Assembly: GCA_964593885.1 (NCBI GenBank)
Contig: CAZQKK010000001.1
Span: 425,929 to 489,928, forward strand
DNA from: an uncultured Candidatus Saccharibacteria bacterium
GTDB taxonomy: Bacteria > Patescibacteriota > UBA1384 > CAILIB01
DNA length: 64,000 nucleotides
Direction of reading: 5' to 3'
A model generated the notes under the pieces. That model was not told where the DNA came from and searched no databases. It saw only the letters and a list, made by a program, of their open reading frames with translations. Each line of letters begins with the position of its first letter. Within the stretch, counting starts at the first letter, position 1. Both the position numbers and the translations under genes were made by a program. This document shows positions 1 through 64,000 of the stretch, one piece after another.

Positions 1-1
1 C

Positions 2-1099
2 ATCTTAGACTTCCACAAAGACTACCCTGAAGCGGTGACCATTAAGCTAGAGCAGAACTACCGTTCAACCCAGAATATCTTGGATGCCGCGCAGGCAGTG
101 ATTACCAAAAACCAGGATAGGAGCGATAAGAAGCTCTGGACCGATGGCCCAACCGGAACACCCGTTACCGTGGTTGAGTGTCTGAATGAGAAAGATGAAG
201 GGGAGTTCATTATCAGGGAGATTCAGGGCTTAGTCAGGGCAGGAGACTACACCGGGGTGAGGTCTCTCGATGACTGTGTGATCTTGTATCGCACCAATGC
301 CCAATCACGTCTTCTAGAAGAAACCCTCATCAGGGTTGGCATTCCGTACAGGATTGTTGGTGGGGTGAGGTTCTACGAGCGAAAAGAGATCAAGGACATC
401 ATCTGCTACCTTCGCCTCCTCCATAACCCAGTTGATTGGGTGGCACTCGAGCGAGTGATTAACGTACCAGCTAGAGGAATTGGGCCAAAGACAGTCACTG
501 GGCTTCGCGAACTCAACCTTGAGGATAGGGGAAGTCTACCGCCAAAGGTTCAGAATTTCTTTGGCATGATTGATGGGCTTCGCTCCAAGGTATCATCGCT
601 CAAGCCAGATATCTTGCTTGAAGATGTGATTGCCGTGACGGGGTACCGAGACTACATCAAAGACGGCACCATAGAGGGCGAGAGTAGGTGGGAGAACATC
701 CTAGAGTTGATTGGCGCCGCCTCACGCGCCGAAGACCTTGAAACCTTCCTTGAAGAAGTAGCCTTGGTTCAGGAGCTTGATGACACCCAGTCTACCAAGG
801 GTGAAAATCGCTACGAGGGGATGATTACCCTGATGACCCTCCACGCCGCAAAGGGCCTCGAGTTTCCCGTGGTGTTCATGGCAGGCATGGAAGAGGGGAT
901 TTTTCCACACAACCGCGCCCTTGAAGATAAGCAGCAGATGGAAGAGGAGCGAAGGCTTGCCTACGTTGGAATGACCAGGGCAATGAAGCGGCTGTACCTG
1001 TTGTACGCCTTTGAGAGACGTCTCTACGGCCTGCTCCAGGCAAACCCGCCATCTCGTTTTGTTAACGAGATACCTGAGGAGTTGCGCGAGAAAATCTAG
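2..1099 (+). CDS. UvrD/PcrA-family ATP-dependent DNA helicase, C-terminal portion (5' end of gene is upstream of window)
   Basis: ORF 35..1099 is open in-frame to the window edge; helicase motif-IV-like QNYRSTQNILDAA; UvrD C-terminal motifs (LYRTNAQSR, GLEFPVVFMAGMEEGIFPH, RLAYVGMTRA). Confidence 0.85.
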   Translation: MLDFHKDYPEAVTIKLEQNYRSTQNILDAAQAVITKNQDRSDKKLWTDGPTGTPVTVVECLNEKDEGEFIIREIQGLVRAGDYTGVRSLDDCVILYRTNAQSRLLEETLIRVGIPYRIVGGVRFYERKEIKDIICYLRLLHNPVDWVALERVINVPARGIGPKTVTGLRELNLEDRGSLPPKVQNFFGMIDGLRSKVSSLKPDILLEDVIAVTGYRDYIKDGTIEGESRWENILELIGAASRAEDLETFLEEVALVQELDDTQSTKGENRYEGMITLMTLHAAKGLEFPVVFMAGMEEGIFPHNRALEDKQQMEEERRLAYVGMTRAMKRLYLLYAFERRLYGLLQANPPSRFVNEIPEELREKI

Positions 1100-1108
1100 G
1101 CTCTCGCT

Positions 1109-2446
1109 CTAGAGCACACCCAGTACCGAAGGGAGAACCAGCCTGATAACGAGGAGGAAGAGGATACCCTGGAGGATAAAGCTCGTTAGGTAGTGCTCTG
1201 CCTGATCCTTGCTTTCTTGGACAAACCTTACGGTACTGCCATCTGGCCTTACTACCTCGTTTACTGCGGGAGCACTAGGACCTCCAAGGGGTGGGAGTGG
1301 CTCGCCAAGACCCCAGAGTGGCTGGTGGGTAACCTCGGTGGCTTCTACACCTACTGGGTGCTTACGTGATCGAGCGCTCAAGACGAAGGCGAGGACAAAG
1401 AGGAGGCTACCAATAACGAGGACGAGTACCGGCCAGGAAATTTCAGCAGCGGCAAAGGCGGCAAAGAGGAGCTGTGCAATGAGGACACCTGTGATAAACC
1501 AACTGACTGCTGTAGTTGTCTTCAGCTTCAGCCTTACCGCAAATACTAGGGAAGCGGTTGAGACAAGGAGGGCGATGAGAATCTGGGGAATGGCATCCTC
1601 TACGCCAAGGCTGGTGGCGATGAGAGCTGTTGGGATGGCAGCAAGGAGGAGGAGTGACTGCTCTGATACCAAACGTAGTTCGCCGTACATCCTCTCGCCC
1701 TGATCCTTCCACTGTTTAGCGGCAGCTACTGCAACCATAATGCCCATGACACCGAGGAGGGCGTACGCAAGCAGTACAATCACATCTATGGTAAGCGTTG
1801 GAATTTCTGAGTTGTACTCGCCAAAGCTACTCCTAATGCTGCTATCGAGGGTGAAGACCGTGGTGAAGAACGAGAGGGACCCAAGCATCAGGTAGGTTCT
1901 CAGCTGCCTTCGGCCTTCTTCGCCCGGTACAACCATGTGGATACCAAGGAGGGTAATGAGACCGATGCCAATGAACACGAGGTCTACGAAGAATGGGGTG
2001 TTTGGCAGGGTGCTTCCCGTTGCCACCACCCACGCCGCAAGTGCCGTGTAGGTGAGGAAGCTGTTCTGCCTGACCTTTAAGATGAACTCAACTATGCAGA
2101 ACCAGAGGAAGCTGATCCCACTAACGAGAGCCATGAATCCACCATCAATAGCAGGTGCACCAGCTAGTTCGAAGATGGCAACACCAAGTACGAAAGGAAA
2201 GGCGAGGTTTGCCGTGACGAGGGAAACGGTGCCTACCTCTTTGAAGTGCTCTTGGCTACGGGTGAAGAAGCCTGCAAGGTAGAGGCCAACAACTGGAATA
2301 CCGAGGATGGTAACTTTTGCAACGCTGCTGAAAGTTCCCCAGTTAGTACTAACGAGGGCAATTACTGCAGCAACCACCAGCGCGCCACCAACAATGGCGC
2401 TAATGGTCGCAGCCGAGAGCGGTTGACGGTGAGCTGGTTGCTCCAT
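1109..2446 (-). CDS. polytopic integral membrane protein, function unknown (about 12 predicted TM helices)
   Basis: 445-aa ORF, almost entirely hydrophobic helices; directly downstream of the RDD gene on the same strand. Confidence 0.6.
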   Translation of the reverse strand: MEQPAHRQPLSAATISAIVGGALVVAAVIALVSTNWGTFSSVAKVTILGIPVVGLYLAGFFTRSQEHFKEVGTVSLVTANLAFPFVLGVAIFELAGAPAIDGGFMALVSGISFLWFCIVEFILKVRQNSFLTYTALAAWVVATGSTLPNTPFFVDLVFIGIGLITLLGIHMVVPGEEGRRQLRTYLMLGSLSFFTTVFTLDSSIRSSFGEYNSEIPTLTIDVIVLLAYALLGVMGIMVAVAAAKQWKDQGERMYGELRLVSEQSLLLLAAIPTALIATSLGVEDAIPQILIALLVSTASLVFAVRLKLKTTTAVSWFITGVLIAQLLFAAFAAAEISWPVLVLVIGSLLFVLAFVLSARSRKHPVGVEATEVTHQPLWGLGEPLPPLGGPSAPAVNEVVRPDGSTVRFVQESKDQAEHYLTSFILQGILFLLVIRLVLPSVLGVL

Positions 2447-2455
2447 AGGAGTTGC

Positions 2456-3118
2456 TTAGGCTTTTACCACGTAGGTACCAGCAGCCTTGTCGTGCCAAGT
2501 CTGGTGCTCCTTGTTGAAGAATGCCCAGAGGTAGCCAAGGCCACCAACTGCAGCGCTGAGAAGTGAGACGAGGTACCTCATGGTAGCCACCCCAAAACTT
2601 GGGTGCTCACCTGTAGTGGTAACAACTTTAATACCCATGATGCGCTTTCCTGGGGTTTGACCCATTGAGCCAATGAAGTAGATGTAGTAGGCGCCGTAGA
2701 TGACCAGACTAATGAGTTGGGACATCATGTAGGTCATACCACCTGATTGCACGAGGTTACCGTAGGCATCTACCGTTACCTCAGAGTCACCGCCAAGGCT
2801 GCTGATACCGTAGCTCACAATTCCGAGAACTACTCCATCAAGGAAGAGAGCGACAAAGCGCTTGCCAATACCGGCGTAGACCATTGTTTGGTCTGAGGCT
2901 GGTGCGGGAGTTGCGGCTGGAGTACTCACCGGGGCTGCCATAGGTGCAGCTACAGGTGCTGGAGACGCAGCAATTGGATCCTGACTTGCTACAGGTGCTG
3001 GTGCAGGGGCAACAGGCTCAACAGGGGCCATTGTTTCTTCAGCGGCTGGCATCTCAGGTGCCTGGGTTTCTGGCGCTGGGGTGGTCTCGGGTGTAGCAGT
3101 TGGGTCGGTAGGTTCCAT
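2456..3118 (-). CDS. RDD family membrane protein with Pro/Ala/Thr-rich N-terminal region
   Basis: C-terminal domain GIGKRFVALFLDGVVLGIV...GQTPGKRIMGIKVV...TWHDKAAGTYVV matches the RDD-family pattern; N-terminal about 75 aa is low complexity (PAPAPVA). Confidence 0.7.
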   Translation of the reverse strand: MEPTDPTATPETTPAPETQAPEMPAAEETMAPVEPVAPAPAPVASQDPIAASPAPVAAPMAAPVSTPAATPAPASDQTMVYAGIGKRFVALFLDGVVLGIVSYGISSLGGDSEVTVDAYGNLVQSGGMTYMMSQLISLVIYGAYYIYFIGSMGQTPGKRIMGIKVVTTTGEHPSFGVATMRYLVSLLSAAVGGLGYLWAFFNKEHQTWHDKAAGTYVVKA

Positions 3119-3276
3119 GGGGAAACATTATGAAATGTGCTACTACCATGCTATTCCCAATCGAGAGTAGCTGCAAGGATATCCTGTCCTACTACTAGGA
3201 TGAACCTACATTTTACAGGTTCAAATGAGATTGAGGCTACTAGACAATGCCTTGTAGCTGGCGTACAATTGAGTTC

Positions 3277-4308
3277 ATGCACGTCACTCGCGGGCTTGCC
3301 ACGGTTCTCGCTTTCACGCTCACCGTCGGCATCCCATCAGCTGGTTTCGCCACTTCTCCTCAACGTTACTCCACCACCTTTGCTGCCGTTGAGAGGCTTT
3401 CTCCTCCAGTAGTGCTCCCAGGATCTCCAGCCAGTACTGAAGATTACAGCGGGAGCTTTTTTGAAACCACGCTTGAGGGTATGCTCTCACGCTTAGGTGT
3501 TGTGTTGGCTCCAGAAGATAGGGTGGCAGTCTTTCCAGATCCTGCCCTGGGCATTGGAAGTCAGATTAGAATTGAGCGAGCACCAACAGTTACCATTGTG
3601 GATGCCGGCACCAGTTACCAGGTGCGAACCTGGGCAACATCGGTTGATCAGCTAGCAACTGAGAGGCGACTTGAACTGGCACCAAAGGATATCGTGAAGC
3701 CAGCTCTCAATGAGAGTATTACCAACGGCACCACCGTTACGGTAACCAGGGTTGCTGAGGTGGAAATTACCAAAAAGGAACCAATCATTTTTTCAGTTTC
3801 AAAGAAGAATACCGTAGACCTTGAGAAAGGTGAGAGTCAGGTTACCACCAAAGGGGTGAGTGGTGAGAAAGAGGTGACCTACCTGGTGAAGCGGGTGAAT
3901 GGGAAAGAGGTTTCACGAAAAGTAATTGCCACCGTGGTGACGAGGCCTGCTGTTACAGAGCAAGTACTGGTTGGAATTGGCCCAAAGCTTACCAAGGAAG
4001 GTCCCCACAAAGATCTCATCAATGCTGCTGCAAAGAAGTACCTCATTAATGGTACGGCGCTGCACTGTCTGATGATTGCAGAGTCGGGCGGGAGACCACA
4101 GAGTGCGTCATCTAATGGGCTGTATAAAGGTCTCTTCCAGTACACCGATGGCTTCTGGGCAAGCGCCAGTGCCGCCGCCGGCTACAAGGGTGCGAGTATC
4201 ACCAACACTGAGGCGCAGATTTTTGCTACTGCGAAAGCAATCTCAAGTAATAGCACTGCCTGGGTAAAGGGAAAGTGGCCACCATGGTCACAATGTTCTA
4301 ATCTTTAG
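3277..4308 (+). CDS. exported G5-domain protein with C-terminal Rpf-like (lysozyme-like transglycosylase) domain, RpfB/YabE-like
   Basis: signal-anchor MHVTRGLATVLAFTLTVGIPSAGFA; central G5-like repeat region (VTVTRVAEVEITKKEP...GEKEVTYLVKRVNGKEV); C-terminal IAESGGRPQSASSNGLYKGLFQYTDGFWAS resembles the Rpf motif CESGGNW..GLQF..TW; alternative start at 3247. Confidence 0.65.
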   Translation: MHVTRGLATVLAFTLTVGIPSAGFATSPQRYSTTFAAVERLSPPVVLPGSPASTEDYSGSFFETTLEGMLSRLGVVLAPEDRVAVFPDPALGIGSQIRIERAPTVTIVDAGTSYQVRTWATSVDQLATERRLELAPKDIVKPALNESITNGTTVTVTRVAEVEITKKEPIIFSVSKKNTVDLEKGESQVTTKGVSGEKEVTYLVKRVNGKEVSRKVIATVVTRPAVTEQVLVGIGPKLTKEGPHKDLINAAAKKYLINGTALHCLMIAESGGRPQSASSNGLYKGLFQYTDGFWASASAAAGYKGASITNTEAQIFATAKAISSNSTAWVKGKWPPWSQCSNL

Positions 4309-4317
4309 AAAAAATTG

Positions 4318-4347
4318 TTGACTTCCTCAAACACTTGGCAGTACCAT
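4318..4347 (+). promoter_or_regulatory. candidate sigma70-like promoter (TTGACT-18 nt-TACCAT) upstream of the HTH regulator gene
   Basis: TTGACT at 4318-4323, 18-nt spacer, TACCAT at 4342-4347, in the 40-nt gap after the preceding gene. Confidence 0.35.
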
Positions 4348-4373
4348 AGGTGTACCAAGCGGTAACGTATCCA

Positions 4374-4709
4374 ATGTTCGTGCGAGATATTCAAGGAATG
4401 GGGCTCACGGAAAAAGAGGCAAAGTTCTACCTCACCAGCTTACGGCTAGGGCCTTCAAGCATGCAGGTGCTTGCGCGAAAGGCCAAGATTGATAGGGGAA
4501 CCGCCTACCACGTTGCCATGACACTCGAGCAGAAGGGGCTCTTCGCCCAGCTTTCGCAGGGGAAGCGTCCGCTCTTTGGCGTTACCAACCCTCGCAGCCT
4601 CTTCAGTTTTGTAGAAACACGCCGGCAGGAAGTTGAGCAGCAGTTCAAGACAGCCGAGAGCATGATTGGAGACTTGGAAGAGCTCTACAGTACTGGTTTT
4701 TCCTCCTAA
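4374..4709 (+). CDS. small HTH transcriptional regulator (TrmB/MarR-like winged helix)
   Basis: ORF 4350 (GTG)..4709; ATG at 4374 fits the upstream promoter better; LTEKEAKFYLTSLRLGPSSMQVLARKAKIDRGTAYHVAMTLEQKGL resembles the N-terminal TrmB-type HTH. Confidence 0.5.
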   Translation: MFVRDIQGMGLTEKEAKFYLTSLRLGPSSMQVLARKAKIDRGTAYHVAMTLEQKGLFAQLSQGKRPLFGVTNPRSLFSFVETRRQEVEQQFKTAESMIGDLEELYSTGFSS

Positions 4710-4731
4710 AAATTGCTAAGGTGAGCCTCAC

Positions 4732-5586
4732 ATGAACGTGAGAATCTCACCTGATTTTGTAGTATCTCGTCTGCGCCAACTGGGCGTGAGAGCCCAGCAC
4801 TCACTGGGGCAAAACTTCCTCGTAGATGAGGAAGTACTCTTAGAGGTAGTGAGAGGGGGCGAAGTTACACCTACAGACACGGTAGTTGAGGTGGGTCCAG
4901 GGCTTGGGGTGCTCACTGAGGCGCTCCTCGCAACTGGAGCTACTGTCCATGCCCTCGAGTTTGACCCCTTGATGCTCAGCGTCTTAGAATCTGATTTTGC
5001 CGAGGCAATTGCTAGCGGAAAACTCATCCTCCACCAGGGAGATGCCGTGAAGCTGCTGCCATACCTCATCCAGACACTCCCAGAGTACAAGGTGGTGGCA
5101 AACGTGCCATACCAGATAACCACGCCACTCTTCCAGGTTCTCCTGCAAGATGCCGGGGCACATCGCCCCAAGCTCCTTTCGCTCCTCGTGCAGCGCGAAC
5201 TTGCAGAGCGTCTCTGTGCGCGGGAGAAAACGGGTGAGCGAAGCTACCTCTCGGTGCTTGCCCAGTACTTCACCACACCTTATATTTTGAGGAAGGTTGC
5301 GCCTACCTCCTTTATGCCTGCTCCCAAAGTGGATTCAGCGGTTCTGAAGCTGGTGGCCAAACCAGTTCTTTCGCTCCCGGCTGGTGAAGAGGTGAAGTTC
5401 TTCAAGTTTGTGAAGGCCGCTTTCCAGGAGCGAAGGAAACAGCTCAAAAACGTCCTTGCTGGCATGAAGGCAATGCCAACGGCTGAAGTTGGCGAGTGGC
5501 TGGTGTCCCACAACCTCCCGGTAACGGTGAGATCACAGGAACTGAGCGAAACCGATTGGCTAAACCTCTACCATGACAAAATCTAG
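4732..5586 (+). CDS. rsmA: 16S rRNA (adenine1518/1519-N6)-dimethyltransferase RsmA/KsgA
   Basis: HSLGQNFLVD motif, SAM-binding VVEVGPGLGVLT, NVPYQITTPL motif. Confidence 0.9.
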   Translation: MNVRISPDFVVSRLRQLGVRAQHSLGQNFLVDEEVLLEVVRGGEVTPTDTVVEVGPGLGVLTEALLATGATVHALEFDPLMLSVLESDFAEAIASGKLILHQGDAVKLLPYLIQTLPEYKVVANVPYQITTPLFQVLLQDAGAHRPKLLSLLVQRELAERLCAREKTGERSYLSVLAQYFTTPYILRKVAPTSFMPAPKVDSAVLKLVAKPVLSLPAGEEVKFFKFVKAAFQERRKQLKNVLAGMKAMPTAEVGEWLVSHNLPVTVRSQELSETDWLNLYHDKI

Positions 5587-6307
5587 CGCCACCCTCTACC
5601 TGGTAGCAACGCCAGTTGGCAACCTTGAGGACATGACGTACCGAGCTGTGAGAGTGCTCTCTGAGGTCTCTGAGATTTTTGCCGAAGACACCAGGGTTTC
5701 TCGAGTGCTCTTGGAGAAGTACGGCATTACCACCCACCTTACTTCTTACCGGGAGGCTGCACCCCGTGGCATGGTTGAGCGAACCATAGCCGACGTACTC
5801 TCCCGCCTCAAGCAAGGCGAATCTGTTGCCTACATCAGCGACGCCGGGACACCTGCGGTCTCAGACCCGGGAAGCTACCTTGTGAAGCGGGTGGTTGAAG
5901 CGGGCTTTACTGTTTCACCTATTCCAGGCGCCAGTGCGTTACCGATGATCATCAGCGTTTCGGGCATGCCGGTGATGCAGCCACTCTTTGTTGGGTTTTT
6001 ACCGCGCAAGAAGGGCAAGCAAACCCTCCTCAAACGCTTGAAGGAAGCACTGGTGAGCGAAACCGCTGACGTGGTTATCTTCTACGAATCTCCTGAGCGA
6101 ATAACCTCGCTCCTTGAGTACCTCGGTGAGTGGGAGTTGCCCCTACAGCTCTGTGTTGGGCGCGAGCTCACCAAGAAGTTTGAAGACGTCTTCCATGGCA
6201 ACCTCGCAGAGATGCAGGAGGTGTTTGCTGATAAGGGGAAGCAGCGCGGTGAGTTTGTGGTACTCGTAGGTCTTGCGGGCAGAGAAGCCAAAGATTCGCT
6301 AGAATAG
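5573..6307 (+). CDS. rsmI: 16S rRNA (cytidine1402-2'-O)-methyltransferase RsmI (tetrapyrrole-methylase fold)
   Basis: LYLVATPVGNLEDMTYRAVRVL...AEDTR...ISDAGTP(A)VSDPG pattern typical of RsmI; overlaps rsmA by 14 nt. Confidence 0.85.
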   Translation: MTKSSATLYLVATPVGNLEDMTYRAVRVLSEVSEIFAEDTRVSRVLLEKYGITTHLTSYREAAPRGMVERTIADVLSRLKQGESVAYISDAGTPAVSDPGSYLVKRVVEAGFTVSPIPGASALPMIISVSGMPVMQPLFVGFLPRKKGKQTLLKRLKEALVSETADVVIFYESPERITSLLEYLGEWELPLQLCVGRELTKKFEDVFHGNLAEMQEVFADKGKQRGEFVVLVGLAGREAKDSLE

Positions 6308-6311
6308 CGGT

Positions 6312-7856
6312 ATGGATCAAAAGACCACCTACATCACCACCTCCATTCACTACCCAAATGCCCTCCCACACATGGGGCATGCGCTTGAGGTAGTCCAGGC
6401 TGACTTCCTTGCACGCTACCACCGGGAGTTTTCGCTCACCGATGTGAGGTTCCAAACCGGGGTAGATGAGCATGGCCTCAAGATGTACCGCGCAGCCGGA
6501 GCTGCCGGGAAAGAGGTTGCAACCTTCACTGAAGAGCAGCAGGCCAACTTTGTCTCGTTGTTTCAGGAGCTAGGAGTAGAGGCTGATAGGTTCATCAGAA
6601 CATCTGAGCCTGCCCACAAGGAAATGGCACAGGCGCTCTGGAAGGCCTGTGAAGCCAAAGGCGATATCTACATCAAAACCTACCGTGCCTGGTACGACGT
6701 GAAAGAGGAGGAGTTCCTCGCCTCAGCCGATGAGGTTACCGATCCTTCTGTCTTTGGGATTGAGGAGAGGTTCCTCGAGCTCATTGAAGAGGAGAACTAC
6801 TTCTTTGCCGCCTCAAAGTACACGTCACAGGTACGTGAGCTCTTGGCTAGTGATACCTACAAGATTGTTCCTGAAAACCGCAAGCTTGAAATCCTCAATT
6901 TCCTTGATCAAAAAGGGATGCAGGATGTCTCAATTTCGCGCCAGAAATCAAAGCTCCCATGGGGTATTGAGGTTCCCGGAGATGACACCCAGGTGATGTA
7001 CGTCTGGTTTGATGCGCTCACCAACTACCTCACCGGAGCCGCAAGCGTCGTGGATGGGGTAATTGTTCCTGATGCATTTTGGCCAGCAATGCTCCACTGT
7101 GTAGGGAAGGATATCTCGCGTTTCCACGCACTCCTGTGGCCAGCGATGCTCATGTCGGCTGGCATTTCGCTCCCACAAAACCTCCTCACCCACGGGTTTG
7201 TCCTGGGCGAAGGTGGAAGGAAGATGAGTAAGAGCCTGGGGAACGTGGTTGATCCCCGTGAGATGCTCCAACTCTACGGACAGAGTGCTGTCAGGTGGTA
7301 CCTCCTCAAAGAGATTCCAACCCTCGGGGATGGGGTGTTTACCCAGAATCGGATTGCCGAGGTGTATGCCTCAGACCTGGCAAATGACTACGGAAACCTG
7401 GTGAGCCGCGTGGTTACCATGGCGAAGAAGTACGCTGACGGAAAGGTTCCTTCTGCAGATCACGTTGCCGCTGGTAACGCTGAGCAAGCGGTGGTTGAAG
7501 AGAAGTGGCGAGACTACCATGCAGCAGTTGAAAAGTATGAGATCAATACCGCTCTTGAGCTTGCGCATAGCCTGGTGGTGTTTGCTAACAAACGGATTGA
7601 AGAGCTGAAACCTTGGGTGATGGCGAAAGAGGGAGATACCGAGAGGCTCCACGAGTTCCTCTACGAGCTCCTCGAGCTCATCAGGCACGTTACCCTCATG
7701 TACCTCCCAGCTATCCCAGAAACAGCTTCACGGGTGCTCTCGCTCATCTACAGTACCGTTGATGGCGGCGACCAGCCGTGGGTGTGGGGCCTCCTTCAAT
7801 CTGGAGCACAGCTTCCAGAAGAAACACCCATCCTCTTCCCAAGATTGCAGGCATGA
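6312..7856 (+). CDS. metG: methionyl-tRNA synthetase
   Basis: class I HIGH motif (PHMGHA) and KMSKS motif (RKMSKSLGNVVDP); anticodon-binding C-terminal region. Confidence 0.9.
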   Translation: MDQKTTYITTSIHYPNALPHMGHALEVVQADFLARYHREFSLTDVRFQTGVDEHGLKMYRAAGAAGKEVATFTEEQQANFVSLFQELGVEADRFIRTSEPAHKEMAQALWKACEAKGDIYIKTYRAWYDVKEEEFLASADEVTDPSVFGIEERFLELIEEENYFFAASKYTSQVRELLASDTYKIVPENRKLEILNFLDQKGMQDVSISRQKSKLPWGIEVPGDDTQVMYVWFDALTNYLTGAASVVDGVIVPDAFWPAMLHCVGKDISRFHALLWPAMLMSAGISLPQNLLTHGFVLGEGGRKMSKSLGNVVDPREMLQLYGQSAVRWYLLKEIPTLGDGVFTQNRIAEVYASDLANDYGNLVSRVVTMAKKYADGKVPSADHVAAGNAEQAVVEEKWRDYHAAVEKYEINTALELAHSLVVFANKRIEELKPWVMAKEGDTERLHEFLYELLELIRHVTLMYLPAIPETASRVLSLIYSTVDGGDQPWVWGLLQSGAQLPEETPILFPRLQA

Positions 7857-8650
7857 TTGATACCCACTGTCACCTCCAGTATCCCGGTCTCTCCGAGGAT
7901 GTCGAAGGTGTGCTAGAGCGTGCCTCTGAGGTTGGAGTGAGCAAGATCATCGTGCCGGGAACAGGTGTGACCACCTCAGAAGAAGCTCTCAAGCTATCGG
8001 AGATGTACCCCAACGTCTACGCAGCCCTCGGGGTACACCCGGTGGACGATGAAGCAACCCCAAACGATGCTGCTGCCATCCGCTCACTCTTTGAACAGGG
8101 GCAGGGAAAGGTTGTGGCTGTGGGCGAAGTTGGTATGGACTACTACCACCTCCCAACTGGTGATGCAGAGATTGCTATAGCAAAAGAAGAGCAGGTAGAA
8201 CGGCTCTACCAGTTTACCCAGCTAGCACTTGAACTCCAGCTTCCACTCATCATCCACAGTAGGGAGTGTTTTAGTGACCTCTATGCGAGGTTGCGCGAGT
8301 GGGCACCTAACCACAAGACGGTGATCCACTGCTTTGTTGGCAACCAAGAGGAGGCTGATATGTGGCTTGACCTTGGCTACCACCTTTCATTTACCAACAT
8401 CCTGACCTACCCAAAAAATACTGAACTGCGCGAAGTAGCAAAGCGTGTACCTGCCGGAAGGTTCATGCTTGAAACTGATGCTCCTTTCCTGCCACCAAGA
8501 AGCCGTAGAGGGGGGTTGTGCGAGCCAGCTGATGTGTACTCAGTTGCTGAGTGCCTCGCTGAGGTGAGGGGTGAGACGCTTGCGAGTATTGCAGATCAGA
8601 CTACCGCAACCGCAGAGTCTTTCTTTGGGCTAAACGGGCTCGTGAGATGA
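7853..8650 (+). CDS. tatD: TatD family metal-dependent hydrolase/deoxyribonuclease
   Basis: MIDTHCHLQ N-terminus, GEVGMDYY, IIHSRE motifs; ATGA overlap with the metG stop. Confidence 0.85.
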   Translation: MIDTHCHLQYPGLSEDVEGVLERASEVGVSKIIVPGTGVTTSEEALKLSEMYPNVYAALGVHPVDDEATPNDAAAIRSLFEQGQGKVVAVGEVGMDYYHLPTGDAEIAIAKEEQVERLYQFTQLALELQLPLIIHSRECFSDLYARLREWAPNHKTVIHCFVGNQEEADMWLDLGYHLSFTNILTYPKNTELREVAKRVPAGRFMLETDAPFLPPRSRRGGLCEPADVYSVAECLAEVRGETLASIADQTTATAESFFGLNGLVR

Positions 8651-9798
8651 AGATTGTCGTTGCGATGTCAGGTGGTGTAGATTCCTCGGTTGCCGCTGCT
8701 CTCCTCCAGAAAGAGGGACACGAGGTGCAAGGGGTGTTCATGAAGAACTGGTCTCCACTAGACGGGCAGAGCCTCACTGACTGTCCCTGGGAAGTAGACC
8801 AGGCAGATGCTGAAGCAGTCTGTAACCATCTTGGTATCCCATTTCGCTCAGTCAATTTTGAGAGGCAGTACCGAGAAAAGGTGGTGGACAACCTGGTTAG
8901 CGAGTACGCCGCAAGTAGGACACCTAACCCTGATGTTCTCTGTAACAAAGAGATAAAGTTCTCAGCATTCTGGGAGGTGGCAAAAGAGCTAGGAGCAGAA
9001 GCCATTGCCACAGGTCACTACGTAAGGCTCGAGAACGGGGAGCTGCTCCGAGGTGTTGATCCTGGGAAAGACCAGTCCTACTTCCTCTACTCACTCACCG
9101 GTGAGCAGCTTTCACATGCGCTATTTCCCATTGGGAAGTACCCAAAACCTGAGGTTAGGAAGCTGGCGGAGGAGTTTGGACTCCCAACCGCCTCAAAGAA
9201 AGATAGCCAGGGGATCTGTTTCATTGGCCACCTTAACCTGAAAGATTTCCTTGAGGGCGAGCTAGGTTCACAACCAGGTGAGCTCAAGTTGCTTCCGAAA
9301 GGCGGGGGAAACCTTGCCGAAAGGATGGCAAATGCAGTAGTTGTGGGTGAACACCGGGGAGCCGCTTTCTACACCACGGGTGAGCGAATGGGAGGTTACC
9401 TCGACAATCGACTGTACAGCAAGGCCCGGGGCGAAACCGACGTAAAGCACACGTACGTTGTCTCAAAAGATGCCTTGAGTAATACGGTGTACGTTACCGA
9501 TGATCATGACGATAGCGACCTCTTTTCCCAGGTTATTTTTCTAGAAAGTAGCTACGTATGTGGAGGAAGTGGAGAAGTATCGCTGGTCGATATAACATCT
9601 CAAATTCCCGTTGAAGAGCTTACAGCGCAACTTCGCTACCACCAGCAACCACTGGGTGTAAAGCGGGTTGCGTACGAAGCTGACAAGGTAGTTGTTGAGC
9701 TCTCCGAAGCTGCCTGGGCAGCATCACCTGGACAATCACTTGTCTTGTACCGTGGAGATCGAGTACTTGGGGGAGGAGTGGTATGCGCTACCAGGTAA
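8647..9798 (+). CDS. mnmA: tRNA-specific 2-thiouridylase MnmA
   Basis: PP-loop VAMSGGVDSSVAA, catalytic Cys region and ATGHY motif (IATGHYVR). Confidence 0.9.
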   Translation: MKIVVAMSGGVDSSVAAALLQKEGHEVQGVFMKNWSPLDGQSLTDCPWEVDQADAEAVCNHLGIPFRSVNFERQYREKVVDNLVSEYAASRTPNPDVLCNKEIKFSAFWEVAKELGAEAIATGHYVRLENGELLRGVDPGKDQSYFLYSLTGEQLSHALFPIGKYPKPEVRKLAEEFGLPTASKKDSQGICFIGHLNLKDFLEGELGSQPGELKLLPKGGGNLAERMANAVVVGEHRGAAFYTTGERMGGYLDNRLYSKARGETDVKHTYVVSKDALSNTVYVTDDHDDSDLFSQVIFLESSYVCGGSGEVSLVDITSQIPVEELTAQLRYHQQPLGVKRVAYEADKVVVELSEAAWAASPGQSLVLYRGDRVLGGGVVCATR

Positions 9799-11816
9799 CA
9801 GACCCTGTAAGGATACTTGATGGTGTAGGCCCGCGGCTTGCCGAGGGCCTCGCCCTCATGGGCATTGAGACCATAGGCGACCTGATGTTTTGGAAGCCAC
9901 GAGCCTACCTAGATGGTAGCCAAGTTAAAGCTGTGAGTGAGGTAAAACCAGGTGAGACGGTTGCCATGAAGCTCACCGTTCATACAATGAAACAGGATAG
10001 GGTGAGAGGCGGGAGGTTGCCACTCATCAGGGTGGTAGCAGGAGATGAGACAGGTGAGATTGGGCTCCAGTGGTTCAACCAACCCTACCTTGCAGCAAAA
10101 CTGCAGCCAGGTAGGGAGTATGTGGTAATGGGGAAAGTTGGCTGGTTCAACGGTCACAAGGTAATGGTTTCACCACGGCTCGAAGAGAGTGGGAGAATCA
10201 TCCCCCGCTACCCTCAGACAAAGCTGGTAACCTCAACGTTTCTCGGAAAACTGGTGTCTCAAGTACTTGAGACAACTGAAGTACCTGAGGTACTTCCCAA
10301 TGAGGTGACGCTTGAGCGCGGTCTACTCCCTATTGCTACAGCTCTCAAGTACCTCCACCAACCTTTGAGCATGTCTGAGGTAGAGGAGGCGTCAAAGACG
10401 CTGGCAGTCTGTGAGGCATGGCAGTTCTTCAGGTCTCTCAGCCCAGCTGAAACCTACGCCAAGCAGGAGGGTAGGAAGATTCCCGCTGATGCTGAGTTCC
10501 TCGCGGCAACCGTGGCAAAGCTCCCATTCTCACTTACGGCAGGACAGAAGCGGATAGTCTGGGATGCGGCACTCCAGATGCAAGATGGCAAGGTAATGAC
10601 CAGGCTCCTCAATGGCGACGTGGGTTCGGGGAAGACTGTTGTGGCATCTCTCCTCGCCTGTTTAGTGGCGAAGGCGGGATACCAGAGCATTTTCATCGCC
10701 CCAACTGAGATTCTGGCAGTGCAGCACTACCAGAGCATTGGAAAACTCTTCCAAGAAGTTGGCTTACGGGTAGCACTGTGGACGGGTAGCAAGAAGGAGG
10801 AGGCAGCACTGGGCGAAGCAGACCTCGTTATTGGCACCCATGCTCTCCTCAATGGGGGGTACCGGGTGGGTTCTGTAGCGTTGGTAGTGATTGATGAGCA
10901 GCACCGGTTTGGTGTGAGGCAGCGGTCGCTCTTACGCGATGCACACCAGGTTCCACCACATGTCTTGAGTATGACGGCAACCCCAATTCCAAGAAGCTTG
11001 GCGCTCACCCTCTTTGCGGGTCTTGAGGTTTCGTTCTTGCGCGAAAAGCCAGTAGGGAGGCAGCCGATAGTTACTACGCTAGTGGGGAGTGCAGCGGCAC
11101 GATCTCGCATGGAGGAGGTAATTCTTACAGAAGTCTCACAGGGGCGACAGGTGTTTGTAATCTGCCCAGCAATTACAGAATCTGAGGATGAAGGAGAGCC
11201 TGAAGGGCTTCTCCACCTGTTCTCGGGAGGTGAGGGTATTGCTAAGAAGGCTGTTGAACAGGAAGCTACCAGGCTCCAGGGGAGATTTCCTCAACTCAAG
11301 ATTGGGGTAGTTCACGGTAAGCTGACGAGCCAGAAGAAAGCCTCAGTGATGCAGATGATGGCTGAAGGACAGGTTGATATCCTGGTTGCAACAACAGTAG
11401 TAGAGGTTGGGGTAGATGTGCCAAATGCGAGCGTCCTGGTGGTAGAGAACGCCGAGAGGTTTGGTCTCGCCCAGCTCCACCAGCTTAGGGGTAGGGTTGG
11501 GAGAGGTAGTGCAGCGAGCTACTGCTTCCTGGTGTCCGGCAGCTCAAGTCTCCAAGCACGTGAGAGGTTGCAGGTACTTGTGGACAGTGATGATGGTTTT
11601 GAGATTGCTGAAGCTGATCTCGCTCAACGAGGTCCAGGTGACCTGACAGGTATCTCGCAGGCAGGATTGCCAGAATTTAGGTTTGCAACGTTGTCACGGT
11701 TGGATCAGTTGGTTGAGGTACGAGACAGTCTGCATGCTTACCAACAACTACATCCTGAATACAAGCTCTCTGAAGGACAAATCACCTATTCCGGAATTGA
11801 AGTAAAGTTGGAATAG
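9783..11816 (+). CDS. recG: ATP-dependent DNA helicase RecG
   Basis: N-terminal wedge domain, Walker A GDVGSGKT, DEQHRFGV, TATPIPRS, and the HQLRGRVGRG motif. Confidence 0.9.
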   Translation: MRYQVTDPVRILDGVGPRLAEGLALMGIETIGDLMFWKPRAYLDGSQVKAVSEVKPGETVAMKLTVHTMKQDRVRGGRLPLIRVVAGDETGEIGLQWFNQPYLAAKLQPGREYVVMGKVGWFNGHKVMVSPRLEESGRIIPRYPQTKLVTSTFLGKLVSQVLETTEVPEVLPNEVTLERGLLPIATALKYLHQPLSMSEVEEASKTLAVCEAWQFFRSLSPAETYAKQEGRKIPADAEFLAATVAKLPFSLTAGQKRIVWDAALQMQDGKVMTRLLNGDVGSGKTVVASLLACLVAKAGYQSIFIAPTEILAVQHYQSIGKLFQEVGLRVALWTGSKKEEAALGEADLVIGTHALLNGGYRVGSVALVVIDEQHRFGVRQRSLLRDAHQVPPHVLSMTATPIPRSLALTLFAGLEVSFLREKPVGRQPIVTTLVGSAAARSRMEEVILTEVSQGRQVFVICPAITESEDEGEPEGLLHLFSGGEGIAKKAVEQEATRLQGRFPQLKIGVVHGKLTSQKKASVMQMMAEGQVDILVATTVVEVGVDVPNASVLVVENAERFGLAQLHQLRGRVGRGSAASYCFLVSGSSSLQARERLQVLVDSDDGFEIAEADLAQRGPGDLTGISQAGLPEFRFATLSRLDQLVEVRDSLHAYQQLHPEYKLSEGQITYSGIEVKLE

Positions 11817-11853
11817 ACTTCTCGAGAGCTGACTCAATAGCTACTGTTGCGAC

Positions 11854-12513
11854 ATGGAAACATACGAAGCAACACTAGCTAGGTTACGAGAGGCATGGAG
11901 TGGTGCGGCAGCTTACTGTCGTCGCAACTGGAAGCAACTGATTGCAGTGGGTGTTTTATGTGGGGTGGTGCTGGCCCTCGTGTTTGTAAGAGATACCGTT
12001 ACCTCTGGTGCAAAACGCTTGCTAACCCAGACAGTTCTGCAGGAACAAACAACTGTAGAGGTACCCGCTACAACCTTAGAAGAAAGGTTTGCGGAACTGT
12101 CTACAAAAGTTTCTTCACTTGAAAGCTCACTCAAACAGTCGGCTTCACAAACATCACTCCTGCGTGAAACGTTTGAACACGCCCTCGCTGAGGTGGCTGC
12201 CCAGAACGACCAGCTAGTAGCTCAGGCAGAAAAGCTAACTGCGGCTCTCGCGAAAGTTCCTGGGTTGGCTTCAGCAACAAGTAGCACCTCAAAGCCAGCG
12301 CAACCAACCAAGGATACTTCGGGAAAGGTGAACATTAATACCGCGACACCACAACAGCTTGATACCCTGCCAGGTATTGGTCCATCGTACGCTGAGCGCA
12401 TCGTGGCTTACAGAACTGAGCATGGGAACTTCCTCAGCACCGAAGATATCCAGAACGTGCCAGGTATCGGGCCTGCAACATACGCAAAAATTGAGGCGCT
12501 CATCTCGGTGTAG
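11854..12513 (+). CDS. comEA: ComEA-family competence protein (membrane anchor plus tandem helix-hairpin-helix DNA-binding domain)
   Basis: C-terminus VNINTATPQQLDTLPGIGPSYAERIVAYRTEHGNF...IQNVPGIGPATYAKI is a classic ComEA HhH pair; N-terminal TM helix. Confidence 0.8.
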   Translation: METYEATLARLREAWSGAAAYCRRNWKQLIAVGVLCGVVLALVFVRDTVTSGAKRLLTQTVLQEQTTVEVPATTLEERFAELSTKVSSLESSLKQSASQTSLLRETFEHALAEVAAQNDQLVAQAEKLTAALAKVPGLASATSSTSKPAQPTKDTSGKVNINTATPQQLDTLPGIGPSYAERIVAYRTEHGNFLSTEDIQNVPGIGPATYAKIEALISV

Positions 12514-12578
12514 TACTTGTACCAACCTGCAGTATGCCAGTAGGCTAGAGGTACTACATTTTTTTACCTCAAGAATCT

Positions 12579-13898
12579 ATGGCAAAGCAGCCTGAAGAAA
12601 TCCAACCAGCACCAGCTGGGAAGGCTTACAACGGTAGGTTCAAGAAACCCCTAGAATTCTGGCAGAATCTGGGACCAGGGCTCACCACTGGGGCTTCAGA
12701 TGATGATCCATCTGGTATTACCACGTATTCACAGGCAGGTGCTCAGTATGGTTTCAGGTTGCTCTGGATGGCGCCTTTCACCCTTCCTTTCATGGCTATT
12801 GTCCAGGAGATGTGTGCGAGAATTGGCCTGGTAACCGGCAGAGGGCTTGCAGCAAACATTAGAACTCACTTTCCAAAACCAGTTCTCTATACCTGCGCAG
12901 CGCTGCTATTCATTGCAAATAGCTTCAATCTTGGCGCAAACCTAGGTGCGATGGCAAAGGCTGCACAGCTGCTCCAACCATCTCTCAACTTTGGTTTTCT
13001 CGTCTGTGGTTTTGCCCTCGTGAGCCTCTTCTTTGAAATCTTTAGTAGTTACCAGAAGTATGCAAAGTACCTTAAGTGGCTTGCTCTGGTGCTCTTCGCC
13101 TACATTTTTTCAGCTCTCAGTGTCCCAAACTTGGATTGGGGCCAGGTAGTCAGCAATACCCTTACATTCCAGTTTGAGTGGACTAAAGATTTCCTGATCA
13201 TGGTTTGTGCCCTTCTTGGTACTACCATTTCTCCTTACCTATTTTTCTGGCAAACCTCTCAGGAGGTAGAAGAAGAGATCTTGGCAGGAAAGACCAGCGT
13301 TGCTCAACGCATACGAGAGACTTCAGCAGCTGATGTAAAGAAAATGAGGACAGATGTTTGGTCGGGTATGCTGCTCGCAAACCTGGTAATGTTCTTTATT
13401 ATGGTTGCCTGCGGAGCAACACTCTTTACTTCCGGAGGAACTATCACAACTGCTGCAGATGCTGCAAATGCGCTCAGGCCATTTGCAGGAGACACCGCCT
13501 ACCTCCTCTTTGCATTTGCGGTTATTGGGACAGGACTCCTCTCAATCCCTGTTCTTGCGGGATCAAGTTCGTACGCCATTTCAGAGAGCTTCGGCTGGAG
13601 AGAAGGACTCTACAGGAGGCTCAACAAGGCTAAAGCATTCTACGCAATTATCATTGCCTCAACCCTTGCTGGTCTGACGATGAACTTTGTTGGCATCGAT
13701 CCAATTAAAGCCCTCATCTACGCGGCGGTGCTCAATGGGGTGATTGCACCAGTTGTACTCTTCCTCATCGTCATTCTCTCGAGCAACAAGAAGATTATGG
13801 GAGCTTGGGTAAATACTCCAGTGAGGGCAACACTAGGTTGGATTATCGCAACCATCATGACGCTGGCGGGTATCGGGGCGATTTGGGCACTTACCTAG
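12579..13898 (+). CDS. NRAMP-family divalent metal (Mn2+/Fe2+) transporter
   Basis: GPGLTTGASDDDPSGITTYSQAGAQYGF signature of the Nramp/MntH family; 11-12 TM helices. Confidence 0.85.
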   Translation: MAKQPEEIQPAPAGKAYNGRFKKPLEFWQNLGPGLTTGASDDDPSGITTYSQAGAQYGFRLLWMAPFTLPFMAIVQEMCARIGLVTGRGLAANIRTHFPKPVLYTCAALLFIANSFNLGANLGAMAKAAQLLQPSLNFGFLVCGFALVSLFFEIFSSYQKYAKYLKWLALVLFAYIFSALSVPNLDWGQVVSNTLTFQFEWTKDFLIMVCALLGTTISPYLFFWQTSQEVEEEILAGKTSVAQRIRETSAADVKKMRTDVWSGMLLANLVMFFIMVACGATLFTSGGTITTAADAANALRPFAGDTAYLLFAFAVIGTGLLSIPVLAGSSSYAISESFGWREGLYRRLNKAKAFYAIIIASTLAGLTMNFVGIDPIKALIYAAVLNGVIAPVVLFLIVILSSNKKIMGAWVNTPVRATLGWIIATIMTLAGIGAIWALT

Positions 13899-13959
13899 CA
13901 GGAGACACAAGGTCTTTTTGAGTTGAGAAAAATGGCTTCCTCTGGTATGCTTCCCACGT

Positions 13960-14045
13960 GCCTGGGTGGTGGAATGGTAGACACGCTAGCCTTAGGAGCT
14001 AGTGCCCGCAAGGGCGTGGAGGTTCGAGTCCTCTCTCAGGTACCA
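13960..14045 (+). tRNA. tRNA-Leu (anticodon UAG) with encoded 3' CCA
   Basis: manual cloverleaf: 7-bp acceptor stem GCCTGGG/CTCAGGT (two G-U pairs), 3-bp D stem, anticodon stem CTAGC/GCTAG with loop CTTAGGA (anticodon TAG), long variable arm GCCC-GCAA-GGGC, T arm GGAGG-TTCGAGT-CCTCT, discriminator A, CCA. Confidence 0.85.
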
Positions 14046-14147
14046 AAAAACAACTAGGAAAAAAGATCGTTCACAAGAGGTAGTATCTACTTCTAACAGT
14101 ACACCTACGGTGTACGTTCAATATCTTTTTTCCTAGTTGTTTTTTGG
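14043..14147. repeat. perfect 25-bp inverted repeat (CCAAAAAACAACTAGGAAAAAAGAT / ATCTTTTTTCCTAGTTGTTTTTTGG) with a 55-nt loop containing a nested hairpin; left arm starts on the tRNA CCA
   Basis: arms 14043-14067 and 14123-14147 are exact reverse complements; inner palindrome GTACACC-TACG-GTGTAC at about 14098-14116. Confidence 0.8.
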
Positions 14148-14561
14148 TTACTTGGTGGGAAGAGGACGAGAACCTGAAAGGGGTCGGGAAAACAGCGTTT
14201 TCCCGTAGAGGAGAGTAGCGAACTTGTGAGCGCAGAGAACCGTGGGTTCTCTGGGAGCGAAGCGACGGAGAGTCCTCTCTGCCTTTTTGGAACTACCTTC
14301 TGGGACGTATTTTGTATTGTATTTTCGCTCCTGCAGAGGTATACCTAGACTATAGATTACTAAGCTGCCCATATGGCTGATAACAATGGGGGTTCAAACT
14401 ACTACTGCATCGAGGGTCTCTTTGCAATTGGCGGGGTTGCTTTCGCCATTGCTCTCGGTGTCTACTTTGTTGTTAGGCTCGTATAGCACAGGTTTCGCCA
14501 GGTACGGTGTTCGCGTTGTGCTAGGATGTAGGTGTATACGTAACTAACATAGGAGGTATGC

Positions 14562-14831
14562 ATGGGACTACTCTTTACGATTCTTATCGGAGCACTCATC
14601 GGTTGGATTGCTAGTAAGCTGATGGGAACAGACCAGGAGCAAGGGGCGCTCGCAAACGTAGTGGTGGGTATTGTGGGTTCAATCCTTGGAAGGTGGCTCT
14701 TTGGTGACATTCTCGGTTTCGGTGGAGCAATTAGAGCAGGAGAATGGAGCTTAATTGGACTCTTTTGGGGAGTTGTAGGTTCAGTTATCTTGATTATCAT
14801 TCTGAAAGCTTTCAAGGTTTTCAGTAAGTAG
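14562..14831 (+). CDS. GlsB/YeaQ/YmgE-family small membrane protein (transglycosylase-associated stress protein family)
   Basis: [22 protein letters not shown]...[20 protein letters not shown] matches the family consensus; strong SD TAGGAGGT upstream. Confidence 0.75.
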
Positions 14832-14933
14832 GACGTACTACTGCAGTAAAAAGCGGGCTCTTTGGAGCTCGCTATTTTAATCTCAATCTGCTATACATGA
14901 TCTGCGTTCCAGGAGGGAACGAAGGCATACGAC

Positions 14934-15299
14934 ATGGAAAAAGGAGATAGGAAGTGCTTGATCAGATCGATGAGCACTCGAGAGCACAACAGTCGAATGT
15001 GGTTGGTCTACGGAGAGACCAAACTTCAGCTTACGCTGAGCTGGTACCGCAAGTGTGATGACGGCACTGAGATTGAGTGGGAGTACTTCTGTGATGGAAG
15101 GGTTCTCATCTCGAACAATGTCGGAGAAGGATGCCTACAGCTCACCTTCGATGAAGGTGTGGTGGTAGACATTGTCTGCGCTCAACCTCAATCACAACAG
15201 GCGGGTTTTCACTTCATCGCTCCAGAAGAAGTGAGGCTCTACCAGCACGAAGAAGCGGAGGAGAGGGGGATCGCTATTCCACGAATTTCAAACAGCTGA
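14934..15299 (+). CDS. hypothetical cytoplasmic protein
   Basis: 121-aa ORF ending in an intrinsic terminator; no recognised motif. Confidence 0.5.
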   Translation: MEKGDRKCLIRSMSTREHNSRMWLVYGETKLQLTLSWYRKCDDGTEIEWEYFCDGRVLISNNVGEGCLQLTFDEGVVVDIVCAQPQSQQAGFHFIAPEEVRLYQHEEAEERGIAIPRISNS

Positions 15300-15317
15300 T
15301 AACCAGCTGTTTTTTTG
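15292..15317 (+). terminator. rho-independent terminator (ACAGCTG-ATAACC-AGCTGT plus T7)
   Basis: hairpin overlapping the stop codon of the 14934..15299 gene, followed by TTTTTTT. Confidence 0.7.
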
Positions 15318-15376
15318 TTGCACAATTGAGCTTCGCCATGTACAAATGAACGAGTAACCCGTAATGAAAGACGAGT

Positions 15377-15889
15377 ATGCTTCGTACCGAATCTGACCAT
15401 ATTTCAGGAATTGGAGAACTAGAGCTAGTAGAGTACGGAGACTTTGAGTGTCCAGACTGCGGCGAAGCTTACCCACTGGTAAAGGAGTGGCAAAAGGAGC
15501 TTCAGGGAAAGCTTACCTTCGTGTTCCGCAACATGCCACTTGACCAGCTCTACCCAATTCACCCCAACGCAACCATGGCAGCACAAGCCGCTGAGGCAGC
15601 TGGTAAGCAGGGAAAGTTTTGGGAAATGCATGATCTCCTCTTTACCCACCAGGCAGATTTGGGTGAGGATTCGCTCATCGAACTTGCCAGCAGGCTAGGC
15701 CTAGACGAACAGCAGTTTACTGATGACCTGGATTCTCCAGAAGTTGCCGAGAAGGTACAGAGGAGTGTTGCAGACGGCCAGGCTAAAGGAGTAACTGCTA
15801 CACCTACATTCTTCATTAACGGTGAAAAGGTTGAGGAATCCAGGAACTACTCACAGCTCTTGGAACTCCTGAAGGGAAAAATCTCGTAA
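15377..15889 (+). CDS. DsbA-family thioredoxin-fold oxidoreductase (CPDC active site), apparently without a signal peptide
   Basis: CxxC motif GDFECPDCGEAY, DsbA-like C-terminal TPTFFINGEKV. Confidence 0.7.
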   Translation: MLRTESDHISGIGELELVEYGDFECPDCGEAYPLVKEWQKELQGKLTFVFRNMPLDQLYPIHPNATMAAQAAEAAGKQGKFWEMHDLLFTHQADLGEDSLIELASRLGLDEQQFTDDLDSPEVAEKVQRSVADGQAKGVTATPTFFINGEKVEESRNYSQLLELLKGKIS

Positions 15890-15892
15890 CCT

Positions 15893-16243
15893 CTACGAGA
15901 GGCTTGGCGAAAGCTTTGCCTTGCGGTTTACGGTTTGAGTTGACTCGCCCCACTGGTTGAGCTGCTTGAGGATGGGTCTGAGTGAAAGGCCCTTTTCAGT
16001 GAGGGCGTACTCAACGGTTGGAGGTGTGGTAGGGAAGACGGTTTTGGCAACGAGCTCGTTTTTGACGAGTTCTTTGAGGCGTGCTGAGAGCACCCGTGGG
16101 CTGATGCCTGAGATTTGACGCTCAATTTGGTTAAAGCCCTTGGGCTCTGAACAGAGGTTCCAAATGATCTGCATGGTCCACTTTGACCCAATGAGGGTGA
16201 GGGTTTTTTGGACGCCGCAGCTGGCGGGGGTGTCTGGACACAT
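15893..16243 (-). CDS. HxlR-family winged-helix transcriptional regulator
   Basis: LTLIGSKWTMQIIWNL...GFNQIERQISGISPRVLSARLKELVKNELV...EYALTEKG matches the HxlR pattern. Confidence 0.8.
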   Translation of the reverse strand: MCPDTPASCGVQKTLTLIGSKWTMQIIWNLCSEPKGFNQIERQISGISPRVLSARLKELVKNELVAKTVFPTTPPTVEYALTEKGLSLRPILKQLNQWGESTQTVNRKAKLSPSLS

Positions 16244-16289
16244 AGGTACTATTGTCTAGGTAACTTCTTGTAAGTACCCCTACTCTAGC

Positions 16290-16304
16290 TACTATCAAAT
16301 AGTA
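16290..16304. promoter_or_regulatory. candidate operator: 6-3-6 inverted repeat TACTAT-caa-ATAGTA in the divergent HxlR/NTF2-like intergenic region
   Basis: perfect inverted repeat between divergent genes 15893..16243(-) and 16340..16687(+). Confidence 0.35.
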
Positions 16305-16339
16305 AGTAAATAGCATTGAGTAACTAGAAAGGGGTCAAG

Positions 16340-16687
16340 ATGATGACAACTGAACAGGTTGCAGCGCGACTAACAGAGCTATTCAACCAGGGTAAGGCGG
16401 TGGAGGTAGAGCGTGAGCTCTACGCCGAGGGAGTGGTTTCACACGAGCAAGACGGGAGGACGGTGACTGGGCTTGCTGGGGTGATTGAGAAGACAGAACA
16501 GTCCTTTGGCCACATTGCAGAGTTTAGGAAGGGGGAGATAACCAAGACCATGGTCAACCAGGACAGTATCCTTGCTGTCTTTGACGTAGATTTTACCCTG
16601 GGTAACGGTCACGTGGTGAGCGGGCTTGAGTATGGCTACTACAAAGTTGTCGACGGAAAAATTGTCGAAGAGTACTTCTACATGTAG
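16340..16687 (+). CDS. NTF2-like/SnoaL-like small protein (ketosteroid-isomerase fold)
   Basis: 115 aa, N-terminal TEQVAARLTELFNQGKAVEVE...LYAEGVV typical of SnoaL-like polyketide-cyclase-fold proteins; SD AAAGGGG; divergent from the HxlR regulator. Confidence 0.5.
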   Translation: MMTTEQVAARLTELFNQGKAVEVERELYAEGVVSHEQDGRTVTGLAGVIEKTEQSFGHIAEFRKGEITKTMVNQDSILAVFDVDFTLGNGHVVSGLEYGYYKVVDGKIVEEYFYM

Positions 16688-16802
16688 CACTTGGTTGCTC
16701 TGAGAGGAGGGTCAAACTTTCTTTGGCCTCTCTCTTACTTCGCCAAGCACGCGTTTTCTGGTAGGCTAGCAACGTTAGACAAAAAATTCACCTACTTTTT
16801 TC

Positions 16803-18095
16803 ATGAAAAAAGGTTTCAAGCTCAGTCCCCTCGCAATTGTATTTGCCATTGTATTCTTTGACCTCCTTGGGTTTGGTATTCTCATTCCTGTCATTCCGCA
16901 ACTCCTGGCAAACCCAATTTCACCAGACTACCTCCTACCTGCTGGTTGGACGCTCAAGGATGGGTTCATCGCACTTGGGTTCCTTACAGCTCTCTACTCG
17001 TTTGGGCAGTTCATTGCAAACCCAATTCTCGGTGAGCTCTCAGATAAGTACGGCCGAAAACGTATCCTTGCCATCTGTCTGGCGGGAACGGCCCTCTCCT
17101 ACGTTGTCTTCGCCTACGCTATCATTACCAAGAACCTTCCACTCCTCTTCATCTCACGTTTCGTTGATGGAATTACCGGTGGAAACATTTCAGTAGCTCA
17201 GGCGGTAATCGCAGATATTACCAAGCCATCAGAGCGCGCGAAATCATTTGGCCTCATTGGCGCAGCCTTTGGCCTTGGTTTCATCCTCGGACCTTACATT
17301 GGCGGAAAGCTTGCAGATCCAAGTGTTGTCAGCTGGTTTAGTGCCTCAACTCCATTCTGGTTTGCCGCAATCTTGGGGGCACTCAACTTCTTTGCAGTAC
17401 TGTTCTGGCTCCCAGAAACTCTCAAAGATAGGAAAGAGAAGATTAAACTTCACCTCTTGCAGTCCTTCCACAACATTGGGCAGGTTTTCAAGCTTCCTCC
17501 CCTCAGAACCATTTTCATCACCAGTTTCCTCATGCAGGGTGGTTTCACCTTCTTCACCACCTTTGCCAGCGTCTTCCTGATCACTCGCTTTAGTTTTACC
17601 CAAGGAAACATTGGTGACTACTTCTCGTACCTTGGCTTGTGGATTGCTTTCTCGCAGGCAGTGGTAACCCGAAAGGTTTCGGCACTCTTCAGGGAAGACC
17701 AGATCCTCAAGGTTACCATCATTGGTATGGCAGTCTGTATCGCTGCATTCTTCCTCCCAACGGTGAGGTGGCAGCTCTTCCTCATCGCTCCTTTCTTTGC
17801 CATGTTCAACGGTCTGACTATGGCTAACATGACCTCGCTGGTGAGCAAGCAGGCTAGTGCTGGCAACCAGGGCGAGGTGCTCGGTATCTCATCAAGTGTG
17901 CAGGCACTTGCTCAGACAATCCCTGCTGCAATCTCAGGGTACATTGCTGCCTCACTTGCTTCTGATACACCACTGATTGTTGGTTCTCTCACTGTTCTTG
18001 CGGCTGGTCTTGCCTTCAACTTCTTCTACCGGAACAGCAACCAAGAGTTCAACGATAGAGGTGGTAAAGATGCCTCACCAGCCCTCTCACACTAG
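16803..18095 (+). CDS. MFS transporter (drug:H+ antiporter-like, 12 TM)
   Basis: MFS motif A-like GELSDKYGRKRIL, 12 hydrophobic segments. Confidence 0.85.
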   Translation: MKKGFKLSPLAIVFAIVFFDLLGFGILIPVIPQLLANPISPDYLLPAGWTLKDGFIALGFLTALYSFGQFIANPILGELSDKYGRKRILAICLAGTALSYVVFAYAIITKNLPLLFISRFVDGITGGNISVAQAVIADITKPSERAKSFGLIGAAFGLGFILGPYIGGKLADPSVVSWFSASTPFWFAAILGALNFFAVLFWLPETLKDRKEKIKLHLLQSFHNIGQVFKLPPLRTIFITSFLMQGGFTFFTTFASVFLITRFSFTQGNIGDYFSYLGLWIAFSQAVVTRKVSALFREDQILKVTIIGMAVCIAAFFLPTVRWQLFLIAPFFAMFNGLTMANMTSLVSKQASAGNQGEVLGISSSVQALAQTIPAAISGYIAASLASDTPLIVGSLTVLAAGLAFNFFYRNSNQEFNDRGGKDASPALSH

Positions 18096-18813
18096 GGGAC
18101 TTCCAAAGCTTATTGCGGTTATTGGGCCAACCGCCTCGGGCAAAACGTCTCTTGGCGAATACATCTCACTCCAGTTTGGGGGCGAGGTGGTCTCGGTGGA
18201 TGCTAAGCAGGTGTACCGCGGCATGGATTTGGGAACCGCTAAGGAAACACAGCTCAAGGTCCCTCAGCACCTGATAGATGTGAAAGACCCAGGCGAGGGC
18301 ATTACGGTTGCCGAGTACCAGCAGCTTGCCTACACCTGCATTGATCAGCTCGTCTCGCAGGGGAAACTGCCAGTTCTGGTAGGAGGGAGCATGCTCTACG
18401 CGGAAGCGGTACTCAATGGGTACCTGTTTAAGGGTGGCCAGAAGAGCACTGAGCAACTGAAGCGATACGATGCCCTCAAGCTGGGGATTACGTGGGAGCG
18501 AAGTGAACTCAAAGCCTGGGCTGGTGAGAGGCTGAGGCAGCGAATAGACGCGGGACTGCTTGACGAAATACGTGGACTCCTTGACCAGGGAGTCTCGAGG
18601 GAGTGGCTCCTGAGCTGTGGCATGGAGTACCGCTACCTTACCCTCCAGGTGCTTGGAGAGCTGACACCTGAAGAGGCTTTCACCAAGACCCACCAGAGTA
18701 TCAATCAGTACATTAAGCGGCAGTACACGTGGTGGCGAAGGCACCCAGATGTGGTGTGGGTTTCGGGGAGTGTTGAGGCGAGGCACCTCGTGGAGCAGTT
18801 TCTTGAAGGATAA
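18070..18813 (+). CDS. miaA: tRNA dimethylallyltransferase MiaA (short form)
   Basis: P-loop LIAVIGPTASGKTSL; DVKDP, YQQLA motifs; ATG at 18070 with SD GAGGTGG; overlaps the MFS gene by 26 nt. Confidence 0.8.
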   Translation: MPHQPSHTRGLPKLIAVIGPTASGKTSLGEYISLQFGGEVVSVDAKQVYRGMDLGTAKETQLKVPQHLIDVKDPGEGITVAEYQQLAYTCIDQLVSQGKLPVLVGGSMLYAEAVLNGYLFKGGQKSTEQLKRYDALKLGITWERSELKAWAGERLRQRIDAGLLDEIRGLLDQGVSREWLLSCGMEYRYLTLQVLGELTPEEAFTKTHQSINQYIKRQYTWWRRHPDVVWVSGSVEARHLVEQFLEG

Positions 18814-18872
18814 GAGAAGGGGGATTTTTGAAAGCCCTCCGCTAAATCGAGAAACGTGGTATACTCCTACAT

Positions 18873-19793
18873 ATGCCAGCTCGTGCTACCCGTCAAGAAC
18901 CAGAGGCAACTACTACTTCAGACGCTGCGGCGTCTCCTTCGCAAGCATCCCCTGATGCTATTTCCGCGCCAAAGCGGATCATGAGCGCTGGGAAAACACG
19001 CCTGAAGAAGGCTATGAGTGCAGTAAGGCCCCCTGTAGCTGAGACCTCAGACCAGTCGCCAGAGGCTACGGCTCCTGCCGCAACAGATGCTGGAGCACCC
19101 CTATCGCGCCCAGTCCTCGTTGAATTTAGGGAGGTTTCAAAACACTACGGTGAACACGCTGCGCTCGATAACGTCTCCCTCAAACTCTACAAGGGAGAAT
19201 TCTTGAGTTTAGTGGGACCTTCTGGAGCCGGGAAGTCTACCCTCATTAAGTGCCTCACCCTCCAGGAACGTCCTGAGGAGGGGAGAATTATTGTTGCCGG
19301 GAGGGATATCACCCTGTTACGCAAGCGAGAGCTTCCATTCTACCGTCGTAAGGTTGGATTCATTTTCCAAGACTACAAGCTCTTGGCAAGTAAAACCGTC
19401 TACGAGAATGTGGCCTTCGCACTTGAGGTATCGGGTGTGGCAACCCGCGAGATTAGGGATAGGGTTCAGCTCATGCTCGAGACCGTAGGAATGACCCCTA
19501 AACGCGATAACTTCCCCCACGAGCTATCAGGTGGTGAGCAGCAGCGTGTGGCCATTGCCCGCGCCCTCGTCCACGATCCACGCATCCTCATTGCCGATGA
19601 GCCAACCGGTAACCTAGACCCGGTGAACACCTGGGAAATTATTGAGCTCCTCTACAAGATCAACCGATCAGGTACCATGGTCATCTTGGCTACCCATGAT
19701 CGTGAGATTGTAGATGCGCTCAAGAAACGGGTGGTAACCATCAGGGCAGGGCAGATTGTCGCCGATCAAGAGAAAGGAACCTACCTCGTATGA
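18873..19793 (+). CDS. ftsE: cell-division ABC ATPase FtsE with an approximately 85-aa low-complexity N-terminal extension
   Basis: Walker [13 protein letters not shown] signature [15 protein letters not shown], Walker [13 protein letters not shown]; immediately followed by ftsX. Confidence 0.85.
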
Positions 19794-20743
19794 TGTTTCC
19801 TACCTTCCTCAGAATCTTACTGTATGGGGTGTTTGGTTTCCGTCGCCATATCTGGCTTTCGGTTATTGCGGTGATCACCATGACCATGACGCTCATGACG
19901 GTTACTGTGTTTGCGATGACAGATGTTATCGCCGCCCAGCAGCAGAAAGAGCTTGAGAACAAGATTGACTACGTCATCTTTGTCAAAGACGAGGCAAGTG
20001 ATACGGATGTTAACCTCCTGATCACCCAGATTGAAGCGCAGCCAGAGGTGAAGGATGTTAGCCTCCTCAGCAAAGAAGACGCTAGGAAGCAGTTTGAGCA
20101 AACCCTAGGTACTCTCCCAGAGTTGCAGGGTCTCATCACAGAGGAGCGAAATCCACTCCCTCGCCAAGTGTCGGTAGGCTTCAACAATGTTGAGGGAATC
20201 ACGGAGTTCAACCAGTTCGTCTCTCAGGACAGGTTTAAGCAGATTATTTTCCTCACTAGCTACGAGGAAAACCAGGATATCATCAAGAACTACATTAGTA
20301 CGGCAAACCTGCTCAAGGTTATCGGTTTTGCTTTTACCTTCTTCTTCTTGCTCATTGCCTTCATGGTTATCTTCAATGTCATTAGGCTGGCTATTCACTC
20401 CAGGAGACAGGAAATCGAGGTAATGAGGTTGGTTGGGGCTAGTCCCGGCTTCATTAAAGGACCCTTCTTTGTGGAAGCTGTGCTCTACGCGTTGCTCAGT
20501 ACCGTTGCGGCCTCAAGTCTCACCTGGCTCACCCTTACTCAGCTCCAGCACCTCGTCCAGCAGAGCTACGGAACTGGTGGTAATACCCTCACAGCACTCT
20601 TTTGGCCCATTCTCACCACAAACGGCGATGGTTCCCTGAGCAGCATCCTAAGCTACCTCTTCGTACTCCAACTCCTCGTTGCGGTTATCCTGGGGATAAT
20701 CTGTAGCGGCGTGGCAGTGAGAAGGTACTTGAAAGAAGCCTAA
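19790..20743 (+). CDS. ftsX: cell-division permease-like protein FtsX
   Basis: N-terminal TM, periplasmic domain, then C-terminal 3-TM bundle; ATGA overlap with ftsE. Confidence 0.8.
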   Translation: MMFPTFLRILLYGVFGFRRHIWLSVIAVITMTMTLMTVTVFAMTDVIAAQQQKELENKIDYVIFVKDEASDTDVNLLITQIEAQPEVKDVSLLSKEDARKQFEQTLGTLPELQGLITEERNPLPRQVSVGFNNVEGITEFNQFVSQDRFKQIIFLTSYEENQDIIKNYISTANLLKVIGFAFTFFFLLIAFMVIFNVIRLAIHSRRQEIEVMRLVGASPGFIKGPFFVEAVLYALLSTVAASSLTWLTLTQLQHLVQQSYGTGGNTLTALFWPILTTNGDGSLSSILSYLFVLQLLVAVILGIICSGVAVRRYLKEA

Positions 20744-20768
20744 GTTAGACGTATACTCTCCCTACACT

Positions 20769-21968
20769 ATGCGTAACCGTTCCGCACTTTCGCGCACTGT
20801 CATCGCACTCTTCTCTCTCACCGTTCTTACTGTATCCGGAAGTACTACTTGGCTTATCCCGGTTCGTCCACAGGTAGTAAGAGCGGCTTCAGTAAAAGAC
20901 CTCGAGGCAAAGAAAAAGGCTGCCGCAGAGGCTGCTAAGAAGGCTGCCGCTGAGGCTGCAAAGAAGAAAGAGCAAGCAGCAGCCGCTGCTGCAAAGGTAA
21001 AGCAGGTCACAGGGCAAATCTCTGAGATTGAAGGGGAAATTGTTGAGACGCAGTCAACTATTGTTACCACCCAGACAGAGGTAGAAAAGAAAACTCAGCA
21101 GCTTGCTCTCCTAGAGTCTGACCTGAGGCGTATCCAAGATCAGCAGGATGCCTTGGTTAGGCAGCTCTACATCACCATGGTGAGTCTCCCAGACGAGCTA
21201 GCATTTTTCTCAAACGAGAGTGTCAGCGATAAAGAGAAGAAGCGGGCACAGTTTATTGCTCTCAAGAAGTCTGTTGCCCTCATGTACACCCAGACAACCG
21301 CAGCAAAAATGGCGGTAGAGGAAACGCGTACTGGTTTGGCACGTAAGGCAGACCAACTTGAACAGTTCAAGATGCAGCAGGGCGAGCAGAAGAAGGGACT
21401 TGCTAACTACAAGAGTGCGCAGTCAGATCTCCAGAAAGATGCTGTTGCTGCTGCGGCAAAACTTGAGGCTCAGGCAGCTCAGGCACAGAAGGATGTGGCA
21501 AAAATTGAGCAACAGATTCAGGTAGAGATTAGCAAGGCTATTAAGAGTGGTAACTTTACCGGCGGGGGACCAGGGGTTGGAACGCGTGTAACACGGGGCA
21601 CCTACATTGGGGCAATGGGTTGCACCGGATACTGTACTGGCCCTCACGCTCACCTAGAGTTACGTATTAACAATATTCCAGTAAACCCAACAGGCTACTT
21701 GAGTAACGGCACCTTGAGTTACCCTGTAGCAAACTACACACTTACCCAAGGCTTTGGGTACACCTCGTACGCAGCATCGGGTGCATACGGTGGCAATATC
21801 CACACAGGACTCGATCTCGCAGCCAAGTATGGTACACCAATCTACGCTCCAGCAGATGGTACGGTGATCCTCAATTCGTTCTACCGTGGCTATGGCTATG
21901 CCTGGGCTGCTAAACTAGATTCAGACCCAAACAAAGTGGTCCTCATTGGTCACATGGTGGCCAGGTAA
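20769..21968 (+). CDS. M23 (LytM) peptidase with N-terminal coiled-coil, EnvC/PcsB-like
   Basis: signal peptide, long coiled-coil (KKAAAEAAKK repeats, QQ-rich), C-terminal M23 motifs HTGLDLAA...GTPIYAPADGTV...GHM; follows ftsEX. Confidence 0.8.
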   Translation: MRNRSALSRTVIALFSLTVLTVSGSTTWLIPVRPQVVRAASVKDLEAKKKAAAEAAKKAAAEAAKKKEQAAAAAAKVKQVTGQISEIEGEIVETQSTIVTTQTEVEKKTQQLALLESDLRRIQDQQDALVRQLYITMVSLPDELAFFSNESVSDKEKKRAQFIALKKSVALMYTQTTAAKMAVEETRTGLARKADQLEQFKMQQGEQKKGLANYKSAQSDLQKDAVAAAAKLEAQAAQAQKDVAKIEQQIQVEISKAIKSGNFTGGGPGVGTRVTRGTYIGAMGCTGYCTGPHAHLELRINNIPVNPTGYLSNGTLSYPVANYTLTQGFGYTSYAASGAYGGNIHTGLDLAAKYGTPIYAPADGTVILNSFYRGYGYAWAAKLDSDPNKVVLIGHMVAR

Positions 21969-21989
21969 CAGCTAGCTAAGGAGTTCCCC

Positions 21990-23231
21990 ATGCAGATAGA
22001 TAAAGGTAGGCGTTTTGTAGTGCCAGCGGCTCTCCTCGTTGTCGTGCTTCTCCTCGTTTCTGGTGCCGGCATAACAGGTTACCAGTTTGGACTCCAGCGA
22101 GCAGGGGGATCGGTTACCGTTTCTGGCGATAGGCCAAACCTAGGTACTTTCTGGGAAGCTTGGAACATCCTCGACAAAAAGTTTTACGGCGATACCTCTA
22201 CCGATGCGCGTGTTGACGGAGCCATTTCAGGCATGGTTGCCGGTCTTGGCGATCCTTACACTACCTACCTCGCTCCAAAGCAGGATAAGCTCTTTAGGTC
22301 TGGCCTTGAGGGAAGCTTTGGTGGTATTGGAGCTGAGCTTGAGGTGATCAATGAGCAGCTCACCATTGTCAGCCCGCTCCAAGGAACTCCATCTGAGAAG
22401 AGTGGATTAAAGGCGGGTGATATCATATTGAAAATTGATGGCGAAGAAACAAAGAACCTCAGCTTCCTGGATGCAGTAGACAAGATTAGGGGCGAAAAGG
22501 GTACCGATGTAACTCTCACCATTGGCCGTTCTGGAAAGGATGAGCCTTTTGACGTGAAAGTTACCAGGGATACCATTACGGTAAAGAGCGTGAGCAGCGA
22601 GAACATCGGGCCTAATGGGGAAGTTGCCTACATAAAGCTCAACCAGTTTGGCGAAGATACCTCAAAGCTCTTCAGAGACGCCCTTGCCACAGCTGTTGCT
22701 GATGGTAAGAAAGGGGTTATCGTAGATCTGAGAAACAACCCTGGAGGATTTCTCACCACGGCAATTGATGCAATTGGCTTTGTCCTTCCAGAGACCATTG
22801 CTAGTGATAATGAGTTCCTGAAAGCAAGGACTGCGGTGAGAGAGACGTACAAGAACAAGATAGAAGATAAGCAGGTTGCTACCAACTCACCCGTTGCAGA
22901 CACCATGCCAATGGCGGTGCTTGTGAACGGGGGATCTGCCTCAGCCTCTGAGATTTTTTCTGGAGCGATGAAGGACTACGGCCGAGCAAAACTGGTAGGA
23001 CAGAAAACCTTTGGTAAGGGGAGCGTTCAAGATTTAGTTGAGCTCAAGAATGGTGGTAGTATAAAGGTAACTATTGCACACTGGCTCACCCCACTAGGTA
23101 CAGAGATCAACAAAAAGGGAGTAGTTCCTGACGTTGAGGTCTCACTCAAAGAGGGAGAAAAGCTAAGCTCAAGTGATAGTCAGGTCATTGCAGCTCTCGC
23201 GCAGCTTGGAAGTTCGCTCGCCAAAAAGTAA
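21990..23231 (+). CDS. ctpA: carboxyl-terminal processing protease (S41, PDZ domain)
   Basis: PDZ GLKAGDIILKIDG; S41 motifs VDLRNNPGG and NGGSASASEIF...KTFGKGSVQ. Confidence 0.85.
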   Translation: MQIDKGRRFVVPAALLVVVLLLVSGAGITGYQFGLQRAGGSVTVSGDRPNLGTFWEAWNILDKKFYGDTSTDARVDGAISGMVAGLGDPYTTYLAPKQDKLFRSGLEGSFGGIGAELEVINEQLTIVSPLQGTPSEKSGLKAGDIILKIDGEETKNLSFLDAVDKIRGEKGTDVTLTIGRSGKDEPFDVKVTRDTITVKSVSSENIGPNGEVAYIKLNQFGEDTSKLFRDALATAVADGKKGVIVDLRNNPGGFLTTAIDAIGFVLPETIASDNEFLKARTAVRETYKNKIEDKQVATNSPVADTMPMAVLVNGGSASASEIFSGAMKDYGRAKLVGQKTFGKGSVQDLVELKNGGSIKVTIAHWLTPLGTEINKKGVVPDVEVSLKEGEKLSSSDSQVIAALAQLGSSLAKK

Positions 23232-23249
23232 CAAGCTCTCTCAACACCT

Positions 23250-25370
23250 ATGGCTGAAGACTCGCTCCCACCAGTTCCACCACCAGTACCTGGCGTTGTA
23301 CCACCAGCTAGCCCACAGCCTCCTGTAGCTATTCCTGTGCCACCACCAGTTACTCCAGGGCCTGCAAGTAGCCCAGCTCCAGCGAGTGACGTTAGTGATG
23401 AAGATGTGCCACGCTCAAACCTTAGCCCTTTCAAGTTGCTGGCTAAGAAAGACCAAGGATCCGCAGCCCCACAGGCAAACGTGGTTCCACCACCAACACC
23501 AGTAGCTCCTACTATTCCCCAGCCTAGTCAGCCAGCTGGAGGAATTATGGTTGCAACTCCTAGCCGTGAAGAGCTCCTCAAGCAGGCCGCTGAAGCACCT
23601 GAAGCAAGCTTTATCCTGCCTCCACCTGAGATTATCGCTACCCAGAATAGCCAGGCAACACCTCTAGTGAGTCAGGTTCCACGTCAACCGGGAGCTGCCA
23701 TGCAGCCACTCTTTGAAAAGGATGTGCCCGCACCTAGTAAGCCAATACCAGTAAGGCAAGGTGCTCTTGGAACACCTGCGGCTCCACTTCGCGCTCAGCA
23801 GGTTCCCTTTACACCTCCAAAACAGATGGGTGCGCCAATACCACTCAATGGCGGGGTAAAGCCAAAAATCCCGGGGAGGGTCACGCCTGCCGTGCAAAAT
23901 TCGCTCAACGTAGCTGCTAAAACAGGTTTTGGTGCTGCTCCAAAAAAGCGTAACTTCACTGGTACGCTCATTATTGGGTTGCTCATCTTCATTATTGTCG
24001 GGAGTGGCGCCGCCTACGTAATGGCTAAGAATGGCTCACGCGTTCCCGTGCTCTTTAAGGTGGTTAGTGGCTTAGAGGCTAGTGGCCTTGCAAGCAATAC
24101 GCAGGCACTCTCCTACGTCCAGGCACGTACCCGATACCAGGTGCAGGGTGAGGTTGAGTTGGTGCGATCAGATCTTGTAGATGCAACAGGGAAACCTACC
24201 CTCACCAATGCCGGAGATGCGGCGGCAGGGAGTGTCTACCGCCTGAAGAGCCAAATGGGCCAAGGTGAGTTTAGCGAGAAGGGTGCCAACCACGTAGCAC
24301 TGCTTGCCCTTACGGTAAACCAGAACGATCCTATTCAGCTTGCCCTTAAAGAGAAGCCAGCCAGTACTGACACCGATAACTGGTCTATGTACTTCTCAAG
24401 CAACGATAAGCCACAGCTCTCCTCAATCAAGAGTAGTTTGGTGGCAAAATCGCTCCTCCTTCCAATTCTCCAACCTATCCCACTTGAGAAGCTGCTGACA
24501 CTCCCAACAGGGGAGCTTGCCTACCAGAAGCAGGTGGGAACAAAGGCTGGTACCGTGCTATCTGCCCACAAGTACACCGTTGCTAGCGACAAGCTTAAGG
24601 ACTACTTCCCGGCCAGTGCGGTACTTGAGAACTTTACCCTCACTTCGCGATACACCTGGGCTCAGGGTACAACCCCAGCTGCTCAGACCAGCACCGCAGA
24701 CCTAGAGGGAAAGGTGACGTACCTCCAGAAAACCTATAACTACACCGCTAAGTGGCGCTACGGAAGTTGGGATCAAGCCATAGATGCAAGTGGCGATACC
24801 AGTGGAGCAATAGCAAAGGTAACTGGGATCGAAGTTCCTACACCCACAAGCATGGCAAGTGCTACGGCGCTCATGGGGATTCTCAACCTTACTTCGCTCC
24901 CTAACACGCTTACGGAAGCCGAGGGTGGAAGTGTCTCCACTACCACCGGTGGTGGAAATTCAGGTAGCGCTATCACCCCAACTGGTGAAGGCATCACGGT
25001 GGCGGGTTCAAAGATTACCGTTGCACCCCCAGTTCCCACAAAGCCAGCTTCTACTGAGGCAAAGGCACGTGATACTCAGCGCATCAAGGACCTCGCCGAT
25101 ATCAAGCAGGCGCTCACCGCCTACAAAACCGCAAAGGGAAGCTACCCGGTGAGTATCACGCTCCTCCAGACTGCTGAAGGTGGGGTACTCCTCTCAGAAC
25201 TGGTTCCAACTTACCTGACAAAGCTCCCAATAGACCCCACAAAGACAACCTACTGGTACGAGTACACTTCTACGGGAAGTAGCTTTACCCTGAGGGCGGT
25301 TGCGGAAGATCCAGAAAGTGCTACGGTGAAAAAAGGAAGCATTTACCCATACTTTGAAGTAACTAACTAG
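23250..25370 (+). CDS. large membrane-anchored surface protein: Pro-rich N-terminus, one TM helix, extracellular domain, C-terminal pseudopilin(GspG)-like domain
   Basis: 706 aa; PPVPPPVPG repeats; TM LIIGLLIFIIVGSGAAYVMA; C-terminus ARDTQRIKDLADIKQALTAYKTAKGSYP resembles the type II secretion/type IV pilin core region but without an N-terminal prepilin motif. Confidence 0.55.
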   Translation: MAEDSLPPVPPPVPGVVPPASPQPPVAIPVPPPVTPGPASSPAPASDVSDEDVPRSNLSPFKLLAKKDQGSAAPQANVVPPPTPVAPTIPQPSQPAGGIMVATPSREELLKQAAEAPEASFILPPPEIIATQNSQATPLVSQVPRQPGAAMQPLFEKDVPAPSKPIPVRQGALGTPAAPLRAQQVPFTPPKQMGAPIPLNGGVKPKIPGRVTPAVQNSLNVAAKTGFGAAPKKRNFTGTLIIGLLIFIIVGSGAAYVMAKNGSRVPVLFKVVSGLEASGLASNTQALSYVQARTRYQVQGEVELVRSDLVDATGKPTLTNAGDAAAGSVYRLKSQMGQGEFSEKGANHVALLALTVNQNDPIQLALKEKPASTDTDNWSMYFSSNDKPQLSSIKSSLVAKSLLLPILQPIPLEKLLTLPTGELAYQKQVGTKAGTVLSAHKYTVASDKLKDYFPASAVLENFTLTSRYTWAQGTTPAAQTSTADLEGKVTYLQKTYNYTAKWRYGSWDQAIDASGDTSGAIAKVTGIEVPTPTSMASATALMGILNLTSLPNTLTEAEGGSVSTTTGGGNSGSAITPTGEGITVAGSKITVAPPVPTKPASTEAKARDTQRIKDLADIKQALTAYKTAKGSYPVSITLLQTAEGGVLLSELVPTYLTKLPIDPTKTTYWYEYTSTGSSFTLRAVAEDPESATVKKGSIYPYFEVTN

Positions 25371-25375
25371 CCACC

Positions 25376-25933
25376 ATGTTGCCACTCTACATCGTCCTCG
25401 GAGTTCTCGCCCTCGTTCTCGTCTGGCTCTTCTTCGCCTATAACGGCCTCATTGCTACTAGAAACCAAGCTGATGAAGCACTCAGCGATATTGATGTGCA
25501 GACCAAGCGTCGCTACGACCTCATTCCAAACCTCGTTGAGTCTGTGAAGGGCTACGCCAAGCAGGAGTCTTCAGTTCTTGAGAAGGTTACGGAAGCTCGT
25601 GCTGCCGCTATCAACGCTGGTCAGAGCGGTCTCAAGCAGTCTGAAGAGGCTGAGAATGTCCTTACCGGTGCCCTCAAGAGCGTCTTTGCAGTTGCTGAGA
25701 GCTACCCAGACCTCAAGTCTTCAGCAAACTTCCAGCAGCTCTCCTCTGAGCTTTCAGACACAGAGAACAAGATCATGGCAGCTCGTAGGTTCTACAACGC
25801 AACGGTTCGTGAATTCAACACCAAGCTCCAGGTGCTCCCAACTAGCATCTTTGCTAGGAGCCTGGGCTTCACCGCCAAAGAGTTCTTTGCCAGCGACGAA
25901 GCCTCAAAAGAGGTTGTCAAAGTTTCATTCTAG
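25376..25933 (+). CDS. LemA family protein
   Basis: N-terminal TM plus NGLIATRNQADEALSDIDVQTKRRYDLIPNLVE...ESYPDLKSS pattern of LemA. Confidence 0.85.
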   Translation: MLPLYIVLGVLALVLVWLFFAYNGLIATRNQADEALSDIDVQTKRRYDLIPNLVESVKGYAKQESSVLEKVTEARAAAINAGQSGLKQSEEAENVLTGALKSVFAVAESYPDLKSSANFQQLSSELSDTENKIMAARRFYNATVREFNTKLQVLPTSIFARSLGFTAKEFFASDEASKEVVKVSF

Positions 25934-25965
25934 TTTTTCTACGCGGCTGGTAGGCCGTAATCAAG

Positions 25966-26874
25966 ATGACGCTCTACACGCAAGTTGCCTCAAACCGTTT
26001 TAAAACGGCTTTCTACCTTGGGCTCTTCAGCCTCATCTTCCTTGGTGTAGGCTGGGCGTTTGCCTGGTACTTCCAGATGCCTGGCATCCTGGTGGTTGCC
26101 TCCTTCATCGTGATCATCCAGGGCATTGTCAGCTACTGGTTCTCAGATAGTATCGCTCTAGCAGCCTCTCAGGCACAGCCTCTGTCAAAAGTCTTACAGC
26201 CAAACCAGGAGGCGAGGGTAAGGAAGCTCACCGAGAACCTCTGCATCACGGCAGGGCTCAAGGTGCCACGGCTCTACGTCATCCCCGATACAGCTCTCAA
26301 TGCCTTCGCAACGGGGCGAAACCAAGACCACGCCGCAGTAGCCCTGACGGCTGGATTGGTAGAGCAGCTGGATGACAACGAGCTCTCTGGGGTTATCGCC
26401 CATGAGCTCTCCCACATTGGGAACGAAGACATCAAGCTCATGAGCATGGTAATGGTAATGGCAGGCCTGATTGCCCTGGTTTCAGACTTGGGCATGAGGA
26501 GTATGTTCTACGGAGGAGGCAGGCGGCGCAGCGATGATAACGGAGGAGGAGGTGTCATGCTCTTGATTGCTATTGCCTTGGCTATCTTGGCGCCAATTGC
26601 CGCTACGCTGATTCAACTGGCAATCTCGAGGAAGCGTGAGTTCATGGCCGATGCCACGGCGGTACTGATTACCCGCTACCCAGAAGGCCTGATTTCGGCC
26701 CTCAAAAAGATCAGCGGGGACACTGAGCCACTTGAGGTAGCCAACCGAGGGAACGCCTTCATGTACTTCTCAAACCCCCTCCACAAACAGTTCATGGCGG
26801 GTCTCTTCGCCACCCACCCTCCAGTTGAGGAGCGAATAAAGGCACTTCAGCAGGGTACGGGGATCTCTCTGTAA
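25966..26874 (+). CDS. htpX: M48-family zinc metalloprotease HtpX
   Basis: HEXXH (IAHELSHIGNED), 4 TM segments, C-terminal GLFATHPPVEERI. Confidence 0.85.
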   Translation: MTLYTQVASNRFKTAFYLGLFSLIFLGVGWAFAWYFQMPGILVVASFIVIIQGIVSYWFSDSIALAASQAQPLSKVLQPNQEARVRKLTENLCITAGLKVPRLYVIPDTALNAFATGRNQDHAAVALTAGLVEQLDDNELSGVIAHELSHIGNEDIKLMSMVMVMAGLIALVSDLGMRSMFYGGGRRRSDDNGGGGVMLLIAIALAILAPIAATLIQLAISRKREFMADATAVLITRYPEGLISALKKISGDTEPLEVANRGNAFMYFSNPLHKQFMAGLFATHPPVEERIKALQQGTGISL

Positions 26875-26883
26875 ACCATACAT

Positions 26884-26906
26884 AAAAAACCACCCGTGAA
26901 GGGTGG
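26884..26906 (-). terminator. intrinsic terminator hairpin CCACCC-GTGAA-GGGTGG with A6/T6 run, oriented for the minus-strand ThyX-like gene
   Basis: 6-bp GC stem flanked by A-run on + strand (T-run on - strand) 20 nt downstream of the stop at 26927. Confidence 0.6.
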
Positions 26907-26926
26907 TTGGAACGTTACTCCGGTGA

Positions 26927-28666
26927 CTAGAGCGGGATTTTTGGGTTTCCTCTGGCGAAAGCGTACGCCGGGGTGCGATCGCCACGAGAGAACATCTCCC
27001 ACTCGGGGAAGATCGCAACAGTGGCCACGTGCATCTCGAGAACCTTCTGTCTCACCTCGTGGTTGACATCAGGTTTTCCTCGCTGGAACGCGACGAAGTC
27101 TTGCTGGCGCAAGTTTGCCGCGTACATGTAGCCAACCAGCCAACCCATGGGCAGGATGTACTGGAGCGAGGTGGTATCGATGCCGGCCTGTAGTAGTTTC
27201 TCGTAGAGGTCCCTACTAGCATCTGCTACCCCCATGAGTGCATCGTGGAGCTCGCCAGGCGCGGGTTTGTCGTACCAGTAGAAGCCAATATCTGGAGTTG
27301 CCAGAGTTCGCTTGTGTGTGGACATCCCCATCCGGTGCAGGTCTCGCCAACCTCGGTAGCTGATTACTCCTTTGTAGGCTACGGTGACAACTTCAAACTC
27401 CCGGGGGAGCTTGTCGTACTCACCTCTACCAGCGCTGAAGAGGAGCGAATGGGCTTCCTCAAGGCTACCAGGAGGTTCAGCCCACAGACCGAAGCTGTTG
27501 AGCAGTGTTGTCTCGATTGAGCCCTCAGCATGGACGCTCGTAACGGTCGTATGCCCATAACCTGAGAAGCAAGGAGTATCGAGGTAGTTCCACGCAATGA
27601 CATTTGCCGGTGTCGGCTCGTAGTGACGAGCAAACTGGTCGGCGCCAACCAGAGCTGATTCCTCGAGGAGTAGCTCTACGAGAACCAGGTTCTCGGCAGT
27701 GCCGTCCAGGATGAGGTGTCTGAGGATGCTGGGGAAGCTTTCCCCAGAGCACGTGACACCCAGAGAGGTGCACGTACAGTTGGGCAGGAAGTTCCCACCA
27801 ACATCACAGAGCTCCCCGAAGACCGCCATATCGAGCTCCGAGCTTTTCTCGAAGCCATGACCGTAGGTCTCCCTAAGGAAGGGTCCGAAGTACCCGTCGT
27901 TGTAGTTGTTGGTAGCACTGCCTTGCATCTCGCGATACTTGGTGAAGTAGCTGGCAACCACATCTTGGATCCACAGCGATGTTTCTTCGCTGATGTCCCA
28001 CTCCTCCCAGATAGGGTAGAGCAGGGCATTCGCCAGGTTGACGTAACGGCTGGATAGTTCCACGTAGCCAGCACCCGGTCGAGTCCATTCGATTGACTTC
28101 GCGGTAAGGATCGAAACCCCTTCCACTAAGAAGTGAATGACCCCCATCCGAGCGATGGAGTTGTGGCCGTACTTGTCCAGCCAAACGCTGATGAAGCGTC
28201 TGGCCCGGATGCTCGAGGCGATGCTCGCCCAGAGTGACTTGGGGATCTGGAATGCCGTGAGGAATGCACCTACGAGTTCCGCCGCTTCTGTTGAGTAGTC
28301 GATGAACTCCTGCAAGCAGGTGATCTTCTTCTCAGCGAGGAAGCTCAGTGGGTTCTCGCTCCACTTCTCGTTTTCGATTACCTCGGTGAGGCCCGTTGAT
28401 AGCGTGGAAGGTATCCAGCTGTCAACGAAGATTCCCCGAGCGCCACGTGAGTTCGTCATGCGGCTATACATCGAGAGGAGAGCGGTAACAGCGGTTTCGG
28501 GCAGGTTCTTCAAGAACGCAACACGCTTGGTGCGGTTGGTGAAGAAGCAGTCAATGATTGATCCTTCCAAATCCGTGAAGGAGTATGGAAGGGGGGCTGT
28601 AAGGAACGTTCTTGCAGCAGCGAGGGCGCGTAACGAAGCTTTCATAAGTTTTTCTGGTCCTCCCAT
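26927..28666 (-). CDS. ThyX-family (flavin-dependent thymidylate synthase) homologue, unusually long with two ThyX-like segments and a degenerate signature in the first
   Basis: aa ~165-210 KYGHNSIARMGVIHFLVEGVSILTAKSIEWTRPGAGYVELSSRY aligns to ThyX [42 protein letters not shown] (RHR replaced by TRP); C-terminal LPMGWLVGYMYAANLRQQDFVAFQRGKPDVNHEVRQ aligns to ThyX [36 protein letters not shown]; a second RHR-like segment YRGWRDLHRMGMS lies at aa ~440. Confidence 0.6.
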   Translation of the reverse strand: MGGPEKLMKASLRALAAARTFLTAPLPYSFTDLEGSIIDCFFTNRTKRVAFLKNLPETAVTALLSMYSRMTNSRGARGIFVDSWIPSTLSTGLTEVIENEKWSENPLSFLAEKKITCLQEFIDYSTEAAELVGAFLTAFQIPKSLWASIASSIRARRFISVWLDKYGHNSIARMGVIHFLVEGVSILTAKSIEWTRPGAGYVELSSRYVNLANALLYPIWEEWDISEETSLWIQDVVASYFTKYREMQGSATNNYNDGYFGPFLRETYGHGFEKSSELDMAVFGELCDVGGNFLPNCTCTSLGVTCSGESFPSILRHLILDGTAENLVLVELLLEESALVGADQFARHYEPTPANVIAWNYLDTPCFSGYGHTTVTSVHAEGSIETTLLNSFGLWAEPPGSLEEAHSLLFSAGRGEYDKLPREFEVVTVAYKGVISYRGWRDLHRMGMSTHKRTLATPDIGFYWYDKPAPGELHDALMGVADASRDLYEKLLQAGIDTTSLQYILPMGWLVGYMYAANLRQQDFVAFQRGKPDVNHEVRQKVLEMHVATVAIFPEWEMFSRGDRTPAYAFARGNPKIPL

Positions 28667-28709
28667 CTAATGGGTCACCATGAAGCTACCAGAACTGGCT
28701 CCTGAAAGC

Positions 28710-28742
28710 AAAAAAATGCCGCCAAGTTGCTACTTAGGCGGC
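28710..28742 (-). terminator. intrinsic terminator (GCCGCC-loop-GGCGGC plus T7 on minus strand) overlapping the tmk stop codon
   Basis: 6-bp GC stem 28718-28742, A7 on + strand at 28710-28716. Confidence 0.55.
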
Positions 28743-29456
28743 GCGGAGAATGGGCTCTACAATCGCCCAGATGTCGTTGGCGGTTTCCTCCACGGGCTTG
28801 AGGGTGTTACCAACCTTGTCGTGGCAGTCAACCAGGTGCCAGTTGGCGTAGTGTCCGGCGAGCTCCTGGTAGAGGTTGGCAATCTTCTGGACGTGAGCAT
28901 CGCTGCTCTCGTGACCATCCTTGCCTTCCCCTCCTGTTGCCTGACGAGCATCTGCCATGGCCTGGGTGACCGAGGCTGGTGCTGTTTGAACGATGACCAG
29001 ATCTTCAACAAGGATGCCATTGTGGTGGTACTCTAGGTTGGTAAGCCAGTTGAGGTATTCCTCTAGTTCAACGGGATCGTCGATCTTGGCACCCTGGTAG
29101 GCCATGTTACTTGCCACGTACCTGCCAGTGACGATGTTGATTCCTGCTTCCAGCTTTGGCAACACTTCGCGGGTGAATTCCATCCGATCAACCGCGTACA
29201 GCACGCTCGCGAGCTTGTAGTGGATGTCGTTGGTCTCGCCAAGGCGCCTGCCCAGGTACTCCTTGATGAGTTGACCGTAGGGACCTGCTTCGTAACGGGG
29301 AAGTGCTGCTTCAGCGACGCTGAAACCAGCTTCGCCAATGCGCTTGCACAGCTCTCTGACCTGGGTAGTTTTACCCACGCCACCCGCACTGTCGAGGACT
29401 AAGAGTTTTCCGGGGTAGTTACCCCGGAGTTGGTGGTAGGGACGTAATTGCATCAT
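28734..29456 (-). CDS. tmk: thymidylate (dTMP) kinase
   Basis: P-loop LLVLDSAGGVGKTTQ, Tmk DRY-region TGRYVASNMAYQGA, lid region; aligns along its length with E. coli Tmk. Confidence 0.8.
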   Translation of the reverse strand: MMQLRPYHQLRGNYPGKLLVLDSAGGVGKTTQVRELCKRIGEAGFSVAEAALPRYEAGPYGQLIKEYLGRRLGETNDIHYKLASVLYAVDRMEFTREVLPKLEAGINIVTGRYVASNMAYQGAKIDDPVELEEYLNWLTNLEYHHNGILVEDLVIVQTAPASVTQAMADARQATGGEGKDGHESSDAHVQKIANLYQELAGHYANWHLVDCHDKVGNTLKPVEETANDIWAIVEPILRAA

Positions 29457-29522
29457 GTTGGTTCACGTTTTCCTCACTTGAAACGTCTCTCTCAGCATAG
29501 CGAAAGCCACGTGGAGGGCAAG

Positions 29523-29547
29523 AAAAAACCACACCGGGAGGGTGTGG
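29523..29547 (-). terminator. intrinsic terminator CCACACC-GGGAG-GGTGTGG with T6 on the minus strand, downstream of the dCTP-deaminase-like gene
   Basis: 7-bp stem and A-run (+) / T-run (-), 15 nt after the stop at 29563. Confidence 0.6.
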
Positions 29548-29562
29548 TAGAGGACAAGGGTT

Positions 29563-30669
29563 TTAGGGATTAGGCTCAGCGAAGAACTTCGCCAACCTGA
29601 CGCAGTCTTGGTTCTGGTAGTTGTTGGTACCCGTGCTTCCGTAGGGTTTCTCAGGTGGGGCGCTCATCATCTCCAGCTGGAGCAAGCCAACTGGCTGCTG
29701 GTGTCCGAGTATGAGGGTAGTTAACCCGATGTTCCTAATCTCAAACACCGCACGAGCGCCGCGAAACGCAGGTTTCTCGTTCCAGCCAAAGTGGGGATCG
29801 AAGAACCCCGCATCGTGGCTGAGGAGGGCGCCGTACCGGTGGTCGTGGGCAACCATCTCGCCGCAGACATCCATGGGGATGCAGAGCTGCTCGCACGAAG
29901 CAGCAAGCACGCACTGACCAGGATCGAGGTAGAGCTTTCCCTTGTAGAGACCCTTCGGGGCGAAGTAGTCTGTGGGGTCGGTGTCCTTCCGGCTCAGATC
30001 TAGGGTTCGTCCCGTTCGCCTACCGAGGTAGTTACTGGGAGAGAGTGAGAGATCAAGGTGGAGCTGGATACCGTTCTCCTGCACTGATCCAGGGCACGTA
30101 CCGCCATCAAGCACCCTGTACTGTTCGATGAACTGCCTGAGGGCATTGCCGCGGATGGTCTTGAGCCTCCCAGACTTGATCCGAAGCTGGGCGGCGGGTT
30201 CGCCACCACGTACCGTCAACCTGATGATTTGGGGGGTGATGAGCATGTAGAGCCTGCCCTGGTACCCCTTTGGTACGTGGTTGATGGCGGTGGGATTCTC
30301 GGTGACCACCTGGATTCCCGCAAAGATTCTCCCGAAGGAGCTCTTGGGGTTCACCAGGCCGTCCAAGTACGGGGGGAGGTGCAGGCTTCCCGGGATTTCT
30401 GTGATGTACAGGCTTCCCGGGCTGAGTGTGACGCTCCCTCCCATAGATAGGACGTGGTCATTGAGCCTGTGGCTCTTGATGAAGTCTAGGATGTGGGTGG
30501 TGCCGTCAAGGTTGGGAACCGTCGAGATCTCGGTGATTCTATCGCCAATGACGAGGTCCCACGAGCTTGGCTGCAGGTGCTGAAGGTCGAAGCGCTCAAG
30601 AAAGCGCTGGTCGGCAAGGGTTTTGAGCTGGGTATCGCAGAGCGTTCCAGCGGCGTATGGGTTTTTCAT
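29563..30669 (-). CDS. large (368 aa) dCTP-deaminase-like protein of the dUTPase superfamily (two-lobed 'DCD'-type)
   Basis: C-terminal HDHRYGALLSHDAGFFDPHFGW resembles the dCTP deaminase/dUTPase motif (TAGWIDPGF.G); about twice the size of canonical Dcd; adjacent to tmk and the ThyX-like gene. Confidence 0.6.
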   Translation of the reverse strand: MKNPYAAGTLCDTQLKTLADQRFLERFDLQHLQPSSWDLVIGDRITEISTVPNLDGTTHILDFIKSHRLNDHVLSMGGSVTLSPGSLYITEIPGSLHLPPYLDGLVNPKSSFGRIFAGIQVVTENPTAINHVPKGYQGRLYMLITPQIIRLTVRGGEPAAQLRIKSGRLKTIRGNALRQFIEQYRVLDGGTCPGSVQENGIQLHLDLSLSPSNYLGRRTGRTLDLSRKDTDPTDYFAPKGLYKGKLYLDPGQCVLAASCEQLCIPMDVCGEMVAHDHRYGALLSHDAGFFDPHFGWNEKPAFRGARAVFEIRNIGLTTLILGHQQPVGLLQLEMMSAPPEKPYGSTGTNNYQNQDCVRLAKFFAEPNP

Positions 30670-30754
30670 GTCCGTAGGTCTCCGAAGAGGGCGCTGAAAC
30701 AGGCTCTCAATGCTTGTTATACCAGGTTACTTGCGGGGCGAAAAGGCGGAGTAA

Positions 30755-32819
<2,065 letters not shown>

Positions 32820-32821
<2 letters not shown>

Positions 32822-32841
32822 AAAACACCTCGGGTGAGGTG
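32820..32841 (-). terminator. hairpin CACCTC-GGGT-GAGGTG with A6 (+) / T6 (-), oriented as terminator for the minus-strand membrane-protein genes
   Basis: immediately after the ligA stop; T-run is on the minus strand. Confidence 0.5.
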
Positions 32842-32849
32842 TGGGGGAT

Positions 32850-33311
32850 TTATGCTGGAGTGCCAGGAGGGAGGCTGCAAACTCCCCTGTACGCTTTCCG
32901 AGCCTTGAGCTTTACTTTCACTTTTCGCCTCCGCCCTTTTGGGGGCTTTGGTCTGAAGTAGACTATCCAGAAGATAGCGCAAAGGATGGCTGGAAGGTAC
33001 GCGGCAGGATCTTTCCCGGAGCCTCCGCTTCCGTAGAAGTAGAGGAAGCTGAAAATTCCCAGATTGAGGAGAACAAAGAAGACGAGCTTCGACTCTCGAT
33101 CACTGAGAGTGAGTGAGATGAATGCGTAGAACGCATAGTTTGAGAAAGCGATACCCGCCAGAAAAATGATGAACCTAATGATGCCATGTTCCAAGTTGTG
33201 CAAGAACCTCTGGTAACGTTGTACCAGAAAACCACGAGATACAAAAAAGCCCCGGCTCTCGCCGAGGCTTTTCTTGTAGCCGGGTGGACTACATTTCGAT
33301 GAGCCAGCCAA
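32850..33311 (-). CDS. hypothetical small membrane protein with very basic C-terminus (uncertain)
   Basis: 153-aa ORF, 3 hydrophobic segments, C-terminal KPPKGRRRKVKVKLKARK; supported only by the minus-strand terminator downstream. Confidence 0.3.
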   Translation of the reverse strand: MAGSSKCSPPGYKKSLGESRGFFVSRGFLVQRYQRFLHNLEHGIIRFIIFLAGIAFSNYAFYAFISLTLSDRESKLVFFVLLNLGIFSFLYFYGSGGSGKDPAAYLPAILCAIFWIVYFRPKPPKGRRRKVKVKLKARKAYRGVCSLPPGTPA

Positions 33312-33675
33312 CTACCATACCAAGGACTACAAAGCTCAGAACCCAGTTAGCAATAATTGCCCATTCCAGGTTAGCCTTAGCCTTGAAGTAGCCTGCATCT
33401 GCAAAGAGCGGGATCATGAAGAACGGTACGCCAACCATGAGACCGAGTTGGAACCCTTTCATCACACTGCTCACATCACCGGCGTTGTAGTTCTTGAAGA
33501 GCATAATGAACATCCACGAAATGATGTACATCCCAACTCCTGCAATCACAAACCTGGTAGGGGTGAGCTTCACCGCACTATCGCCTATAAACGACTTAAA
33601 GAGAACACCGTAACACAGAACACCAACCACGAAGATGGCAAGTAAGCCAAAGAGTGCCATCAAGTATTCGTTCAT
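33289..33675 (-). CDS. DUF1761-like 4-TM membrane protein
   Basis: 128 aa, four hydrophobic helices, pattern resembles the DUF1761 family (recollection; unverified). Confidence 0.5.
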   Translation of the reverse strand: MNEYLMALFGLLAIFVVGVLCYGVLFKSFIGDSAVKLTPTRFVIAGVGMYIISWMFIMLFKNYNAGDVSSVMKGFQLGLMVGVPFFMIPLFADAGYFKAKANLEWAIIANWVLSFVVLGMVVGWLIEM

Positions 33676-33782
33676 GGAACCTCCGATGTGGTCTACTGAT
33701 TAGATACCACCAGTGAAGTACGTTTCTGCCCTAAATACAAGCGTTTTGGCAAACAGGAGCGCTTTTGCTAGGATGAACAGGT

Positions 33783-34106
33783 ATGAGCAAGCTCTCCAAA
33801 ACAGACGTCCAACACCTCGCTAGCCTTGCTCGCCTCAACCTGACGGCAGCGGAGTCTGAGCGGTACGCAGACCAGCTTTCAACCATCGTTTCCTACGTTG
33901 ACCAACTCACTAGTGTAGACACTGGAGTTGCTGGGAGCGAAGGGGTCTCGGGTCTCACCAACGTACTCCAGGCAGATGAGCCTCGGGGAAGTGAGAGCCT
34001 TGGAAACCTTAACCCAGACGAGGCACTTGCAGGGGCACCGCTTCGTGACGGGTCTAACCTTGTGGTACGGGCAGTGCTCGGTGCCTCAGATGCGGAGGCA
34101 GCATGA
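33783..34106 (+). CDS. gatC: Asp/Glu-tRNA amidotransferase subunit C
   Basis: LSKTDVQHLASLARLNLTAAE...YVDQL pattern of GatC; ATGA overlap with gatA. Confidence 0.85.
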   Translation: MSKLSKTDVQHLASLARLNLTAAESERYADQLSTIVSYVDQLTSVDTGVAGSEGVSGLTNVLQADEPRGSESLGNLNPDEALAGAPLRDGSNLVVRAVLGASDAEAA

Positions 34107-35608
34107 GCGAAATTTCTAAACCACTCTTTTCGCTTACCGTTGCAGAAGCCGCAGGTTACCTTGAGGACGGCAGCGTCACTTCGCTCCAGCTCACTGAAGC
34201 CTGTCTCAAGCGTATAGAAGAGCTTGAACCAAAGATTAACGCCTTCACGTGGGTTGGCAGAGACCAGGCAGTTGCAGCAGCAAAGGCCAGCGATGAGCGC
34301 CGGGCTGCTGGAAAGACTAAGGGAAAGCTTGATGGGATTCCCTACAACCTCAAAGATGTCTACGCCACCAAGGGAATGCCAACCACTGCCTCTTCACACA
34401 TGCTTGAAGGCTGGATTTCCCCCTACAACGCCACGGTGTTCCAGAAACTTGAGGATGCCGGTTGTGTGCTCCTGGGAAAGACCAACACCGATGAGTTCAC
34501 CATGGGAGTTTCTACTGAAACCTCGTACATGGGAGTTACCCGCAACCCCTGGGACCTGGAGCGGGTGAGCGGGGGATCTAGTGGGGGGCCAGCTGCCTCT
34601 ATGAGCGCCCACATGGGACTCTTCTCTATTGGTACCGATACCGGTGGCTCTATAAGGCAGCCTGCAGCTTTCTGTGGCGTTACGGGCCTAAGGCCAACCT
34701 ACGGGAGAATCAGCCGGTTTGGCGAATTGCCCATGGCATCATCTCTCGATCAAACTGGCCCCATCACCAAAACCGCCTACGACGCAGCGCTCATCTTAGA
34801 GGTGCTCTCAGGGCACGATGAGCTTGATGCCACATCTTCACCAGAACCGGTTGGTGCCTATGCTGCAGACATTGACTCACTCCCACAGGAGAAGCCACTT
34901 GCAGGCATGAAAGTTGGAGTGGCAGAAGAGTACTTTGGCGAAGGGGTGAAGCCAGAGGTTGAAGCTCTCGTGAGAGATGCCATTAAGGAACTTGAAAAGC
35001 AAGGTGCCACTATTGTGGAGGTATCGCTCCCTAACGCCATGCACGCGCTGGCAGTCTACTACATTATCGCTCCAGCTGAGGTCTCCTCAAACATGGCTCG
35101 TTACGATGGCATCAGGTTTGGACACTCCATTGAGCGCGAAGATGGGGAGGGCGCTAAGCACAGTCTCCAGGATATCTACACCAAGAGCCGTACTGAAGGT
35201 TTGGGTGCCGAGGTGAAACGCCGAATTATGCTGGGAACCCACGTACTCTCATCTGGTTACTTTGACGCCTACTACAAGAAGGCTGAGGCAGTTAGGGAAG
35301 TGGTGAGGAGCGAATTTAAGCAGGTCTTCACCCAAGTGGATGCCCTGGTGGCTCCCGTTTCGCCTCACACTGCTTTCAAGATTGGTGAGCAGGTGGGAGA
35401 TCCTCTCGCCATGTACAAGGAAGACATCCTTACCGTTCCCCTCAACATTGCAGGTATTCCAGGTATCAGCATCCCTTGTGGGCAGGCTAACAGCATGCCG
35501 GTAGGGCTGCAGATCATGGCAGACCACTTTGATGAAGCAAGCATTTTCAAGGTTGCTGCTGCCTACCAGCGTGCTACCAACCACCACCAAGAGTTTCCAA
35601 AAGTATAA
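34103..35608 (+). CDS. gatA: Asp/Glu-tRNA amidotransferase subunit A (amidase signature family)
   Basis: amidase signature GGSSGGPAA...GTDTGGSIRQPAAFCGV. Confidence 0.9.
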   Translation: MSEISKPLFSLTVAEAAGYLEDGSVTSLQLTEACLKRIEELEPKINAFTWVGRDQAVAAAKASDERRAAGKTKGKLDGIPYNLKDVYATKGMPTTASSHMLEGWISPYNATVFQKLEDAGCVLLGKTNTDEFTMGVSTETSYMGVTRNPWDLERVSGGSSGGPAASMSAHMGLFSIGTDTGGSIRQPAAFCGVTGLRPTYGRISRFGELPMASSLDQTGPITKTAYDAALILEVLSGHDELDATSSPEPVGAYAADIDSLPQEKPLAGMKVGVAEEYFGEGVKPEVEALVRDAIKELEKQGATIVEVSLPNAMHALAVYYIIAPAEVSSNMARYDGIRFGHSIEREDGEGAKHSLQDIYTKSRTEGLGAEVKRRIMLGTHVLSSGYFDAYYKKAEAVREVVRSEFKQVFTQVDALVAPVSPHTAFKIGEQVGDPLAMYKEDILTVPLNIAGIPGISIPCGQANSMPVGLQIMADHFDEASIFKVAAAYQRATNHHQEFPKV

Positions 35609-35636
35609 ATCCGTTAGTACGTAACCCAAGGACCCT

Positions 35637-36287
35637 ATGAAACCACTCGGACTCATTGCACTCATCCTCGTTCTCCTCATGCCACTTGGTGCCTTCTTCC
35701 TGTCTAACAACCTCAATGTTCCTCTTGATGAGGCCTCACCTTCCCCAACTGTAGCCACTACCACTAACCCAAGTAATATGACCGATCCAGCCGATGTTGT
35801 AAGCGCCCGCGTTGTTATCCTCTCAACCTCAAAGGGAGACATTAAGCTCAACCTCTTCCGAGATGAGACGCCACAGACAGTCAAGAACTTCGTTACCCTC
35901 GGCAAGCGCGGAGCCTACAAGGATGTTATCTTCCACCGCGTCATCCGTGACTTCATGATTCAGGGTGGCGATCCAACCGGTACCGGCAGCGGTGGCTCAA
36001 GTATCTACGGGGCGAAGTTTGCCGATGAGTTTGGTAACGTCGCCACTAGGAAAATGGAGCCAGGTACCATTGCCATGGCCAACTCTGGGGCAAACACCAA
36101 CGGAAGTCAGTTCTTCATCGTTACCGAGACCAACCAGCCACACCTAGACGGCAAGCACACCAACTTCGGGAAGGTTGCCGATGAAGCAAGCATGGCAGTA
36201 GTACGTGCTATTGCGGCAGTTGCAGTTGATAGTCAAGATCGTCCATTGGAGCCAATCACCATTACGGGTTTCAGCATTGTTGAGTAA
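35637..36287 (+). CDS. secreted cyclophilin-type peptidyl-prolyl cis-trans isomerase
   Basis: signal peptide; FHRVIRDFMIQGGDPTGTGSGG...GSQFFIV cyclophilin motifs. Confidence 0.85.
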   Translation: MKPLGLIALILVLLMPLGAFFLSNNLNVPLDEASPSPTVATTTNPSNMTDPADVVSARVVILSTSKGDIKLNLFRDETPQTVKNFVTLGKRGAYKDVIFHRVIRDFMIQGGDPTGTGSGGSSIYGAKFADEFGNVATRKMEPGTIAMANSGANTNGSQFFIVTETNQPHLDGKHTNFGKVADEASMAVVRAIAAVAVDSQDRPLEPITITGFSIVE

Positions 36288-36292
36288 GCCAC

Positions 36293-36784
36293 ATGGCACA
36301 GGACTACCGCCACAACCAGAGGAAACAGCCAAAGGTATCTGCTGAGCAGCAGGTGGTTGAGGCAATTGCCAAGGGGATTTGGGCGGTGGTCAGTTTCCCT
36401 TTCAAGCTTGGAAAGCGGGGAGGATCCTCAAAGAAAGCTGGGTTAGTTCCAGCTACAGTGGCTCAGGAACTGGGGCAGCACTGGGAGGTGGTCTCGCTCT
36501 ACAGCCAGACTCCCAACACCTTTGCAGTTGCCATCTCAGAAGCTGACAAGCTCTTGGACAATGCCCTCAAGGCAGCTAACTTTGCAGGCACCACCATGGG
36601 GGAGAGACTCAAAGCCTCTCAGCACATCTTTGATCCCTACCTCTACAATATGATCTGGGAAGCTCACAAGCTGAGGAATCGCCTTGCCCATGAGGTTGGT
36701 ACCAGTGTGAACGGCCAGGAGGTGCAGCAGGCTCTCCACGCATTTGAGCAAGGGCTAGTAAGGCTAGGTGTATTCATTCACTGA
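36293..36784 (+). CDS. hypothetical protein
   Basis: 163-aa ORF in a coding-dense + strand run; no recognised motif. Confidence 0.45.
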   Translation: MAQDYRHNQRKQPKVSAEQQVVEAIAKGIWAVVSFPFKLGKRGGSSKKAGLVPATVAQELGQHWEVVSLYSQTPNTFAVAISEADKLLDNALKAANFAGTTMGERLKASQHIFDPYLYNMIWEAHKLRNRLAHEVGTSVNGQEVQQALHAFEQGLVRLGVFIH

Positions 36785-36789
36785 AAACC

Positions 36790-37233
36790 ATGGCATTCCC
36801 AGAAAGCCCCAATATCACTCCAGTCTTTGAAACTCCACCAACACGTGAGCAGCTGAGGCAAAGTCTGATAGCTGATCCTTACAATGCCATTATCCGCTCT
36901 GTTGAAGATATTGCTGAGCAGGCGCGAGATCAGTTTGAATCACTGGCCCCTGAAGTTCCTGAAAACCAGGAAAGCATCGTCAATATGTACCGAGAGCTGC
37001 TCACCAATAACTTCGCCCAGCTCCTCCAGAAGGTATCCGAGGAACGAGATGCTCGTCTTACGGAATTTGATAAGCAACCAGAAGAGATTAGCGCCGATAC
37101 AATCACCAAGTGGTACAGTGGCGTTGCCACAAAAGCAGCATCGCTCCAGGTTGCCTACACTTCACGAGCACGTGAAATCCAGAATAGTGCAGTGATGCCG
37201 CTCACCCAATTTGCTAATGCCCACAACCGCTAA
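36790..37233 (+). CDS. hypothetical protein
   Basis: 147-aa ORF, acidic, no recognised motif. Confidence 0.45.
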   Translation: MAFPESPNITPVFETPPTREQLRQSLIADPYNAIIRSVEDIAEQARDQFESLAPEVPENQESIVNMYRELLTNNFAQLLQKVSEERDARLTEFDKQPEEISADTITKWYSGVATKAASLQVAYTSRAREIQNSAVMPLTQFANAHNR

Positions 37234-37236
37234 GCC

Positions 37237-38697
37237 ATGTCACACCAGCTTCCCTACACCATTACCGTTGGCCTCGAGGTTCACGTGGAGCTCTCCACCC
37301 AGACAAAGATGTTCTGCAGGTGCTTGAACAACCCCTTCCTTGCCGAGAAGCCAAACATGTACGTCTGCCCGGTCTGCCTTGGTCTACCTGGTGCTCTTCC
37401 CGTGCCTAACAAGGAGGCGGTGAGGAAAACGGTGCTCGTAGGTTTGGCGCTCAACTCGGAGCTTAGTAAGCTCTCAAAGTGGGATAGGAAGCACTACTTC
37501 TACCCAGACCTCCCCAAGGGGTACCAGATTTCCCAGTTTGACCTCCCATTCTGTGTTGGGGGGAGCATTGATCTTCTGGGCGAAGATGGCACGGTGGCAT
37601 CTACGGTTAGGTTTGAGCGAGCTCACCTTGAGGAAGACGCTGGTAAGCTCCAGCACGGTGGAAAGCCGGGTTACTCGGTGGTAGACCTCAACCGAGCCGG
37701 GGTACCACTCTTGGAAATGGTTACCAAGCCAGACATCACCTCGGCAACCCAGGCGCGCCAGTTCCTCCAGGAGATGCAGCAGCTGGTGAGGACACTTGGA
37801 GTTTCTGATGCTGACATGGAGAAGGGTCAGATGAGGTGCGATGTAAACATCAGCATCCAGTTCCCCGAGCTTACTGCGGCAGGACTTCCCCACACCCCAA
37901 TTACCGAGGTGAAGAACGTCAACTCAAGCCGGGCGGTTGAGAGGTCAATTACCACTGAAGCTCAGCGCCAGTACGATGAGTGGATGGCGGGTGGTTCTAT
38001 CACTAAGCGCACCGGAAAAATCACGGTGGGCTGGGACGAAAATACCGAGACCGTGAACCTGCAGCGCGCCAAAGAGGGGACAGCTGACTACCGCTACATG
38101 CCCGAGCCAGATCTCCCACCGGTGAGGGTGTACGATGACCCAGAGCTCAACCCAGACGTGTTGCGTAAGACTTTGCCAGAGCTGCCAAATGCCAGAAAGC
38201 TGCGGTACGTCTCAGCTGGTATCACCGTCAAAGATGCCACCACTCTCATGCTCGATGCCTCACGCCTCGCCACCTTTGATGCCTCACTTGCTCTAGATGT
38301 AAGTAAGGCAAAGCAGCTGGCCAACTGGCTTATCAATGCAGATGGGGCGGCTAGCTTCGCCCCCAAAGATCTCGTTGAGCTGGTGGCACTTGCCGAGGCT
38401 GGTGAAGTTTCATTCTCGGCGGTGAAGCCAAAACTCCCTCTCGTACTCGAGAAAGTAGCGGGTGGAAGCAACCTTAAAGATGCCATCTCGACACTAGGTC
38501 TCCTCCAGGTGCACAATGAAGCTGTGGTACAATCAGCTGTAGCAGCAGTTCTTGCCGAACACGCAGCAGTGGTTGCTGACTACAAGGCAGGAAATGAGAA
38601 GGTCTTTGGGTTCCTCGTCGGTCAGGCCATGCGAAAGGCTGCCGGAGGCGCTCAACCTGCAAAGCTCCAAGACTCACTACGAGAAGCACTCAAGTAA
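37237..38697 (+). CDS. gatB: Asp/Glu-tRNA amidotransferase subunit B
   Basis: N-terminus YTITVGLEVHVELSTQTKMFC, GatB/YqeY C-terminal domain. Confidence 0.9.
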   Translation: MSHQLPYTITVGLEVHVELSTQTKMFCRCLNNPFLAEKPNMYVCPVCLGLPGALPVPNKEAVRKTVLVGLALNSELSKLSKWDRKHYFYPDLPKGYQISQFDLPFCVGGSIDLLGEDGTVASTVRFERAHLEEDAGKLQHGGKPGYSVVDLNRAGVPLLEMVTKPDITSATQARQFLQEMQQLVRTLGVSDADMEKGQMRCDVNISIQFPELTAAGLPHTPITEVKNVNSSRAVERSITTEAQRQYDEWMAGGSITKRTGKITVGWDENTETVNLQRAKEGTADYRYMPEPDLPPVRVYDDPELNPDVLRKTLPELPNARKLRYVSAGITVKDATTLMLDASRLATFDASLALDVSKAKQLANWLINADGAASFAPKDLVELVALAEAGEVSFSAVKPKLPLVLEKVAGGSNLKDAISTLGLLQVHNEAVVQSAVAAVLAEHAAVVADYKAGNEKVFGFLVGQAMRKAAGGAQPAKLQDSLREALK

Positions 38698-38709
38698 CCA
38701 AATTCACCA

Positions 38710-40392
38710 ATGGCTGAAGATGAAGTACTGCAGGCTGAGGGGAATGCAGGTGATGCGCCAGCAGAGAGCGCACCTGATCCTGTAGTTGAGAAGCCAGAGG
38801 ATGCACCAGAGAAAGAAAAGGGCAAGGCAAAAGTTTCTGGTAAGCGCTCAAAGTGGCCCTACATTATTACTGGAACCATCCTGGTACTGGGTGTTGCCAG
38901 CTACGCTTTCCATATACCGGAGAGACTCCTGGACATGTACCAGACAACCTCGGTTACCCTCAAGGTTAAGGAAGCCGATAAGTTTCCTGTTGAGGGAGCA
39001 GTGGTTACTGTAGACGGGAAAACGTACACTAGCGATACAAACGGTAAGGTAACCATTCCTGCAATTATTGAGGGGAACTACACGGTAACCATTACAAAGG
39101 ATGGCTACCAGGCCTTCAGTGGTGAGCTCAATGTCCTGAGAGGAAGTGATGAGCTCAAGGTGTACTCACTCATTAAAGAAGGTGAAAAACTCTACGGCAT
39201 CAGCGGTGTAGTGAACAACTTTGTTACCGGTGCTGCTCTTGCAGATGTCCAGGTAACCTTGGGGAGTACCACGGTGAATACCAATGCAGCGGGTGAGTAC
39301 AGCTTCACAAAACTTGCTAGTGGCGACCAGAAGCTCACCTTTGGCAAAACCGGCTACAGTGTGGTTACCAGGAGCGAAACAATTCTTACCGAAGATCTCA
39401 AGCTCACAGCAACCGCTCTCAGCCCAGTAGGGAAGGTTGTTTTCGTCTCAAACAGAACCGGTGGGAAGCGAGCAATCTACCAGAGCAACTACGACGGAAC
39501 CGAGCAGGCACTCCTCGTTACTCCCGTTGGTACTACCGAAGACTACGGGCCAAAGTTTTCACCAGACGGTTCATACGTTGTCTTCTCAACGAGTCGCGAT
39601 GGCGTCGTCTCCCCTTACGGCGGTGAGCTTACCAAGCTCTACCTGGTTGGCAAAGATGGCAAAAACCTCAAGAAGCTGTCAGATGACTACAGTGCCCAGG
39701 CCTTGGTTTGGTCGCCAACCGGAAGTAGCCTCTACTTCAGCGCCTACAGCGATACCAAGCTCTCATCCTCAGTGAGTAAGTTCTACAACATCGGGAAGGG
39801 TGACGTCTTTGAGATAGAAAAAGGGGCTGCTAACGTAACCTTCAGCGAGAAGAGTGAGAAAGCCCTCTACACCACCTACAGCGATACTGTCTCGGTGATG
39901 CGAACGGTTAACCCAGTTACCGGTGAACGCGCGATCATCTCACAGAAGGTAGGGTACATGGAGACTCCAGTTTGGGCAGATAACGATGCTACCGTTACCT
40001 ACGGCTTGGTTAAACAAGATGGTAGTAGGGTGTACTACAAACTCCAGGTTGCTGACGGCAGTGAGGTTGAAGTTGCTGCGCCAAGCCAAACCGCAACCAA
40101 AACTCTCATTGCATCGCCTAACGGGAAGTACTCAGTCTTTGTGGCTGAACGCGATGGCAAGAAAGACCTATTCAGGCAGGATGCAAATGGCAAGAACGAG
40201 CTCAAGCTTACAACCCTTGGGGTAGTTAGTAGCGCCACCCAGCCTCGCTGGGATCCAAGCGGTTCGTACCTCACCTTTGCGGTGGTACGTGAGAATGAAA
40301 CCGCTCTCTACATAGTGAGCGCTGATGGGGGAAGTGCCCAGAAGATTACTGATTTCTTCAACGATCCAAACCCTCCTAGCTACGGCCTCTAG
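38710..40392 (+). CDS. membrane-anchored protein with carboxypeptidase-regulatory-like (Ig-like) domains and C-terminal TolB-like beta-propeller (PD40 repeats)
   Basis: TM helix; repeats GKVTIPA..GNYTVTITKDGY and GEYSF..GDQKLTFGKTGY; PD40-like VVFVSNRTGGKRAIYQSNYDG...FSPDGSYVVFSTSRDG. Confidence 0.65.
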   Translation: MAEDEVLQAEGNAGDAPAESAPDPVVEKPEDAPEKEKGKAKVSGKRSKWPYIITGTILVLGVASYAFHIPERLLDMYQTTSVTLKVKEADKFPVEGAVVTVDGKTYTSDTNGKVTIPAIIEGNYTVTITKDGYQAFSGELNVLRGSDELKVYSLIKEGEKLYGISGVVNNFVTGAALADVQVTLGSTTVNTNAAGEYSFTKLASGDQKLTFGKTGYSVVTRSETILTEDLKLTATALSPVGKVVFVSNRTGGKRAIYQSNYDGTEQALLVTPVGTTEDYGPKFSPDGSYVVFSTSRDGVVSPYGGELTKLYLVGKDGKNLKKLSDDYSAQALVWSPTGSSLYFSAYSDTKLSSSVSKFYNIGKGDVFEIEKGAANVTFSEKSEKALYTTYSDTVSVMRTVNPVTGERAIISQKVGYMETPVWADNDATVTYGLVKQDGSRVYYKLQVADGSEVEVAAPSQTATKTLIASPNGKYSVFVAERDGKKDLFRQDANGKNELKLTTLGVVSSATQPRWDPSGSYLTFAVVRENETALYIVSADGGSAQKITDFFNDPNPPSYGL

Positions 40393-40401
40393 GCAACCAC
40401 C

Positions 40402-40695
40402 ATGCTCTCTACACTAGATCTCCTCTACATTGTTCTCTCACTCTGCTGCATCATCGTTACGGTGATGCTGGTACTGCTCGGCAGCGAGCTGTTACGTATC
40501 CTCAAAGATGCCCGAAGTATCGCGAACAATATCGAGCAAATTTCACACCTAGTTCACAGGGTGGCTGCTATTATTATTCCAGGGGTTGAGAGGGCTGCCC
40601 ACAAGGCAGACACCACCGTTTCAGAGGTGCAAGATACCGTTTCAAGCCTCATTGGGAGATTTAGCCGTAACGCCTCAAAGAAGAGTAAGAAATAG
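40402..40695 (+). CDS. DUF948-like small membrane protein
   Basis: 97 aa, N-terminal TM then coiled region (ARSIANNIEQISHLVHRV) as in DUF948/YtxG-like proteins. Confidence 0.45.
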   Translation: MLSTLDLLYIVLSLCCIIVTVMLVLLGSELLRILKDARSIANNIEQISHLVHRVAAIIIPGVERAAHKADTTVSEVQDTVSSLIGRFSRNASKKSKK

Positions 40696-40701
40696 ACTAG
40701 C

Positions 40702-41979
40702 ATGACAAAGACACAACCTATGGAAAGCGAAGAGACAACCCACATTCCAGAGCCAGACCACGAGTGGCATGCCAGGCACGGGGTGCAGCACCAGCGCAGA
40801 GACCTGCGTAAGCCTTTTGCGGTGTTCTTGGCACTCCTAGTAGTGCTCATGGTGGGAGGAGCTGGGGGAGTTATTGGTTTCATTAGCCTCACCAATAGCG
40901 ATGCACCATGGGCCAGGGAGGCTCGTTCGCTCCTGAAACTTGATGAGCTCTCAGAGCTACGCGTACCTATTAAGCAGGATCTCAAACTTGAAGAGAGTTC
41001 AGCGGTTATTGATGCGGCAAAGAAGGTTTCACCTGCGGTGGTTTCAGTTACTGCTAACGCAAACGTTACCGACTTTTTCACCGGCACAACCTCTAGTCAA
41101 GAGGTGGGTGGTGGGACTGGTTTCATCATTACCTCAGACGGTCTCATCATCACCAACAAGCACGTCATCAGCCAGCAGGCCAACTACAAGGTGGTCTTGA
41201 GCGATGGGAGAATCTTTGATGCCACCATTAAGGCAGTTGATCCCCTCAATGACCTTGCCGTAGTGAAGATTGATGCAAAGGATCTTCCCGTTGTAGAGCT
41301 TGGTAGCTCAGATGGTCTCCAGATTGGCCAGTACGTTATTGCAGTTGGAAATGCCCTAGGTGAGTTCAAGAACTCAGTTACCCTAGGTGTGGTTTCAGCC
41401 AAAGATAGGAAGCTTGAGAACGTAGGGAGTGGTAGCCAGACAGAGACCCTCACCGATCTCATCCAGACAGATGCTGCTATTAACCCAGGAAACTCAGGAG
41501 GTCCACTGGTAAACATGGCTGGACAGGTGGTTGGCATCAACACCGCCATTGCCTCAAATAGCGGTGGATCAATTGGCCTCGGGTTTGCCATCTCAATTGA
41601 TAGCGTCAAAACCGTCATTGAGAGTGTCAGAAAAACAGGAGAAATTGTCAGGCCTTACATGGGGGTTAGGTACGTTCCAATTACCAAAGCTGTCCAGCAG
41701 GCAAACAACCTCACAGTAGACTATGGTGTTCTGGTGAGTCGCGGTACAAGTAGCCTCCTGGAGCTTGCAGTCATCCCTGGAAGTCCAGCTGATAAAGCTG
41801 GCATTATCGAGAACGACATCATCCTCAGCATCAACGGAGACAAGATTGACGCCACCAACACGCTCCCACGTCGCATGGCAAAGTTCCAGGTAGGCGAAAC
41901 GGTTGATGTGAAGATCCTCAGGAAGGGTGAAGAGCAAACCATCAAGGTAACCCTGGAGAAACTCCAGGCTAGCAACTAA
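40702..41979 (+). CDS. htrA: HtrA/DegP-family serine protease with PDZ domain
   Basis: catalytic triad context TNKHVI, DLAVVKI, GNSGGPLVN; C-terminal PDZ (GSPADKAGIIENDIILSING). Confidence 0.85.
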   Translation: MTKTQPMESEETTHIPEPDHEWHARHGVQHQRRDLRKPFAVFLALLVVLMVGGAGGVIGFISLTNSDAPWAREARSLLKLDELSELRVPIKQDLKLEESSAVIDAAKKVSPAVVSVTANANVTDFFTGTTSSQEVGGGTGFIITSDGLIITNKHVISQQANYKVVLSDGRIFDATIKAVDPLNDLAVVKIDAKDLPVVELGSSDGLQIGQYVIAVGNALGEFKNSVTLGVVSAKDRKLENVGSGSQTETLTDLIQTDAAINPGNSGGPLVNMAGQVVGINTAIASNSGGSIGLGFAISIDSVKTVIESVRKTGEIVRPYMGVRYVPITKAVQQANNLTVDYGVLVSRGTSSLLELAVIPGSPADKAGIIENDIILSINGDKIDATNTLPRRMAKFQVGETVDVKILRKGEEQTIKVTLEKLQASN

Positions 41980-42689
41980 TGACTTTTCTAGGAGGCATGT
42001 TTGGGGGCGCTGAAGGACTTCCTCCTGTAGAGAAAGTGGTAACTCCAGAGCTTGCCATAGAGCGAAGGTTGGGCGAGGAGGCACCCGATGAACATGAGGT
42101 TGTAGTTGAGATTCACCCAACCAACCCTCCTAGCGTCCAGCGCTTTGAGCAAGATCAGTCTGCTACGCCATCGCTTGCTGCTCAGGCACCATGGCTGCGC
42201 CCCGGTGTTGCTGTGGGTGAGCTACATTTCAGCTTCACTTCAGCAGGCTCTCCATCAGATAGTGTTGCTGAGAAGCCAGCACCAGTTGAGCAGGAAACCA
42301 CCGAGGTGGTTACTGAAGTAGTGCCAAGGCGGGTGCGTGCAGAGAGGTTTAAGCCAGGTGAGGAAATCCTCGCCCTCGATATTGAGCGAGCAAATCTTAG
42401 AGCTGAAATTGGAGATCTTGAAGGTGCCCTTGCAGCGCTTGAAGACGAAGTTGCAGCAACTCCCATACTGCGGAGGCAGTTGCTGGTTGTGCGCAGCCTG
42501 AGACATAAAAAAGATACAGAACTGCAACTTGCTAGAGCCCAAGCTCAGCTTGCAAAGAAGGAGTCTCGCCGGACCTACCTGCTCAGTGTACGAGATGGCC
42601 TCAGGAAGCTTGGCGAGGACCAGGAAAAAATGGGTGAAATTGACTTCGACGACTGGGTTGAAGAGAAACCTACGCCTGAAGAGGAATAA
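41979..42689 (+). CDS. hypothetical protein with C-terminal coiled-coil
   Basis: 236 aa; TAATG overlap with the htrA stop suggests co-translation. Confidence 0.45.
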   Translation: MTFLGGMFGGAEGLPPVEKVVTPELAIERRLGEEAPDEHEVVVEIHPTNPPSVQRFEQDQSATPSLAAQAPWLRPGVAVGELHFSFTSAGSPSDSVAEKPAPVEQETTEVVTEVVPRRVRAERFKPGEEILALDIERANLRAEIGDLEGALAALEDEVAATPILRRQLLVVRSLRHKKDTELQLARAQAQLAKKESRRTYLLSVRDGLRKLGEDQEKMGEIDFDDWVEEKPTPEEE

Positions 42690-43584
42690 TCTCGAGGATA
42701 CGGTCTAGATCTGCGTAGTCTTTGTGGACGGTGATGGTGGCCCCTGGGAAAGCAGCTTGAGCGAGGGGTTTGAGAGCAGGAGTTTGATCCTCGCCGTACT
42801 CAACGATGACGCGTCCACCCGGTGCTAGGTAGGAAGGTGCTTCGGCAAAGAAGGAGCGATAGAGACCAAGGCCATCTTCGTCCCCCCCAAAGAGCGCTAC
42901 ATCAGGCTCATGGAAGAGGACATCAGGTTGAGCATCAGGGTTCATTCGCCAAGCGGGAGCGATGTAGGGGAGGTTTGCGGTAATGAGCTGGAAGCGCTTC
43001 CCGGCAAATTTTTCGTGGGCGAAGAGGTCTGCTTCCAGGAAAGAAATTGCTGTGTGGGGGCTAGGCCTTGGGTTGAGTGTTTCGTAGTTTTCTCTGGCGA
43101 GAGCAAGGGCTTCGGCTGAGACATCAGTGAGGATGAGGGTGGCAGGGATGTGTAACGCCTCAAGCTCAAGTGCTAGGGTGACGCCAATGTTTCCAGCACC
43201 AGTGCCAAGCTCTAGGACCGAAACCGGGCAGGGCTTGTTGGTTGCCTTGGCGTTAGTGGTAAACCACTGGGTGAGAAATGGTACGGCGAGATCAATTACC
43301 CCCTCAGTTTCGGGGCGAGGAATGAGGGCTCGCGAATCACACTTGAAAGGTCTGCTGTAGAACTCTTTAACGCCGGTGATGTAGGCTACTGGCTCGTTGT
43401 GCTGCCTTCGCTCCAGAAAACTCTGGTAGGTTGCAACCTGTTCTGGGGTGAGGAGCTGCTCCGGGTGGGTGTGGAGGTGCTCACGCGAGCAGGTAAGGAC
43501 ATGGGCGAGGAGAACCTCAGCTTCCCTAAAGGAAACTGGGATGCTGCTGACGTTGAGAGCTTGAGAGATAGTGGTGGGTGACAT
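42670..43584 (-). CDS. prmC: release factor glutamine N5-methyltransferase PrmC/HemK
   Basis: N-terminal SFREAEVLLAHVL, SAM motif VLELGTGAGNIG, substrate motif ANLPY (NPPY variant); ORF extends to a GTG at 43671 but the ATG at 43584 matches the E. coli N-terminus. Confidence 0.8.
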   Translation of the reverse strand: MSPTTISQALNVSSIPVSFREAEVLLAHVLTCSREHLHTHPEQLLTPEQVATYQSFLERRQHNEPVAYITGVKEFYSRPFKCDSRALIPRPETEGVIDLAVPFLTQWFTTNAKATNKPCPVSVLELGTGAGNIGVTLALELEALHIPATLILTDVSAEALALARENYETLNPRPSPHTAISFLEADLFAHEKFAGKRFQLITANLPYIAPAWRMNPDAQPDVLFHEPDVALFGGDEDGLGLYRSFFAEAPSYLAPGGRVIVEYGEDQTPALKPLAQAAFPGATITVHKDYADLDRILEIIPLQA

Positions 43585-43655
43585 ACAGCGCCAAGCATAG
43601 CAGAAATCAGGTAAACATTGCACATACGTTGTCTGGGGCTGTACACTGTAAGCGT

Positions 43656-43943
43656 ATGAAGTCTCCTGCACATTTTTTGAAGGCTCACCGGTACTTGGTG
43701 ATTTCAGTTGCCTACGTAGCGGTTATGGCGGGTGCTAGCTACTGGCCAGCACCAGGTGGAGAGGTTGCTGGGGTAACAGACCACCAATTCTCTGTAGAAA
43801 AGCTTCCGAGTAACTTGCCAAATAGGGATTTAGCTATTGAGGAAGCGATTGCAAAGGGTCAGAAAAGTTACGTATTTACTACTAACTTCATTCCTGGGAT
43901 TGGAGTTGTCTCCCAGGAAGGAAGCATGAACCTCAACCAGTAA
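43656..43943 (+). CDS. hypothetical small exported/membrane protein
   Basis: ATG at 43656 inside ORF 43578..43943; N-terminal hydrophobic segment YLVISVAYVAVMAGA; first of four consecutive + strand hypotheticals. Confidence 0.35.
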   Translation: MKSPAHFLKAHRYLVISVAYVAVMAGASYWPAPGGEVAGVTDHQFSVEKLPSNLPNRDLAIEEAIAKGQKSYVFTTNFIPGIGVVSQEGSMNLNQ

Positions 43944-43952
43944 TAACTACCC

Positions 43953-44792
43953 ATGCGTTTACTTCGCTCACAACTTGTGGCGCCAGCTCTCACCTTCCTC
44001 TGCTTTGGCATAGGATCTGCCTTCTTGGTTTCAGGTGTGGTGCCAAAGATCTTTGGCGAGACAAAGGCTGTTGAAGCAGCTGCTAAGCAGTACACCAGTA
44101 CCTGGACTGCCAAAAGGGTGATCAGGGCGCAGTGGGGAGGGTTATGTGTGAGAGGCGTTGGATGTACCCTACAGCAGACCACCTACACAAATGCGGGGAA
44201 AAGCTACCCATATGGTGGTAACTACATCAATGAGTCACTTTCTGGTAGGTCTGTTTCTATTGGGGTGGCCGAATGGGAGGTGAAGGGTCAAGTTCCCTCA
44301 AATGGTACCTACTTCAAAGAAACGTGGGCTATTCCTGGTAGTAAGGATTTAGATGTGAGGTTTGAGAAGGTTGATAACAACTTCAGCACTACTGGAAAAC
44401 GAGTGGTTACCAGTGTATCACCAGATACTGTTAACCTGAAACAGTTCCTCATTGGTATCTCAGACCAATCTTACGCGGTAAGGCTCTTCACAACTACAGC
44501 CCCTACAAGTGGACCGGTTGGCGCAAACAGTGGTACTCAGTTTGGGAATGGTGCCTCAAGCTGTAATGGTACCGGTGGTGAGACAGGGAGTGGTGGTATG
44601 ATGGGCTCCTTCTGTATAACCTCTACTGGTAGCTACGGTTGGTACCGTGGGAAAGCAGGGGCAGATGTGGGGGGAAGTTCGTATTTCCCAACGTACACAT
44701 CTGATAGTAATGCTGCAGGAACTTTCATGCCACTTAGCTGGACAGTTGTTGGGAACGTCTGTGACAAGGCCACTGACCCAGAGTGTAAGTAG
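43953..44792 (+). CDS. hypothetical exported Cys-containing protein
   Basis: 279 aa, N-terminal signal-anchor LTFLCFGIGSAFLVSGVV; 8 Cys mostly paired (CVRGVGC, CDKATDPEC). Confidence 0.5.
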   Translation: MRLLRSQLVAPALTFLCFGIGSAFLVSGVVPKIFGETKAVEAAAKQYTSTWTAKRVIRAQWGGLCVRGVGCTLQQTTYTNAGKSYPYGGNYINESLSGRSVSIGVAEWEVKGQVPSNGTYFKETWAIPGSKDLDVRFEKVDNNFSTTGKRVVTSVSPDTVNLKQFLIGISDQSYAVRLFTTTAPTSGPVGANSGTQFGNGASSCNGTGGETGSGGMMGSFCITSTGSYGWYRGKAGADVGGSSYFPTYTSDSNAAGTFMPLSWTVVGNVCDKATDPECK

Positions 44793-44830
44793 CTCGTTTC
44801 GCCTAACTTCACCACATAAGGAGAACTCAC

Positions 44831-45568
44831 ATGAGCGATTGGTCAAACGGACTCCAACTCCCCGACGAAAAGCCTGAGACAGAGAAGCCAATGCCCCTGC
44901 ACGAGGAGAGGCAGCCCTCACCCGAGGCACGGCACGAGCACCCACATGAGGTGCGGCACGAGAAGGTGCTCCACACCGATAAGCGTAAAGTTGGGAAGGG
45001 TAAGCCTGCCTTTTCGGGTATCTCCCAGGTTCAGATAGGTATTGGGGTGGCGACCGTCCTCGTTATCTCCCTCACTGCGGTACTGGCGTACCGAAGCACT
45101 GACAACGTGAGGAAGACTGAGGAACAGAATGAGCTCACCCAGCAGAGCAAGCGCTCACTAGAGCCAGGCGTCTGGGTGGCTGAGAACTTCGTTGCAACCT
45201 TCAAGGTAACATCGCCTTGGGAGGTGGTGCTTTCGGATACTGATATGTGGATAGCATCCTACAAGGAGGAGGGAATCACCGGCCAGCTTGAGGCGAGCAT
45301 CCAAGATAGTAGCTTCTCTGATCCCCTCAATGGTACCCCTCTGGATTTTGCAAGTATCCAAGGTTTGTACTCCCAGACCAGCCAGCTGACGTTTGATGGT
45401 GGTAGCGAGGTGAGGCGGGTAACCAGCATCGTAGGTGCTCTCTACAAAGGAACTCAAATTGGCATCCAGTTTACCCTCCAGGGGAGCGAAGATGTGCTGA
45501 CAGATGAAAAAGTAGCTACTCTCACCACACAGTTCAAGCAATTCCTTTCAGATGCCACGATTGAGTAA
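44831..45568 (+). CDS. hypothetical membrane-anchored protein (His/Glu-rich N-terminus, one TM, C-terminal globular domain)
   Basis: 245 aa; TM IGIGVATVLVISLTAVLAY. Confidence 0.5.
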   Translation: MSDWSNGLQLPDEKPETEKPMPLHEERQPSPEARHEHPHEVRHEKVLHTDKRKVGKGKPAFSGISQVQIGIGVATVLVISLTAVLAYRSTDNVRKTEEQNELTQQSKRSLEPGVWVAENFVATFKVTSPWEVVLSDTDMWIASYKEEGITGQLEASIQDSSFSDPLNGTPLDFASIQGLYSQTSQLTFDGGSEVRRVTSIVGALYKGTQIGIQFTLQGSEDVLTDEKVATLTTQFKQFLSDATIE

Positions 45569-46541
45569 GCTTTCTCGTTTTGCGGTGGCATTCCTCCTCA
45601 TATCGGCGCCATTTGTTTCTGCTACGCCAGTAGGTGCTACGGCGCCTCCGCCAGCTAGTAACCTCTGTGCCATTATTGTGGGGCTCTGTGATGCAGCTCC
45701 GGCACCCCTTCCAGACTTTAGGTTTACGGTAAGGTCTGGCGCCACGTCACGTACGGTAATTAACAACACCGAGTTAGCCTTTCCAGTAACCCTTAAGGTC
45801 ACCAATGGAAGTGATGAGTTTACACTCTCAAGTGTGAGGTTCTACGATCAGAAGCGTGTTCTCCCTCCTGACACAACCTGCTATGCCTTCAGAACAAACC
45901 TGCTCTCTCCAGGTATTGGGGTGAAGGGACCTGCGAGCAACCCAAACGTCCCCTGGAAGCAGGCGGTAAACAACGAGCCGTGGGGGCCAAGTTTCGGACC
46001 AAGCTCAATTACCTTCACCAACATCCCTCGCAACAAGCTGAGCAAGGTGCAGATTGGGATTTCATGTGACTACCTGGGGCAGACGTACCGTCGCTCGGTA
46101 CTCTTCAGTATCCAGGGTTTTGACGACACAACCGGAGGGGTGGCAGCAATGACTTTCCACAGGGTAAATCCTCCACCTATTGATAGGACAAGTGCCATTC
46201 AAACAGGAACAGCCCTTCTGTGGTGGACCATTCGTAACAATGTGGGTGTCTGTACGATTACCGAGGTGAGGAGCGATGGCAACTACCAGCCACCTATTAG
46301 TAGGTGGGGGACAGATGCCTACATTAAGGCAAACCTGGGGAGTAGCCTAGGGGTAGGGCTGACCGTAGACTACCCAGCGGTGCCTGGTTCAAATCGCTAC
46401 ACCTTCACCATGAAGTGTAGCAACGTGACAAACCCAATTGACGCAACCATCACTGCTACGAGGATAAACAACGGCGGAGGAGGCGGAGGATCTAGCCAGG
46501 GGAAGGTACTTGACTACGGTAGGGGAACCCAGAGGTTCTAG
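45552..46541 (+). CDS. hypothetical secreted protein with Gly-rich C-terminal tail
   Basis: signal peptide MPRLSKLSRFAVAFLLISAPFVSA; 329 aa; C-terminal NNGGGGGGSS. Confidence 0.5.
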   Translation: MPRLSKLSRFAVAFLLISAPFVSATPVGATAPPPASNLCAIIVGLCDAAPAPLPDFRFTVRSGATSRTVINNTELAFPVTLKVTNGSDEFTLSSVRFYDQKRVLPPDTTCYAFRTNLLSPGIGVKGPASNPNVPWKQAVNNEPWGPSFGPSSITFTNIPRNKLSKVQIGISCDYLGQTYRRSVLFSIQGFDDTTGGVAAMTFHRVNPPPIDRTSAIQTGTALLWWTIRNNVGVCTITEVRSDGNYQPPISRWGTDAYIKANLGSSLGVGLTVDYPAVPGSNRYTFTMKCSNVTNPIDATITATRINNGGGGGGSSQGKVLDYGRGTQRF

Positions 46542-46563
46542 TTTCGTACAGATGACGGGTATC

Positions 46564-46594
46564 AAAAAAACTCAGGCCAGATGCCTGAGTTTTT
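46564..46594. terminator. bidirectional intrinsic terminator (A7-CTCAGGC-CAGAT-GCCTGAG-T5)
   Basis: lies between convergent genes 45552..46541(+) and prfA(-). Confidence 0.7.
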
Positions 46595-47681
46595 AGTTTT
46601 GAGCCGCGTGAGCTGCAGCTTCTCGCAGCTGCTCCTTTTGCTTATCGAGGAGCACCGTGATGATAGGCTGAATTGCCCCGTCCATAATGCCTGGGAGGTT
46701 TGACCAGGATTCGTTGATTCTGTGGTCGGTGATCCTATCCTGGGGGAAGTTGTAGGTTCTAATTTTCTCAGACCTATCGCCACTTCCAATCTGGGAGGCT
46801 CTTGCTTCAGCTCTCTCAGAGCGAAGCCTCTCTTGCTCCTGCTCGTAGAGGCGCGATCTCAGTACCGTCATTGCTTTGAGGCGATTCTTGATCTGTGACC
46901 TCTCGTCTTGGCAGGTTACCACGAGCCCCGATGGCTTGTGGGTAATACGTACGGCTGAGTCTGTGGTGTTGACGTGCTGGCCTCCGGCACCACCTGAGCG
47001 GTAGACATCAACCTGGAGGTCACCCTCGTTGATTTGAATGTCGGCTTCCTCGGCCTCTGGGAGGATGGCAACGGTTGCTGCAGAGGTGTGAATTCGTCCC
47101 ATCTTCTCTGTTGCGGGGACTCGCTGTACCCGGTGAACACCACTCTCAAACTGGAGGTGACGGTAGACATCTTCGCCACTCACCTGGGCGGTAACCTCTT
47201 TGATACCCCCAAGCTCACTGCGAGACAGGTTGGCTATCTCAACCTTCCAGCCCTGCACCTCGGCGTAGCGAGAGTACATTCTGAAGAGCTCACCGGCGAA
47301 GAGCTCGGCTTCATCGCCCCCAGTGCCTGCCCTGATTTCTAGGATGACATCCTTGCCTTCATTGGGGTCGCGGGGGAGGATCAGGTCTTCAACCTCAGCT
47401 TCAAGACGTGAGACTTCTGCCTCAAGCTCAGGAACCTCTGCTGCAGCAATCTCGGCTAGCTCAGGGTCATCTGCGGTGAGGAGTTCCTGGTTATCCTTGA
47501 GCTGCTGTGAGACGTCTAGGTAACGTTGGTAGGTGGTGACAACTGTTTCCAGCTGGCGGTGTCGCTTCCCAAGCTTTGCGGCGCGCTCAGGATCATCAAA
47601 GAGAGAGCTCTCCTGCAATTGCAAGGAGAGCTCTTTGTACTCGGCTTCTAGAGGGGCAAGGGAGGCTGCCAGCGAAGCCAT
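46593..47681 (-). CDS. prfA: peptide chain release factor 1
   Basis: GGQ motif ([20 protein letters not shown]), PxT-region; 362 aa. Confidence 0.9.
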
Positions 47682-47690
47682 GGGGAGTAA

Positions 47691-47966
47691 TTACTCGTTG
47701 GTGTCAGTATCGGCCTTGGCTGCCTTTGCAGCGGCACGAACAGCAGCTTCAGCCTTAGCGGCTTCTGCCTGCTTTTGGCGAGCAGCAAACTTATCAACAC
47801 GTCCAGCAGTGTCTACAAGTTTTGACTTTCCAGTGTAGAGCGGGTGACAGTTTGAGCAAATTTCTACGCGAAGATCCTGGCCGAGGGTTGAACCAGCTTG
47901 AAAGCTGTTGCCGCAGGCGCATGAGAAGGTAGAAACGGTGTAATCAGGGTGAATTCCAGTCTTCAT
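47691..47966 (-). CDS. rpmE: 50S ribosomal protein L31 (Cys-type zinc ribbon) with Ala/Lys-rich C-terminal extension
   Basis: MKTGIHPDY...CxC...[10 protein letters not shown] signature; about 25-aa extra [18 protein letters not shown] tail. Confidence 0.85.
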
Positions 47967-48059
47967 GATGAGACATTAACGATGTGCAGTGCTCACACTA
48001 CCAGGCTAGCATCAGATTTGCAAGGGGTGAGGCGTCCTGCTATCTTGGCAAAACCTAGC

Positions 48060-48437
48060 ATGCTAGCTGGGAGGTTACTATTGGGTTATTGGAAGGATCC
48101 ACAAGAGAGAAATAGGTTACTCAGGTTCACTCCTGAGTTCAAAATTGCCACAGCACAGCTGGCACACGTCGCACCGGTAGCCAAAGGTTACTTCTGGGGC
48201 AAGAATAGGGGAAAGAAGGGCAGGAAACGCTTTCAGCACGCTGTTGAGCTTCACCAGGTTGAGGTCAGGCGCCTGGCGAAGTACCTCATCAAGCAACACT
48301 TCCGTGAGAAGGAGCGTGAGGCGAAGCGGCAGCAACAGCTCCGCCAGAGAGCAGCGCCACTGCCTGCCCAGTTTAGACCTAGGCCTAAGTCTGAGGTCTA
48401 CGGCTGGGATATGATCGGTTCCATTGGCTGTGACTAG
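48060..48437 (+). CDS. hypothetical highly basic small protein (uncertain; start undetermined within ORF 47949..48437)
   Basis: Arg/Lys-rich ORF followed 10 nt downstream by a strong + strand intrinsic terminator; N-terminal part overlaps the rpmE start on the opposite strand. Confidence 0.3.
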   Translation: MLAGRLLLGYWKDPQERNRLLRFTPEFKIATAQLAHVAPVAKGYFWGKNRGKKGRKRFQHAVELHQVEVRRLAKYLIKQHFREKEREAKRQQQLRQRAAPLPAQFRPRPKSEVYGWDMIGSIGCD

Positions 48438-48449
48438 CGCGTATTTCTA

Positions 48450-48476
48450 CCACCCACACGAGCGGGTGGTTTTTTT
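48450..48476 (+). terminator. intrinsic terminator CCACCC-ACACGAGC-GGGTGG plus T7
   Basis: GC-rich 6-bp stem followed by TTTTTTT on the + strand. Confidence 0.7.
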
Positions 48477-48685
48477 ATGCTTCCAACCTGGTTGTCAGGG
48501 GTGAGAAGTTCTGGTACAGTAGCTCTGTTCGCCCAATCGCCACGCAACAAACGTGCAGAGGGTAACGCTCAACAACTTACTAACGGTTACGCTGATGGCT
48601 CTCTCCTGGCCCTGCTCATGCAGTGCTTCCCAGAGCTAGATGACGCGCTAACCAATCTGCCCACCCTTGGGCAAAGGAGAACTAG

Positions 48686-49582
48686 ATGGCTCTACCAACT
48701 ATCCCGGATGTCCGGGAACTCATGGATGCTGGTGTTCACTTTGGACACGCATCAGGTAAATGGCACCCAAAGATGGCGCCTTACATTTTCTGTACCCGCG
48801 ACAAGCTGCACATCATTGACCTCGAGAAGACCCGTGAGCAGCTAGAGAAGGTACTTCCAGTTATTGAGGAGCGAATTGCCTCAGGCAAGAGCTTCATCCT
48901 GGTTGGCACCAAGCGTCAGGTTGCCGACATGGTGAAGGAAATGGGAACTGAGCTCGACATTAACTTCGTTAATGAGCGATGGCTTGGTGGTACCATGACC
49001 AACTTTGGTCAGATGATGCAGAGTATCAGCCGCATGAAGAAGACCGAGGAAACCCTCGCTTCAGACGATGCTGCCAAGATGATTAAGAAAGAGCGCGTAA
49101 TGCTTGCTTCAGACCTCAAGCGCATGCACGCAAAGTTCTCAGGTCTCCGTAACTTCACCAAGAAGCCAGACTTCCTGATCATCATCGACCCTTCCTACGA
49201 GCACAACGCCATCAAGGAAGCTCGTTTTGAGGGAATTGAGATGTTTGCCCTCGTTGATACCAACTCAGACCCAAGTCAGGTAGATTTCGTCATCCCAGCT
49301 AACGATGACGGTCCAAAGTCACTCAAGCTCATGCTTGGCCTCCTCAAGGAGACCATCACTTCTGGAAAAGCAAAGCTTGCTGCAAACAAGCAGGCTGCTG
49401 AAGCTGCTGTGCCAAAAGAGTCTGCTAAGGAAGAGATTGCGGTTGCAACTCCTTCTGAAGAAGAGCTCGTAGCAATTGAGGAAAAGATTGAAGAAGTTGT
49501 AGATAAAGAGAAGAAAGAGGTAAAGAGCGCAAAATCTCCAAAAGAAGCTAAAGCAGAGGTAACAACCGAAAAGGAGGACTAA
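48686..49582 (+). CDS. rpsB: 30S ribosomal protein S2 with Lys/Glu-rich C-terminal extension
   Basis: LMDAGVHFGHASGKWHPKM N-terminus; SD AAAGGAGAA; about 60-aa charged tail. Confidence 0.9.
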   Translation: MALPTIPDVRELMDAGVHFGHASGKWHPKMAPYIFCTRDKLHIIDLEKTREQLEKVLPVIEERIASGKSFILVGTKRQVADMVKEMGTELDINFVNERWLGGTMTNFGQMMQSISRMKKTEETLASDDAAKMIKKERVMLASDLKRMHAKFSGLRNFTKKPDFLIIIDPSYEHNAIKEARFEGIEMFALVDTNSDPSQVDFVIPANDDGPKSLKLMLGLLKETITSGKAKLAANKQAAEAAVPKESAKEEIAVATPSEEELVAIEEKIEEVVDKEKKEVKSAKSPKEAKAEVTTEKED

Positions 49583-50037
49583 TGGCAGGCTACACCACAG
49601 CAGACATCGCAGAGCTCCGCGAGCAGACCGGAATGGGTCTCATGGACATCAAGAAGGCTCTCGATGAATCCAAGGGAAATAAGGCTAAGGCTCTTGAGAT
49701 TCTCAAGGAACGCGGCGCCCAGATTATGGCCAAGAAGGCTGATAGGACTGCTGCTGAGGGGATTATCGATGCCTACGTCCACGCCGGTAAGATTGGTGTA
49801 CTGGTAGAGGTTAACTGCGAGACAGACTTTGTAGCACGTGGCGATGATTTCAAAACCTTCGTCCACGACCTCTCCCTCCAGGTTGCAAGCATGGCTCCAA
49901 CAACAGTTGAAGAGCTCTTAGAGCAAGACTTCTTCAAGGATGGCAGGAAGATTAGCCAGTACCTCTCAGACGTTACTGGTAAGCTAGGCGAGAAAATTGT
50001 GATCAAGCGATTCACCAGAATTACCCTGGGCGAATAG
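49582..50037 (+). CDS. tsf: elongation factor Ts, short form (151 aa)
   Basis: UBA-like N-terminus ADIAELREQTGMGLMDIKKALDESKGNKAKALEILKERG; VEVNCETDFVAR core motif; ATGG overlap with rpsB. Confidence 0.8.
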   Translation: MAGYTTADIAELREQTGMGLMDIKKALDESKGNKAKALEILKERGAQIMAKKADRTAAEGIIDAYVHAGKIGVLVEVNCETDFVARGDDFKTFVHDLSLQVASMAPTTVEELLEQDFFKDGRKISQYLSDVTGKLGEKIVIKRFTRITLGE

Positions 50038-50053
50038 GACATTCTCACCTAAA

Positions 50054-50076
50054 GCGTAACAAACCTCCCCAAAAGG
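50054..50076 (+). terminator. intrinsic terminator CCTCCCC-AAAA-GGGAGG plus T6 after tsf
   Basis: hairpin plus T-run 17 nt after the tsf stop. Confidence 0.75.
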
Positions 50077-50127
50077 GAGGTTTTTTGCTAGAGTAGCGCT
50101 ACTTGCAGCAACCTGCAGGAGGCAACG

Positions 50128-50367
50128 ATGCATTTTGGTTGTACATTCTACAATTGTCCCGGGTGTGAGCGCAGGAAGACGCGAGAGCGGGTGAGGAAGC
50201 CTGTTGTGCCAAAGCCGCTCTCAGAAGCAGAGCAGGCCCACAACTCAGACCTCGCCCGGCGAATTACGGATCCGTTCTACGTCGGGAACTCCCACCGACA
50301 CAAGGTTAGGGGAGCTACTACCCCCGATCCCGGCTCCAGTCTCCTCAGAGGCTTCGAAGGTCTCTAG
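50128..50367 (+). CDS. hypothetical small basic protein with N-terminal Cys cluster (CTFYNCPGC)
   Basis: 79 aa; canonical SD AGGAGG 6 nt upstream of the ATG; own intrinsic terminator at 50379-50404. Confidence 0.5.
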   Translation: MHFGCTFYNCPGCERRKTRERVRKPVVPKPLSEAEQAHNSDLARRITDPFYVGNSHRHKVRGATTPDPGSSLLRGFEGL

Positions 50368-50378
50368 GAACCATCACT

Positions 50379-50404
50379 ACACCGCGTATCCGCGGTGTTT
50401 TTTT
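50379..50404 (+). terminator. intrinsic terminator ACACCGCG-TATC-CGCGGTGT plus T7
   Basis: 8-bp stem followed by TTTTTTT, 12 nt after the stop of the small Cys protein gene. Confidence 0.75.
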
Positions 50405-50465
50405 GTGGGAGCTTTCGCCACAAAAACCTGCTATGCTAATCCTGACAAGTAACGTTTTTCACCCT

Positions 50466-51026
50466 ATGGATGTCAAAAGCATGGTCGCGGCTGCAAAGCC
50501 AAAAATGGAAGCTGCAGTAGCTCACTTCACAGAAGAGCTCAAGTCAGTGAGAACAGGTAGGGCAACCACCCAGATGCTCGATGGTGTGATGGTTTCGTAC
50601 TACGGCAGTATGGCGCCCCTGCGCCAGATGGCAACCATCAGTGTGCCAGAGCCAACACAACTCCTCATTCAGCCGTTTGATGCCAACGCGCTCTCAGACA
50701 TTCGTCAGGGAGTAGAGCAGGCACAGCTTGGCTTCTCACTGAGCGATGATGGTCGCGTGCTCCGCGTGGTTATCCCACCGCTCACCTCAGAGCGTCGTGA
50801 CGAGATGGTTAAGAAGGTTGGGAAGCTCGCCGAAGAGGCACGCATTTCAGTACGTACTGCTCGCGGTGAAGGTTGGGAGAAGATTCAGGAGAGCCAGAAG
50901 AAGGGTGAAATCACCGAAGACAACCGAGATTGGGGCCGCGAAGAGCTCGACAAGGTTGTGGGTGAATTCAACAAGCGCATTGAAGAGCTGGCAAAAGAGA
51001 AGGAAGTTGAACTTCGTACCGTCTAA
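50466..51026 (+). CDS. frr: ribosome recycling factor
   Basis: aligns with E. coli Frr from MDVKSMV (KSVRTGRATTQMLDGVMV...); the longer ORF from 50403 begins with a non-homologous leader. Confidence 0.85.
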   Translation: MDVKSMVAAAKPKMEAAVAHFTEELKSVRTGRATTQMLDGVMVSYYGSMAPLRQMATISVPEPTQLLIQPFDANALSDIRQGVEQAQLGFSLSDDGRVLRVVIPPLTSERRDEMVKKVGKLAEEARISVRTARGEGWEKIQESQKKGEITEDNRDWGREELDKVVGEFNKRIEELAKEKEVELRTV

Positions 51027-51036
51027 GTAAGGCGCA

Positions 51037-51231
51037 ATGTCTATCCTAGAATCTAGCATCGCTCCCTACCTCACCATTCTCGTGACGTTTGCGGTCCTGG
51101 CGGGGTTCTTCAGGAAGACACTCATTAAGGTGATTATTATTCTCATTGCCGAAGTTGCTCTTCTGGCACTGTTCCCCGCACTCCTGCTCAAGTTTGTAGA
51201 GCTGGTTCAGGCTGTTCGCGGTATGTTCTAA
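51037..51231 (+). CDS. hypothetical 64-aa two-TM membrane peptide
   Basis: two hydrophobic helices; between frr and rseP; weak SD AAGG. Confidence 0.4.
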   Translation: MSILESSIAPYLTILVTFAVLAGFFRKTLIKVIIILIAEVALLALFPALLLKFVELVQAVRGMF

Positions 51232-51241
51232 CCAAATTCTC

Positions 51242-52354
51242 GTGCTTGCATTCCTCATTTCTCTCGCCGTTTTTGTACTCCTCCTCAGTTTCCTGGTCTT
51301 TATCCACGAACTGGGTCACTTTGCGGTAGCTAAGTGGACGGGGATGCGGGTAGATGAGTTTGCCATCGGTTTTCCTCCACGTATCTGGCAGAAGAAACGG
51401 GGCGAAACCACCTACGCCATTGGTTCAATTCCCTTTGGCGGCTACGTCAAGATTCACGGCGAAAACCACGACCAAGAAGAGGAGAGTGATGAGGATCCTC
51501 GCTCGTTTGACCACAAGCCAGTACGCGCCCGTATTGCGGTAATCTTAGCGGGAATTGCGATGAACACCCTCTTCGCCTTCGTTGCCCTCACCATCGCCTT
51601 TAGCGTAGGGTTTAGCTCAATCAGCCAAGATCTGGCTTCACGGAGCGATGCCACCGTTATCAGGCAAGAAGTGCTGGTTTCATCAGTTGGCGTAGGAAGT
51701 CCTGCTGACAAAGCGGGGATTAAGCCTGGTGATGTGGTACTTGGTCTCACCCCGGCAGGCGAGAGCGAGGTGCAGGTTGGAAACATTAATGAACTGGTGA
51801 GCTTTACCAAAGGATTGCAGGCAAAGGGCAACCTCTCCCTGAGAGTTGACTACGATAGGGCAGGAACCGCGACAACCGTAGACGTTTCACTAAACCCTAC
51901 TGGTCCCGCAATGGGTGTAAGCATTCAATCACTCGATACGGTTAAGGTACCTTTCTGGAAAGCTCCAGGCGTGGCGGTCCACGAAATGGGTGCCATCCTC
52001 GGTCTCACCTGGGACGCACTCGCCGGATTTGGCAAGAAGCTGGTGAAGGCAGAGCTCGATGAGAACGTTTCAGGTCCCATCGGCATCTACCAAGCCACTG
52101 CTACCGCTACAAAAATGGGGTTTGCCCAGGTTGCGTTCCTCGCCATTGTCCTTTCACTCAACCTTGCACTCCTGAATCTCCTACCCATTCCAGCCCTCGA
52201 TGGCGGGAAGTTCGTCTTCCTCATGGTTGAAGGGGTATTCAGGAAGAAAGTTATCCACAGAAAACTAGAACAGGGGATGACCGCCGTGAGCTTTTTCCTC
52301 CTCATAGGACTCATGGTTATCCTTACCGGGAGAGATATCTTCAAGCTCTTCTAG
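51242..52354 (+). CDS. rseP: RIP site-2 zinc metalloprotease RseP/YaeL family with PDZ domain
   Basis: HEXXH in the first TM (IHELGHFAVA), PDZ (GIKPGDVVLGL), C-terminal LDGG motif (IPALDGGKF). Confidence 0.85.
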   Translation: MLAFLISLAVFVLLLSFLVFIHELGHFAVAKWTGMRVDEFAIGFPPRIWQKKRGETTYAIGSIPFGGYVKIHGENHDQEEESDEDPRSFDHKPVRARIAVILAGIAMNTLFAFVALTIAFSVGFSSISQDLASRSDATVIRQEVLVSSVGVGSPADKAGIKPGDVVLGLTPAGESEVQVGNINELVSFTKGLQAKGNLSLRVDYDRAGTATTVDVSLNPTGPAMGVSIQSLDTVKVPFWKAPGVAVHEMGAILGLTWDALAGFGKKLVKAELDENVSGPIGIYQATATATKMGFAQVAFLAIVLSLNLALLNLLPIPALDGGKFVFLMVEGVFRKKVIHRKLEQGMTAVSFFLLIGLMVILTGRDIFKLF

Positions 52355-52382
52355 GGTCTCCTGTTCGCACTAAGATTATTTC

Positions 52383-53645
52383 ATGAAACAGTCAGCTCTC
52401 TTTTATACAACGAAACGTGAGGCGCCAGCTGGTGAGGTTAGCGTAAACGCCATCCTCCTTGAGCGCGGCGGCTACATTACCAAAACCATGGCAGGAGCCT
52501 ACAGCTTCCTCCCATTGGGTCTAAAGGTACTTCGAAAGATTTGTGACGTTATTCGCCAAGAGATGGATGCGCTTCCACGCACCTCTGAGGTACAGATGAC
52601 GGTACTCCAGCCTAAGGAAGTTTGGGAGGAAACCGGCAGGTGGGACGATGCGGGGATGAAGGAGGTAATGTACCGGGTAGGGGAAGATGCCAACGTAGGG
52701 CTTGGTGCCACCCACGAGGAGAACATTGCCGACATTTTCAGGCACATGTTTGCTTCGCACAAAGATCTCCCAATCAACGCCTACCAAATTCAGACAAAGT
52801 TTAGGAAAGAAGCACGGGCAAAATCCGGGCTCCTCAGGGGTAGGGAATTTTTAATGAAAGATCTCTACAGCTTCCACGTTTCTGAAGAAGACCACAACCA
52901 GTACTACGAAGAGGTTGCGGCTGCCTACACCAAGATCTTCACGAGGCTAGGCATGAACGCCATTAGAACAGAGGCTTCAGGAGGCGTTTTCTCCAAACAG
53001 CACAGCCATGAGTACCAGGTTATCTGTGAGGTAGGGGAGGATGACATCTACCTCAACCCTGCGGGAGACTACGCCTGGAACAAAGAGGTGGTAACCGGTG
53101 AGGATGACCCAAAGCTCTTAGAGTTCTGCCGGGGCGAAATCCGTAAAGCATCGGCGGTCGAGGTTGGAAACATTTTCCACCTGGGAACCAAGTTCTCAAC
53201 TCCTATGAATGCTTCAGTTACCCTGGAAAATGGCGAGAGACAGCCTGTGTACATGGGCTCGTACGGCATTGGGCCAAGTAGGGTGATGGGAGTACTGGTA
53301 GAGCTCTTTGGAAAGCTTGGTGAAAACGGCAGGGGAGCTCAGATTGTTTGGCCTAAGGGTCTGTCCCCTGTGTCTGTGCACATTTTGGACCTAGTAGCAG
53401 ATGGCGTTGCGATGGATCTCTACGAAAATCTTACAAAAGCTGGTGTTGAGGTGCTCATTGATGACCGTGAGGGTAAGACTGCCGGTGAAAAGTTTGCTGA
53501 TGCAGACTTGGTAGGCGCGCCTCACAGAATTGTGGTGAGCAAACGCTCTCTTGAAGCAGGAGGAGTAGAGTACCGCCAGTGGCCAGCTGAGGAAACCAGC
53601 ATCTTGGCCGTTGGTGATGTACAAGGCAAGGTGAGCGAGAAATAA
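52383..53645 (+). CDS. proS: prolyl-tRNA synthetase (short class II form lacking the editing insertion)
   Basis: class II motifs; N-terminus MKQSALFYTTKREAPAGEVSVNAILLERGGYI typical of ProS; 420 aa. Confidence 0.85.
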   Translation: MKQSALFYTTKREAPAGEVSVNAILLERGGYITKTMAGAYSFLPLGLKVLRKICDVIRQEMDALPRTSEVQMTVLQPKEVWEETGRWDDAGMKEVMYRVGEDANVGLGATHEENIADIFRHMFASHKDLPINAYQIQTKFRKEARAKSGLLRGREFLMKDLYSFHVSEEDHNQYYEEVAAAYTKIFTRLGMNAIRTEASGGVFSKQHSHEYQVICEVGEDDIYLNPAGDYAWNKEVVTGEDDPKLLEFCRGEIRKASAVEVGNIFHLGTKFSTPMNASVTLENGERQPVYMGSYGIGPSRVMGVLVELFGKLGENGRGAQIVWPKGLSPVSVHILDLVADGVAMDLYENLTKAGVEVLIDDREGKTAGEKFADADLVGAPHRIVVSKRSLEAGGVEYRQWPAEETSILAVGDVQGKVSEK

Positions 53646-53666
53646 AAAACCACCCAGTGTGGGTGG
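53644..53666 (-). terminator. hairpin CCACCC-AGTGT-GGGTGG with A6 (+) / T6 (-); oriented as terminator of the minus-strand uvrC transcription unit
   Basis: adjacent to the proS stop but the T-run is on the minus strand. Confidence 0.55.
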
Positions 53667-53692
53667 TTGGAATGGTTGTGGCGTAGCGGGTG

Positions 53693-53812
53693 CTAGCCGA
53701 GAAACTCACCGTGGTAGTGCTCTTTCACTGGCTGACTAGGCTCGGTGGGTTGTTCCACCTGCTGCTCTTCAGGAGTGATGTCGGTGCTATGGTCTTTTTC
53801 TTTGATGTCCAT
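53693..53812 (-). CDS. hypothetical 39-aa acidic peptide (MDIKEKDHSTDITPEEQQVEQPTEPSQPVKEHYHGEFLG) downstream of uvrC (uncertain)
   Basis: ATG preceded by GGGGGAGAA with 6-nt spacing; lies between the uvrC stop and the terminator; too short for the ORF track. Confidence 0.3.
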   Translation of the reverse strand: MDIKEKDHSTDITPEEQQVEQPTEPSQPVKEHYHGEFLG

Positions 53813-53885
53813 GAAATTCTCCCCCAGGCACGTAGCCTAGGTACTTTACGGTTTATACCACAAAATCCCCCACAAGTAAACGTAC

Positions 53886-55307
53886 CTACCTCCCCAGTAC
53901 CGCTTTTCGGTGGAGGTTTCGGTAGTAGGAAATGGCAAACCTATGGGCTTCTTCGCGCATCAGCTCGGAGACTTGGTGCCATCGCTCCTTACTCACCTGA
54001 GAGTACACATCCCAACCTCCCCCGTAGAGGTCGGTGCGCTTGCGGGTAGGTCCTTTGGCAACGCTGGCTACCTGGAGCTTGTCTTCTAGCTTGAGTTCGC
54101 GCTGTACAGCTGTCACCGCGTTGAGCTGCCCTTTTCCACCGTCAATGATCACCATATCCGGTAGGCTCCACTGGGAGGCGCGCTTGAACCTTCGCCGCAA
54201 CACCTCCTGGAGCATCTCGGTGTCAGAGATACCAACCACGGTTTGGATTTTGAACTTCCGGTAGCGGGCTTTTTCCCAAACAAAGGCTTTCTTCACATCC
54301 TCGGCGGTGGTGATGGGCGAAACTTTGGCACCCTTCACAATGGCGGTGACCATGGAACCTACGGCATGCGAGCCCTGGTTGTTGGAGATGTCGTAGCACT
54401 CCAGCCTAATGTCTTCGTCGGGGTTGTAGGTGGGTCCCCCGACATCAACTTGTCGGCGCGATGTCTTGAAAGTATCTACCACGTACTGGAACCGCTTTAG
54501 CCCAAACAAACGGTTACGTAAGATTGCCGCAAGCTCAAACTGCTCGTTTTCAGAGGCAAATTGCATTTGGTCTTCAACTTCTTGCACTAGGGTTGCGTGT
54601 TCGCCCCGGAGAAACTTCCTGAGCTGCTGAATGTTGGTGAGGTACTCCTCGGGTGTGACCTTCCTGATGCAGGGAGCGTTGCAAACGTGGAGGTTGGCGA
54701 AGATGCAACCGTGTCCCAATACTGCAAACTGGTTGAACTTCTGGGTGGAGCAGTCCCTGAAAGGCCAAATCCCCCTGACCGTTTTGAGTACTGCTCTCAC
54801 GGAGTACGCTGAAGGGAACGGGCCGTAGAACTCAACCTTGTCCACTTTCTGTCTGATGGCGTTTGAGGTTGCCTGGGGGCGGCGTTTTTTCTCAAGTAAC
54901 GCTTCCAGGTCTTTCTCGCGTGCAATCCCAACTACCGGGTACTCGTGGTTGTAGTCAATCTTGATGAGGAGGTAGGATTTATCGTCCCTCAGGGCAATGT
55001 TGTAGCGAGGTTTATGTCTACGAATCAGGCGGGCTTCCAGGAGGAGGGCTTCTGGCTCGGAGCCTGCCAGGATGTGTTCAAGGATCACCGCCATCCCCAT
55101 CATCTGCTCAATCCCAGGGTTGCGGGTAATGGCAATATCCTTGGCGAAGTAGCTCCTCACCCGCTCGCGCAGGATGTTAGCCTTGCCCACGTAGAGCACC
55201 TCCCCCTCAGTATTCTTGAAGAGGTAGACACCTGGGTGAACGGGGAGGCCGGCTGCCTGCTGGCGAAGCGAGGCAAGTCTCTCGAGTGGATCGGGTATTT
55301 TCACCAC
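53886..55307 (-). CDS. uvrC: excinuclease ABC subunit C, short form lacking the C-terminal (HhH)2 domain
   Basis: GIY-YIG (GVYLFKNTEGEVLYVGKANILRERV), UvrBC-interaction region, RNase-H-like domain ending in the REEAHRFAISYYRNLHRKA motif; stops where E. coli UvrC continues into HhH. Confidence 0.8.
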   Translation of the reverse strand: MVKIPDPLERLASLRQQAAGLPVHPGVYLFKNTEGEVLYVGKANILRERVRSYFAKDIAITRNPGIEQMMGMAVILEHILAGSEPEALLLEARLIRRHKPRYNIALRDDKSYLLIKIDYNHEYPVVGIAREKDLEALLEKKRRPQATSNAIRQKVDKVEFYGPFPSAYSVRAVLKTVRGIWPFRDCSTQKFNQFAVLGHGCIFANLHVCNAPCIRKVTPEEYLTNIQQLRKFLRGEHATLVQEVEDQMQFASENEQFELAAILRNRLFGLKRFQYVVDTFKTSRRQVDVGGPTYNPDEDIRLECYDISNNQGSHAVGSMVTAIVKGAKVSPITTAEDVKKAFVWEKARYRKFKIQTVVGISDTEMLQEVLRRRFKRASQWSLPDMVIIDGGKGQLNAVTAVQRELKLEDKLQVASVAKGPTRKRTDLYGGGWDVYSQVSKERWHQVSELMREEAHRFAISYYRNLHRKAVLGR

Positions 55308-55350
55308 CTGATACTAGCAGAAACCTGTCAAAATCTCGTACAATGTAACC

Positions 55351-56130
55351 ATGCATACACGAGAAAAGCTGATAGTTGGGAACTGGAAGATGAACACGGT
55401 GAGCTTGGCGGAAGCCGAGACTCTCGCTAGGGGAGTTTTGCACGGGGTTGAGCACATTGAGCGAATCACCACGGTGATCTGTCCCCCCACCATCTGGCTG
55501 GTGCCGCTTGCCCACGAGCTTCCTCAGCTTCCCCACTTCAAGTTGGGAGCCCAGAACGTCTACTCCGAGGAATCTGGTGCCTTTACCGGGGAGGCGTCTC
55601 CCCTGATGCTCAAGAAGCTGGTTGACTACGTCATCCTAGGGCACTCGGAGCGAACCCACATTTTCAGGGAAACCATCAGCATGGTGGCTGAAAAGGTTAC
55701 CTCTACCCTTGAGCACGGCTTCACGCCCATCTTGTGTGTGGGCGAAGATGAGCCCTCAGACCAACCTGCTGCCCACGTTGCCCAGCGCCTCAACCACCTG
55801 GTGAGTGAACTCACCCAAATGGAACTCGAGCAGCTGGTGGTAGCCTACGAGCCGGTTTGGGCAATTGGCAGTGGCACTCCAGCAACTCCGCAGTACGCTG
55901 AGACGGTGATGGCCGCCCTCAGGCACGTCACCACCCCAAAGACTCGCATCCTCTACGGCGGCAGCGTCAACGAGGAGAATGCTCCAGGCTTCCTGGCACT
56001 CCCAGACTGTGATGGGTTGCTCATTGGTGGTACCAGCCTCAAGCTGAAACCTTTCCTCACCATCTGCCAGCAGGCGGACGATGTAGCACAGGCTGCCGGT
56101 CACCTTTCGCTCCATCCTCACCACTCCTAA
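55351..56130 (+). CDS. tpiA: triosephosphate isomerase
   Basis: LIVGNWKMN, catalytic AYEPVWAIGSG, YGGSV motifs. Confidence 0.9.
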   Translation: MHTREKLIVGNWKMNTVSLAEAETLARGVLHGVEHIERITTVICPPTIWLVPLAHELPQLPHFKLGAQNVYSEESGAFTGEASPLMLKKLVDYVILGHSERTHIFRETISMVAEKVTSTLEHGFTPILCVGEDEPSDQPAAHVAQRLNHLVSELTQMELEQLVVAYEPVWAIGSGTPATPQYAETVMAALRHVTTPKTRILYGGSVNEENAPGFLALPDCDGLLIGGTSLKLKPFLTICQQADDVAQAAGHLSLHPHHS

Positions 56131-56139
56131 CCCATCCCT

Positions 56140-57282
56140 ATGAACAAGCTACGAGGCGCACAACTTTCCGGAAAGCGGGTTCTCTACCGTCCTGACTACA
56201 ACGTTCCCCTGAAGAACGGCCAGATTCACGATGAGTTCAGGATTACCGCAACCTACCCAACCCTGGATTTCCTGATGGAGCAGGGTGCGAAGATCATCAT
56301 TGTGAGCCACCTAGGGAGGCCCGATGGTCACGTCATGGAGGAGTTTAGCCTGAGGCCAGTGGCAGAGGCGCTTGCAAACCACTACAAGGGCAAGAGTAGG
56401 GTGCAGATGGCCAACCAGCTCTTCAATCCACAGGTGGACAGCACTATCGCCAACATGCAGGGTGGGGACATCTTAGTGCTACCAAACGTTAGGTTCTTTG
56501 AGGGTGAAGAGAGCAATAATGACGTCTTTGGCCACCAGCTCTCTGAGCTTGCCGATGTCTTTGTCCTCGATGCCTTCGCCTGTGCCCACCGCGCCCACGC
56601 TTCTATTGTCGCCCCGGCAAAGTACCTCCCTTCCTACGCAGGATTCTTGATGGAGAAAGAGTTGGAGCACCTCGGCTCAATTGTAAATGACCCAGTACAC
56701 CCGTTTGTGGTGATTATGGGAGGCGCCAAAGTTTCGGACAAGATTGAGATGATGAAACTCTTGGGTGAGAAAGCTGACACTATCCTGGTTGGTGGGGCAA
56801 TGGCAAACACCTTCCTCTTGGCTCAGGGTGAGCCTGTGGGAGACTCACTGGTAGAGAAGGAGAAGCGCTACGTTGCCGAGGAGCTCATGCATACCCTGGG
56901 CGCCAAGCTCTTCCTGGCACCTGACTACGTGAAGGACGGTGAAGGGGAGCACTTCAGGTACCTAGATATCGGGGAGAAGTCTATCGCCCAGTTTAAGGAG
57001 CGCATGGCAGACGCAAAACTCATCTTCTGGAACGGAAGCCTTGGGTACACCGAGGAAGCTCCCTACGACAAGGCAAGTAGAGAGATTGCTGAATTCCTGG
57101 CTGAGCGAACTAAGGATGGTGTTACCACCATTGTGGCCGGGGGAGACACGGTTGATATGATCACCCGCCTCAAGATGCACGACAAGCTGACCTTCGTCTC
57201 AACCGGAGGAGGCGCAGCCCTCGAGTTCCTCTCAGGAAAAGAGCTCCCTGGCGTTGCGGCACTCAATAACGCAACTGCTTAG
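56140..57282 (+). CDS. pgk: phosphoglycerate kinase
   Basis: RPDYNVPL, VSHLGRP, GGGA...GGDT motifs. Confidence 0.9.
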   Translation: MNKLRGAQLSGKRVLYRPDYNVPLKNGQIHDEFRITATYPTLDFLMEQGAKIIIVSHLGRPDGHVMEEFSLRPVAEALANHYKGKSRVQMANQLFNPQVDSTIANMQGGDILVLPNVRFFEGEESNNDVFGHQLSELADVFVLDAFACAHRAHASIVAPAKYLPSYAGFLMEKELEHLGSIVNDPVHPFVVIMGGAKVSDKIEMMKLLGEKADTILVGGAMANTFLLAQGEPVGDSLVEKEKRYVAEELMHTLGAKLFLAPDYVKDGEGEHFRYLDIGEKSIAQFKERMADAKLIFWNGSLGYTEEAPYDKASREIAEFLAERTKDGVTTIVAGGDTVDMITRLKMHDKLTFVSTGGGAALEFLSGKELPGVAALNNATA

Positions 57283-57288
57283 CGGCAA

Positions 57289-57318
57289 CAAAAAAAGTCT
57301 ATGCGTGTTGCATAGACT
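57289..57318 (-). terminator. hairpin AGTCTATGC-GTGTT-GCATAGACT with A7 (+) / T7 (-); terminator for the minus-strand hypothetical gene, possibly also a weak terminator for pgk
   Basis: 9-bp stem; T-run is on the minus strand. Confidence 0.6.
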
Positions 57319-57350
57319 TAGACATTTTCCTACTCAGCGCCCGATGCTGG

Positions 57351-57896
57351 TTAGGAGCCCGATACGCCGGCAAATTCCGGCTGAGAAGTGCTGCCTCGCA
57401 GTTGTTGCTGCGGGGGCTGCGCCTTTACCAGTGCCCGACTGGCGTTAAAGGTGCAGCTGAGGACGACGTTGCCCTTACCGTCCACCGTGAATGCATGTCC
57501 CTCGATGTCGTTTGCGTTTCGTTTGAATGCGAAGTAGCAGTTCTCCGCTGACCGGTTGTGGCCAGGGGGAGTGAATGGGCCGAAGTTGATCCTCGGCAGC
57601 AGATCGTGCTGCTTGATCTCGTCAAGGTTTCCGACCATGGTGGTCAAGAGGCGCTTGAGAGTAGCCTCGTCCTTGACGTTGCCCTGGATCTGAATGGACC
57701 CTTCGAGTGCGCGATTGCCGTGCATGAGAACCTGGGAGTGGCCAAAGCCATCTGGGTTCTCGCTGCTTTCGTACCTGCGAACTTTATCAGTGCTGATGTT
57801 GACTTCCTTTCGGAAAGCCAGACGACGGCCCGTGCCGTGTGATGCCTGTACCACTTGTGATGGCACAATGAAACTTGTGGTTTCTTTTTTACACAT
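57351..57896 (-). CDS. hypothetical cytoplasmic protein (181 aa)
   Basis: ORF with GGGGG SD-like sequence 10 nt upstream of the ATG and its own terminator; no recognised motif. Confidence 0.5.
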   Translation of the reverse strand: MCKKETTSFIVPSQVVQASHGTGRRLAFRKEVNISTDKVRRYESSENPDGFGHSQVLMHGNRALEGSIQIQGNVKDEATLKRLLTTMVGNLDEIKQHDLLPRINFGPFTPPGHNRSAENCYFAFKRNANDIEGHAFTVDGKGNVVLSCTFNASRALVKAQPPQQQLRGSTSQPEFAGVSGS

Positions 57897-58022
57897 GCGT
57901 TGTTAACCCCCTCATCCATGTGAGGTACTAGTTTTTCCTTCTCAGATGACACCAAAAAAGTAAAACTTGCTCCCAAATCTACCAGATTGAGTAAGGTGTG
58001 TAAATATGCTAGGCTAAAAAGC

Positions 58023-59201
58023 ATGAAAAACACTCCTTCAATCCAACGAAAAAACCTAGACCAGAGCCGAGTTCGGCTTACAGTCCCGGTTTTCAATGCT
58101 ACCTACCAGCCAGCTTTCCAGCGTGAGCTTGAAACCATCGCCAAAGACATTCGTATTGAAGGCTTTAGGCAGGGGAAGGCTCCCCTGAGCCAGGTTCTGG
58201 CCCAGGTAGGAAAGCAGCGGATTGAAGCAGGAGCTCTGGATAGGGCAATCAACACCGCCTACGTGGAGGCACTTGAGGCGGAGAAGATTCTCCCGGTTGC
58301 CAACCCAGAGATCACCCTGGATAGTTACGTCGCTCCGGGCGAAGATGCAGATGATGAGGTGGTGGTTGCAACTTTTACCGCAGAGATGGATGTGCTCCCA
58401 GAGGTAAACCTTAAGCACTACGATAGAATTAAGGTGAAGCAGCCGAAAGCTGTTGAGGTGACAGACAAGGACCTCCAGGAAGTGATTGACTACCTCCGCA
58501 AGCAGCAAGCATCTCTCAAAGAGCTAGAGCCTACCGTAAAGGCAGCCAAGGGCATGTGGGCAGACATTGGCTTTAAGGGGATGATTGATGGTGTTGCGCG
58601 TGAGGAAATGAACAGTGACCACCACCCATTGGTACTTGGCGAAGGTCAGCTGATCCCAGGTTTTGAAGACCAGATTTTTGGCATGGTGAAAGACGAAGAG
58701 AAAACCTTCAAGATTACCTTCCCTAAGGATTACCACGCTGCAGGACTTGCTGGAAAAGAGGCTGAGTTCACCGTGAAGATCCACGAGCTGCGAGACGTAG
58801 TCCTCCCAGTGGTAGACGGGGAGTTCTCCAAGAAGTTTGGTCACGAGAACGTTGAGAAGCTTGAGATGGCAATTAAGGAGAACCTGGTACTAGAGCGTGA
58901 GCAGGAGCGAAAACTGAAGCTTGAAGAGCTAGTCATGGAAGAGCTCCTCAAAGGTACCAAGTTTGAAGTGCCAGTTTCTCTCGTTACTGGGGAAGAGCAG
59001 CGTCTGCGTGAGCAGGCCAGCAAGCAGCTTGGGGGAGTGCCACTTTCAGATAAGCTTGCGGAGCAGCTCCACGAACAGGCGGTTAAGAATGTAAGAATTG
59101 GCATTGCTCTTGGTAAAGTTGTTGAGCTTGAGAAGATTGAAGAGCGTGAGACTGCAAGTAGAACCGCCCTTGATAGGTTAGTAGCAATTGCAACTAGGTA
59201 G
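58023..59201 (+). CDS. tig: trigger factor
   Basis: ribosome-binding N-domain (GFRQGKAP motif), PPIase-like and C-terminal domains; ATG at 58023 within ORF 57987..59201. Confidence 0.85.
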   Translation: MKNTPSIQRKNLDQSRVRLTVPVFNATYQPAFQRELETIAKDIRIEGFRQGKAPLSQVLAQVGKQRIEAGALDRAINTAYVEALEAEKILPVANPEITLDSYVAPGEDADDEVVVATFTAEMDVLPEVNLKHYDRIKVKQPKAVEVTDKDLQEVIDYLRKQQASLKELEPTVKAAKGMWADIGFKGMIDGVAREEMNSDHHPLVLGEGQLIPGFEDQIFGMVKDEEKTFKITFPKDYHAAGLAGKEAEFTVKIHELRDVVLPVVDGEFSKKFGHENVEKLEMAIKENLVLEREQERKLKLEELVMEELLKGTKFEVPVSLVTGEEQRLREQASKQLGGVPLSDKLAEQLHEQAVKNVRIGIALGKVVELEKIEERETASRTALDRLVAIATR

Positions 59202-59204
59202 CAT

Positions 59205-59798
59205 ATGTCATACCTCATCCCAACTGTCCTCGAGAAATCACCCTTTGGCGAGCGCGCCTACGATATCTACTCTCGTCTCCTCAAAGACAGGATTATTTTC
59301 CTGGGGGGAGCCATTGATAGCGAGGTGGCAAACCTCATCAACGCTCAGCTCCTCTTCCTAGAGAGTGAAGATCCAAAGAAAGACATTAGGCTCTACATCA
59401 ACAGCCCAGGCGGATCAGTGTACGCCGGACTCTCCATCTACGACACCATGAACCTGGTCAAGCCAGATGTGCAGACCATCTGCATTGGGATGGCGGCAAG
59501 CATGGGAGCAGTTCTTCTAAGTTCTGGTGCTAAAGGGAAGCGCTTCGTCCTACCAAACTCCCGGGTGATGATTCACCAGGTGCTTGGGGGAGCTGAAGGA
59601 CAAGCCTCAGATATTAAGATTCAGGCTGAGGAAATTTTGAGCCTCAAACAGCGGCTCAACGAGATCTTGGCACAGAACACCGGAAAGTCGGTTTCCCAGG
59701 TTGAGAAAGATACTGATAGAGACTACTACCTCAACGCCGCAGCCGCCAAGAAGTACGGGCTGGTTGATAGTATTATGGGGGACGTTACGAAGAAATAG
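59205..59798 (+). CDS. clpP: ATP-dependent Clp protease proteolytic subunit
   Basis: catalytic Ser context GMAASMGA, His (MIHQ), [11 protein letters not shown] motif. Confidence 0.9.
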
Positions 59799-59830
59799 TC
59801 ACTTCTCCGCACGGAAGACTATAGCGCTAC

Positions 59831-59863
59831 AAAAAAGAGCTCAGACGAATGTCTGAGCTTTTT
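59831..59863. terminator. bidirectional intrinsic terminator (A6-GAGCTCAGAC-GAAT-GTCTGAGCT-T4)
   Basis: between convergent clpP(+) and the beta-lactamase-family gene(-). Confidence 0.7.
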
Positions 59864-59878
59864 AGATGGAGGCACTCG

Positions 59879-61042
59879 CTAGTTACCCATCTGATTGAGT
59901 AGTGGGCAGAGCACCTGGTTGATGTAGTCCTGAGCCCAGTAGTTGTCCTTGGGCATGCCACCTGAGTTGAATACCACGGATATCAGCTGTCCGTTTGCAC
60001 GGTACATGATGGCTGCATTGCAACCTTCAAGGCTGCCACCGTGCTGGAGGGTGTAGCCACCGTTTGACTCAACAGTCACGCTGAACCCAAGTCCAGTGTA
60101 GTTGCGAGACCCTCTGGCGTATGCCGGAGGAATCACCACTTGAGCCTGGAGTTCAGCACTTATCAGCTTTGGCAGCGCCTGCTGGAATTGGATGAGTGCG
60201 CGAGCACTCATCACCCATCCACCAGATGAGTCCATCTCCCCAAGGGTATAACACCCATAGGGGAAAGGTACTCGCTTTAGGTTGTCGCCCGGGTAGAGTG
60301 ACATGCCCACCCTGCCTGGCAGATCCCAGTAGCGGGTTTCTCCTTCACGAAGGTTCTTGCTGTGGCCAACGTAGGCCTCAGTAGCGGAGATCCCAGCCGG
60401 AGCCAGAATTGCCGCCCGGACGTAGTCCTCGTAGCCCCTGCCGGAGACTTTCTCGATGATCTTTCCAAGGATACGAAATCCAATGTTGGAGTACGAGAAG
60501 CGGGTTCCAGGTGTTGAGACGAGGGATTCTTTCTCAAAGGCAAGTAGTACTTGGATATCCTTTGGGATCGGAAGTGGGGTGCCATACCGTTTTGAGGTTG
60601 TGACCTGTTCGTTGAGGAACGTGTCACTTCCCCAACCACCAGTGTGCTGGAGTAGGTGCCTCACCGTAACGGTGCGCATCTCTGCTTGCCTTGGCTTGAT
60701 TGGGTGCTCGCGGTCCTTGTTGAGGATATCGAGGACGAAATCGTCAAGATTCAGCTTGCCATCTCGCACGAGGCAGAGAACGGCGGTGGTGGTATACGTC
60801 TTGGAAACGCTGGCCACCCGGTTTGGAGTGGTGGCGAGGAAGGGATCTCCCTTCTCGTTTCGTACCCCAAATGGGACGGTGACGGTATCAGAACCGTTGG
60901 TAACGATGAGCGCTCCGCCATGTGCGCCCTTACTCTGGGCGTACTGGCGGAAGGATGATTCGATGGCCGATGTCTCAGCCGGGGAGAACCCCGTGTGTGG
61001 GAGACCGACCATTGCAATGAACGCAAGGGCAGATGTAATCAT
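59879..61042 (-). CDS. secreted serine hydrolase of the beta-lactamase/class C PBP family
   Basis: signal peptide; SxxK motif (VASVSKTYTT), YxN-like and HGG-like (LQHGGSLEG) regions. Confidence 0.8.
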   Translation of the reverse strand: MITSALAFIAMVGLPHTGFSPAETSAIESSFRQYAQSKGAHGGALIVTNGSDTVTVPFGVRNEKGDPFLATTPNRVASVSKTYTTTAVLCLVRDGKLNLDDFVLDILNKDREHPIKPRQAEMRTVTVRHLLQHTGGWGSDTFLNEQVTTSKRYGTPLPIPKDIQVLLAFEKESLVSTPGTRFSYSNIGFRILGKIIEKVSGRGYEDYVRAAILAPAGISATEAYVGHSKNLREGETRYWDLPGRVGMSLYPGDNLKRVPFPYGCYTLGEMDSSGGWVMSARALIQFQQALPKLISAELQAQVVIPPAYARGSRNYTGLGFSVTVESNGGYTLQHGGSLEGCNAAIMYRANGQLISVVFNSGGMPKDNYWAQDYINQVLCPLLNQMGN

Positions 61043-61155
61043 AAGAACCTCAGATTGTCAGGCCTCTTTCGCGGGGTGCGGAAAAGGGAGCAAAATCTGC
61101 GGTGATAGTAGGGTATTTGCCCCCAAAAAGCAAGCAGGAGTACACTAAGTACATG

Positions 61156-61668
61156 AAAGCTACAGGAACGTACAGTACCGAGAGTTTGCGTAAGGTGGTT
61201 ACCGTTACCATCTGCGTATTTGCCATGACAACAATGTTTGCTCACACCTTCCCAACACTCATTGGTTTTTCTTCCTTGAGAAAGCTTACCGATGCAAGCC
61301 TGCAAACCCTGGGAATTCACGAAAAGTGGAGGATGTTTACCTCAAAAGACACGTCAGCAGTACCACTCAAAATGGAGCTCATCTACACCAGTGGAAAGAC
61401 ACAAACGGTGGTGCTACGAGCAGAAAGGGTGAGCTTTTCGAGGAGTGCTGAGAATCGTTTCAGTGAAACGGTCCTCTGGAATACGTTCTCGCCTCTTACG
61501 GGGTCTTTCCTTGAGGCAAGCTGCAAACGGTACACGAGTACTAATGATCGGCTGGTAAGTGCATCGCTCAACCAGGCAACCATCATGCTTCCCTCATCTC
61601 TTACCGCAAGTGAAAGCAAGATGCCTCTGCAGTACAAGCAGGTTAGGAACCTCCAATGTCCCAAATAG
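61156..61668 (+). CDS. hypothetical exported protein, candidate SdpA-like partner of the downstream HTTM protein
   Basis: ATG at 61156 within ORF 61102..61668; N-terminal hydrophobic segment VVTVTICVFAMTTMFAHT; overlaps the HTTM-1 gene start by 13 nt; SdpA-like call is by genomic context only. Confidence 0.45.
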   Translation, partial: KATGTYSTESLRKVVTVTICVFAMTTMFAHTFPTLIGFSSLRKLTDASLQTLGIHEKWRMFTSKDTSAVPLKMELIYTSGKTQTVVLRAERVSFSRSAENRFSETVLWNTFSPLTGSFLEASCKRYTSTNDRLVSASLNQATIMLPSSLTASESKMPLQYKQVRNLQCPK

Positions 61669-62576
61669 TCGAAAACATTCGTGGTTCACTGGCAAAGCTG
61701 CTCAACGAGGCATTCTTTTCGCCTTTTAAGGAAAACCAACTTAGGCTTTTCAGGGGAGCGGTTGGAGTTGCCCTGATTATTACCTCACTCTCTTGGGTCC
61801 AATCTTTCAGATGGTTTTTCGCCCCAGACGGGTACGTTCCGCTTTCGCTGGCGCCAAGCCTTGGGAAGTACACGGTAAGCTGGCTCCACCTTTTCAACTA
61901 CGAGGCGCTCTCGGGTTTGCCTTTCCTCTATGCTGGCTACCTCCTCATGCTAGTTGCTGCAGGTTTCCTCGTTATTGGGAAGTACGAGAAATATGCAGCT
62001 CCTGTAGCCTACATTCTCTTACTTAGCTTCCTGGGACGAAACCCAGCATTGAGCTATGGCGGCACCGATGTGCTCCAGTTCTTGCTCCTAGCGGTAGTTC
62101 TCCTCAGCCTCCCCGGCAAGAAGCAGGCTGAAAAGTGGCCGATTGTCCTGGTTCAGTTCCAGTTTGCCGTTCTCTACCTATCGGCAGCAATCAGTAAGAT
62201 GCAGGTTCCCGAGTGGTTTAACGGCACCAAGATGTTCTTTGGGATGTCAGATCCAACCTTTTCCTACATCAACCCAAACTTTCTCCTAAGCGTACCGGCA
62301 CTCCTTGCCTTCATCACGTGGTACGGGTTCATGTCAGAGATTGGCTTCACCTTCCTCATTTGGTCAAAGGGTACGAGGAGGTTTGCACTGGCTATGGTAG
62401 TACTCCTGCACGTTGGGATTGCGCTGACCATGAACGTACACCTATTCAGTGAGGTGATGCTCCTAGGCTTTACCGCACTCTTAACTGAAAGTGAATCAAC
62501 GTGGCTACTTGAGCGACTTCGCGCAGCGAAAACCGGTGTAGTTTCTGTTGTACGAAGGTCCAAGCGCAAGGTCTAG
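61656..62576 (+). CDS. HTTM-domain (vitamin-K-dependent gamma-carboxylase-like / SdpB-like) polytopic membrane protein, copy 1
   Basis: 306 aa, about 8 TM helices; conserved C-terminal block FTFLIWSKGTRRFALAMVVLLHVGIALTMNVHLFSEVML; paralogous to the partial ORF at 63521..64000. Confidence 0.75.
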   Translation: MSQIVENIRGSLAKLLNEAFFSPFKENQLRLFRGAVGVALIITSLSWVQSFRWFFAPDGYVPLSLAPSLGKYTVSWLHLFNYEALSGLPFLYAGYLLMLVAAGFLVIGKYEKYAAPVAYILLLSFLGRNPALSYGGTDVLQFLLLAVVLLSLPGKKQAEKWPIVLVQFQFAVLYLSAAISKMQVPEWFNGTKMFFGMSDPTFSYINPNFLLSVPALLAFITWYGFMSEIGFTFLIWSKGTRRFALAMVVLLHVGIALTMNVHLFSEVMLLGFTALLTESESTWLLERLRAAKTGVVSVVRRSKRKV

Positions 62577-63524
62577 CGAGTAGATTCCTGAGTTTTCGTT
62601 GTTTGCCCAGGCGCCACCCCGCGTAACCGCCTTGAATGGTGAGGTTGGGGTAATGAGATTGTTGTATTCCCAAGACCAACCTGGGTTGAGTGATATTTTG
62701 CCAATGCCGTTTACTGAGGTAAGGGTGCTATCAGGGAGCTGGCTACCATCCATCTTGCCATAGTCTTTCACCTCGTTGTATTCAATCCAGCGGGTCTTTG
62801 TGATGGGGAAAGTTGCCTTGATGCCGTTACCGGTAAGGCCGTCAGAGTCAATTTCAAACGTTTCTCCAGTACCGGTTTTCTCTTCAAAAATGTAGGGATC
62901 TGACATCCACTCCCAGAGGTTTCCAGTGAGGTCCCAGAGTACCTCGCCGTTACTGAGGACGGTAGTGCGTGAGAGGCTGCGGCTTGGTTCACCCGGAACG
63001 TAGGGGGTAACCCAGTTTCCGGCGGTGCCTGTGTAGCTGAGGTTGCTCCTCAGTGAGCATGAGGCGTTTTCTGGGGTATCAAGACCAGAAGAGAGGTTGC
63101 ACTTGGCAAGAGATGGTGAGACATCAGGAACAGCCTGTACAAACTTTTGCCCAGCTGTGTTGCCATTGGTGAGCTGGGGGCCGGGTTCGCTGCTGAGGTC
63201 ATTGATGGGAGTTTTCAAGATGTCAGCCGCAATGGTCATCCACTCACTGCTACTGAGGAGGTGGTAGCCAGTCCCAAGGTCTGCGCAGGCTTGTTTCGCC
63301 CCAGGTGAGGTTTGGAAATTCCAGGGGAAATCGCCCAGTTTGCTGACGGGGAGACCTGAAGGACTCTTTTGAGCTTCAGTTCGCATAACGCAGAAGCCTC
63401 CTCCTGGCACCTCAATGTAGCCCTCTGGGCATCCGGTAGTATCTGGTTGAGGCCTCGTTGCCAACCACCCAGCCGTCACAGCAACTAGGATGAGGAAGAG
63501 GAGGTTGCTTTGCTTGCCAGTCAT
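62505..63524 (-). CDS. membrane-anchored formylglycine-generating-enzyme (FGE/SUMF1) family protein
   Basis: N-terminal signal-anchor; FGE-sulfatase domain hallmarks GNLWEWMSDPY, RGGAWANNENSG, GFRCAK; ATG overlaps the stop of the upstream HTTM gene (ATGA). Confidence 0.8.
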   Translation of the reverse strand: MTGKQSNLLFLILVAVTAGWLATRPQPDTTGCPEGYIEVPGGGFCVMRTEAQKSPSGLPVSKLGDFPWNFQTSPGAKQACADLGTGYHLLSSSEWMTIAADILKTPINDLSSEPGPQLTNGNTAGQKFVQAVPDVSPSLAKCNLSSGLDTPENASCSLRSNLSYTGTAGNWVTPYVPGEPSRSLSRTTVLSNGEVLWDLTGNLWEWMSDPYIFEEKTGTGETFEIDSDGLTGNGIKATFPITKTRWIEYNEVKDYGKMDGSQLPDSTLTSVNGIGKISLNPGWSWEYNNLITPTSPFKAVTRGGAWANNENSGIYSLDLALGPSYNRNYTGFRCAKSLK

Positions 63525-64000
63525 GCTCGGCGCAGTTTCCGCTGGGCTTTAGCGCCTTTGTAAACTCGCTTGAGGAATGCAGCTGCAGCTACGATGTCAT
63601 CCTCCAAGAGGAAGATGGTAGCAATGGAGAGCATGGTCTCAGCAAAGTAGCTGACGTTGAGGGTAATGAGGCTACTACCGTGGATGATAAGTAAGCCGAA
63701 TAGGGCAAACCTTCGGGTTTCCTTGAACCAAACGAAGAATGGGAAAGATACCTCTAGGAGGAGCGATCCCCAGGTCATGAGCCCCATAATGAGCGGGAAG
63801 GCGGCAAGCCAGGTGAAGTTCATGGTGGCGTACTCGAAGTTGAGGACTTTCCCAGCTTCAGTTCCTTGGACAAACCAGGCATCTGCTCGCACCTTGGCAA
63901 AGCCTGCAAAGAGGTAAACGAAGGCAAAGTTGAGCTGAATGAGCCTTGCCGACCATCCGGCAACCATGCCTGCTTTGTCGGGTTGGGGGAGCATTAAGTA
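63521..64000 (-). CDS. HTTM-domain membrane protein, copy 2 (3' part only; N-terminus beyond window end)
   Basis: FPFFVWFKETRRFALFGLLIIHGSSLITLNVSYFAETML aligns with HTTM copy 1; reading frame stays open upstream of the listed Met to the window edge. Confidence 0.7.
   Translation of the reverse strand, partial: YLMLPQPDKAGMVAGWSARLIQLNFAFVYLFAGFAKVRADAWFVQGTEAGKVLNFEYATMNFTWLAAFPLIMGLMTWGSLLLEVSFPFFVWFKETRRFALFGLLIIHGSSLITLNVSYFAETMLSIATIFLLEDDIVAAAAFLKRVYKGAKAQRKLRRA

What the first reader, a model, noticed from the sequence alone, without database searches (positions are those of the whole stretch)
61102..64000. Cluster of two paralogous HTTM (gamma-carboxylase-like) membrane proteins, an SdpA-like partner and an FGE/SUMF1-family protein
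Two divergent copies of an HTTM-domain polytopic membrane protein sit in convergent orientation within 3 kb. HTTM is the fold of eukaryotic vitamin-K-dependent gamma-glutamyl carboxylase and of Bacillus SdpB, which matures the SdpC toxin. Copy 1 is preceded by, and overlaps, a 171-aa exported protein in the position SdpA occupies in sdpAB systems. Copy 2 is translationally coupled to a membrane-anchored FGE-sulfatase-domain protein (GNLWEW / RGGAW / GFRCA hallmarks). In bacteria, FGE domains oxidise a Cys/Ser to formylglycine in secreted substrates or act as substrate-binding modules. Co-occurrence of two HTTM enzymes with an FGE-family protein suggests a membrane-associated machinery that modifies an exported peptide or protein. 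No substrate or precursor gene is visible; it may lie just beyond the window end or elsewhere.
Basis: partly seen in the sequence, partly recalled or inferred. Interest (0 to 1): 0.8.

Follow-up and report, generated by a model that had tools for sequence, protein, structure and literature searches.

The report
Split carboxylase-like membrane enzymes plus lectin-fold protein
A small, probably symbiotic bacterium carries two copies of a two-part membrane enzyme related to the human vitamin-K carboxylase, one copy co-expressed with a surface binding protein that only looks like a sulfatase-activating enzyme; this is a new variant of a poorly understood known system, not a new modification pathway.

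Summary
Window 61153-64000 holds a small membrane-anchored protein (A1) overlapping HTTM1. Convergent to these lie an FGE-motif protein and HTTM2, which the window end cuts.

Relatives show what lies beyond the end: the rest of HTTM2, and before it a second small protein (A2) homologous to A1. The locus is therefore two paralogous [small subunit + HTTM] pairs, and three pairs in one relative.

A1/A2 are not recognised by the Pfam or NCBIfam SdpA or DUF5819 models. Profile comparison links them to DUF5819, the single-pass partner always encoded just upstream of HTTM genes in Bacillota and Actinomycetota. The HTTM proteins keep the carboxylase Lys218/Trp223/Asp263/Phe299 equivalents but not its Glu-binding Asn159/His160.

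The "FGE" protein lacks the catalytic cysteine pair. Its closest sequence and fold relatives are C-type-lectin variable proteins of diversity-generating retroelements (TaqVP, Mtd), and several homologues carry real TR/VR pairs and reverse transcriptases. In this clade the variable-region equivalent is the most conserved part of the gene, and no retroelement is nearby. It is best read as a fixed ligand-binding surface protein.

HTTM and lectin genes are linked only in this narrow lineage. The enzyme's substrate and chemistry remain unknown.

The parts
59879..61042 (-). Serine hydrolase of the beta-lactamase/DD-peptidase fold (PF00144), 387 aa, with SVSK, YSN and HGG motifs. It is transcribed divergently from A1. 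Its membership of the module is only suggested.
   Evidence: Pfam 156.5 bits. It is adjacent in every relative and lies between HTTM pairs in L014. A PF00144 gene also ends a DUF5819-HTTM-DCC operon on a Streptomyces avidinii plasmid.
61153..61668 (+). A1, a 171-aa single-pass (N-in) membrane protein with an extracytoplasmic domain of about 135 aa. It carries a QxWRMF motif, an ENRF motif and two invariant Cys. It is a divergent DUF5819-like partner subunit of HTTM1.
   Evidence: ORF; start fixed; TM helix; invariant residues. Homology to A2: hhalign 94.7%. Homology to DUF5819: hhalign 89.7%, E=1.9e-6, and 80% over 94 columns. HMM cross-hits. No Pfam or NCBIfam hit.
61656..61668 (+). 13-nt overlap between the A1 stop and the HTTM1 start, implying translational coupling.
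   Evidence: Coordinates. The same overlap type occurs in L001, L006, L008 and L010. DUF5819-HTTM pairs on plasmids show similar overlaps.
61656..62576 (+). HTTM1, a 306-aa polytopic membrane protein of the HTTM family. It retains Y174, K181, W187, E228, H252 and F264.
   Evidence: Pfam HTTM 39.1 bits. Profile match to human GGCX at E=3e-9, with K181, W187, E228 and F264 aligned to K218, W223, D263 and F299.
62505..62576 (.). 72-nt convergent overlap of the 3' ends of HTTM1 and the lectin-fold gene.
   Evidence: Coordinates. An overlap of 63-87 nt is kept in L001, L006, L008, L010 and L014.
62505..63524 (-). 339-aa protein with an N-terminal signal peptide or anchor and a C-type-lectin fold of the FGE subtype. 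It lacks the FGE catalytic cysteines and is a non-diversified relative of DGR variable proteins.
   Evidence: Marginal Pfam FGE-sulfatase match. Best PDB sequence match is TaqVP 5VF4, E=1.4e-6. Foldseek top hits are TaqVP and Mtd. Homologues with RT, Avd and TR/VR. The VR-equivalent is conserved.
63521..63524 (-). ATGA overlap between the HTTM2 stop and the start of the lectin-fold gene, implying translational coupling.
   Evidence: Sequence read. Overlaps of 4-22 nt occur in all relatives.
63521..64000 (-). C-terminal 159 codons of HTTM2. The full protein is 330 aa in the relatives. The N-terminus and the A2 partner gene lie beyond the window end.
   Evidence: Pfam HTTM 43.4 bits. Full gene and the upstream A2 gene seen in L001, L006, L008 and L010. 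Catalytic residues retained.

Best explanation
The locus encodes two paralogous two-subunit membrane enzymes. Each is made of a single-pass, DUF5819-like subunit (A1, or A2 just beyond the window) and a polytopic HTTM subunit (HTTM1, HTTM2). The two genes of each pair are translationally coupled.

By analogy with the predicted DUF5819-HTTM complex and with human GGCX, the small subunit's extracytoplasmic domain would cap the HTTM active site, in the position GGCX fills with its fused lumenal clamp. This step is inferred.

The HTTM subunits keep the Lys-Trp-acidic-Phe constellation that GGCX uses to deprotonate a hydroquinone and trap CO2. They do not keep its glutamate-binding residues. They are therefore probably active, quinone-type oxidase/carboxylase-like enzymes acting on a non-Gla substrate at the outer face of the membrane. 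This too is inferred.

The second pair is co-transcribed with a membrane-anchored C-type-lectin-fold protein. That protein is not an FGE enzyme. It is a fixed, non-diversified member of a family otherwise used as DGR-diversified ligand binders. It most likely acts as a surface ligand-binding or adhesin protein. It may be a client of the HTTM2 complex or may work alongside it (inferred, moderate to low confidence).

The host is probably a small-genome Patescibacteria-type bacterium (inferred).
For: **Gene structure and conservation.** Searches show 2-3 [small + HTTM] pairs in every lineage, always with overlapping stop and start codons.

**Partner homology.** A1 and A2 are homologous (hhalign 94.7%). 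The partner family matches DUF5819 at hhalign 89.7%, E=1.9e-6 and at 80% over 94 columns. The partner HMM hits a Macrococcus DUF5819 protein at E=2.9e-5. A DUF5819 HMM hits the A1-family member P0037 at 28.1 bits.

**Typical DUF5819-HTTM arrangement.** DUF5819 lies directly upstream of HTTM in 12 plasmid loci from 2 phyla.

**Complex model from the literature.** A published AlphaFold 3 model places DUF5819 where GGCX has its clamp (bioRxiv 10.64898/2026.08.19.745780).

**Catalytic residues.** HTTM invariant residues align to GGCX K218, W223, D263 and F299. The roles of those residues come from PMC12647623.

**Lectin-fold assignment.**

**DGR links in homologues.**

**No diversification in this clade.**

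**HTTM2-lectin coupling.**
Against: - No direct Pfam or NCBIfam hit of A1 or A2 to DUF5819 or SdpA. Part of the hhalign score comes from the TM helix.
- The A1 model is only moderate (pLDDT 69) and found no informative fold match. No complex prediction could be run.
- The whole region, including TIM, PGK, Tig and ClpP, is syntenic in all relatives, so conserved neighbourhood alone is weak evidence of function.
- The HTTM-lectin link is absent everywhere outside this clade. None of 39 distant lectin loci has an HTTM gene, and none of the 12 plasmid DUF5819-HTTM loci inspected has an FGE-type lectin gene annotated in its 2-3 kb flanks.
- Patescibacteria generally lack quinone biosynthesis (general knowledge, not tested here), which makes a hydroquinone cofactor uncertain.
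- No substrate was identified.
Confidence: 0.55

Rival explanations
1. The 339-aa protein is a formylglycine-generating (or related oxidising) enzyme that acts together with two HTTM enzymes on one exported Cys/Ser-containing precursor.
For: The Pfam FGE-sulfatase model scores just above its cut-off. The GNLWEW, RGGAW and GFRCA framework motifs are present. The gene is translationally coupled to HTTM2.
Against: - Only a 17-residue stretch matches the Pfam model.
- There is no Cys between RGGAW and GFRCA, where the catalytic pair of FGE lies (sequence; residues C336/C341 are recalled from the literature on human FGE and were not checked with a tool here).
- FGE structures score far worse (E=0.07-2) than the DGR variable protein TaqVP (E=1.4e-6).
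- Foldseek ranks TaqVP and Mtd first.
- Homologues are DGR targets.
- No sulfatase or CxPxR precursor appears in about 7 kb beyond the window end in relatives.
Confidence: 0.05
2. An sdpABC/yitPOM-type toxin system. The [partner + HTTM] pairs mature a secreted antimicrobial peptide, and the 165-169-aa secreted protein upstream of A2 (or an unseen gene) is the precursor.
For: - SdpAB and YitPO are the only genetically characterised [small + HTTM] pairs, and they make secreted toxins (PMC6818787).
- In Bacillota and Actinomycetota plasmids a signal-peptide-bearing, Gly/Ala-rich protein of 100-120 aa precedes DUF5819-HTTM in 8 of the 12 loci, sometimes with an S8 protease nearby.
- Relatives of the window have a fast-evolving secreted protein directly upstream of A2.
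Against: - HTTM1 scores 52.6 bits against the SdpB model, whose cut-off is 178.4. No SdpA model matches.
- The 165-169-aa protein has no Gly/Ala-rich amphipathic segment and no resemblance to the plasmid precursors.
- No immunity-like gene was noticed.
- The cluster sits in a stable housekeeping neighbourhood of a reduced genome, with 2-3 pairs. It is not on a mobile element.
Confidence: 0.12
3. Neighbours without a shared function. The HTTM pairs act on something unrelated, such as a lipid, a quinone or another envelope protein. The lectin-fold protein is an independent adhesin that merely shares a transcript.
For: - The whole 15-kb region is syntenic in all relatives, so linkage may be inherited rather than selected.
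- Outside the clade the two families never co-occur: 0 of 39 loci, and none.
- L070 shows tandem HTTM pairs with no lectin gene in the 3.2 kb held.
Against: The stop/start overlap of HTTM2 and the lectin gene is kept in six lineages despite about 50% protein divergence. The convergent 63-87-nt overlap with HTTM1 is also kept.
Confidence: 0.22

Closest known systems
DUF5819 (PF19136) + HTTM (PF05090) gene pairs of Bacillota and Actinomycetota, with or without a DCC1-like domain
   Same: - A single-pass protein of 170-250 aa is encoded immediately upstream of, and often overlapping, an HTTM gene.
- The QxW(R)xF motif after the TM helix and an NRF motif are shared, and the profiles match.
- The HTTM residues Y, K, W, H and F are invariant in both groups.
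   Different: - Pfam's DUF5819 model does not detect A1 or A2.
- There is no DCC1-like domain or gene.
- There is no small Gly/Ala-rich precursor gene.
- Here the pairs are duplicated or triplicated.
- One pair is followed by a lectin-fold gene.
- An acidic residue (E228) is kept where the plasmid HTTMs have Q, L or S.
Bacillus subtilis SdpA/SdpB (and the paralogues YitP/YitO)
   Same: A small protein plus an HTTM membrane protein are encoded as an overlapping or adjacent pair. The pair is needed to mature an exported protein (PMC6818787). HTTM1 has a sub-threshold match to the SdpB model.
   Different: The SdpB model cut-off is not reached. No SdpA model matches. There is no SdpC-like precursor and no immunity or regulator genes in the flanks seen.
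[quoted passage not shown]
   Same: The HTTM transmembrane core matches at E=3e-9. The equivalents of Lys218 (general base), Trp223, Asp263 and Phe299 (CO2 trap) are conserved.
   Different: The proteins are only 306-330 aa and have no fused lumenal clamp or C-terminal domain. The Glu-binding Asn159/His160 are replaced: GGTD in HTTM1, DGN in HTTM2. There are no Gla-type substrates or propeptides, and cofactor availability is unknown.
DGR variable proteins with the FGE-subtype C-type-lectin fold (TaqVP, TvpA, Mtd)
   Same: These are the best sequence and fold matches. The RGGxW...GFRCA frame that encloses the variable region is the same. Homologues at 24-33% identity have RT, Avd and TR/VR with adenine-specific mismatches.
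   Different: There is no TR copy and no RT in the 64-kb window or in the relatives' flanks. The VR-equivalent is the most conserved part of the gene and is identical across strains. The gene is operon-coupled to an HTTM gene.
Formylglycine-generating enzyme (FGE/SUMF1) and its inactive paralogue pFGE/SUMF2
   Same: The fold subtype and framework motifs are shared. There is a marginal Pfam match and a weak match to SUMF2 1Y4J.
   Different: The catalytic cysteine pair is absent. A long insertion (residues about 213-297) lies between the framework motifs. There is no sulfatase context.

Membership tests
HTTM domain family (PF05090) | Match to the Pfam HTTM model above the gathering score | tested here: met
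   HTTM1 scores 39.1 bits, the HTTM2 fragment 43.4 bits and full HTTM2 from L001 42.9 bits, all against a cut-off of 27.7.
HTTM domain family (PF05090) | Conserved Lys/Trp/His/Phe core residues of the family | tested here: met
   Y174, K181, W187, H252 and F264 are invariant in 18 HTTM proteins from CPR-type, Bacillota, Actinomycetota and haloarchaeal loci. They align to GGCX K218, W223 and F299.
[quoted passage not shown] | Glutamate-substrate binding residues Asn159/His160 (and Tyr395 of the lumenal domain) | tested here: not met
   The profile alignment places SYGGTD (HTTM1) and SFDGNA (HTTM2) opposite SWNNHS. There is no fused lumenal domain, so there is no Tyr395 equivalent.
[quoted passage not shown] | Hydroquinone-dependent carboxylation or epoxidation activity | not testable with these tools
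   This needs biochemistry. Quinone biosynthesis genes could not be surveyed because only 64 kb of the genome is available.
SdpAB toxin-maturation system | SdpB-subfamily model TIGR04033 above its cut-off | tested here: not met
   52.6 bits against a cut-off of 178.4.
SdpAB toxin-maturation system | An SdpA-family partner recognised by the Pfam SdpA or NCBIfam SdpA models | tested here: not met
   No hit for A1, A2 or any of the 16 partner-family members, even at E<=10.
SdpAB toxin-maturation system | An adjacent SdpC-like secreted precursor with a hydrophobic toxin segment | tested here: not met
   None within about 7 kb of flanks in relatives. The 165-169-aa secreted protein does not resemble such precursors.
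DUF5819 (PF19136) HTTM-partner family | Match to the Pfam DUF5819 model | tested here: not met
   0 of 16 partner-family members match, whereas 10 of 10 plasmid DUF5819 proteins do.
DUF5819 (PF19136) HTTM-partner family | Remote homology at the profile level | tested here: met
   hhalign 89.7%, E=1.9e-6 and 80%, E=1.4e-5 over 94 columns. The partner HMM hits a Macrococcus DUF5819 protein at E=2.9e-5. The DUF5819 HMM hits P0037 at 28.1 bits.
DUF5819 (PF19136) HTTM-partner family | N-terminal TM helix plus an extracytoplasmic domain, encoded directly upstream of and coupled to an HTTM gene | tested here: met
   TM helix. Gene order and overlaps, compared.
Formylglycine-generating enzyme (FGE) | FGE-sulfatase domain match | tested here: inconclusive
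   24.7 bits against a cut-off of 23.3, from one 17-residue stretch. The precomputed hits for orthologues are 'faint' or absent.
Formylglycine-generating enzyme (FGE) | Catalytic cysteine pair between the RGGS and GFRCA motifs (human Cys336/Cys341; established knowledge) | tested here: not met
   The sequence RGGAWANNENSGIYSLDLALGPSYNRNYTGFRCA contains no Cys before GFRCA. This holds for all 8 clade members in alignment A6.
DGR variable protein | C-type-lectin fold (FGE subtype) with a C-terminal RGGxW...GFR frame | tested here: met
   Best PDB sequence match is TaqVP 5VF4 (identity of the entry confirmed in PMC6328139). Foldseek top hits are TaqVP and Mtd. The model is only moderate (pLDDT 60).
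DGR variable protein | A cognate template repeat, a reverse transcriptase and adenine-directed variability of the VR | tested here: not met
   No second copy of the 3' end in the window. No RT in the window or in relatives' loci, and the VR-equivalent is invariant among strains and is the most conserved segment. A remote DGR elsewhere in the genome cannot be excluded.

The most novel reading that the evidence does not exclude
In an ultrasmall epibiotic bacterium, split GGCX-like enzymes (a DUF5819-like cap plus an HTTM core) covalently modify a surface protein. Candidates are the co-translated lectin-fold adhesin and the neighbouring secreted protein, and the modification could be a carboxylation. 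The hydroquinone cofactor would be scavenged from the host cell membrane. This would be a bacterial Gla-like modification tied to host attachment. The lectin scaffold would have been recruited from the DGR variable-protein repertoire and then frozen.
Probability: 0.1. Interest if true: 0.8.

Novelty: new variant of a known kind. Interest (0 to 1): 0.42.

Why it matters
Bacterial HTTM proteins are widespread, but only SdpB/YitO (toxin maturation) and MloH (malonomycin) have any assigned role. The idea that a small DUF5819 subunit supplies the missing "clamp" of the carboxylase in trans rests so far on one 2026 structure-prediction preprint.

This locus extends that two-subunit logic to a very divergent partner family that current models miss. 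The family sits in a lineage with a tiny genome that nevertheless keeps 2-3 copies, which argues for an important envelope function.

The analysis also corrects a tempting mis-annotation. An "FGE-sulfatase" hit in such genomes is more likely a lectin-fold binding protein from the DGR-target family than an enzyme.

The finding does not by itself reveal the chemistry or the substrate, and the organism is uncultured. Its practical value is as a lead for comparative and heterologous work.

Tried and rejected
- **Extending the source contig.** Exact look-ups of the window's own proteins failed. The 88%-identical relative L001 and more distant relatives were used instead.
- **Finding the lineage in species-representative genomes.** Scans with HTTM1 and with trigger factor both returned nothing. 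A metagenome scan with A2 also returned nothing. The 14-sequence HTTM alignment was too diverse to scan with. Taxonomy therefore stays inferred from a source label (BH11PAT4), contig sizes of 0.50-0.55 Mb and the pilin-rich context.
- **Relatives of A1.** A word-indexed search and an exhaustive HMMER search found only a handful: 2 proteins, then 8 of 1.84 billion representatives.
- **Active DGR target.** I tested whether the lectin gene is currently diversified. There is no TR-like copy in the window, no RT, and no VR variability. Rejected.
- **Strains apparently lacking A1.** L004 and L005 seemed to lack it, but their DNA is identical to L001. This was a gene-calling artefact.
- **The partner-position protein of L017.** This 164-aa protein showed no profile similarity to A1/A2.
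- **Promoter and terminator scan.** Uninformative.
- **GTG start at 61102.** Rejected because L001 has a stop codon there.

Full report
**1. What is in the window**

Four genes occupy 61153-64000.
- A1 runs 61153-61668 (+) and is 171 aa.
- HTTM1 runs 61656-62576 (+) and is 306 aa. It overlaps A1 by 13 nt.
- A 339-aa protein with GNLWEW, RGGAW and GFRCA motifs runs 62505-63524 (-). Its 3' end overlaps the 3' end of HTTM1 by 72 nt.
- The last 159 codons of a second HTTM gene run from 63521 to the window end (-). Its stop overlaps the start of the 339-aa gene as ATGA.

Pfam HTTM is matched above threshold by both HTTM ORFs (39.1 and 43.4 bits against 27.7). FGE-sulfatase is matched only marginally by the 339-aa protein: 24.7 against 23.3 bits, from a 17-residue stretch. 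A1 matches nothing, including the SdpA models. A PF00144 serine hydrolase (59879-61042, -) lies divergently upstream of A1.

**2. What lies beyond the window end**

The source contig is an NCBI record of 497 kb. It could not be fetched by exact look-up. Relatives carry the same cluster:
- L001, with HTTM1 88% identical
- L006, L008 and L010, at about 60%
- the more divergent L014

.

In all of them HTTM2 is 329-335 aa. It is preceded, with a 3-10-nt gap, by a 179-189-aa gene (A2), and further upstream by a 165-169-aa secreted protein. On the other strand follow a 1351-1379-aa protein with SdrD_B repeats and a pilin-like protein with an N-methylation motif.

HTTM1 and HTTM2 are paralogues at 26% identity, E=1e-24. 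A1 and A2 show no BLASTP similarity. As profiles they are homologous: hhalign 94.7%, E=5.8e-8, with a shared LGIxxxW-M motif, an R..NE/ENR motif and two invariant cysteines.

The unit of the locus is therefore a [small single-pass protein + HTTM] pair, present twice. L014 has three pairs. L070 has two pairs in tandem next to clpP.

**3. What the small proteins are**

A1 has an N-terminal TM helix followed by an alpha/beta domain of about 135 aa. The family is very narrow. A profile search of 1.84 billion representatives gave eight hits.

A 2026 preprint predicts that DUF5819 proteins form a complex with the adjacent HTTM protein. These proteins have an N-terminal TM helix followed by a domain. 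In the predicted complex, the DUF5819 domain sits where human GGCX has its lumenal clamp. MloH is a fused version of the same arrangement (10.64898/2026.08.19.745780).

I collected DUF5819-HTTM loci from plasmids of Bacillus, Virgibacillus, Macrococcus, Streptomyces, Kitasatospora and Curtobacterium. In all 12 loci, DUF5819 lies directly upstream of HTTM, often with a 4-nt overlap.

Several comparisons link the A1/A2 family to DUF5819:
- The A1/A2 profile (16 sequences) matches a 10-sequence DUF5819 profile at hhalign 89.7%, E=1.9e-6. The TM helix and the QNW(R)LF / QQWRMF motif are in register.
- The A1 subfamily alone matches at 80% over 94 columns, including the NRF motif.
- A plain HMM of the partner family hits the Macrococcus DUF5819 protein at E=2.9e-5.
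- A DUF5819 HMM hits the A1-family member P0037 at 28.1 bits.

Pfam's own DUF5819 model hits none of the 16 members, while it hits all ten plasmid proteins.

I conclude that A1 and A2 are a divergent branch of the DUF5819-type HTTM partner.

**4. Whether the HTTM proteins look active**

A profile of 14 HTTM sequences matches human GGCX at E=3e-9. The residues line up as follows.

| HTTM1 residue | GGCX residue | GGCX role |
|---|---|---|
| K181 | Lys218 | General base |
| W187 | Trp223 | Stacks on Lys218 |
| E228 | Asp263 | Adjacent to Lys218 |
| F264 | Phe299 | CO2 trap |
| SYGGTD | Asn159/His160 | Binds the substrate glutamate |

The roles come from PMC12647623. HTTM2 has DGN at the position of GGT. 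Y174, K181, W187, H252 and F264 are invariant across 18 HTTM proteins of all sources. The acidic residue is kept only in this clade and in the related metagenomic HTTM-DCC protein of L017.

The inference is that the quinol-activating half of the active site is conserved and the substrate half is not.

**5. What the FGE-family protein is**

Homologues at 24-33% identity lie next to DGR components. One is beside a bAvd gene (L011). Another is beside an RT and an Avd-like gene (L013), where a 113-nt repeat pairs the gene's 3' end with a template whose adenines are the mismatched positions.

Of 36 further distant homologues from metagenomes, six have a DGR-type RT and five of those a TR-like copy. 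None has an HTTM, partner or DUF5819 gene.

A family profile matches the solved DGR variable protein TaqVP (5VF4) at E=1.4e-6, compared with 0.003 for SUMF2 and 0.07 for FGE. The AlphaFold model has pLDDT 60 overall, with a framework core above 80. By Foldseek it is closest to TaqVP and then to Mtd.

The segment between RGGAW and GFRCA is where FGE has its catalytic cysteines and where DGR proteins have their variable region. Here it contains no cysteine.

In distant homologues this segment is hypervariable. In the window's clade it reads ANNENSGIYS(L/V)(D/N)LALGPSY(N/S/Q)RNY almost without change. It is identical in five strain-level contigs, and it is the least diverged part of the gene between the window and L001: 4 differences in the last 102 nt against 15-45 per 102-nt bin elsewhere. 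There is no TR copy or RT in the window or in the relatives' flanks.

The protein is therefore a lectin-fold binder of the DGR-target type that is not being diversified. It is not an FGE enzyme.

**6. How the parts may work together**

*Shown:*
- The gene pairs and their overlaps.
- The homologies described above.
- The conserved catalytic residues.
- Operon coupling of HTTM2 to the lectin gene in six lineages.

*Inferred:*
- Each small subunit caps its HTTM partner to form a split GGCX-like enzyme that faces outward.
- The enzyme acts on an exported client by quinol-type chemistry.
- The lectin-fold protein is a surface binder. It may be that client, or it may act next to the enzyme.

The PF00144 hydrolase may belong to the module. 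It lies between HTTM pairs in L014. A PF00144 gene also closes a precursor-DUF5819-HTTM-DCC operon on a Streptomyces avidinii plasmid. That is a single outside example.

*Caveats:*
- The entire region is syntenic among relatives, so linkage may be inherited rather than selected.
- The HTTM-lectin link is unknown outside this clade.
- No complex prediction was possible.
- The quinone supply in such organisms is doubtful.

**7. Comparison with known systems and novelty**

The closest known kind is the DUF5819-HTTM pair, with SdpAB as its only genetically studied relative (PMC6818787). The differences are:
- a partner family too divergent for current models
- duplication or triplication of the pair
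- no DCC1-like domain
- no small Gly/Ala-rich precursor, which 8 of the 12 plasmid loci have
- a lectin-fold gene in the operon

No paper in the searched library links HTTM with Patescibacteria, and DUF5819 appears in only one. I rate this a new variant of a known kind, of moderate interest.

Noticed in passing
window 62505-62576; also L001 10850-10921, L006 10853-10915, L008 10847-10921, L010 8219-8305, L014 3606-3680: The 3' ends of HTTM1 and the convergent lectin-fold gene overlap by 63-87 nt in every lineage. The last 21-29 codons of each gene are therefore dual-coded on opposite strands. This could permit antisense interference between the two operons. It also adds constraint on the VR-equivalent segment.
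   Followed up: partly
L013 7424-7536 (VR) and 9624-9736 (TR), RT 8351-9547 (-): This is a complete DGR next to a distant homologue (P0019), and the mismatches fall at template adenines. The TR and VR lie on the strand opposite to the RT gene. Further repeats (4704-5003 with 10296-10595, and others) link a 394-aa gene with a 1387-aa gene, which suggests paralogous targets.
   Followed up: partly
L018 1781-2116, L019 520-852, L023 745-1050 and 1298-1603, L024 435-740 and 774-1082, L025 1514-1873, L026 1558-1917, L028 1585-1917: In Bacillota and Actinomycetota plasmids, the gene(s) just upstream of DUF5819-HTTM encode proteins of 100-120 aa. Each has a signal peptide, a Gly/Ala/Trp-rich amphipathic core and a conserved C-terminal F(D/G)(L/R/K/Q) end. 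Some loci have two copies, and some have an S8 protease upstream. They look like precursors of secreted peptides, analogous to SdpC.
   Followed up: partly
L071 2893-3729 (Streptomyces avidinii plasmid NZ_CP108617.1 200392-201228): A PF00144 serine hydrolase follows DUF5819-HTTM-DCC1 in the same orientation, with a 14-nt gap. This echoes the PF00144 gene next to A1 in the window (25% identity over 158 aa). It is a single case.
   Followed up: partly
L001 13523-14032 (-), L006 13542-14051 (-), L008 13503-14000 (-): A secreted protein of 165-169 aa lies directly upstream of A2. It evolves very fast (21-30% identity among orthologues whose neighbours are 60-80% identical) and has no family match. 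It is a possible client of the HTTM2 complex.
   Followed up: partly
L006 14151-18290 and 18301-19110; L008 14129-18184 and 18194-18982; L014 236-1051 (-): Next to the cluster lie a protein of about 1350 aa with SdrD_B repeats and a type-IV-pilin-like protein (N-methylation motif). L014 also has a pilin-like gene beside the A2-type gene. The neighbourhood is rich in cell-surface proteins.
   Followed up: no
HTTM alignment column of HTTM1 E228: The residue aligned with GGCX Asp263 is Glu in all HTTM paralogues of this clade and in the related metagenomic HTTM-DCC protein of L017. It is Gln, Leu or Ser in the DUF5819-linked HTTMs of Bacillota and Actinomycetota and in a haloarchaeal HTTM.
   Followed up: no
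window 57351-57896 (-): A 181-aa ORF lies between pgk and tig. Relatives have genes of 189-215 aa with no family match at the same place (two in L001 and L006, plus a 437-aa gene in L006). Function unknown.
   Followed up: no
whole window; genome-contig scans: Neither HTTM1 nor the well-conserved trigger factor of this lineage found any relative among 185,579 species-representative genomes. The lineage seems absent from that collection. Rfam found only one tRNA in the 64 kb, at 13960-14042.
   Followed up: partly

What the first reader, a model, noticed from the sequence alone, without database searches (positions are those of the whole stretch)
61156..62576. SdpA-like exported protein overlapping HTTM copy 1 (sdpAB-like pair without an obvious sdpC)
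The 61156..61668 ORF has an N-terminal signal-anchor, and its 3' end overlaps the HTTM gene start (61656) by 13 nt, implying co-translation. That is the arrangement of SdpA-SdpB antimicrobial-peptide maturation pairs. The downstream third gene (an SdpC-like toxin with an immunity gene) is missing; instead the pair converges on the FGE gene. The partner could be an SdpA-type accessory factor or itself a substrate.
Basis: inference. Interest (0 to 1): 0.7.

Follow-up and report, generated by a model that had tools for sequence, protein, structure and literature searches.

The report
Divergent DUF5819-like partner of HTTM enzyme
The 171-residue membrane-anchored protein is a real, conserved gene that most likely is the small accessory subunit of the neighbouring HTTM membrane enzyme (a bacterial relative of the vitamin K-dependent carboxylase). 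It is a very divergent cousin of the DUF5819/SdpA proteins that precede HTTM genes across bacteria, and it is not part of an SdpC toxin system.

Summary
An ORF (ATG at 61153, not 61156; stop 61668; 171 aa) has one N-terminal membrane helix and overlaps the HTTM gene (61656..62576) by 13 nt. It is under purifying selection. In 8 related metagenome loci a homologue lies directly upstream of an HTTM gene.

It matches no Pfam or NCBIfam model, including SdpA and DUF5819. Profile-profile comparison links it in three steps:
- To a paralogue upstream of the second HTTM copy (97.7%).
- To a Ralstonia-type partner family (91-92%).
- Through that family, to DUF5819 (89-95%). Similarity to SdpA is limited to one motif (47%).

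DUF5819 and SdpA genes sit directly upstream of HTTM genes elsewhere (77 of 80 DUF5819 loci). No SdpC-like ORF is present, and HTTM1 falls far below the SdpB cut-off. It is therefore an SdpAB-like architecture but not an Sdp toxin system.

The best reading is a two-subunit, split carboxylase-like membrane enzyme, present twice in the cluster. The cluster also carries a conserved beta-lactamase-fold hydrolase and an FGE-like exported protein. The substrate and the chemistry are unknown.

Verdict: new variant of a known kind, of moderate interest.

The parts
61153..61668 (+). Partner A gene: a 171-aa type II membrane protein, a divergent member of the DUF5819/SdpA-like superfamily, proposed to be the accessory subunit of HTTM1.
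   Evidence: ORF and translation. No Pfam or NCBIfam hit. Purifying selection. Family alignment. hhalign links.
61195..61251 (+). Single N-terminal transmembrane helix (residues 15-33), preceded by a net-positive N-terminus (N-in, C-out).
   Evidence: Kyte-Doolittle maximum 1.73 over residues 15-33. The AF2 model has a helix at 9-32 with pLDDT of about 90.
61309..61338 (+). Signature motif L53-G54-I-H-E-K-W59-R-M61-F62, the only segment shared by partners A and B, the Ralstonia-type family, DUF5819 (QNWxLFAPxP) and SdpA (PQGWGFFSKxP).
   Evidence: G54 and W59 are invariant, and L53 and M61 are conserved in at least 90% of sequences. Family alignments. The motif has low pLDDT (residues 56-63) in the monomer model. 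Inference: it corresponds to the DUF5819 Leu59/Phe60 residues that contact the predicted quinone pocket in the preprint 10.64898/2026.08.19.745780.
61656..61668 (+). 13-nt overlap between the partner A stop and the HTTM1 start (translational coupling).
   Evidence: Overlaps of 10-16 nt in L001, L002, L004, L006 and L008.
61656..62576 (+). HTTM1: a 306-aa polytopic membrane protein of the HTTM family, proposed catalytic subunit.
   Evidence: Pfam PF05090, 39.1 bits against a cut-off of 27.7. TIGR04033 SdpB family, 52.6 bits against a cut-off of 178.4. The family profile matches human gamma-glutamyl carboxylase at E=5.5e-8.
62196..62198 (+). Codon for Lys181 of HTTM1, which aligns with the second Lys of the 'AGVKKL' motif of human GGCX.
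   Evidence: K181 is invariant among the 12 HTTM sequences of this lineage and conserved in at least 90% of the 16-sequence set that also includes Ralstonia and B. thuringiensis. Alignment to GGCX. That this Lys is the catalytic base Lys218 rests on my own knowledge of the GGCX literature.
59879..61042 (-). Divergently transcribed exported beta-lactamase-fold serine hydrolase (SxxK motif 'SVSK', YxN motif 'YSN'), a conserved neighbour of the module.
   Evidence: Pfam PF00144, E=1.2e-45. AmpH/class C-like in NCBIfam, all below cut-off. Present in 6 of 7 loci of this lineage and 3 of 3 Ralstonia-type loci, absent from 80 ordinary DUF5819 loci. Also next to HTTM in L111, L135 and L138.
61043..61152 (.). 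Divergent intergenic region with a nearly invariant block of about 60 nt (about 61088-61146) just upstream of partner A, and a small hairpin (about 61063-61087).
   Evidence: Alignment of five lineages. Compensatory changes in the hairpin. No Rfam match and no sigma-70 consensus.
62505..63524 (-). Signal-anchored protein of 339 aa with weak similarity to the FGE-sulfatase domain. It lacks the FGE catalytic Cys pair. It is coupled to HTTM2 and convergent with HTTM1.
   Evidence: Pfam PF03781, 24.7 bits over 17 residues. PDB profile hit to FGE only at E=0.16. 63% identical to the copy in distant L007. The C-terminus reads 'RGGAWANNENSG...GFRCAKSLK'; the absence of the Cys pair is judged against my recollection of the FGE sequence.
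62505..62576 (.). 72-nt convergent overlap of the 3' ends of HTTM1 and the FGE-like gene.
   Evidence: Overlaps of 63-87 nt are conserved in six lineages.
63521..64000 (-). 3' part of HTTM2, the second HTTM paralogue. The gene and its own partner B lie beyond the window end. It overlaps the FGE-like start by 4 nt.
   Evidence: Pfam HTTM, E=2.7e-11. In L001 the full gene is 330 aa and is preceded by the 179-aa partner B.

Best explanation
The 171-aa protein is the small, membrane-anchored, probably non-catalytic subunit of a two-protein HTTM enzyme. It has one N-terminal transmembrane helix and an alpha/beta domain of about 135 residues outside the membrane, with two conserved cysteines. It is made in fixed proportion with HTTM1 through a 13-nt overlap.

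By analogy with DUF5819-HTTM pairs, its helix would pack against the HTTM helix bundle. Its external domain, through the conserved LGI-x3-W-x-M-F motif, would cap or gate the outward-facing active site. That site retains the Lys that aligns with the catalytic-base position of vitamin K-dependent carboxylase. Together the two proteins would form a 'split' version of that carboxylase.

The cluster holds two such paralogous pairs: partner A-HTTM1, and partner B-HTTM2 (partner B lies outside the window). It also holds an exported beta-lactamase-fold serine hydrolase and an FGE-like exported protein. It therefore most likely modifies or processes an exported protein or envelope component. It is not an SdpC-type toxin system.

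Shown: the gene is real; the coupling and adjacency are conserved; the module is duplicated; the partner is remotely related to the Ralstonia-type family and to DUF5819; the Lys is conserved.
Inferred: physical complex formation, the gating role, and the nature of the substrate and chemistry.
For: 1. Real, constrained gene. Codon-position differences are 31/29/81 against L001, and invariant residues persist across relatives at 23-74% identity.
2. In 8 related loci a homologue lies directly upstream of an HTTM gene (L001, L002, L004, L006, L007 twice, L008 twice, L103). Where the two genes overlap, they do so by 10-16 nt.
3. The protein upstream of HTTM2 is a paralogue: hhalign 96-97.7%, E=2e-9 to 1e-12.
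4. A+B against the Ralstonia-type partners that precede HTTM: 91%, E=1e-6. With the transmembrane segment removed: 92%, E=6.5e-7.
5. A+B+Ralstonia-type against a 69-sequence DUF5819 alignment: 94.7%, E=5.8e-8 over 126 columns. Without the transmembrane segment: 89%, E=2.3e-6. Reversed-sequence controls give at most 2%.
6. For scale, bona fide SdpA against DUF5819 gives only 75%.
7. Of 80 DUF5819 loci, 77 have an HTTM ORF directly downstream, mostly overlapping by 4-14 nt. Annotated plasmid loci show SdpA>SdpB and DUF5819>HTTM.
8. The HTTM profile matches human GGCX at E=5.5e-8, and K181 aligns with the second Lys of the AGVKKL motif.
9. A 2026 preprint predicts by AlphaFold 3 a confident DUF5819:HTTM complex that resembles whole GGCX. 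In it the DUF5819 motif residues touch the quinone pocket. The preprint also notes that MloH is the fused form.
Against: - No direct HMM hit to DUF5819 or SdpA, even at E<=1. A full HMMER scan of 1.84 billion representatives found only the small family itself.
- The link to DUF5819 is transitive. A+B without the transmembrane segment scores only 4% against DUF5819. Partner B alone scores about 1%.
- The motif lacks the 'AP-x-P' prolines of DUF5819.
- No complex prediction could be run here.
- Whether this organism has any quinone is unknown. If it is a Patescibacterium, as one relative's locus tag hints, a quinone-dependent mechanism would be doubtful.
Confidence: 0.68

Rival explanations
1. 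It is a true SdpAB-type maturation pair for a secreted toxic or antimicrobial peptide whose precursor is unlinked or unrecognisable. One candidate is the fast-evolving 165-169-aa secreted protein next to the second pair.
For: - The gene order is the same as sdpA-sdpB.
- HTTM1's best NCBIfam hit is the SdpB family.
- A signal-peptide protein lies upstream of partner B. It is only 21-30% identical between lineages whose HTTM1 is about 60% identical, and rapid divergence of this kind is typical of effectors.
Against: - No SdpA HMM hit.
- hhalign against SdpA reaches 47% over the motif only.
- HTTM1 scores 52.6 bits against the SdpB cut-off of 178.4.
- No SdpC-like ORF at E<=10 in the window or six related loci.
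- No called neighbour gene carries an SdpI, SdpR or other immunity/regulator Pfam family, although SdpI and SdpR were not searched for directly.
- The variable secreted protein lacks the long C-terminal hydrophobic domain of SdpC and YitM (PMC6818787).
- The cluster sits among housekeeping genes in all lineages, not in an accessory island.
Confidence: 0.14
2. The 171-aa protein is itself the substrate of HTTM1 (for example modified on Glu or Asp residues) rather than a subunit.
For: - It is tightly co-expressed with HTTM1.
- Its extracytoplasmic domain has conserved acidic and polar residues in the 'SRSAENRF-x-E' segment.
Against: - The acidic residues of that segment are not conserved in paralogue B or in the Ralstonia-type family.
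- A partner gene is paired one-to-one with each HTTM gene in every locus, which is the pattern expected of subunits.
- The homologous DUF5819 is predicted to form a large, confident interface with HTTM (3,518 square angstroms).
Confidence: 0.06
3. It is a lineage-specific membrane protein unrelated to DUF5819 or SdpA. It happens to be co-transcribed with HTTM, and the profile similarities reflect only a shared membrane anchor and a short motif.
For: - No direct HMM hits.
- A+B without the transmembrane segment scores 4% against DUF5819.
- There are no significant structural neighbours in the PDB.
Against: - The link to the Ralstonia-type family survives removal of the transmembrane segment (92%), as does the combined profile's link to DUF5819 (89%, 121 columns).
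- Reversed controls give at most 2%.
- Position, size, topology and motif location are the same in all four families.
- Adjacency to HTTM persists down to 23% identity.
Confidence: 0.12

Closest known systems
DUF5819 family (Pfam PF19136) partners of HTTM proteins
   Same: [quoted passage not shown]
- A Trp-x-[Leu/Met]-Phe motif shortly after the helix.
- The gene lies directly upstream of, and usually overlaps, an HTTM gene (77 of 80 loci).
- Profile-profile similarity of 83-95%.
   Different: - No direct HMM match.
- The 'QNW-x-LFAP-x-P' signature is reduced to 'W-R-M-F-T-S-K'.
- Two conserved Cys residues (C124, C169) are present in partners A and B.
- No DCC/DUF393 thiol-disulfide oxidoreductase gene is nearby, against 12 of 80 DUF5819 loci.
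- A beta-lactamase-fold gene and an FGE-like gene are present instead.
Ralstonia-type partner family (unnamed; for example AXW64003.1, a hypothetical protein of R. solanacearum)
   Same: - It is the closest detectable relative outside the lineage (91-92%).
- It has the motif 'WLGLNAEW-x-MF'.
- It lies directly upstream of a 295-aa HTTM gene.
- A beta-lactamase-fold gene is adjacent.
   Different: - In Ralstonia the order is bla>partner>HTTM on one strand, followed by a DCC gene or HpcH/TylF genes.
- There is a single module and no FGE-like gene.
- The C-terminal Cys is absent.
SdpA-SdpB of the sdpABC cannibalism operon (and its paralogue yitPOM) of Bacillus subtilis
   Same: - A small membrane-anchored protein overlaps the start of an HTTM-type polytopic membrane protein.
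- The Trp-containing motif sits at the same position.
   Different: - No SdpA HMM match.
- HTTM1 is far below the SdpB cut-off.
- No SdpC or YitM precursor is present, and no SdpI or SdpR family appears among the called neighbour genes.
- The cluster is chromosomal, in a core-gene context, and is duplicated.
[quoted passage not shown]
   Same: - The HTTM membrane domain is homologous (E=5.5e-8), and a Lys aligns with the AGVKKL motif.
- The preprint proposes that a DUF5819-type partner fills the place of a GGCX transmembrane helix and clamp domain, and says that MloH is the fused form.
   Different: - Here the enzyme would be split into two polypeptides.
- The substrate, the cofactor and any carboxylation activity are untested.

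Membership tests
SdpA (Pfam PF17418 / NCBIfam TIGR04034) | Matches the family HMM above its cut-off. | tested here: not met
   No Pfam or NCBIfam hit at E<=1 for the 171-aa protein. A genuine SdpA from B. thuringiensis scores 144 bits in the same search.
SdpA (Pfam PF17418 / NCBIfam TIGR04034) | Profile-profile similarity to aligned SdpA proteins. | tested here: inconclusive
   hhalign of A+B against six SdpA sequences: 47%, E=2e-4, 35 columns covering the motif only. The score drops to 3.5% without the transmembrane segment.
SdpA (Pfam PF17418 / NCBIfam TIGR04034) | The gene lies directly upstream of, and is coupled to, an SdpB/HTTM gene. | tested here: met
   13-nt overlap with HTTM1, conserved in relatives.
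sdpABC-type toxin system | A linked SdpC-family toxin precursor (signal peptide plus C-terminal hydrophobic domain). | tested here: not met
   An HMM built from five SdpC proteins finds nothing at E<=10 among six-frame ORFs of the window and six related loci. The positive controls score 1e-68 to 4e-88.
sdpABC-type toxin system | Linked SdpI immunity and SdpR regulator genes. | not tested
   No dedicated SdpI or SdpR search was run. The called neighbour genes in L001-L006 carry no such Pfam families.
SdpB (NCBIfam TIGR04033), applied to HTTM1 | Score above the family cut-off. | tested here: not met
   52.6 bits against a cut-off of 178.4. Only residues 161-274 match.
DUF5819 (Pfam PF19136) | Matches the family HMM. 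| tested here: not met
   No Pfam hit at E<=1, and none at E<=10 for the L001 homologues.
DUF5819 (Pfam PF19136) | Profile-profile similarity to aligned DUF5819 proteins. | tested here: inconclusive
   A+B: 83%, E=9e-6 over 124 columns. A+B+Ralstonia-type: 94.7%, E=5.8e-8. Without the transmembrane segment: 4% and 89% respectively. Reversed controls: at most 1%.
DUF5819 (Pfam PF19136) | N-terminal transmembrane helix, then an external domain carrying the Q-N-W-x-L-F-A-P-x-P motif. | tested here: inconclusive
   The topology and the W-x-M-F core are present. The Q-N and A-P-x-P positions are not conserved in partner A.
DUF5819 (Pfam PF19136) | Directly upstream of an HTTM gene. | tested here: met
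   For comparison, 77 of 80 DUF5819 loci show this arrangement.
HTTM (Pfam PF05090), applied to HTTM1 | Matches the family HMM above the gathering score. | tested here: met
   39.1 bits against 27.7. The family profile matches human GGCX at E=5.5e-8.
Vitamin K-dependent carboxylase (functional class) | Conserved Lys at the catalytic-base position. | tested here: met
   K181 is invariant among 12 lineage sequences, conserved in at least 90% of the 16-sequence set, and aligns with the second Lys of GGCX 'AGVKKL'.
Vitamin K-dependent carboxylase (functional class) | Quinol-, O2- and CO2-dependent carboxylation of a substrate. | not testable with these tools
   This needs biochemistry. The organism's capacity to make or obtain a quinone cannot be judged from 64 kb.
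Two-subunit partner:HTTM complex | Physical interaction of the partner with the HTTM protein. | not testable with these tools
   Only single chains can be predicted here. The complex is predicted for DUF5819:HTTM in the preprint 10.64898/2026.08.19.745780.

The most novel reading that the evidence does not exclude
The cluster could be a previously unrecognised extracytoplasmic protein- or envelope-modification machine with four kinds of component: two paralogous split carboxylase-like enzymes (partner A:HTTM1 and partner B:HTTM2), a beta-lactamase-fold serine hydrolase, and a catalytically altered FGE-fold protein. Its core triad (hydrolase + partner + HTTM) would be shared between a small-genome, probably Patescibacteria, lineage and Ralstonia and other Proteobacteria. 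If the host lacks quinones, the HTTM chemistry here would be independent of vitamin K.
Probability: 0.2. Interest if true: 0.75.

Novelty: new variant of a known kind. Interest (0 to 1): 0.45.

Why it matters
Bacterial HTTM proteins are widespread relatives of the human vitamin K-dependent carboxylase. Almost none has a known substrate. Their small upstream partners (SdpA, DUF5819) are known only from genetics in the Sdp system and from a structure-prediction preprint.

This locus adds three things:
- A partner family that no Pfam or NCBIfam model matched.
- A bridging Ralstonia-type family that ties the new family to DUF5819.
- A recurrent third component, a beta-lactamase-fold hydrolase. In this lineage there is also a highly conserved FGE-like protein whose gene is coupled to the second HTTM gene.

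Two copies of the module in what appears to be a small, streamlined genome suggest an important envelope function. The locus offers a compact gene set for testing what HTTM enzymes do in bacteria, and whether that activity needs a quinone.

Tried and rejected
- Pfam and NCBIfam scans of the 171-aa protein found nothing relevant. The only hit was a spurious FliE match at E=0.024.
- A word-indexed homologue search found only the protein itself and one 74%-identical relative.
- A full HMMER scan of 1.84 billion representatives found 8 hits, six of them family members. The two long multi-stretch hits (P0014, P0015) were judged spurious matches to hydrophobic segments.
- BLASTP of partner A against partner B was not significant (E=1.4). 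Profiles were needed to show the relationship.
- The afdb50 fold library was not available.
- PDB profile searches with the partner alignment and with DUF5819 found nothing meaningful.
- A genome-contig scan with the HTTM pattern found no relative, so the lineage is not among the GTDB species representatives.
- The SdpC HMM search was negative.
- No DCC/DUF393 gene was found in this lineage.
- The first gene of the Ralstonia-type operon is not related to the FGE-like protein.
- Rfam and the promoter scan found nothing in the conserved intergenic block.
The Patescibacteria assignment rests only on the 'BH11PAT4' locus tag of a relative and is unverified.
- The 'spurious ORF' reading was rejected on the codon-position evidence.
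Full report
**1. What is in the sequence**

The plus-strand ORF runs in frame from 61102 to the stop at 61668. The HTTM gene starts at 61656 and ends at 62576 (306 aa), so the two genes overlap by 13 nt.

HTTM1 passes the Pfam HTTM gathering score (39.1 bits against 27.7). Its best NCBIfam hit is the SdpB family, but at 52.6 bits it is far below that model's cut-off of 178.4.

The 171-aa protein has a single hydrophobic stretch at residues 15-33 after a net-positive N-terminus. This is a signal-anchor topology with the bulk of the protein outside the cell.

The ORF is a real gene. Against the 74%-identical homologue in locus L001, differences fall 31/29/81 by codon position, with 56 synonymous and 44 non-synonymous codon changes.

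**2. The partner is conserved, and a homologue sits next to an HTTM gene in every related locus examined**

Direct family searches fail. There is no Pfam or NCBIfam hit at E<=1, so the SdpA and DUF5819 models do not match. A word-indexed search found only the protein itself and one relative. A full HMMER scan of 1.84 billion representatives found six family members.

Context look-ups show the same cluster in four related metagenome lineages (L001, L002, L004, L006). The gene order is:
- a beta-lactamase-family gene on the minus strand;
- partner A, then HTTM1, on the plus strand;
- on the minus strand, an FGE-like gene, HTTM2, a 179-189-aa protein and a 165-169-aa secreted protein;
- a 1351-1379-aa surface protein (913 aa in L001, where the contig ends).

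More distant relatives keep the pairing in tandem:
- L007: partner > HTTM > partner > HTTM, with a convergent FGE-like gene.
- L008: ClpP > partner > HTTM > partner > HTTM.
- L103: HTTM > partner > HTTM, with a convergent FGE-like gene.

That criterion is not met.

**3. The module is duplicated**

The protein upstream of HTTM2 (partner B) lies just outside the window. It is collinear with partner A: the same anchor, the same 'LGI..W.M' motif and the same two cysteines. BLASTP does not detect the relationship (E=1.4). Profile-profile comparison does: 96.3%, E=2e-9, and 97.7%, E=1.3e-12 over 160 columns.

**4. Relation to known partner families**

A tblastn search of plasmids with HTTM1 brought up annotated loci.
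- In Bacillus, Staphylococcus, Niallia, Tsukamurella and Curtobacterium, an 'SdpA family' gene overlaps an 'SdpB family' gene. In all but Curtobacterium an annotated SdpC-type toxin gene is adjacent, downstream of sdpB except in Tsukamurella, where it lies upstream of sdpA.
- In Kitasatospora, B. mycoides, B. cereus and Virgibacillus, a 'DUF5819 family' gene precedes an HTTM gene. A DCC/DUF393 thiol-disulfide oxidoreductase is encoded next to or fused to the HTTM protein in the three Bacillales loci.
- In Ralstonia, an unannotated 190-aa protein precedes the HTTM gene and follows a beta-lactamase-family gene.

A genome scan with the DUF5819 motif returned 80 loci. In 77 of them an HTTM ORF follows directly, mostly overlapping by 4-14 nt.

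All four partner families share an N-terminal helix followed by a Trp motif:

| Family | Motif |
|---|---|
| SdpA | PQGWGFFSKxP |
| DUF5819 | QNWxLFAPxP |
| Ralstonia-type | LGLNAEWxMFxPDPP |
| This window | LGIHEKWRMF |

hhalign results:

| Comparison | Probability | E-value | Columns |
|---|---|---|---|
| A+B vs Ralstonia-type (8 sequences) | 91% | 1e-6 | 117 |
| Same, transmembrane segment removed | 92% | 6.5e-7 | 98 |
| A+B vs DUF5819 (69 sequences) | 83% | 9e-6 | 124 |
| Same, transmembrane segment removed | 4% | 0.009 | 99 |
| A+B+Ralstonia-type vs DUF5819 | 94.7% | 5.8e-8 | 126 |
| Same, transmembrane segment removed | 89% | 2.3e-6 | 121 |
| A+B vs SdpA | 47% | 2e-4 | 35 (motif only) |
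| SdpA vs DUF5819 (for scale) | 75% | 2.6e-5 | 39 |
| Reversed-sequence controls | at most 2% | 0.03 or higher | - |

The partner is therefore best placed as a divergent branch of the DUF5819/SdpA-like superfamily. The link runs through the Ralstonia-type family. It is not a member of SdpA or DUF5819 as those families are currently defined.

**5. It is not an Sdp toxin system**

An HMM built from five SdpC proteins finds nothing at E<=10 in the window or in six related loci. None of the called neighbour genes carries an SdpI or SdpR family. The cluster lies among housekeeping genes: tpiA, pgk, tig and clpP nearby, and metG, recG, ligA and gatAB further away.

The nearest candidate for a 'substrate-like' gene is the fast-evolving secreted protein next to partner B (21-30% identity between lineages). 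It lacks the long hydrophobic C-terminal domain that characterises SdpC and YitM (PMC6818787).

**6. How it probably works**

The HTTM profile of this lineage matches human gamma-glutamyl carboxylase at E=5.5e-8. Lys181 is invariant in the lineage and aligns with the second Lys of the 'AGVKKL' motif. From my own knowledge of the literature, that residue is the catalytic base Lys218.

A 2026 preprint (10.64898/2026.08.19.745780) reports the following:
- AlphaFold 3 predicts a confident DUF5819:HTTM heterodimer that resembles whole GGCX.
- The DUF5819 helix replaces one GGCX transmembrane helix.
- The DUF5819 domain sits where part of the GGCX clamp sits.
- Residues Leu59 and Phe60 of DUF5819 contact the predicted quinone pocket.
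- MloH, the carboxylase of malonomycin biosynthesis, is the fused form.

By position, that Leu-Phe pair appears to correspond to the 'W-x-L-F' motif, and so to M61-F62 here. This is an inference. It is consistent with the motif being both the most conserved segment and the least confident one (pLDDT below 50 for residues 56-63) in my monomer model.

I therefore propose that the 171-aa protein is the accessory, gating or substrate-recognition subunit of a split carboxylase-like enzyme that acts on the outer face of the membrane. Complex formation, cofactor and substrate are all inferred.

**7. Additional components**

*Beta-lactamase-fold hydrolase.* The serine hydrolase at 59879..61042 is encoded divergently from partner A. 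It carries SxxK and YxN motifs. Such a gene accompanies the module in:
- 6 of 7 loci of this lineage;
- all three Ralstonia-type loci;
- three further HTTM loci from metagenomes (L111, L135, L138).

It is absent from all 80 ordinary DUF5819 loci within 2.5 kb.

*FGE-like protein.* This is the best-conserved gene of the cluster: 63% identity between the window and L007, where the partners are only about 24% identical. Its start overlaps the end of HTTM2 by 4 nt. Its 3' end overlaps the 3' end of HTTM1 by 63-87 nt in six lineages. Its similarity to FGE is limited to a 'GNLWEW' segment. It lacks the catalytic Cys pair of FGE, judged from my recollection of the FGE sequence.

These conserved neighbours suggest that the machine processes or modifies exported proteins or envelope material. 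That is speculation.

**8. Verdict**

It is a new variant of a known kind, namely the partner-HTTM two-component enzymes, whose biochemical role in bacteria is still open. Interest is moderate (0.45).

Noticed in passing
window 63521-64000 (minus strand) and beyond the window end; L001:12369-13906: A second HTTM paralogue (HTTM2) runs off the window end. In relatives it is preceded by its own 179-189-aa partner (partner B), a paralogue of the 171-aa protein. The partner-HTTM module is therefore duplicated. More distant relatives carry the two modules in tandem on one strand.
   Followed up: yes
window 62505-62576; same junction in L001, L002, L004, L006, L007: The 3' ends of HTTM1 and the convergent FGE-like gene overlap by 72 nt, and by 63-87 nt in six lineages. 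The basic C-terminal tail of HTTM1 is encoded antisense to the highly conserved '...YTGFRCAKSLK' end of the FGE-like protein.
   Followed up: partly
window 62505-63524 (minus strand): The FGE-like exported protein is the most conserved gene of the cluster: 63% identical to the copy in L007, where the partners are about 24% identical. Yet it matches the FGE-sulfatase domain only over a segment of about 20 residues, and it appears to lack the catalytic Cys pair. Its start overlaps the HTTM2 stop by 4 nt.
   Followed up: partly
window 59879-61042 (minus strand); L010:1828-3399; L101:4409-6001; L102:4331-5998; L135:5533-6675; L138:723-1754; L111:4181-5344: A beta-lactamase-fold (AmpH/class C-like) serine hydrolase gene lies next to partner-HTTM modules in this lineage, in Ralstonia-type operons and in three other metagenomic HTTM loci. 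It is absent from 80 ordinary DUF5819-HTTM loci. This may be a recurrent three-gene association.
   Followed up: partly
window 61043-61152: The divergent intergenic region holds a nearly invariant block of about 60 nt (about 61088-61146, 'AAAATCTGCGGTGATAGTAGGGTATTTGCCC.AAAAAAGCAAGCAGGAGTACACTA') across five lineages whose proteins are only 36-74% identical. It also holds a small hairpin (about 61063-61087) with compensatory changes. There is no Rfam match and no sigma-70 consensus. It may be a promoter, an operator or a 5' leader.
   Followed up: partly
L001:14026-14535, L002:11542-12051, L004:11503-12000 (outside the window, upstream of partner B): A signal-peptide protein of 165-169 aa with no family match diverges very fast: 21-30% identity between lineages whose HTTM1 is about 60% identical. 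It could be a surface-exposed protein or a substrate of the system.
   Followed up: partly
L002:12151-16290 and L002:16301-16915; L004:12129-16184: Just beyond the cluster lies a surface protein of about 1350-1380 aa with SdrD B-like repeats, followed by a gene with a weak N-terminal methylation (pilin-like) match. The HTTM cluster is thus flanked by cell-surface genes.
   Followed up: no
P0009; L020:2503-3843; L111, L125, L129, L138: In several unrelated bacteria the HTTM domain is fused to a DCC1-like (DUF393) thiol-disulfide oxidoreductase domain, and in others the DCC gene is adjacent. This points to a general redox link for HTTM enzymes. That link is missing from the window's lineage.
   Followed up: partly
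L135:3962-4648: A partner protein upstream of an HTTM gene on a 1.28-Mb metagenome contig matches both the DUF5819 profile (3e-8) and the SdpA profile (3e-4). This supports the view that SdpA and DUF5819 form one superfamily.
   Followed up: no
window 57351-58096 (minus strand): One or two ORFs without family matches lie between pgk and tig. Relatives also have Pfam-less genes of 189-215 aa on the minus strand at this position; whether they are homologous to the window ORFs was not tested.
   Followed up: no

Follow-up and report, generated by a model that had tools for sequence, protein, structure and literature searches.

The right end of the window (the whole 64,000-nucleotide stretch of DNA analysed here) encodes two HTTM proteins, called HTTM-B and HTTM-A below, and a membrane-anchored protein with a predicted C-type-lectin fold, which we call the lectin-fold protein; their features are collected in Table 1. 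HTTM-B, a VKGC/SdpB-like polytopic membrane protein, is open past the window end and was read beyond it from locus L091, whose DNA is 79% identical to the window and where the orthologue is 330 aa long (other full-length orthologues are in L002, L004 and L006). An exact look-up of two window proteins returned no record.

Table 1. Features at the right end of the window (positions are those of the whole stretch).
Feature	Position	Strand	Remarks
Beta-lactamase-family serine hydrolase	59879..61042	-	Pfam PF00144, 1.2e-45; adjoins the module
Partner A, 171 aa	61153..61668	+	Single-pass, unnamed family; overlaps HTTM-A start by 13 nt
HTTM-A, 306 aa	61656..62576	+	Second HTTM; Pfam HTTM 8.2e-10; ~27% identical paralogue
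Convergent 3' overlap, lectin-fold gene / HTTM-A	62505..62576	.	72 nt, from ORF coordinates
Membrane-anchored lectin-fold protein, 339 aa	62505..63524	-	Predicted C-type-lectin fold, FGE subtype; predicted non-catalytic, DGR-variable-protein family
Equivalent of DGR variable region, aa 300-339	62508..62627	-	RGGAWANNENSGIYS...GFRCAKSLK; no Cys pair; most conserved segment
N-terminal hydrophobic segment, aa 5-24	63453..63512	-	Signal-anchor or signal peptide; hydropathy scan
Stop/start overlap, HTTM-B / lectin-fold gene	63521..63524	-	ATGA, read directly; recurs in relatives
HTTM-B 3' part, 159 codons	63521..64000	-	Pfam HTTM 4e-11, 43.4 bits; gene exceeds window end
Invariant-Lys codon, FAKVRADAW motif of HTTM-B	63893..63895	-	Equivalent to VKGC Lys218

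The junction of HTTM-B and the lectin-fold gene was determined by reading the minus strand directly: positions 63524-63521 are ATGA, in which the ATG (63524-63522) starts the 339-aa lectin-fold ORF and the TGA (63523-63521) ends the HTTM-B ORF. The four-nucleotide ATGA is the commonest type of overlap between co-directional bacterial genes, so it is unremarkable by itself; the junction rises above chance because it is conserved in relatives. In five further assemblies of related bacteria, which are probably Patescibacteria, the overlap of this gene pair measures 4-25 nt; the ATGA is identical in L091/L092, and the overlap is 8 nt in L006, 22 nt in L002 and 25 nt in L004. In these loci (L091/L092, L006, L002 and L004) the ATG is also the sole start codon within the first 30 codons. 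A 293-aa gene call that begins at Met47 (P0001) was rejected, since C32, P40, F44 and C45 lie upstream of that Met and are conserved family-wide, and P0027, which shares a database cluster with P0001, is the 339-aa version; the 339-aa reading is correct and the 293-aa one is not. At its other end the lectin-fold gene overlaps HTTM-A convergently, as it does by 63-87 nt in L002, L004, L006 and L091. A scan of positions 60900-64000 for promoters and terminators gave no excess over shuffled sequence.

A core module of small single-pass partner, then HTTM-B, then membrane-anchored lectin-fold protein is conserved among these loci, and a larger version adds a second partner and HTTM pair, which is convergent to the lectin-fold gene in the window (partner A and HTTM-A) while the pairs are in tandem in L090. 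The partner genes, which the original prediction had not mentioned, lie upstream of each HTTM gene in the window, L002, L004, L006, L091, L012 and L090, overlapping or abutting it; P0024 (below) has a gene of 172 aa in front of it, and P0023 one of 163 aa. Members of this family have an N-terminal transmembrane segment followed by a domain of ~130 aa, an LG(I/F)..W.M motif and two invariant Cys (P0033 is an identical 171-aa call of partner A). Searches with sets of 6, 9 and all 29 members found no match in Pfam/NCBIfam, SdpA and DUF5819 included, and none of the 29 matches DUF5819 at E<=0.1; the AF2 model is poor (pLDDT 63), and its best Foldseek match in the PDB is a non-significant one to vasohibin (E 0.07). 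The beta-lactamase-family gene has the same position in L002, L006 and L091, and a PF00144-type gene lies within the L012 module, so that both phyla have one at the module, but the identity is only 27% and none is present in L090. This hydrolase might conceivably be an accessory gene of the module. In the Patescibacterial loci the module lies beside genes for a 1379-aa surface protein and a pilin. An Rfam scan found tRNA-Leu only.

Both window HTTM proteins score above the Pfam HTTM cut-off of 27.7 bits (HTTM-B 43.4 and HTTM-A 39.1). When the HTTM profile is aligned to human VKGC (3e-5), an invariant Lys falls on residue 187 of the construct (218 in full-length numbering), and the window HTTM domain also has the subsequent Trp. 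This Lys is invariant in 7 sequences that include both HTTM paralogue groups, and also in 8 HTTM-B and fusion sequences; these alignments show that the HTTM proteins keep a Lys that is the apparent equivalent of the VKGC active-site base. Vitamin-K-type chemistry would nevertheless be awkward here because Patescibacteria are in general regarded as having no quinone biosynthesis. The basic C-terminal tail of HTTM-B, KGAKAQRKLRRA, suggests that this end of the protein is cytoplasmic. A metagenome scan with the HTTM-B alignment found one locus only, of the same lineage as L012.

The lectin-fold protein had originally been assigned to the FGE/SUMF1 family, with the suggestion that it may recognise or oxidise a Cys. 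Its match to PF03781 (FGE-sulfatase) is marginal (24.7 bits, cut-off 23.3, with a best stretch of 17 residues), 16 of 19 members of its family match PF03781 at E<=0.01, and the fold assigned to it is FGE-sulfatase/C-type-lectin-like (the structure model is moderately confident, pLDDT 71). FGE has two catalytic Cu(I)-binding Cys between its GGS(Y/F) and GFRC motifs (human C336/C341). In an alignment of 19 family members the stretch from RGGxW to GFRC is free of Cys throughout, the window protein included (none between R302 and C334), nor is there one in any of the 12 HTTM-linked sequences, fusions included; six Cys are invariant in the domain. A single-sequence phmmer search of PDB sequences gave no FGE and only chance matches to ribosomal protein S12, so a family profile was needed to find homology to solved structures; that profile matches TaqVP at 2e-7 and FGE at only 0.12-0.15. 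The protein is thus predicted to have an FGE-type C-type-lectin fold and yet not to be an FGE, and the enzymatic part of the original prediction was not borne out. Non-catalytic members are numerous in this fold, among them SUMF2, PorK and the DGR variable proteins (PMC6328139). The lectin-fold protein has the fold subtype and the C-terminal RGG..W / GFRCA framework in common with FGE (SUMF1) and pFGE (SUMF2) and, like SUMF2, is without both catalytic Cu-binding Cys; it differs from FGE in its membrane anchor, its long insertions and the absence of a sulfatase partner. Pfam searches of 44 window ORFs found no sulfatase, in agreement with the earlier view that this is no sulfatase-maturation context, and the "FGE-sulfatase" annotation should be read with caution, not as naming an enzyme.

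By both sequence profile and structure the nearest proteins are DGR variable proteins: the motifs GN.WEW and RGG.W...GFRC are common to the lectin-fold protein and TaqVP (5VF4), TvpA (2Y3C) and Mtd. Its closest homologues outside the HTTM-linked clade (below) are bona fide DGR targets in Patescibacteria, and among its relatives in Patescibacteria, DPANN archaea and Bdellovibrionota are DGR receptors, hypervariable proteins of the cell surface. A TR/VR pair that differs almost only at TR adenines is present in at least 16 of 79 relatives. The same scan, positive in those 16 or more loci, found no template repeat in L002-L006, L012 and L090; the 3' 496 nt of the window gene have no repeat within the 64 kb, there is no reverse transcriptase or Avd among 44 window ORFs, and the tables of genes for L002, L006 and L091 list neither within 10 kb. 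A DGR within the window was rejected on these grounds (no template repeat, and no reverse transcriptase among the scanned ORFs). The segment equivalent to the variable region has a mean column conservation of 0.89 in the 8 unfused orthologues, versus 0.43-0.80 elsewhere in the protein. These comparisons show the domain to be an apparent descendant of the DGR variable-protein family in which diversification is gone, and this ancestry was absent from the original prediction. A further difference from the DGR variable proteins is the tether or fusion of the lectin-fold protein to an HTTM protein; we found no report of such a tether or fusion for DGR targets in the searchable literature. If this is correct, the scaffold of DGR variable proteins can become frozen and serve a membrane enzyme as a fixed subunit.

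Is the lectin-fold protein physically tied to HTTM-B, or do their genes simply adjoin? Four proteins of 617-644 aa (P0021-P0024) carry the HTTM and lectin-fold domains fused in one chain. They come from four other lineages (L012, L090, P0023 and P0024), one of them a Bdellovibrionota MAG, and are 39-51% identical among themselves; aa 31-339 of the window protein align at 37% identity with the C-terminal half of P0021, the L012 fusion (E 1e-51). The claim that the overlapping genes form a coupled pair was therefore upheld by the fusions, together with the junction itself and the overlaps in relatives. In the window protein aa 5-24 is the sole hydrophobic segment by hydropathy scan and is a helix in the model, and its equivalent in the fusions is an extra transmembrane linker helix that follows a K/R-rich loop. 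This supports the proposal, also made originally, that the N-terminal segment would place the lectin-fold domain outside the cell beside the HTTM protein. These comparisons draw on a small set of 8 unfused and 4 fused sequences, and the unfused loci amount to one lineage because their whole neighbourhood is shared. In a tree of 97 family members the 11 HTTM-linked lectin-fold domains group as a single clade (167 of 200 NJ bootstraps), and the best scores of HTTM-B and partner B are those against their counterparts in the fusion loci, so partner B and HTTM-B appear to be co-inherited with the lectin-fold domain across phyla.

What the pair suggests is a machine for cell-surface modification that is as yet undescribed, rather than sulfatase maturation; no description of an HTTM and lectin-fold combination was found in the searchable literature. 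We favor, at an even chance, a split VKGC-like membrane enzyme that has a domesticated receptor domain as its fixed extracytoplasmic recognition subunit. Partner and HTTM protein would together form the enzyme, as has been predicted for DUF5819-HTTM pairs, where a single-pass DUF5819 protein is predicted to complete the HTTM protein into a GGCX-like complex in which one side of the substrate clamp is missing; the same work describes MloH as a bacterial VKGC-like carboxylase (bioRxiv 10.64898/2026.08.19.745780). The lectin-fold domain would be a non-catalytic recognition subunit on the membrane's outer face, holding a protein, peptide or surface ligand beside the HTTM active site for post-translational modification or processing, and partner A and HTTM-A might serve this machine as a second, paralogous catalytic unit. 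The resemblance to DUF5819-HTTM pairs lies in a small protein with an N-terminal transmembrane segment and a domain of ~130-150 aa, encoded directly upstream of the HTTM gene; the window system differs in its lectin-fold subunit and second pair, and the DUF5819 example carries a fused DCC1-like domain instead. The fusions would also have the VKGC-like order of HTTM domain, then C-terminal extracytoplasmic domain, unlike VKGC in that the latter domain is a lectin fold and not the lumenal domain and that a separate single-pass partner is present. The split-VKGC reading draws on architecture and analogy, because no sequence link of the partner family to DUF5819 or SdpA could be detected and its model is poor, with no significant structural match.

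The order partner, HTTM, third gene fits equally well a reading in which the product of the third gene is the enzyme's substrate. It mirrors the sdpABC order of Bacillus subtilis (small protein, HTTM protein, exported protein), where SdpA as well as SdpB is needed for processing of secreted SdpC (PMC6818787). The lectin-fold protein, in the sdpC position, could then be matured, modified or processed by HTTM and partner after export, with the acidic loop FEEKTGTGETFEIDSDGLTG as a candidate modification site, and it is the only exported non-HTTM protein of the module apart from a 169-aa protein found in Patescibacteria only. HTTM-A does score 52.6 bits on the NCBIfam SdpB subfamily model (TIGR04033), but this is far below the cut-off of 178.4, and the HTTM-B fragment does not match that model. 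Moreover, no SdpA-like or SdpC-like protein was detected, sdpRI immunity genes are absent, the third protein differs from SdpC in size and fold, its fold is a ligand-binding scaffold, and fusion to the enzyme domain in four lineages suits a subunit better than a product that is set free. We consider this substrate reading unlikely.

Less probable still, and in our view rather doubtful, is that the lectin-fold protein acts by itself as a surface adhesin, derived from a DGR receptor that lost its retroelement, and that its HTTM neighbour is mechanistically unlinked. Its DGR-receptor relatives in Patescibacteria, DPANN archaea and Bdellovibrionota would suit such a role, as would the surface-protein and pilin genes that adjoin the Patescibacterial modules and the lack of any HTTM within 10 kb in 78 of the 79 related loci; against it are the overlapping frames kept in every unfused locus, the fusion proteins, the single clade of HTTM-linked domains and the co-inheritance of partner B and HTTM-B. 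An FGE/SUMF1-type oxidase that recognises or oxidises a Cys of a secreted substrate that the HTTM enzyme modifies as well is very improbable, since the PF03781 matches that suggest it are outweighed by the lack of Cys at the Cu-binding positions in all members, the poor profile match to FGE, the absence of a sulfatase among 44 window ORFs and the many non-catalytic relatives within the fold. An assembly or annotation artefact, a frameshift that joined or split unrelated genes, has a negligible chance: the public call from an internal Met could hint at one, but conserved residues lie upstream of Met47, six or more independent assemblies (from NCBI, JGI, ENA and Logan) have the same architecture, and the junction recurs in independent assemblies, which rules it out as the source of the overlap.

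Bacterial HTTM proteins are widespread and almost none has a known substrate, and on the split-enzyme reading the module offers a natural handle: the ligand of the lectin-fold domain would probably reveal the HTTM substrate, because the HTTM protein is fused or coupled to a domain known only for specific ligand binding. A bolder version, which we regard as a long shot, is that Patescibacteria and Bdellovibrionota share a horizontally transferred surface machine in which a domesticated DGR-type receptor domain aims a VKGC-like HTTM enzyme at a specific extracellular target, which the enzyme modifies chemically, for example by carboxylation; the target might be a component of the host or prey envelope or a surface protein of the bacterium itself. 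If true, no targeted HTTM modification system would have been seen outside the cytoplasm before, and for the first time a DGR receptor scaffold would have been recruited to give an enzyme its specificity subunit. Members of both groups live attached to, or prey on, other cells, and the apparently transferred module links two lineages with such cell-attached lifestyles.

The HTTM-B gene and the gene directly downstream of it, which encodes what we call the lectin-fold protein, are genetically coupled in the window, and in other genomes such genes are fused. Direct reading of the minus strand gives an ATGA at 63524-63521. The HTTM-B fragment scores 43.4 bits against Pfam HTTM (cut-off 27.7), the lectin-fold protein is a marginal match to Pfam FGE-sulfatase (24.7 bits against a cut-off of 23.3; best aligned stretch 17 residues), and public records list all of these proteins as 'hypothetical protein'. 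A 4-nt ATGA overlap is by itself ordinary. Is the coupling conserved? Among 5.8 billion clustered proteins only about seven are close homologues of the lectin-fold protein, and every readable locus has the same layout: one strand encodes a 169-aa protein, a partner (~180 aa), an HTTM protein (~330 aa) and the lectin-fold protein, and on the opposite strand, converging with these genes, lie a second HTTM gene (~305 aa; HTTM-A in the window) and its partner (~175 aa); genes for a beta-lactamase-family protein, ClpP, trigger factor, PGK and TIM then follow. The ATGA junction recurs in the related loci L091/L092 (79% DNA identity with the window), the overlap is 8, 22 and 25 nt in L006, L002 and L004, respectively, and in each locus an ATG is the sole possible lectin-fold start within the first 30 codons. 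Because the whole neighbourhood is common to them, the unfused loci count as one lineage, which its nearest relatives suggest is probably Patescibacterial. The 3'-3' overlap with HTTM-A is 63-87 nt in L002, L004, L006 and L091, and since it is conserved, GFRCA, the most conserved part of the lectin-fold protein, is encoded opposite the basic tail of HTTM-A; no terminator-like site was found between these two convergent genes.

Independent support came from scanning species-representative genomes and then searching the recovered loci with an HMM. In L012, a locus from a Bdellovibrionota MAG, the HTTM and lectin-fold domains lie in a single 633-aa ORF preceded by a partner gene, and the C-terminal half of this fusion is 37% identical to residues 31-339 of the window protein (E 1e-51). 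Three further fusion proteins are 39-43% identical to it; in L090 a single tandem operon, partner-HTTM-partner-HTTM::lectin fold, with overlaps of 4-17 nt, comprises the whole module, and the other two fusions are preceded by genes of 172 and 163 aa. The HTTM-linked domains (n = 11) form one clade (167 of 200 bootstraps) in a neighbor-joining tree of 97 family members, and HTTM-B and partner B both score highest against their counterparts from the fusion loci. From the single clade and these scores we conclude that, in the small number of lineages sampled, the partner B/HTTM-B/lectin-fold trio was inherited as a unit and is present in two phyla.

HTTM-A and HTTM-B are ~27% identical and have a common invariant Lys in A.F.K.....W; the HTTM profile matches human vitamin-K carboxylase (VKGC, GGCX) at 3e-5 and aligns this Lys to K218, the known catalytic base. 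To our knowledge, all HTTM roles characterised or proposed are in peptide or protein modification, and Patescibacteria are, as far as we know, generally believed to be without quinones. Ahead of every HTTM gene of the module lies a gene from one small family (N-terminal TM segment, LG(I/F)..W.M motif, two invariant cysteines) that matched nothing in Pfam or NCBIfam and comprises only 28 representative clusters in 1.84 billion proteins. By sequence, each HTTM protein retains the VKGC Lys and has a dedicated, predicted single-pass partner. In architecture and HTTM-adjacent position the partners resemble DUF5819, which a 2026 preprint predicts to complete an HTTM protein into a GGCX-like complex with one side of the substrate clamp missing; MloH is a bacterial VKGC-like carboxylase (10.64898/2026.08.19.745780). 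Partner and HTTM may thus form a split VKGC-like enzyme, to whose active site the lectin fold, as a fixed recognition subunit, would offer an extracytoplasmic ligand, with the second partner and HTTM pair as a putative paralogous catalytic unit; we give this reading as a whole about an even chance. Its main rival, that the HTTM/partner enzyme acts on the lectin-fold protein as its substrate, is unlikely: the gene order is sdpABC-like, and processing of secreted SdpC needs SdpA and SdpB (PMC6818787), but the fusions speak against a released product, though not against modification in cis. Linaridin clusters also contain HTTM proteins (PMC9927463). That an adhesin derived from a diversity-generating retroelement (DGR) merely lies beside HTTM genes is quite improbable, as the fusions and the monophyly contradict it. 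HTTM and lectin-fold components are both of known kinds, and no text in the literature searched combines HTTM with FGE-sulfatase; a specificity domain joined to an orphan HTTM enzyme opens its substrate question to experiment.

Is the lectin-fold protein a formylglycine-generating enzyme (FGE)? Human and bacterial FGEs have two catalytic, copper-binding cysteines in the RGG.W-GFRC segment. The family alignment contains the framework motifs FCVMKYEA, GYHL...EWMTIA, LSNGEVIWD..GN.WEW and RGG.W...GFRCA, and between RGG.W and GFRC there is no cysteine in 19 of 19 aligned members or in 12 HTTM-linked sequences, so the original prediction of an FGE/SUMF1-type Cys oxidase fails and this reading is very improbable. 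Single-sequence search of PDB sequences gave no FGE match, and the family profile found the Thermus DGR variable protein TaqVP at 2e-7, SUMF2 at 0.004, EgtB at 0.006 and true FGEs at only 0.12-0.15. TaqVP is also the best Foldseek match (3e-6) of a moderate-confidence AlphaFold2 model (pLDDT 71, pTM 0.76); TaqVP, TvpA and Mtd are described as C-type-lectin folds of the FGE subtype (PMC6328139). Neither sulfatase nor reverse transcriptase was found among 44 window ORFs scanned, and the absence of a sulfatase agrees with the prediction that this is not a sulfatase-maturation context. An artefact is scarcely credible: the ATGA is real, overlaps are kept in related loci and fusions occur elsewhere, so the predicted coupling stands.

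Patescibacteria, DPANN archaea and Bdellovibrionota/Oligoflexia contain relatives at 23-37% identity. At least 16 of 79 loci, the two best matches included, have a ~115-nt repeat downstream of the gene's 3' end that differs from the gene almost only where this downstream copy has an adenine, the signature of a DGR. These template repeats lie 0.4-2.8 kb downstream and have 9-19 mismatches, nearly all at template adenines; L031 also has a second target gene ~10 kb upstream of its repeat, and the relative in L009 has GIY-YIG and bAvd genes directly downstream. The repeat-bearing relatives thus look like active DGR targets. No DGR-type repeat was found in the HTTM-linked clade, and the variable-region equivalent (aa 300-339) is the most conserved segment (mean column conservation 0.89, against 0.43-0.80 elsewhere). 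The missing Cys pair, missing repeat and conserved variable-region equivalent therefore identify it as a non-catalytic DGR-receptor family member that is now frozen. On this sequence evidence the protein is not a sulfatase-modifying enzyme, and its domain appears to be non-catalytic, extracytoplasmic and DGR-receptor-derived, with a conserved predicted binding face. An acidic insertion, FEEKTGTGETFEIDSDGLTGNG (aa 201-222), follows GN.WEW in the HTTM-linked clade; its D.DG.TG is retained by three of the four fusions. The insertion, which most DGR-linked relatives lack, could act as a metal-binding or interaction loop.

The only hydrophobic segment of the lectin-fold protein is N-terminal (aa 5-24), and the HTTM-linked clade has six invariant cysteines. 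The fusions have an additional hydrophobic segment between the K/R-rich loop after the HTTM domain and the lectin fold, and HTTM-B of the window ends in a strongly basic tail. These features fit a topology in which the HTTM C-terminus is cytoplasmic and a single membrane crossing leads to a lectin-fold domain on the outside of the cell beside HTTM, where it had been predicted to lie. The public gene call P0001 (293 aa) starts too late, at internal Met47, so that the conserved CPEGY...FCVM strand and the membrane anchor are missing from it; P0027, with 339 aa, is correct.

Positions of the module, its neighbours and related features (window coordinates unless a locus is named)
Feature	Position	Strand	Remarks
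Lectin-fold ORF	ATG 63524-63522 to 62505	-	339 aa
Codons 1-46 of lectin-fold gene	63386-63524	-	omitted by P0001
Acidic insertion	62859-62924	-	
HTTM-B ORF, 3' part	TGA 63523-63521; extends past window end	-	Pfam HTTM
HTTM-A, second HTTM gene	61656-62576	+	convergent
Overlap, lectin-fold gene/HTTM-A	62505-62576		3'-3', 72 nt
Partner A, small ORF preceding HTTM-A	61153-61668	+	without family match
PF00144 serine hydrolase	59879-61042	-	
DsbA-like thioredoxin	15377-15889	+	47 kb from module
FtsE/FtsX/M23/S41 cluster and 706-aa protein	18873-25370	+	
168-169-aa protein	L091 2840-3349; L002 7858-8367; L004 7893-8399		
Proteins with common N-terminus	L012 825-2522, 4189-5436, 5629-7191	-	4189-5436 is PF00144
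Pilin-like and 1379-aa protein genes	L002 2799-7758		
Relative with GIY-YIG and bAvd genes	L009 9657-10378		
Relatives with template repeat	L011, L013, L015, L016, L017, L019, L021, L025, L028, L031, L043, L052, L066, L073, L086, L087		

All Patescibacterial loci encode, just ahead of partner B, a conserved 168-169-aa protein with a signal-peptide-like N-terminus and no Pfam match. The fusion loci lack it, and it is a candidate for a substrate or an additional subunit. In Patescibacterial loci the module adjoins a gene for a serine hydrolase of the beta-lactamase family (PF00144), and such a gene lies inside the L012 module (27% identical over 149 aa to the window's); L090 has none, and this neighbour may be accessory to the module or there by chance. 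In L012, three secreted proteins that otherwise differ begin with the same 17 residues, MSNYQTQILALAAIASS; the beta-lactamase-family protein is one of them, and another has a weak transglutaminase-core match (E 0.005). Genes beside the L002 module encode a pilin-like protein (N_methyl) and a protein of 1379 aa in which SNQ units form a long Ser/Asn/Gln repeat tract; this suggests that the module lies among cell-surface genes. The window also encodes a DsbA-like thioredoxin (CPDC motif, PF13462/PF01323), noted here beside the invariant cysteines of the module's extracytoplasmic proteins, and an FtsE/FtsX/M23/S41 cluster, after which comes a 706-aa protein whose C-terminus is pilin-like (T2SSG).
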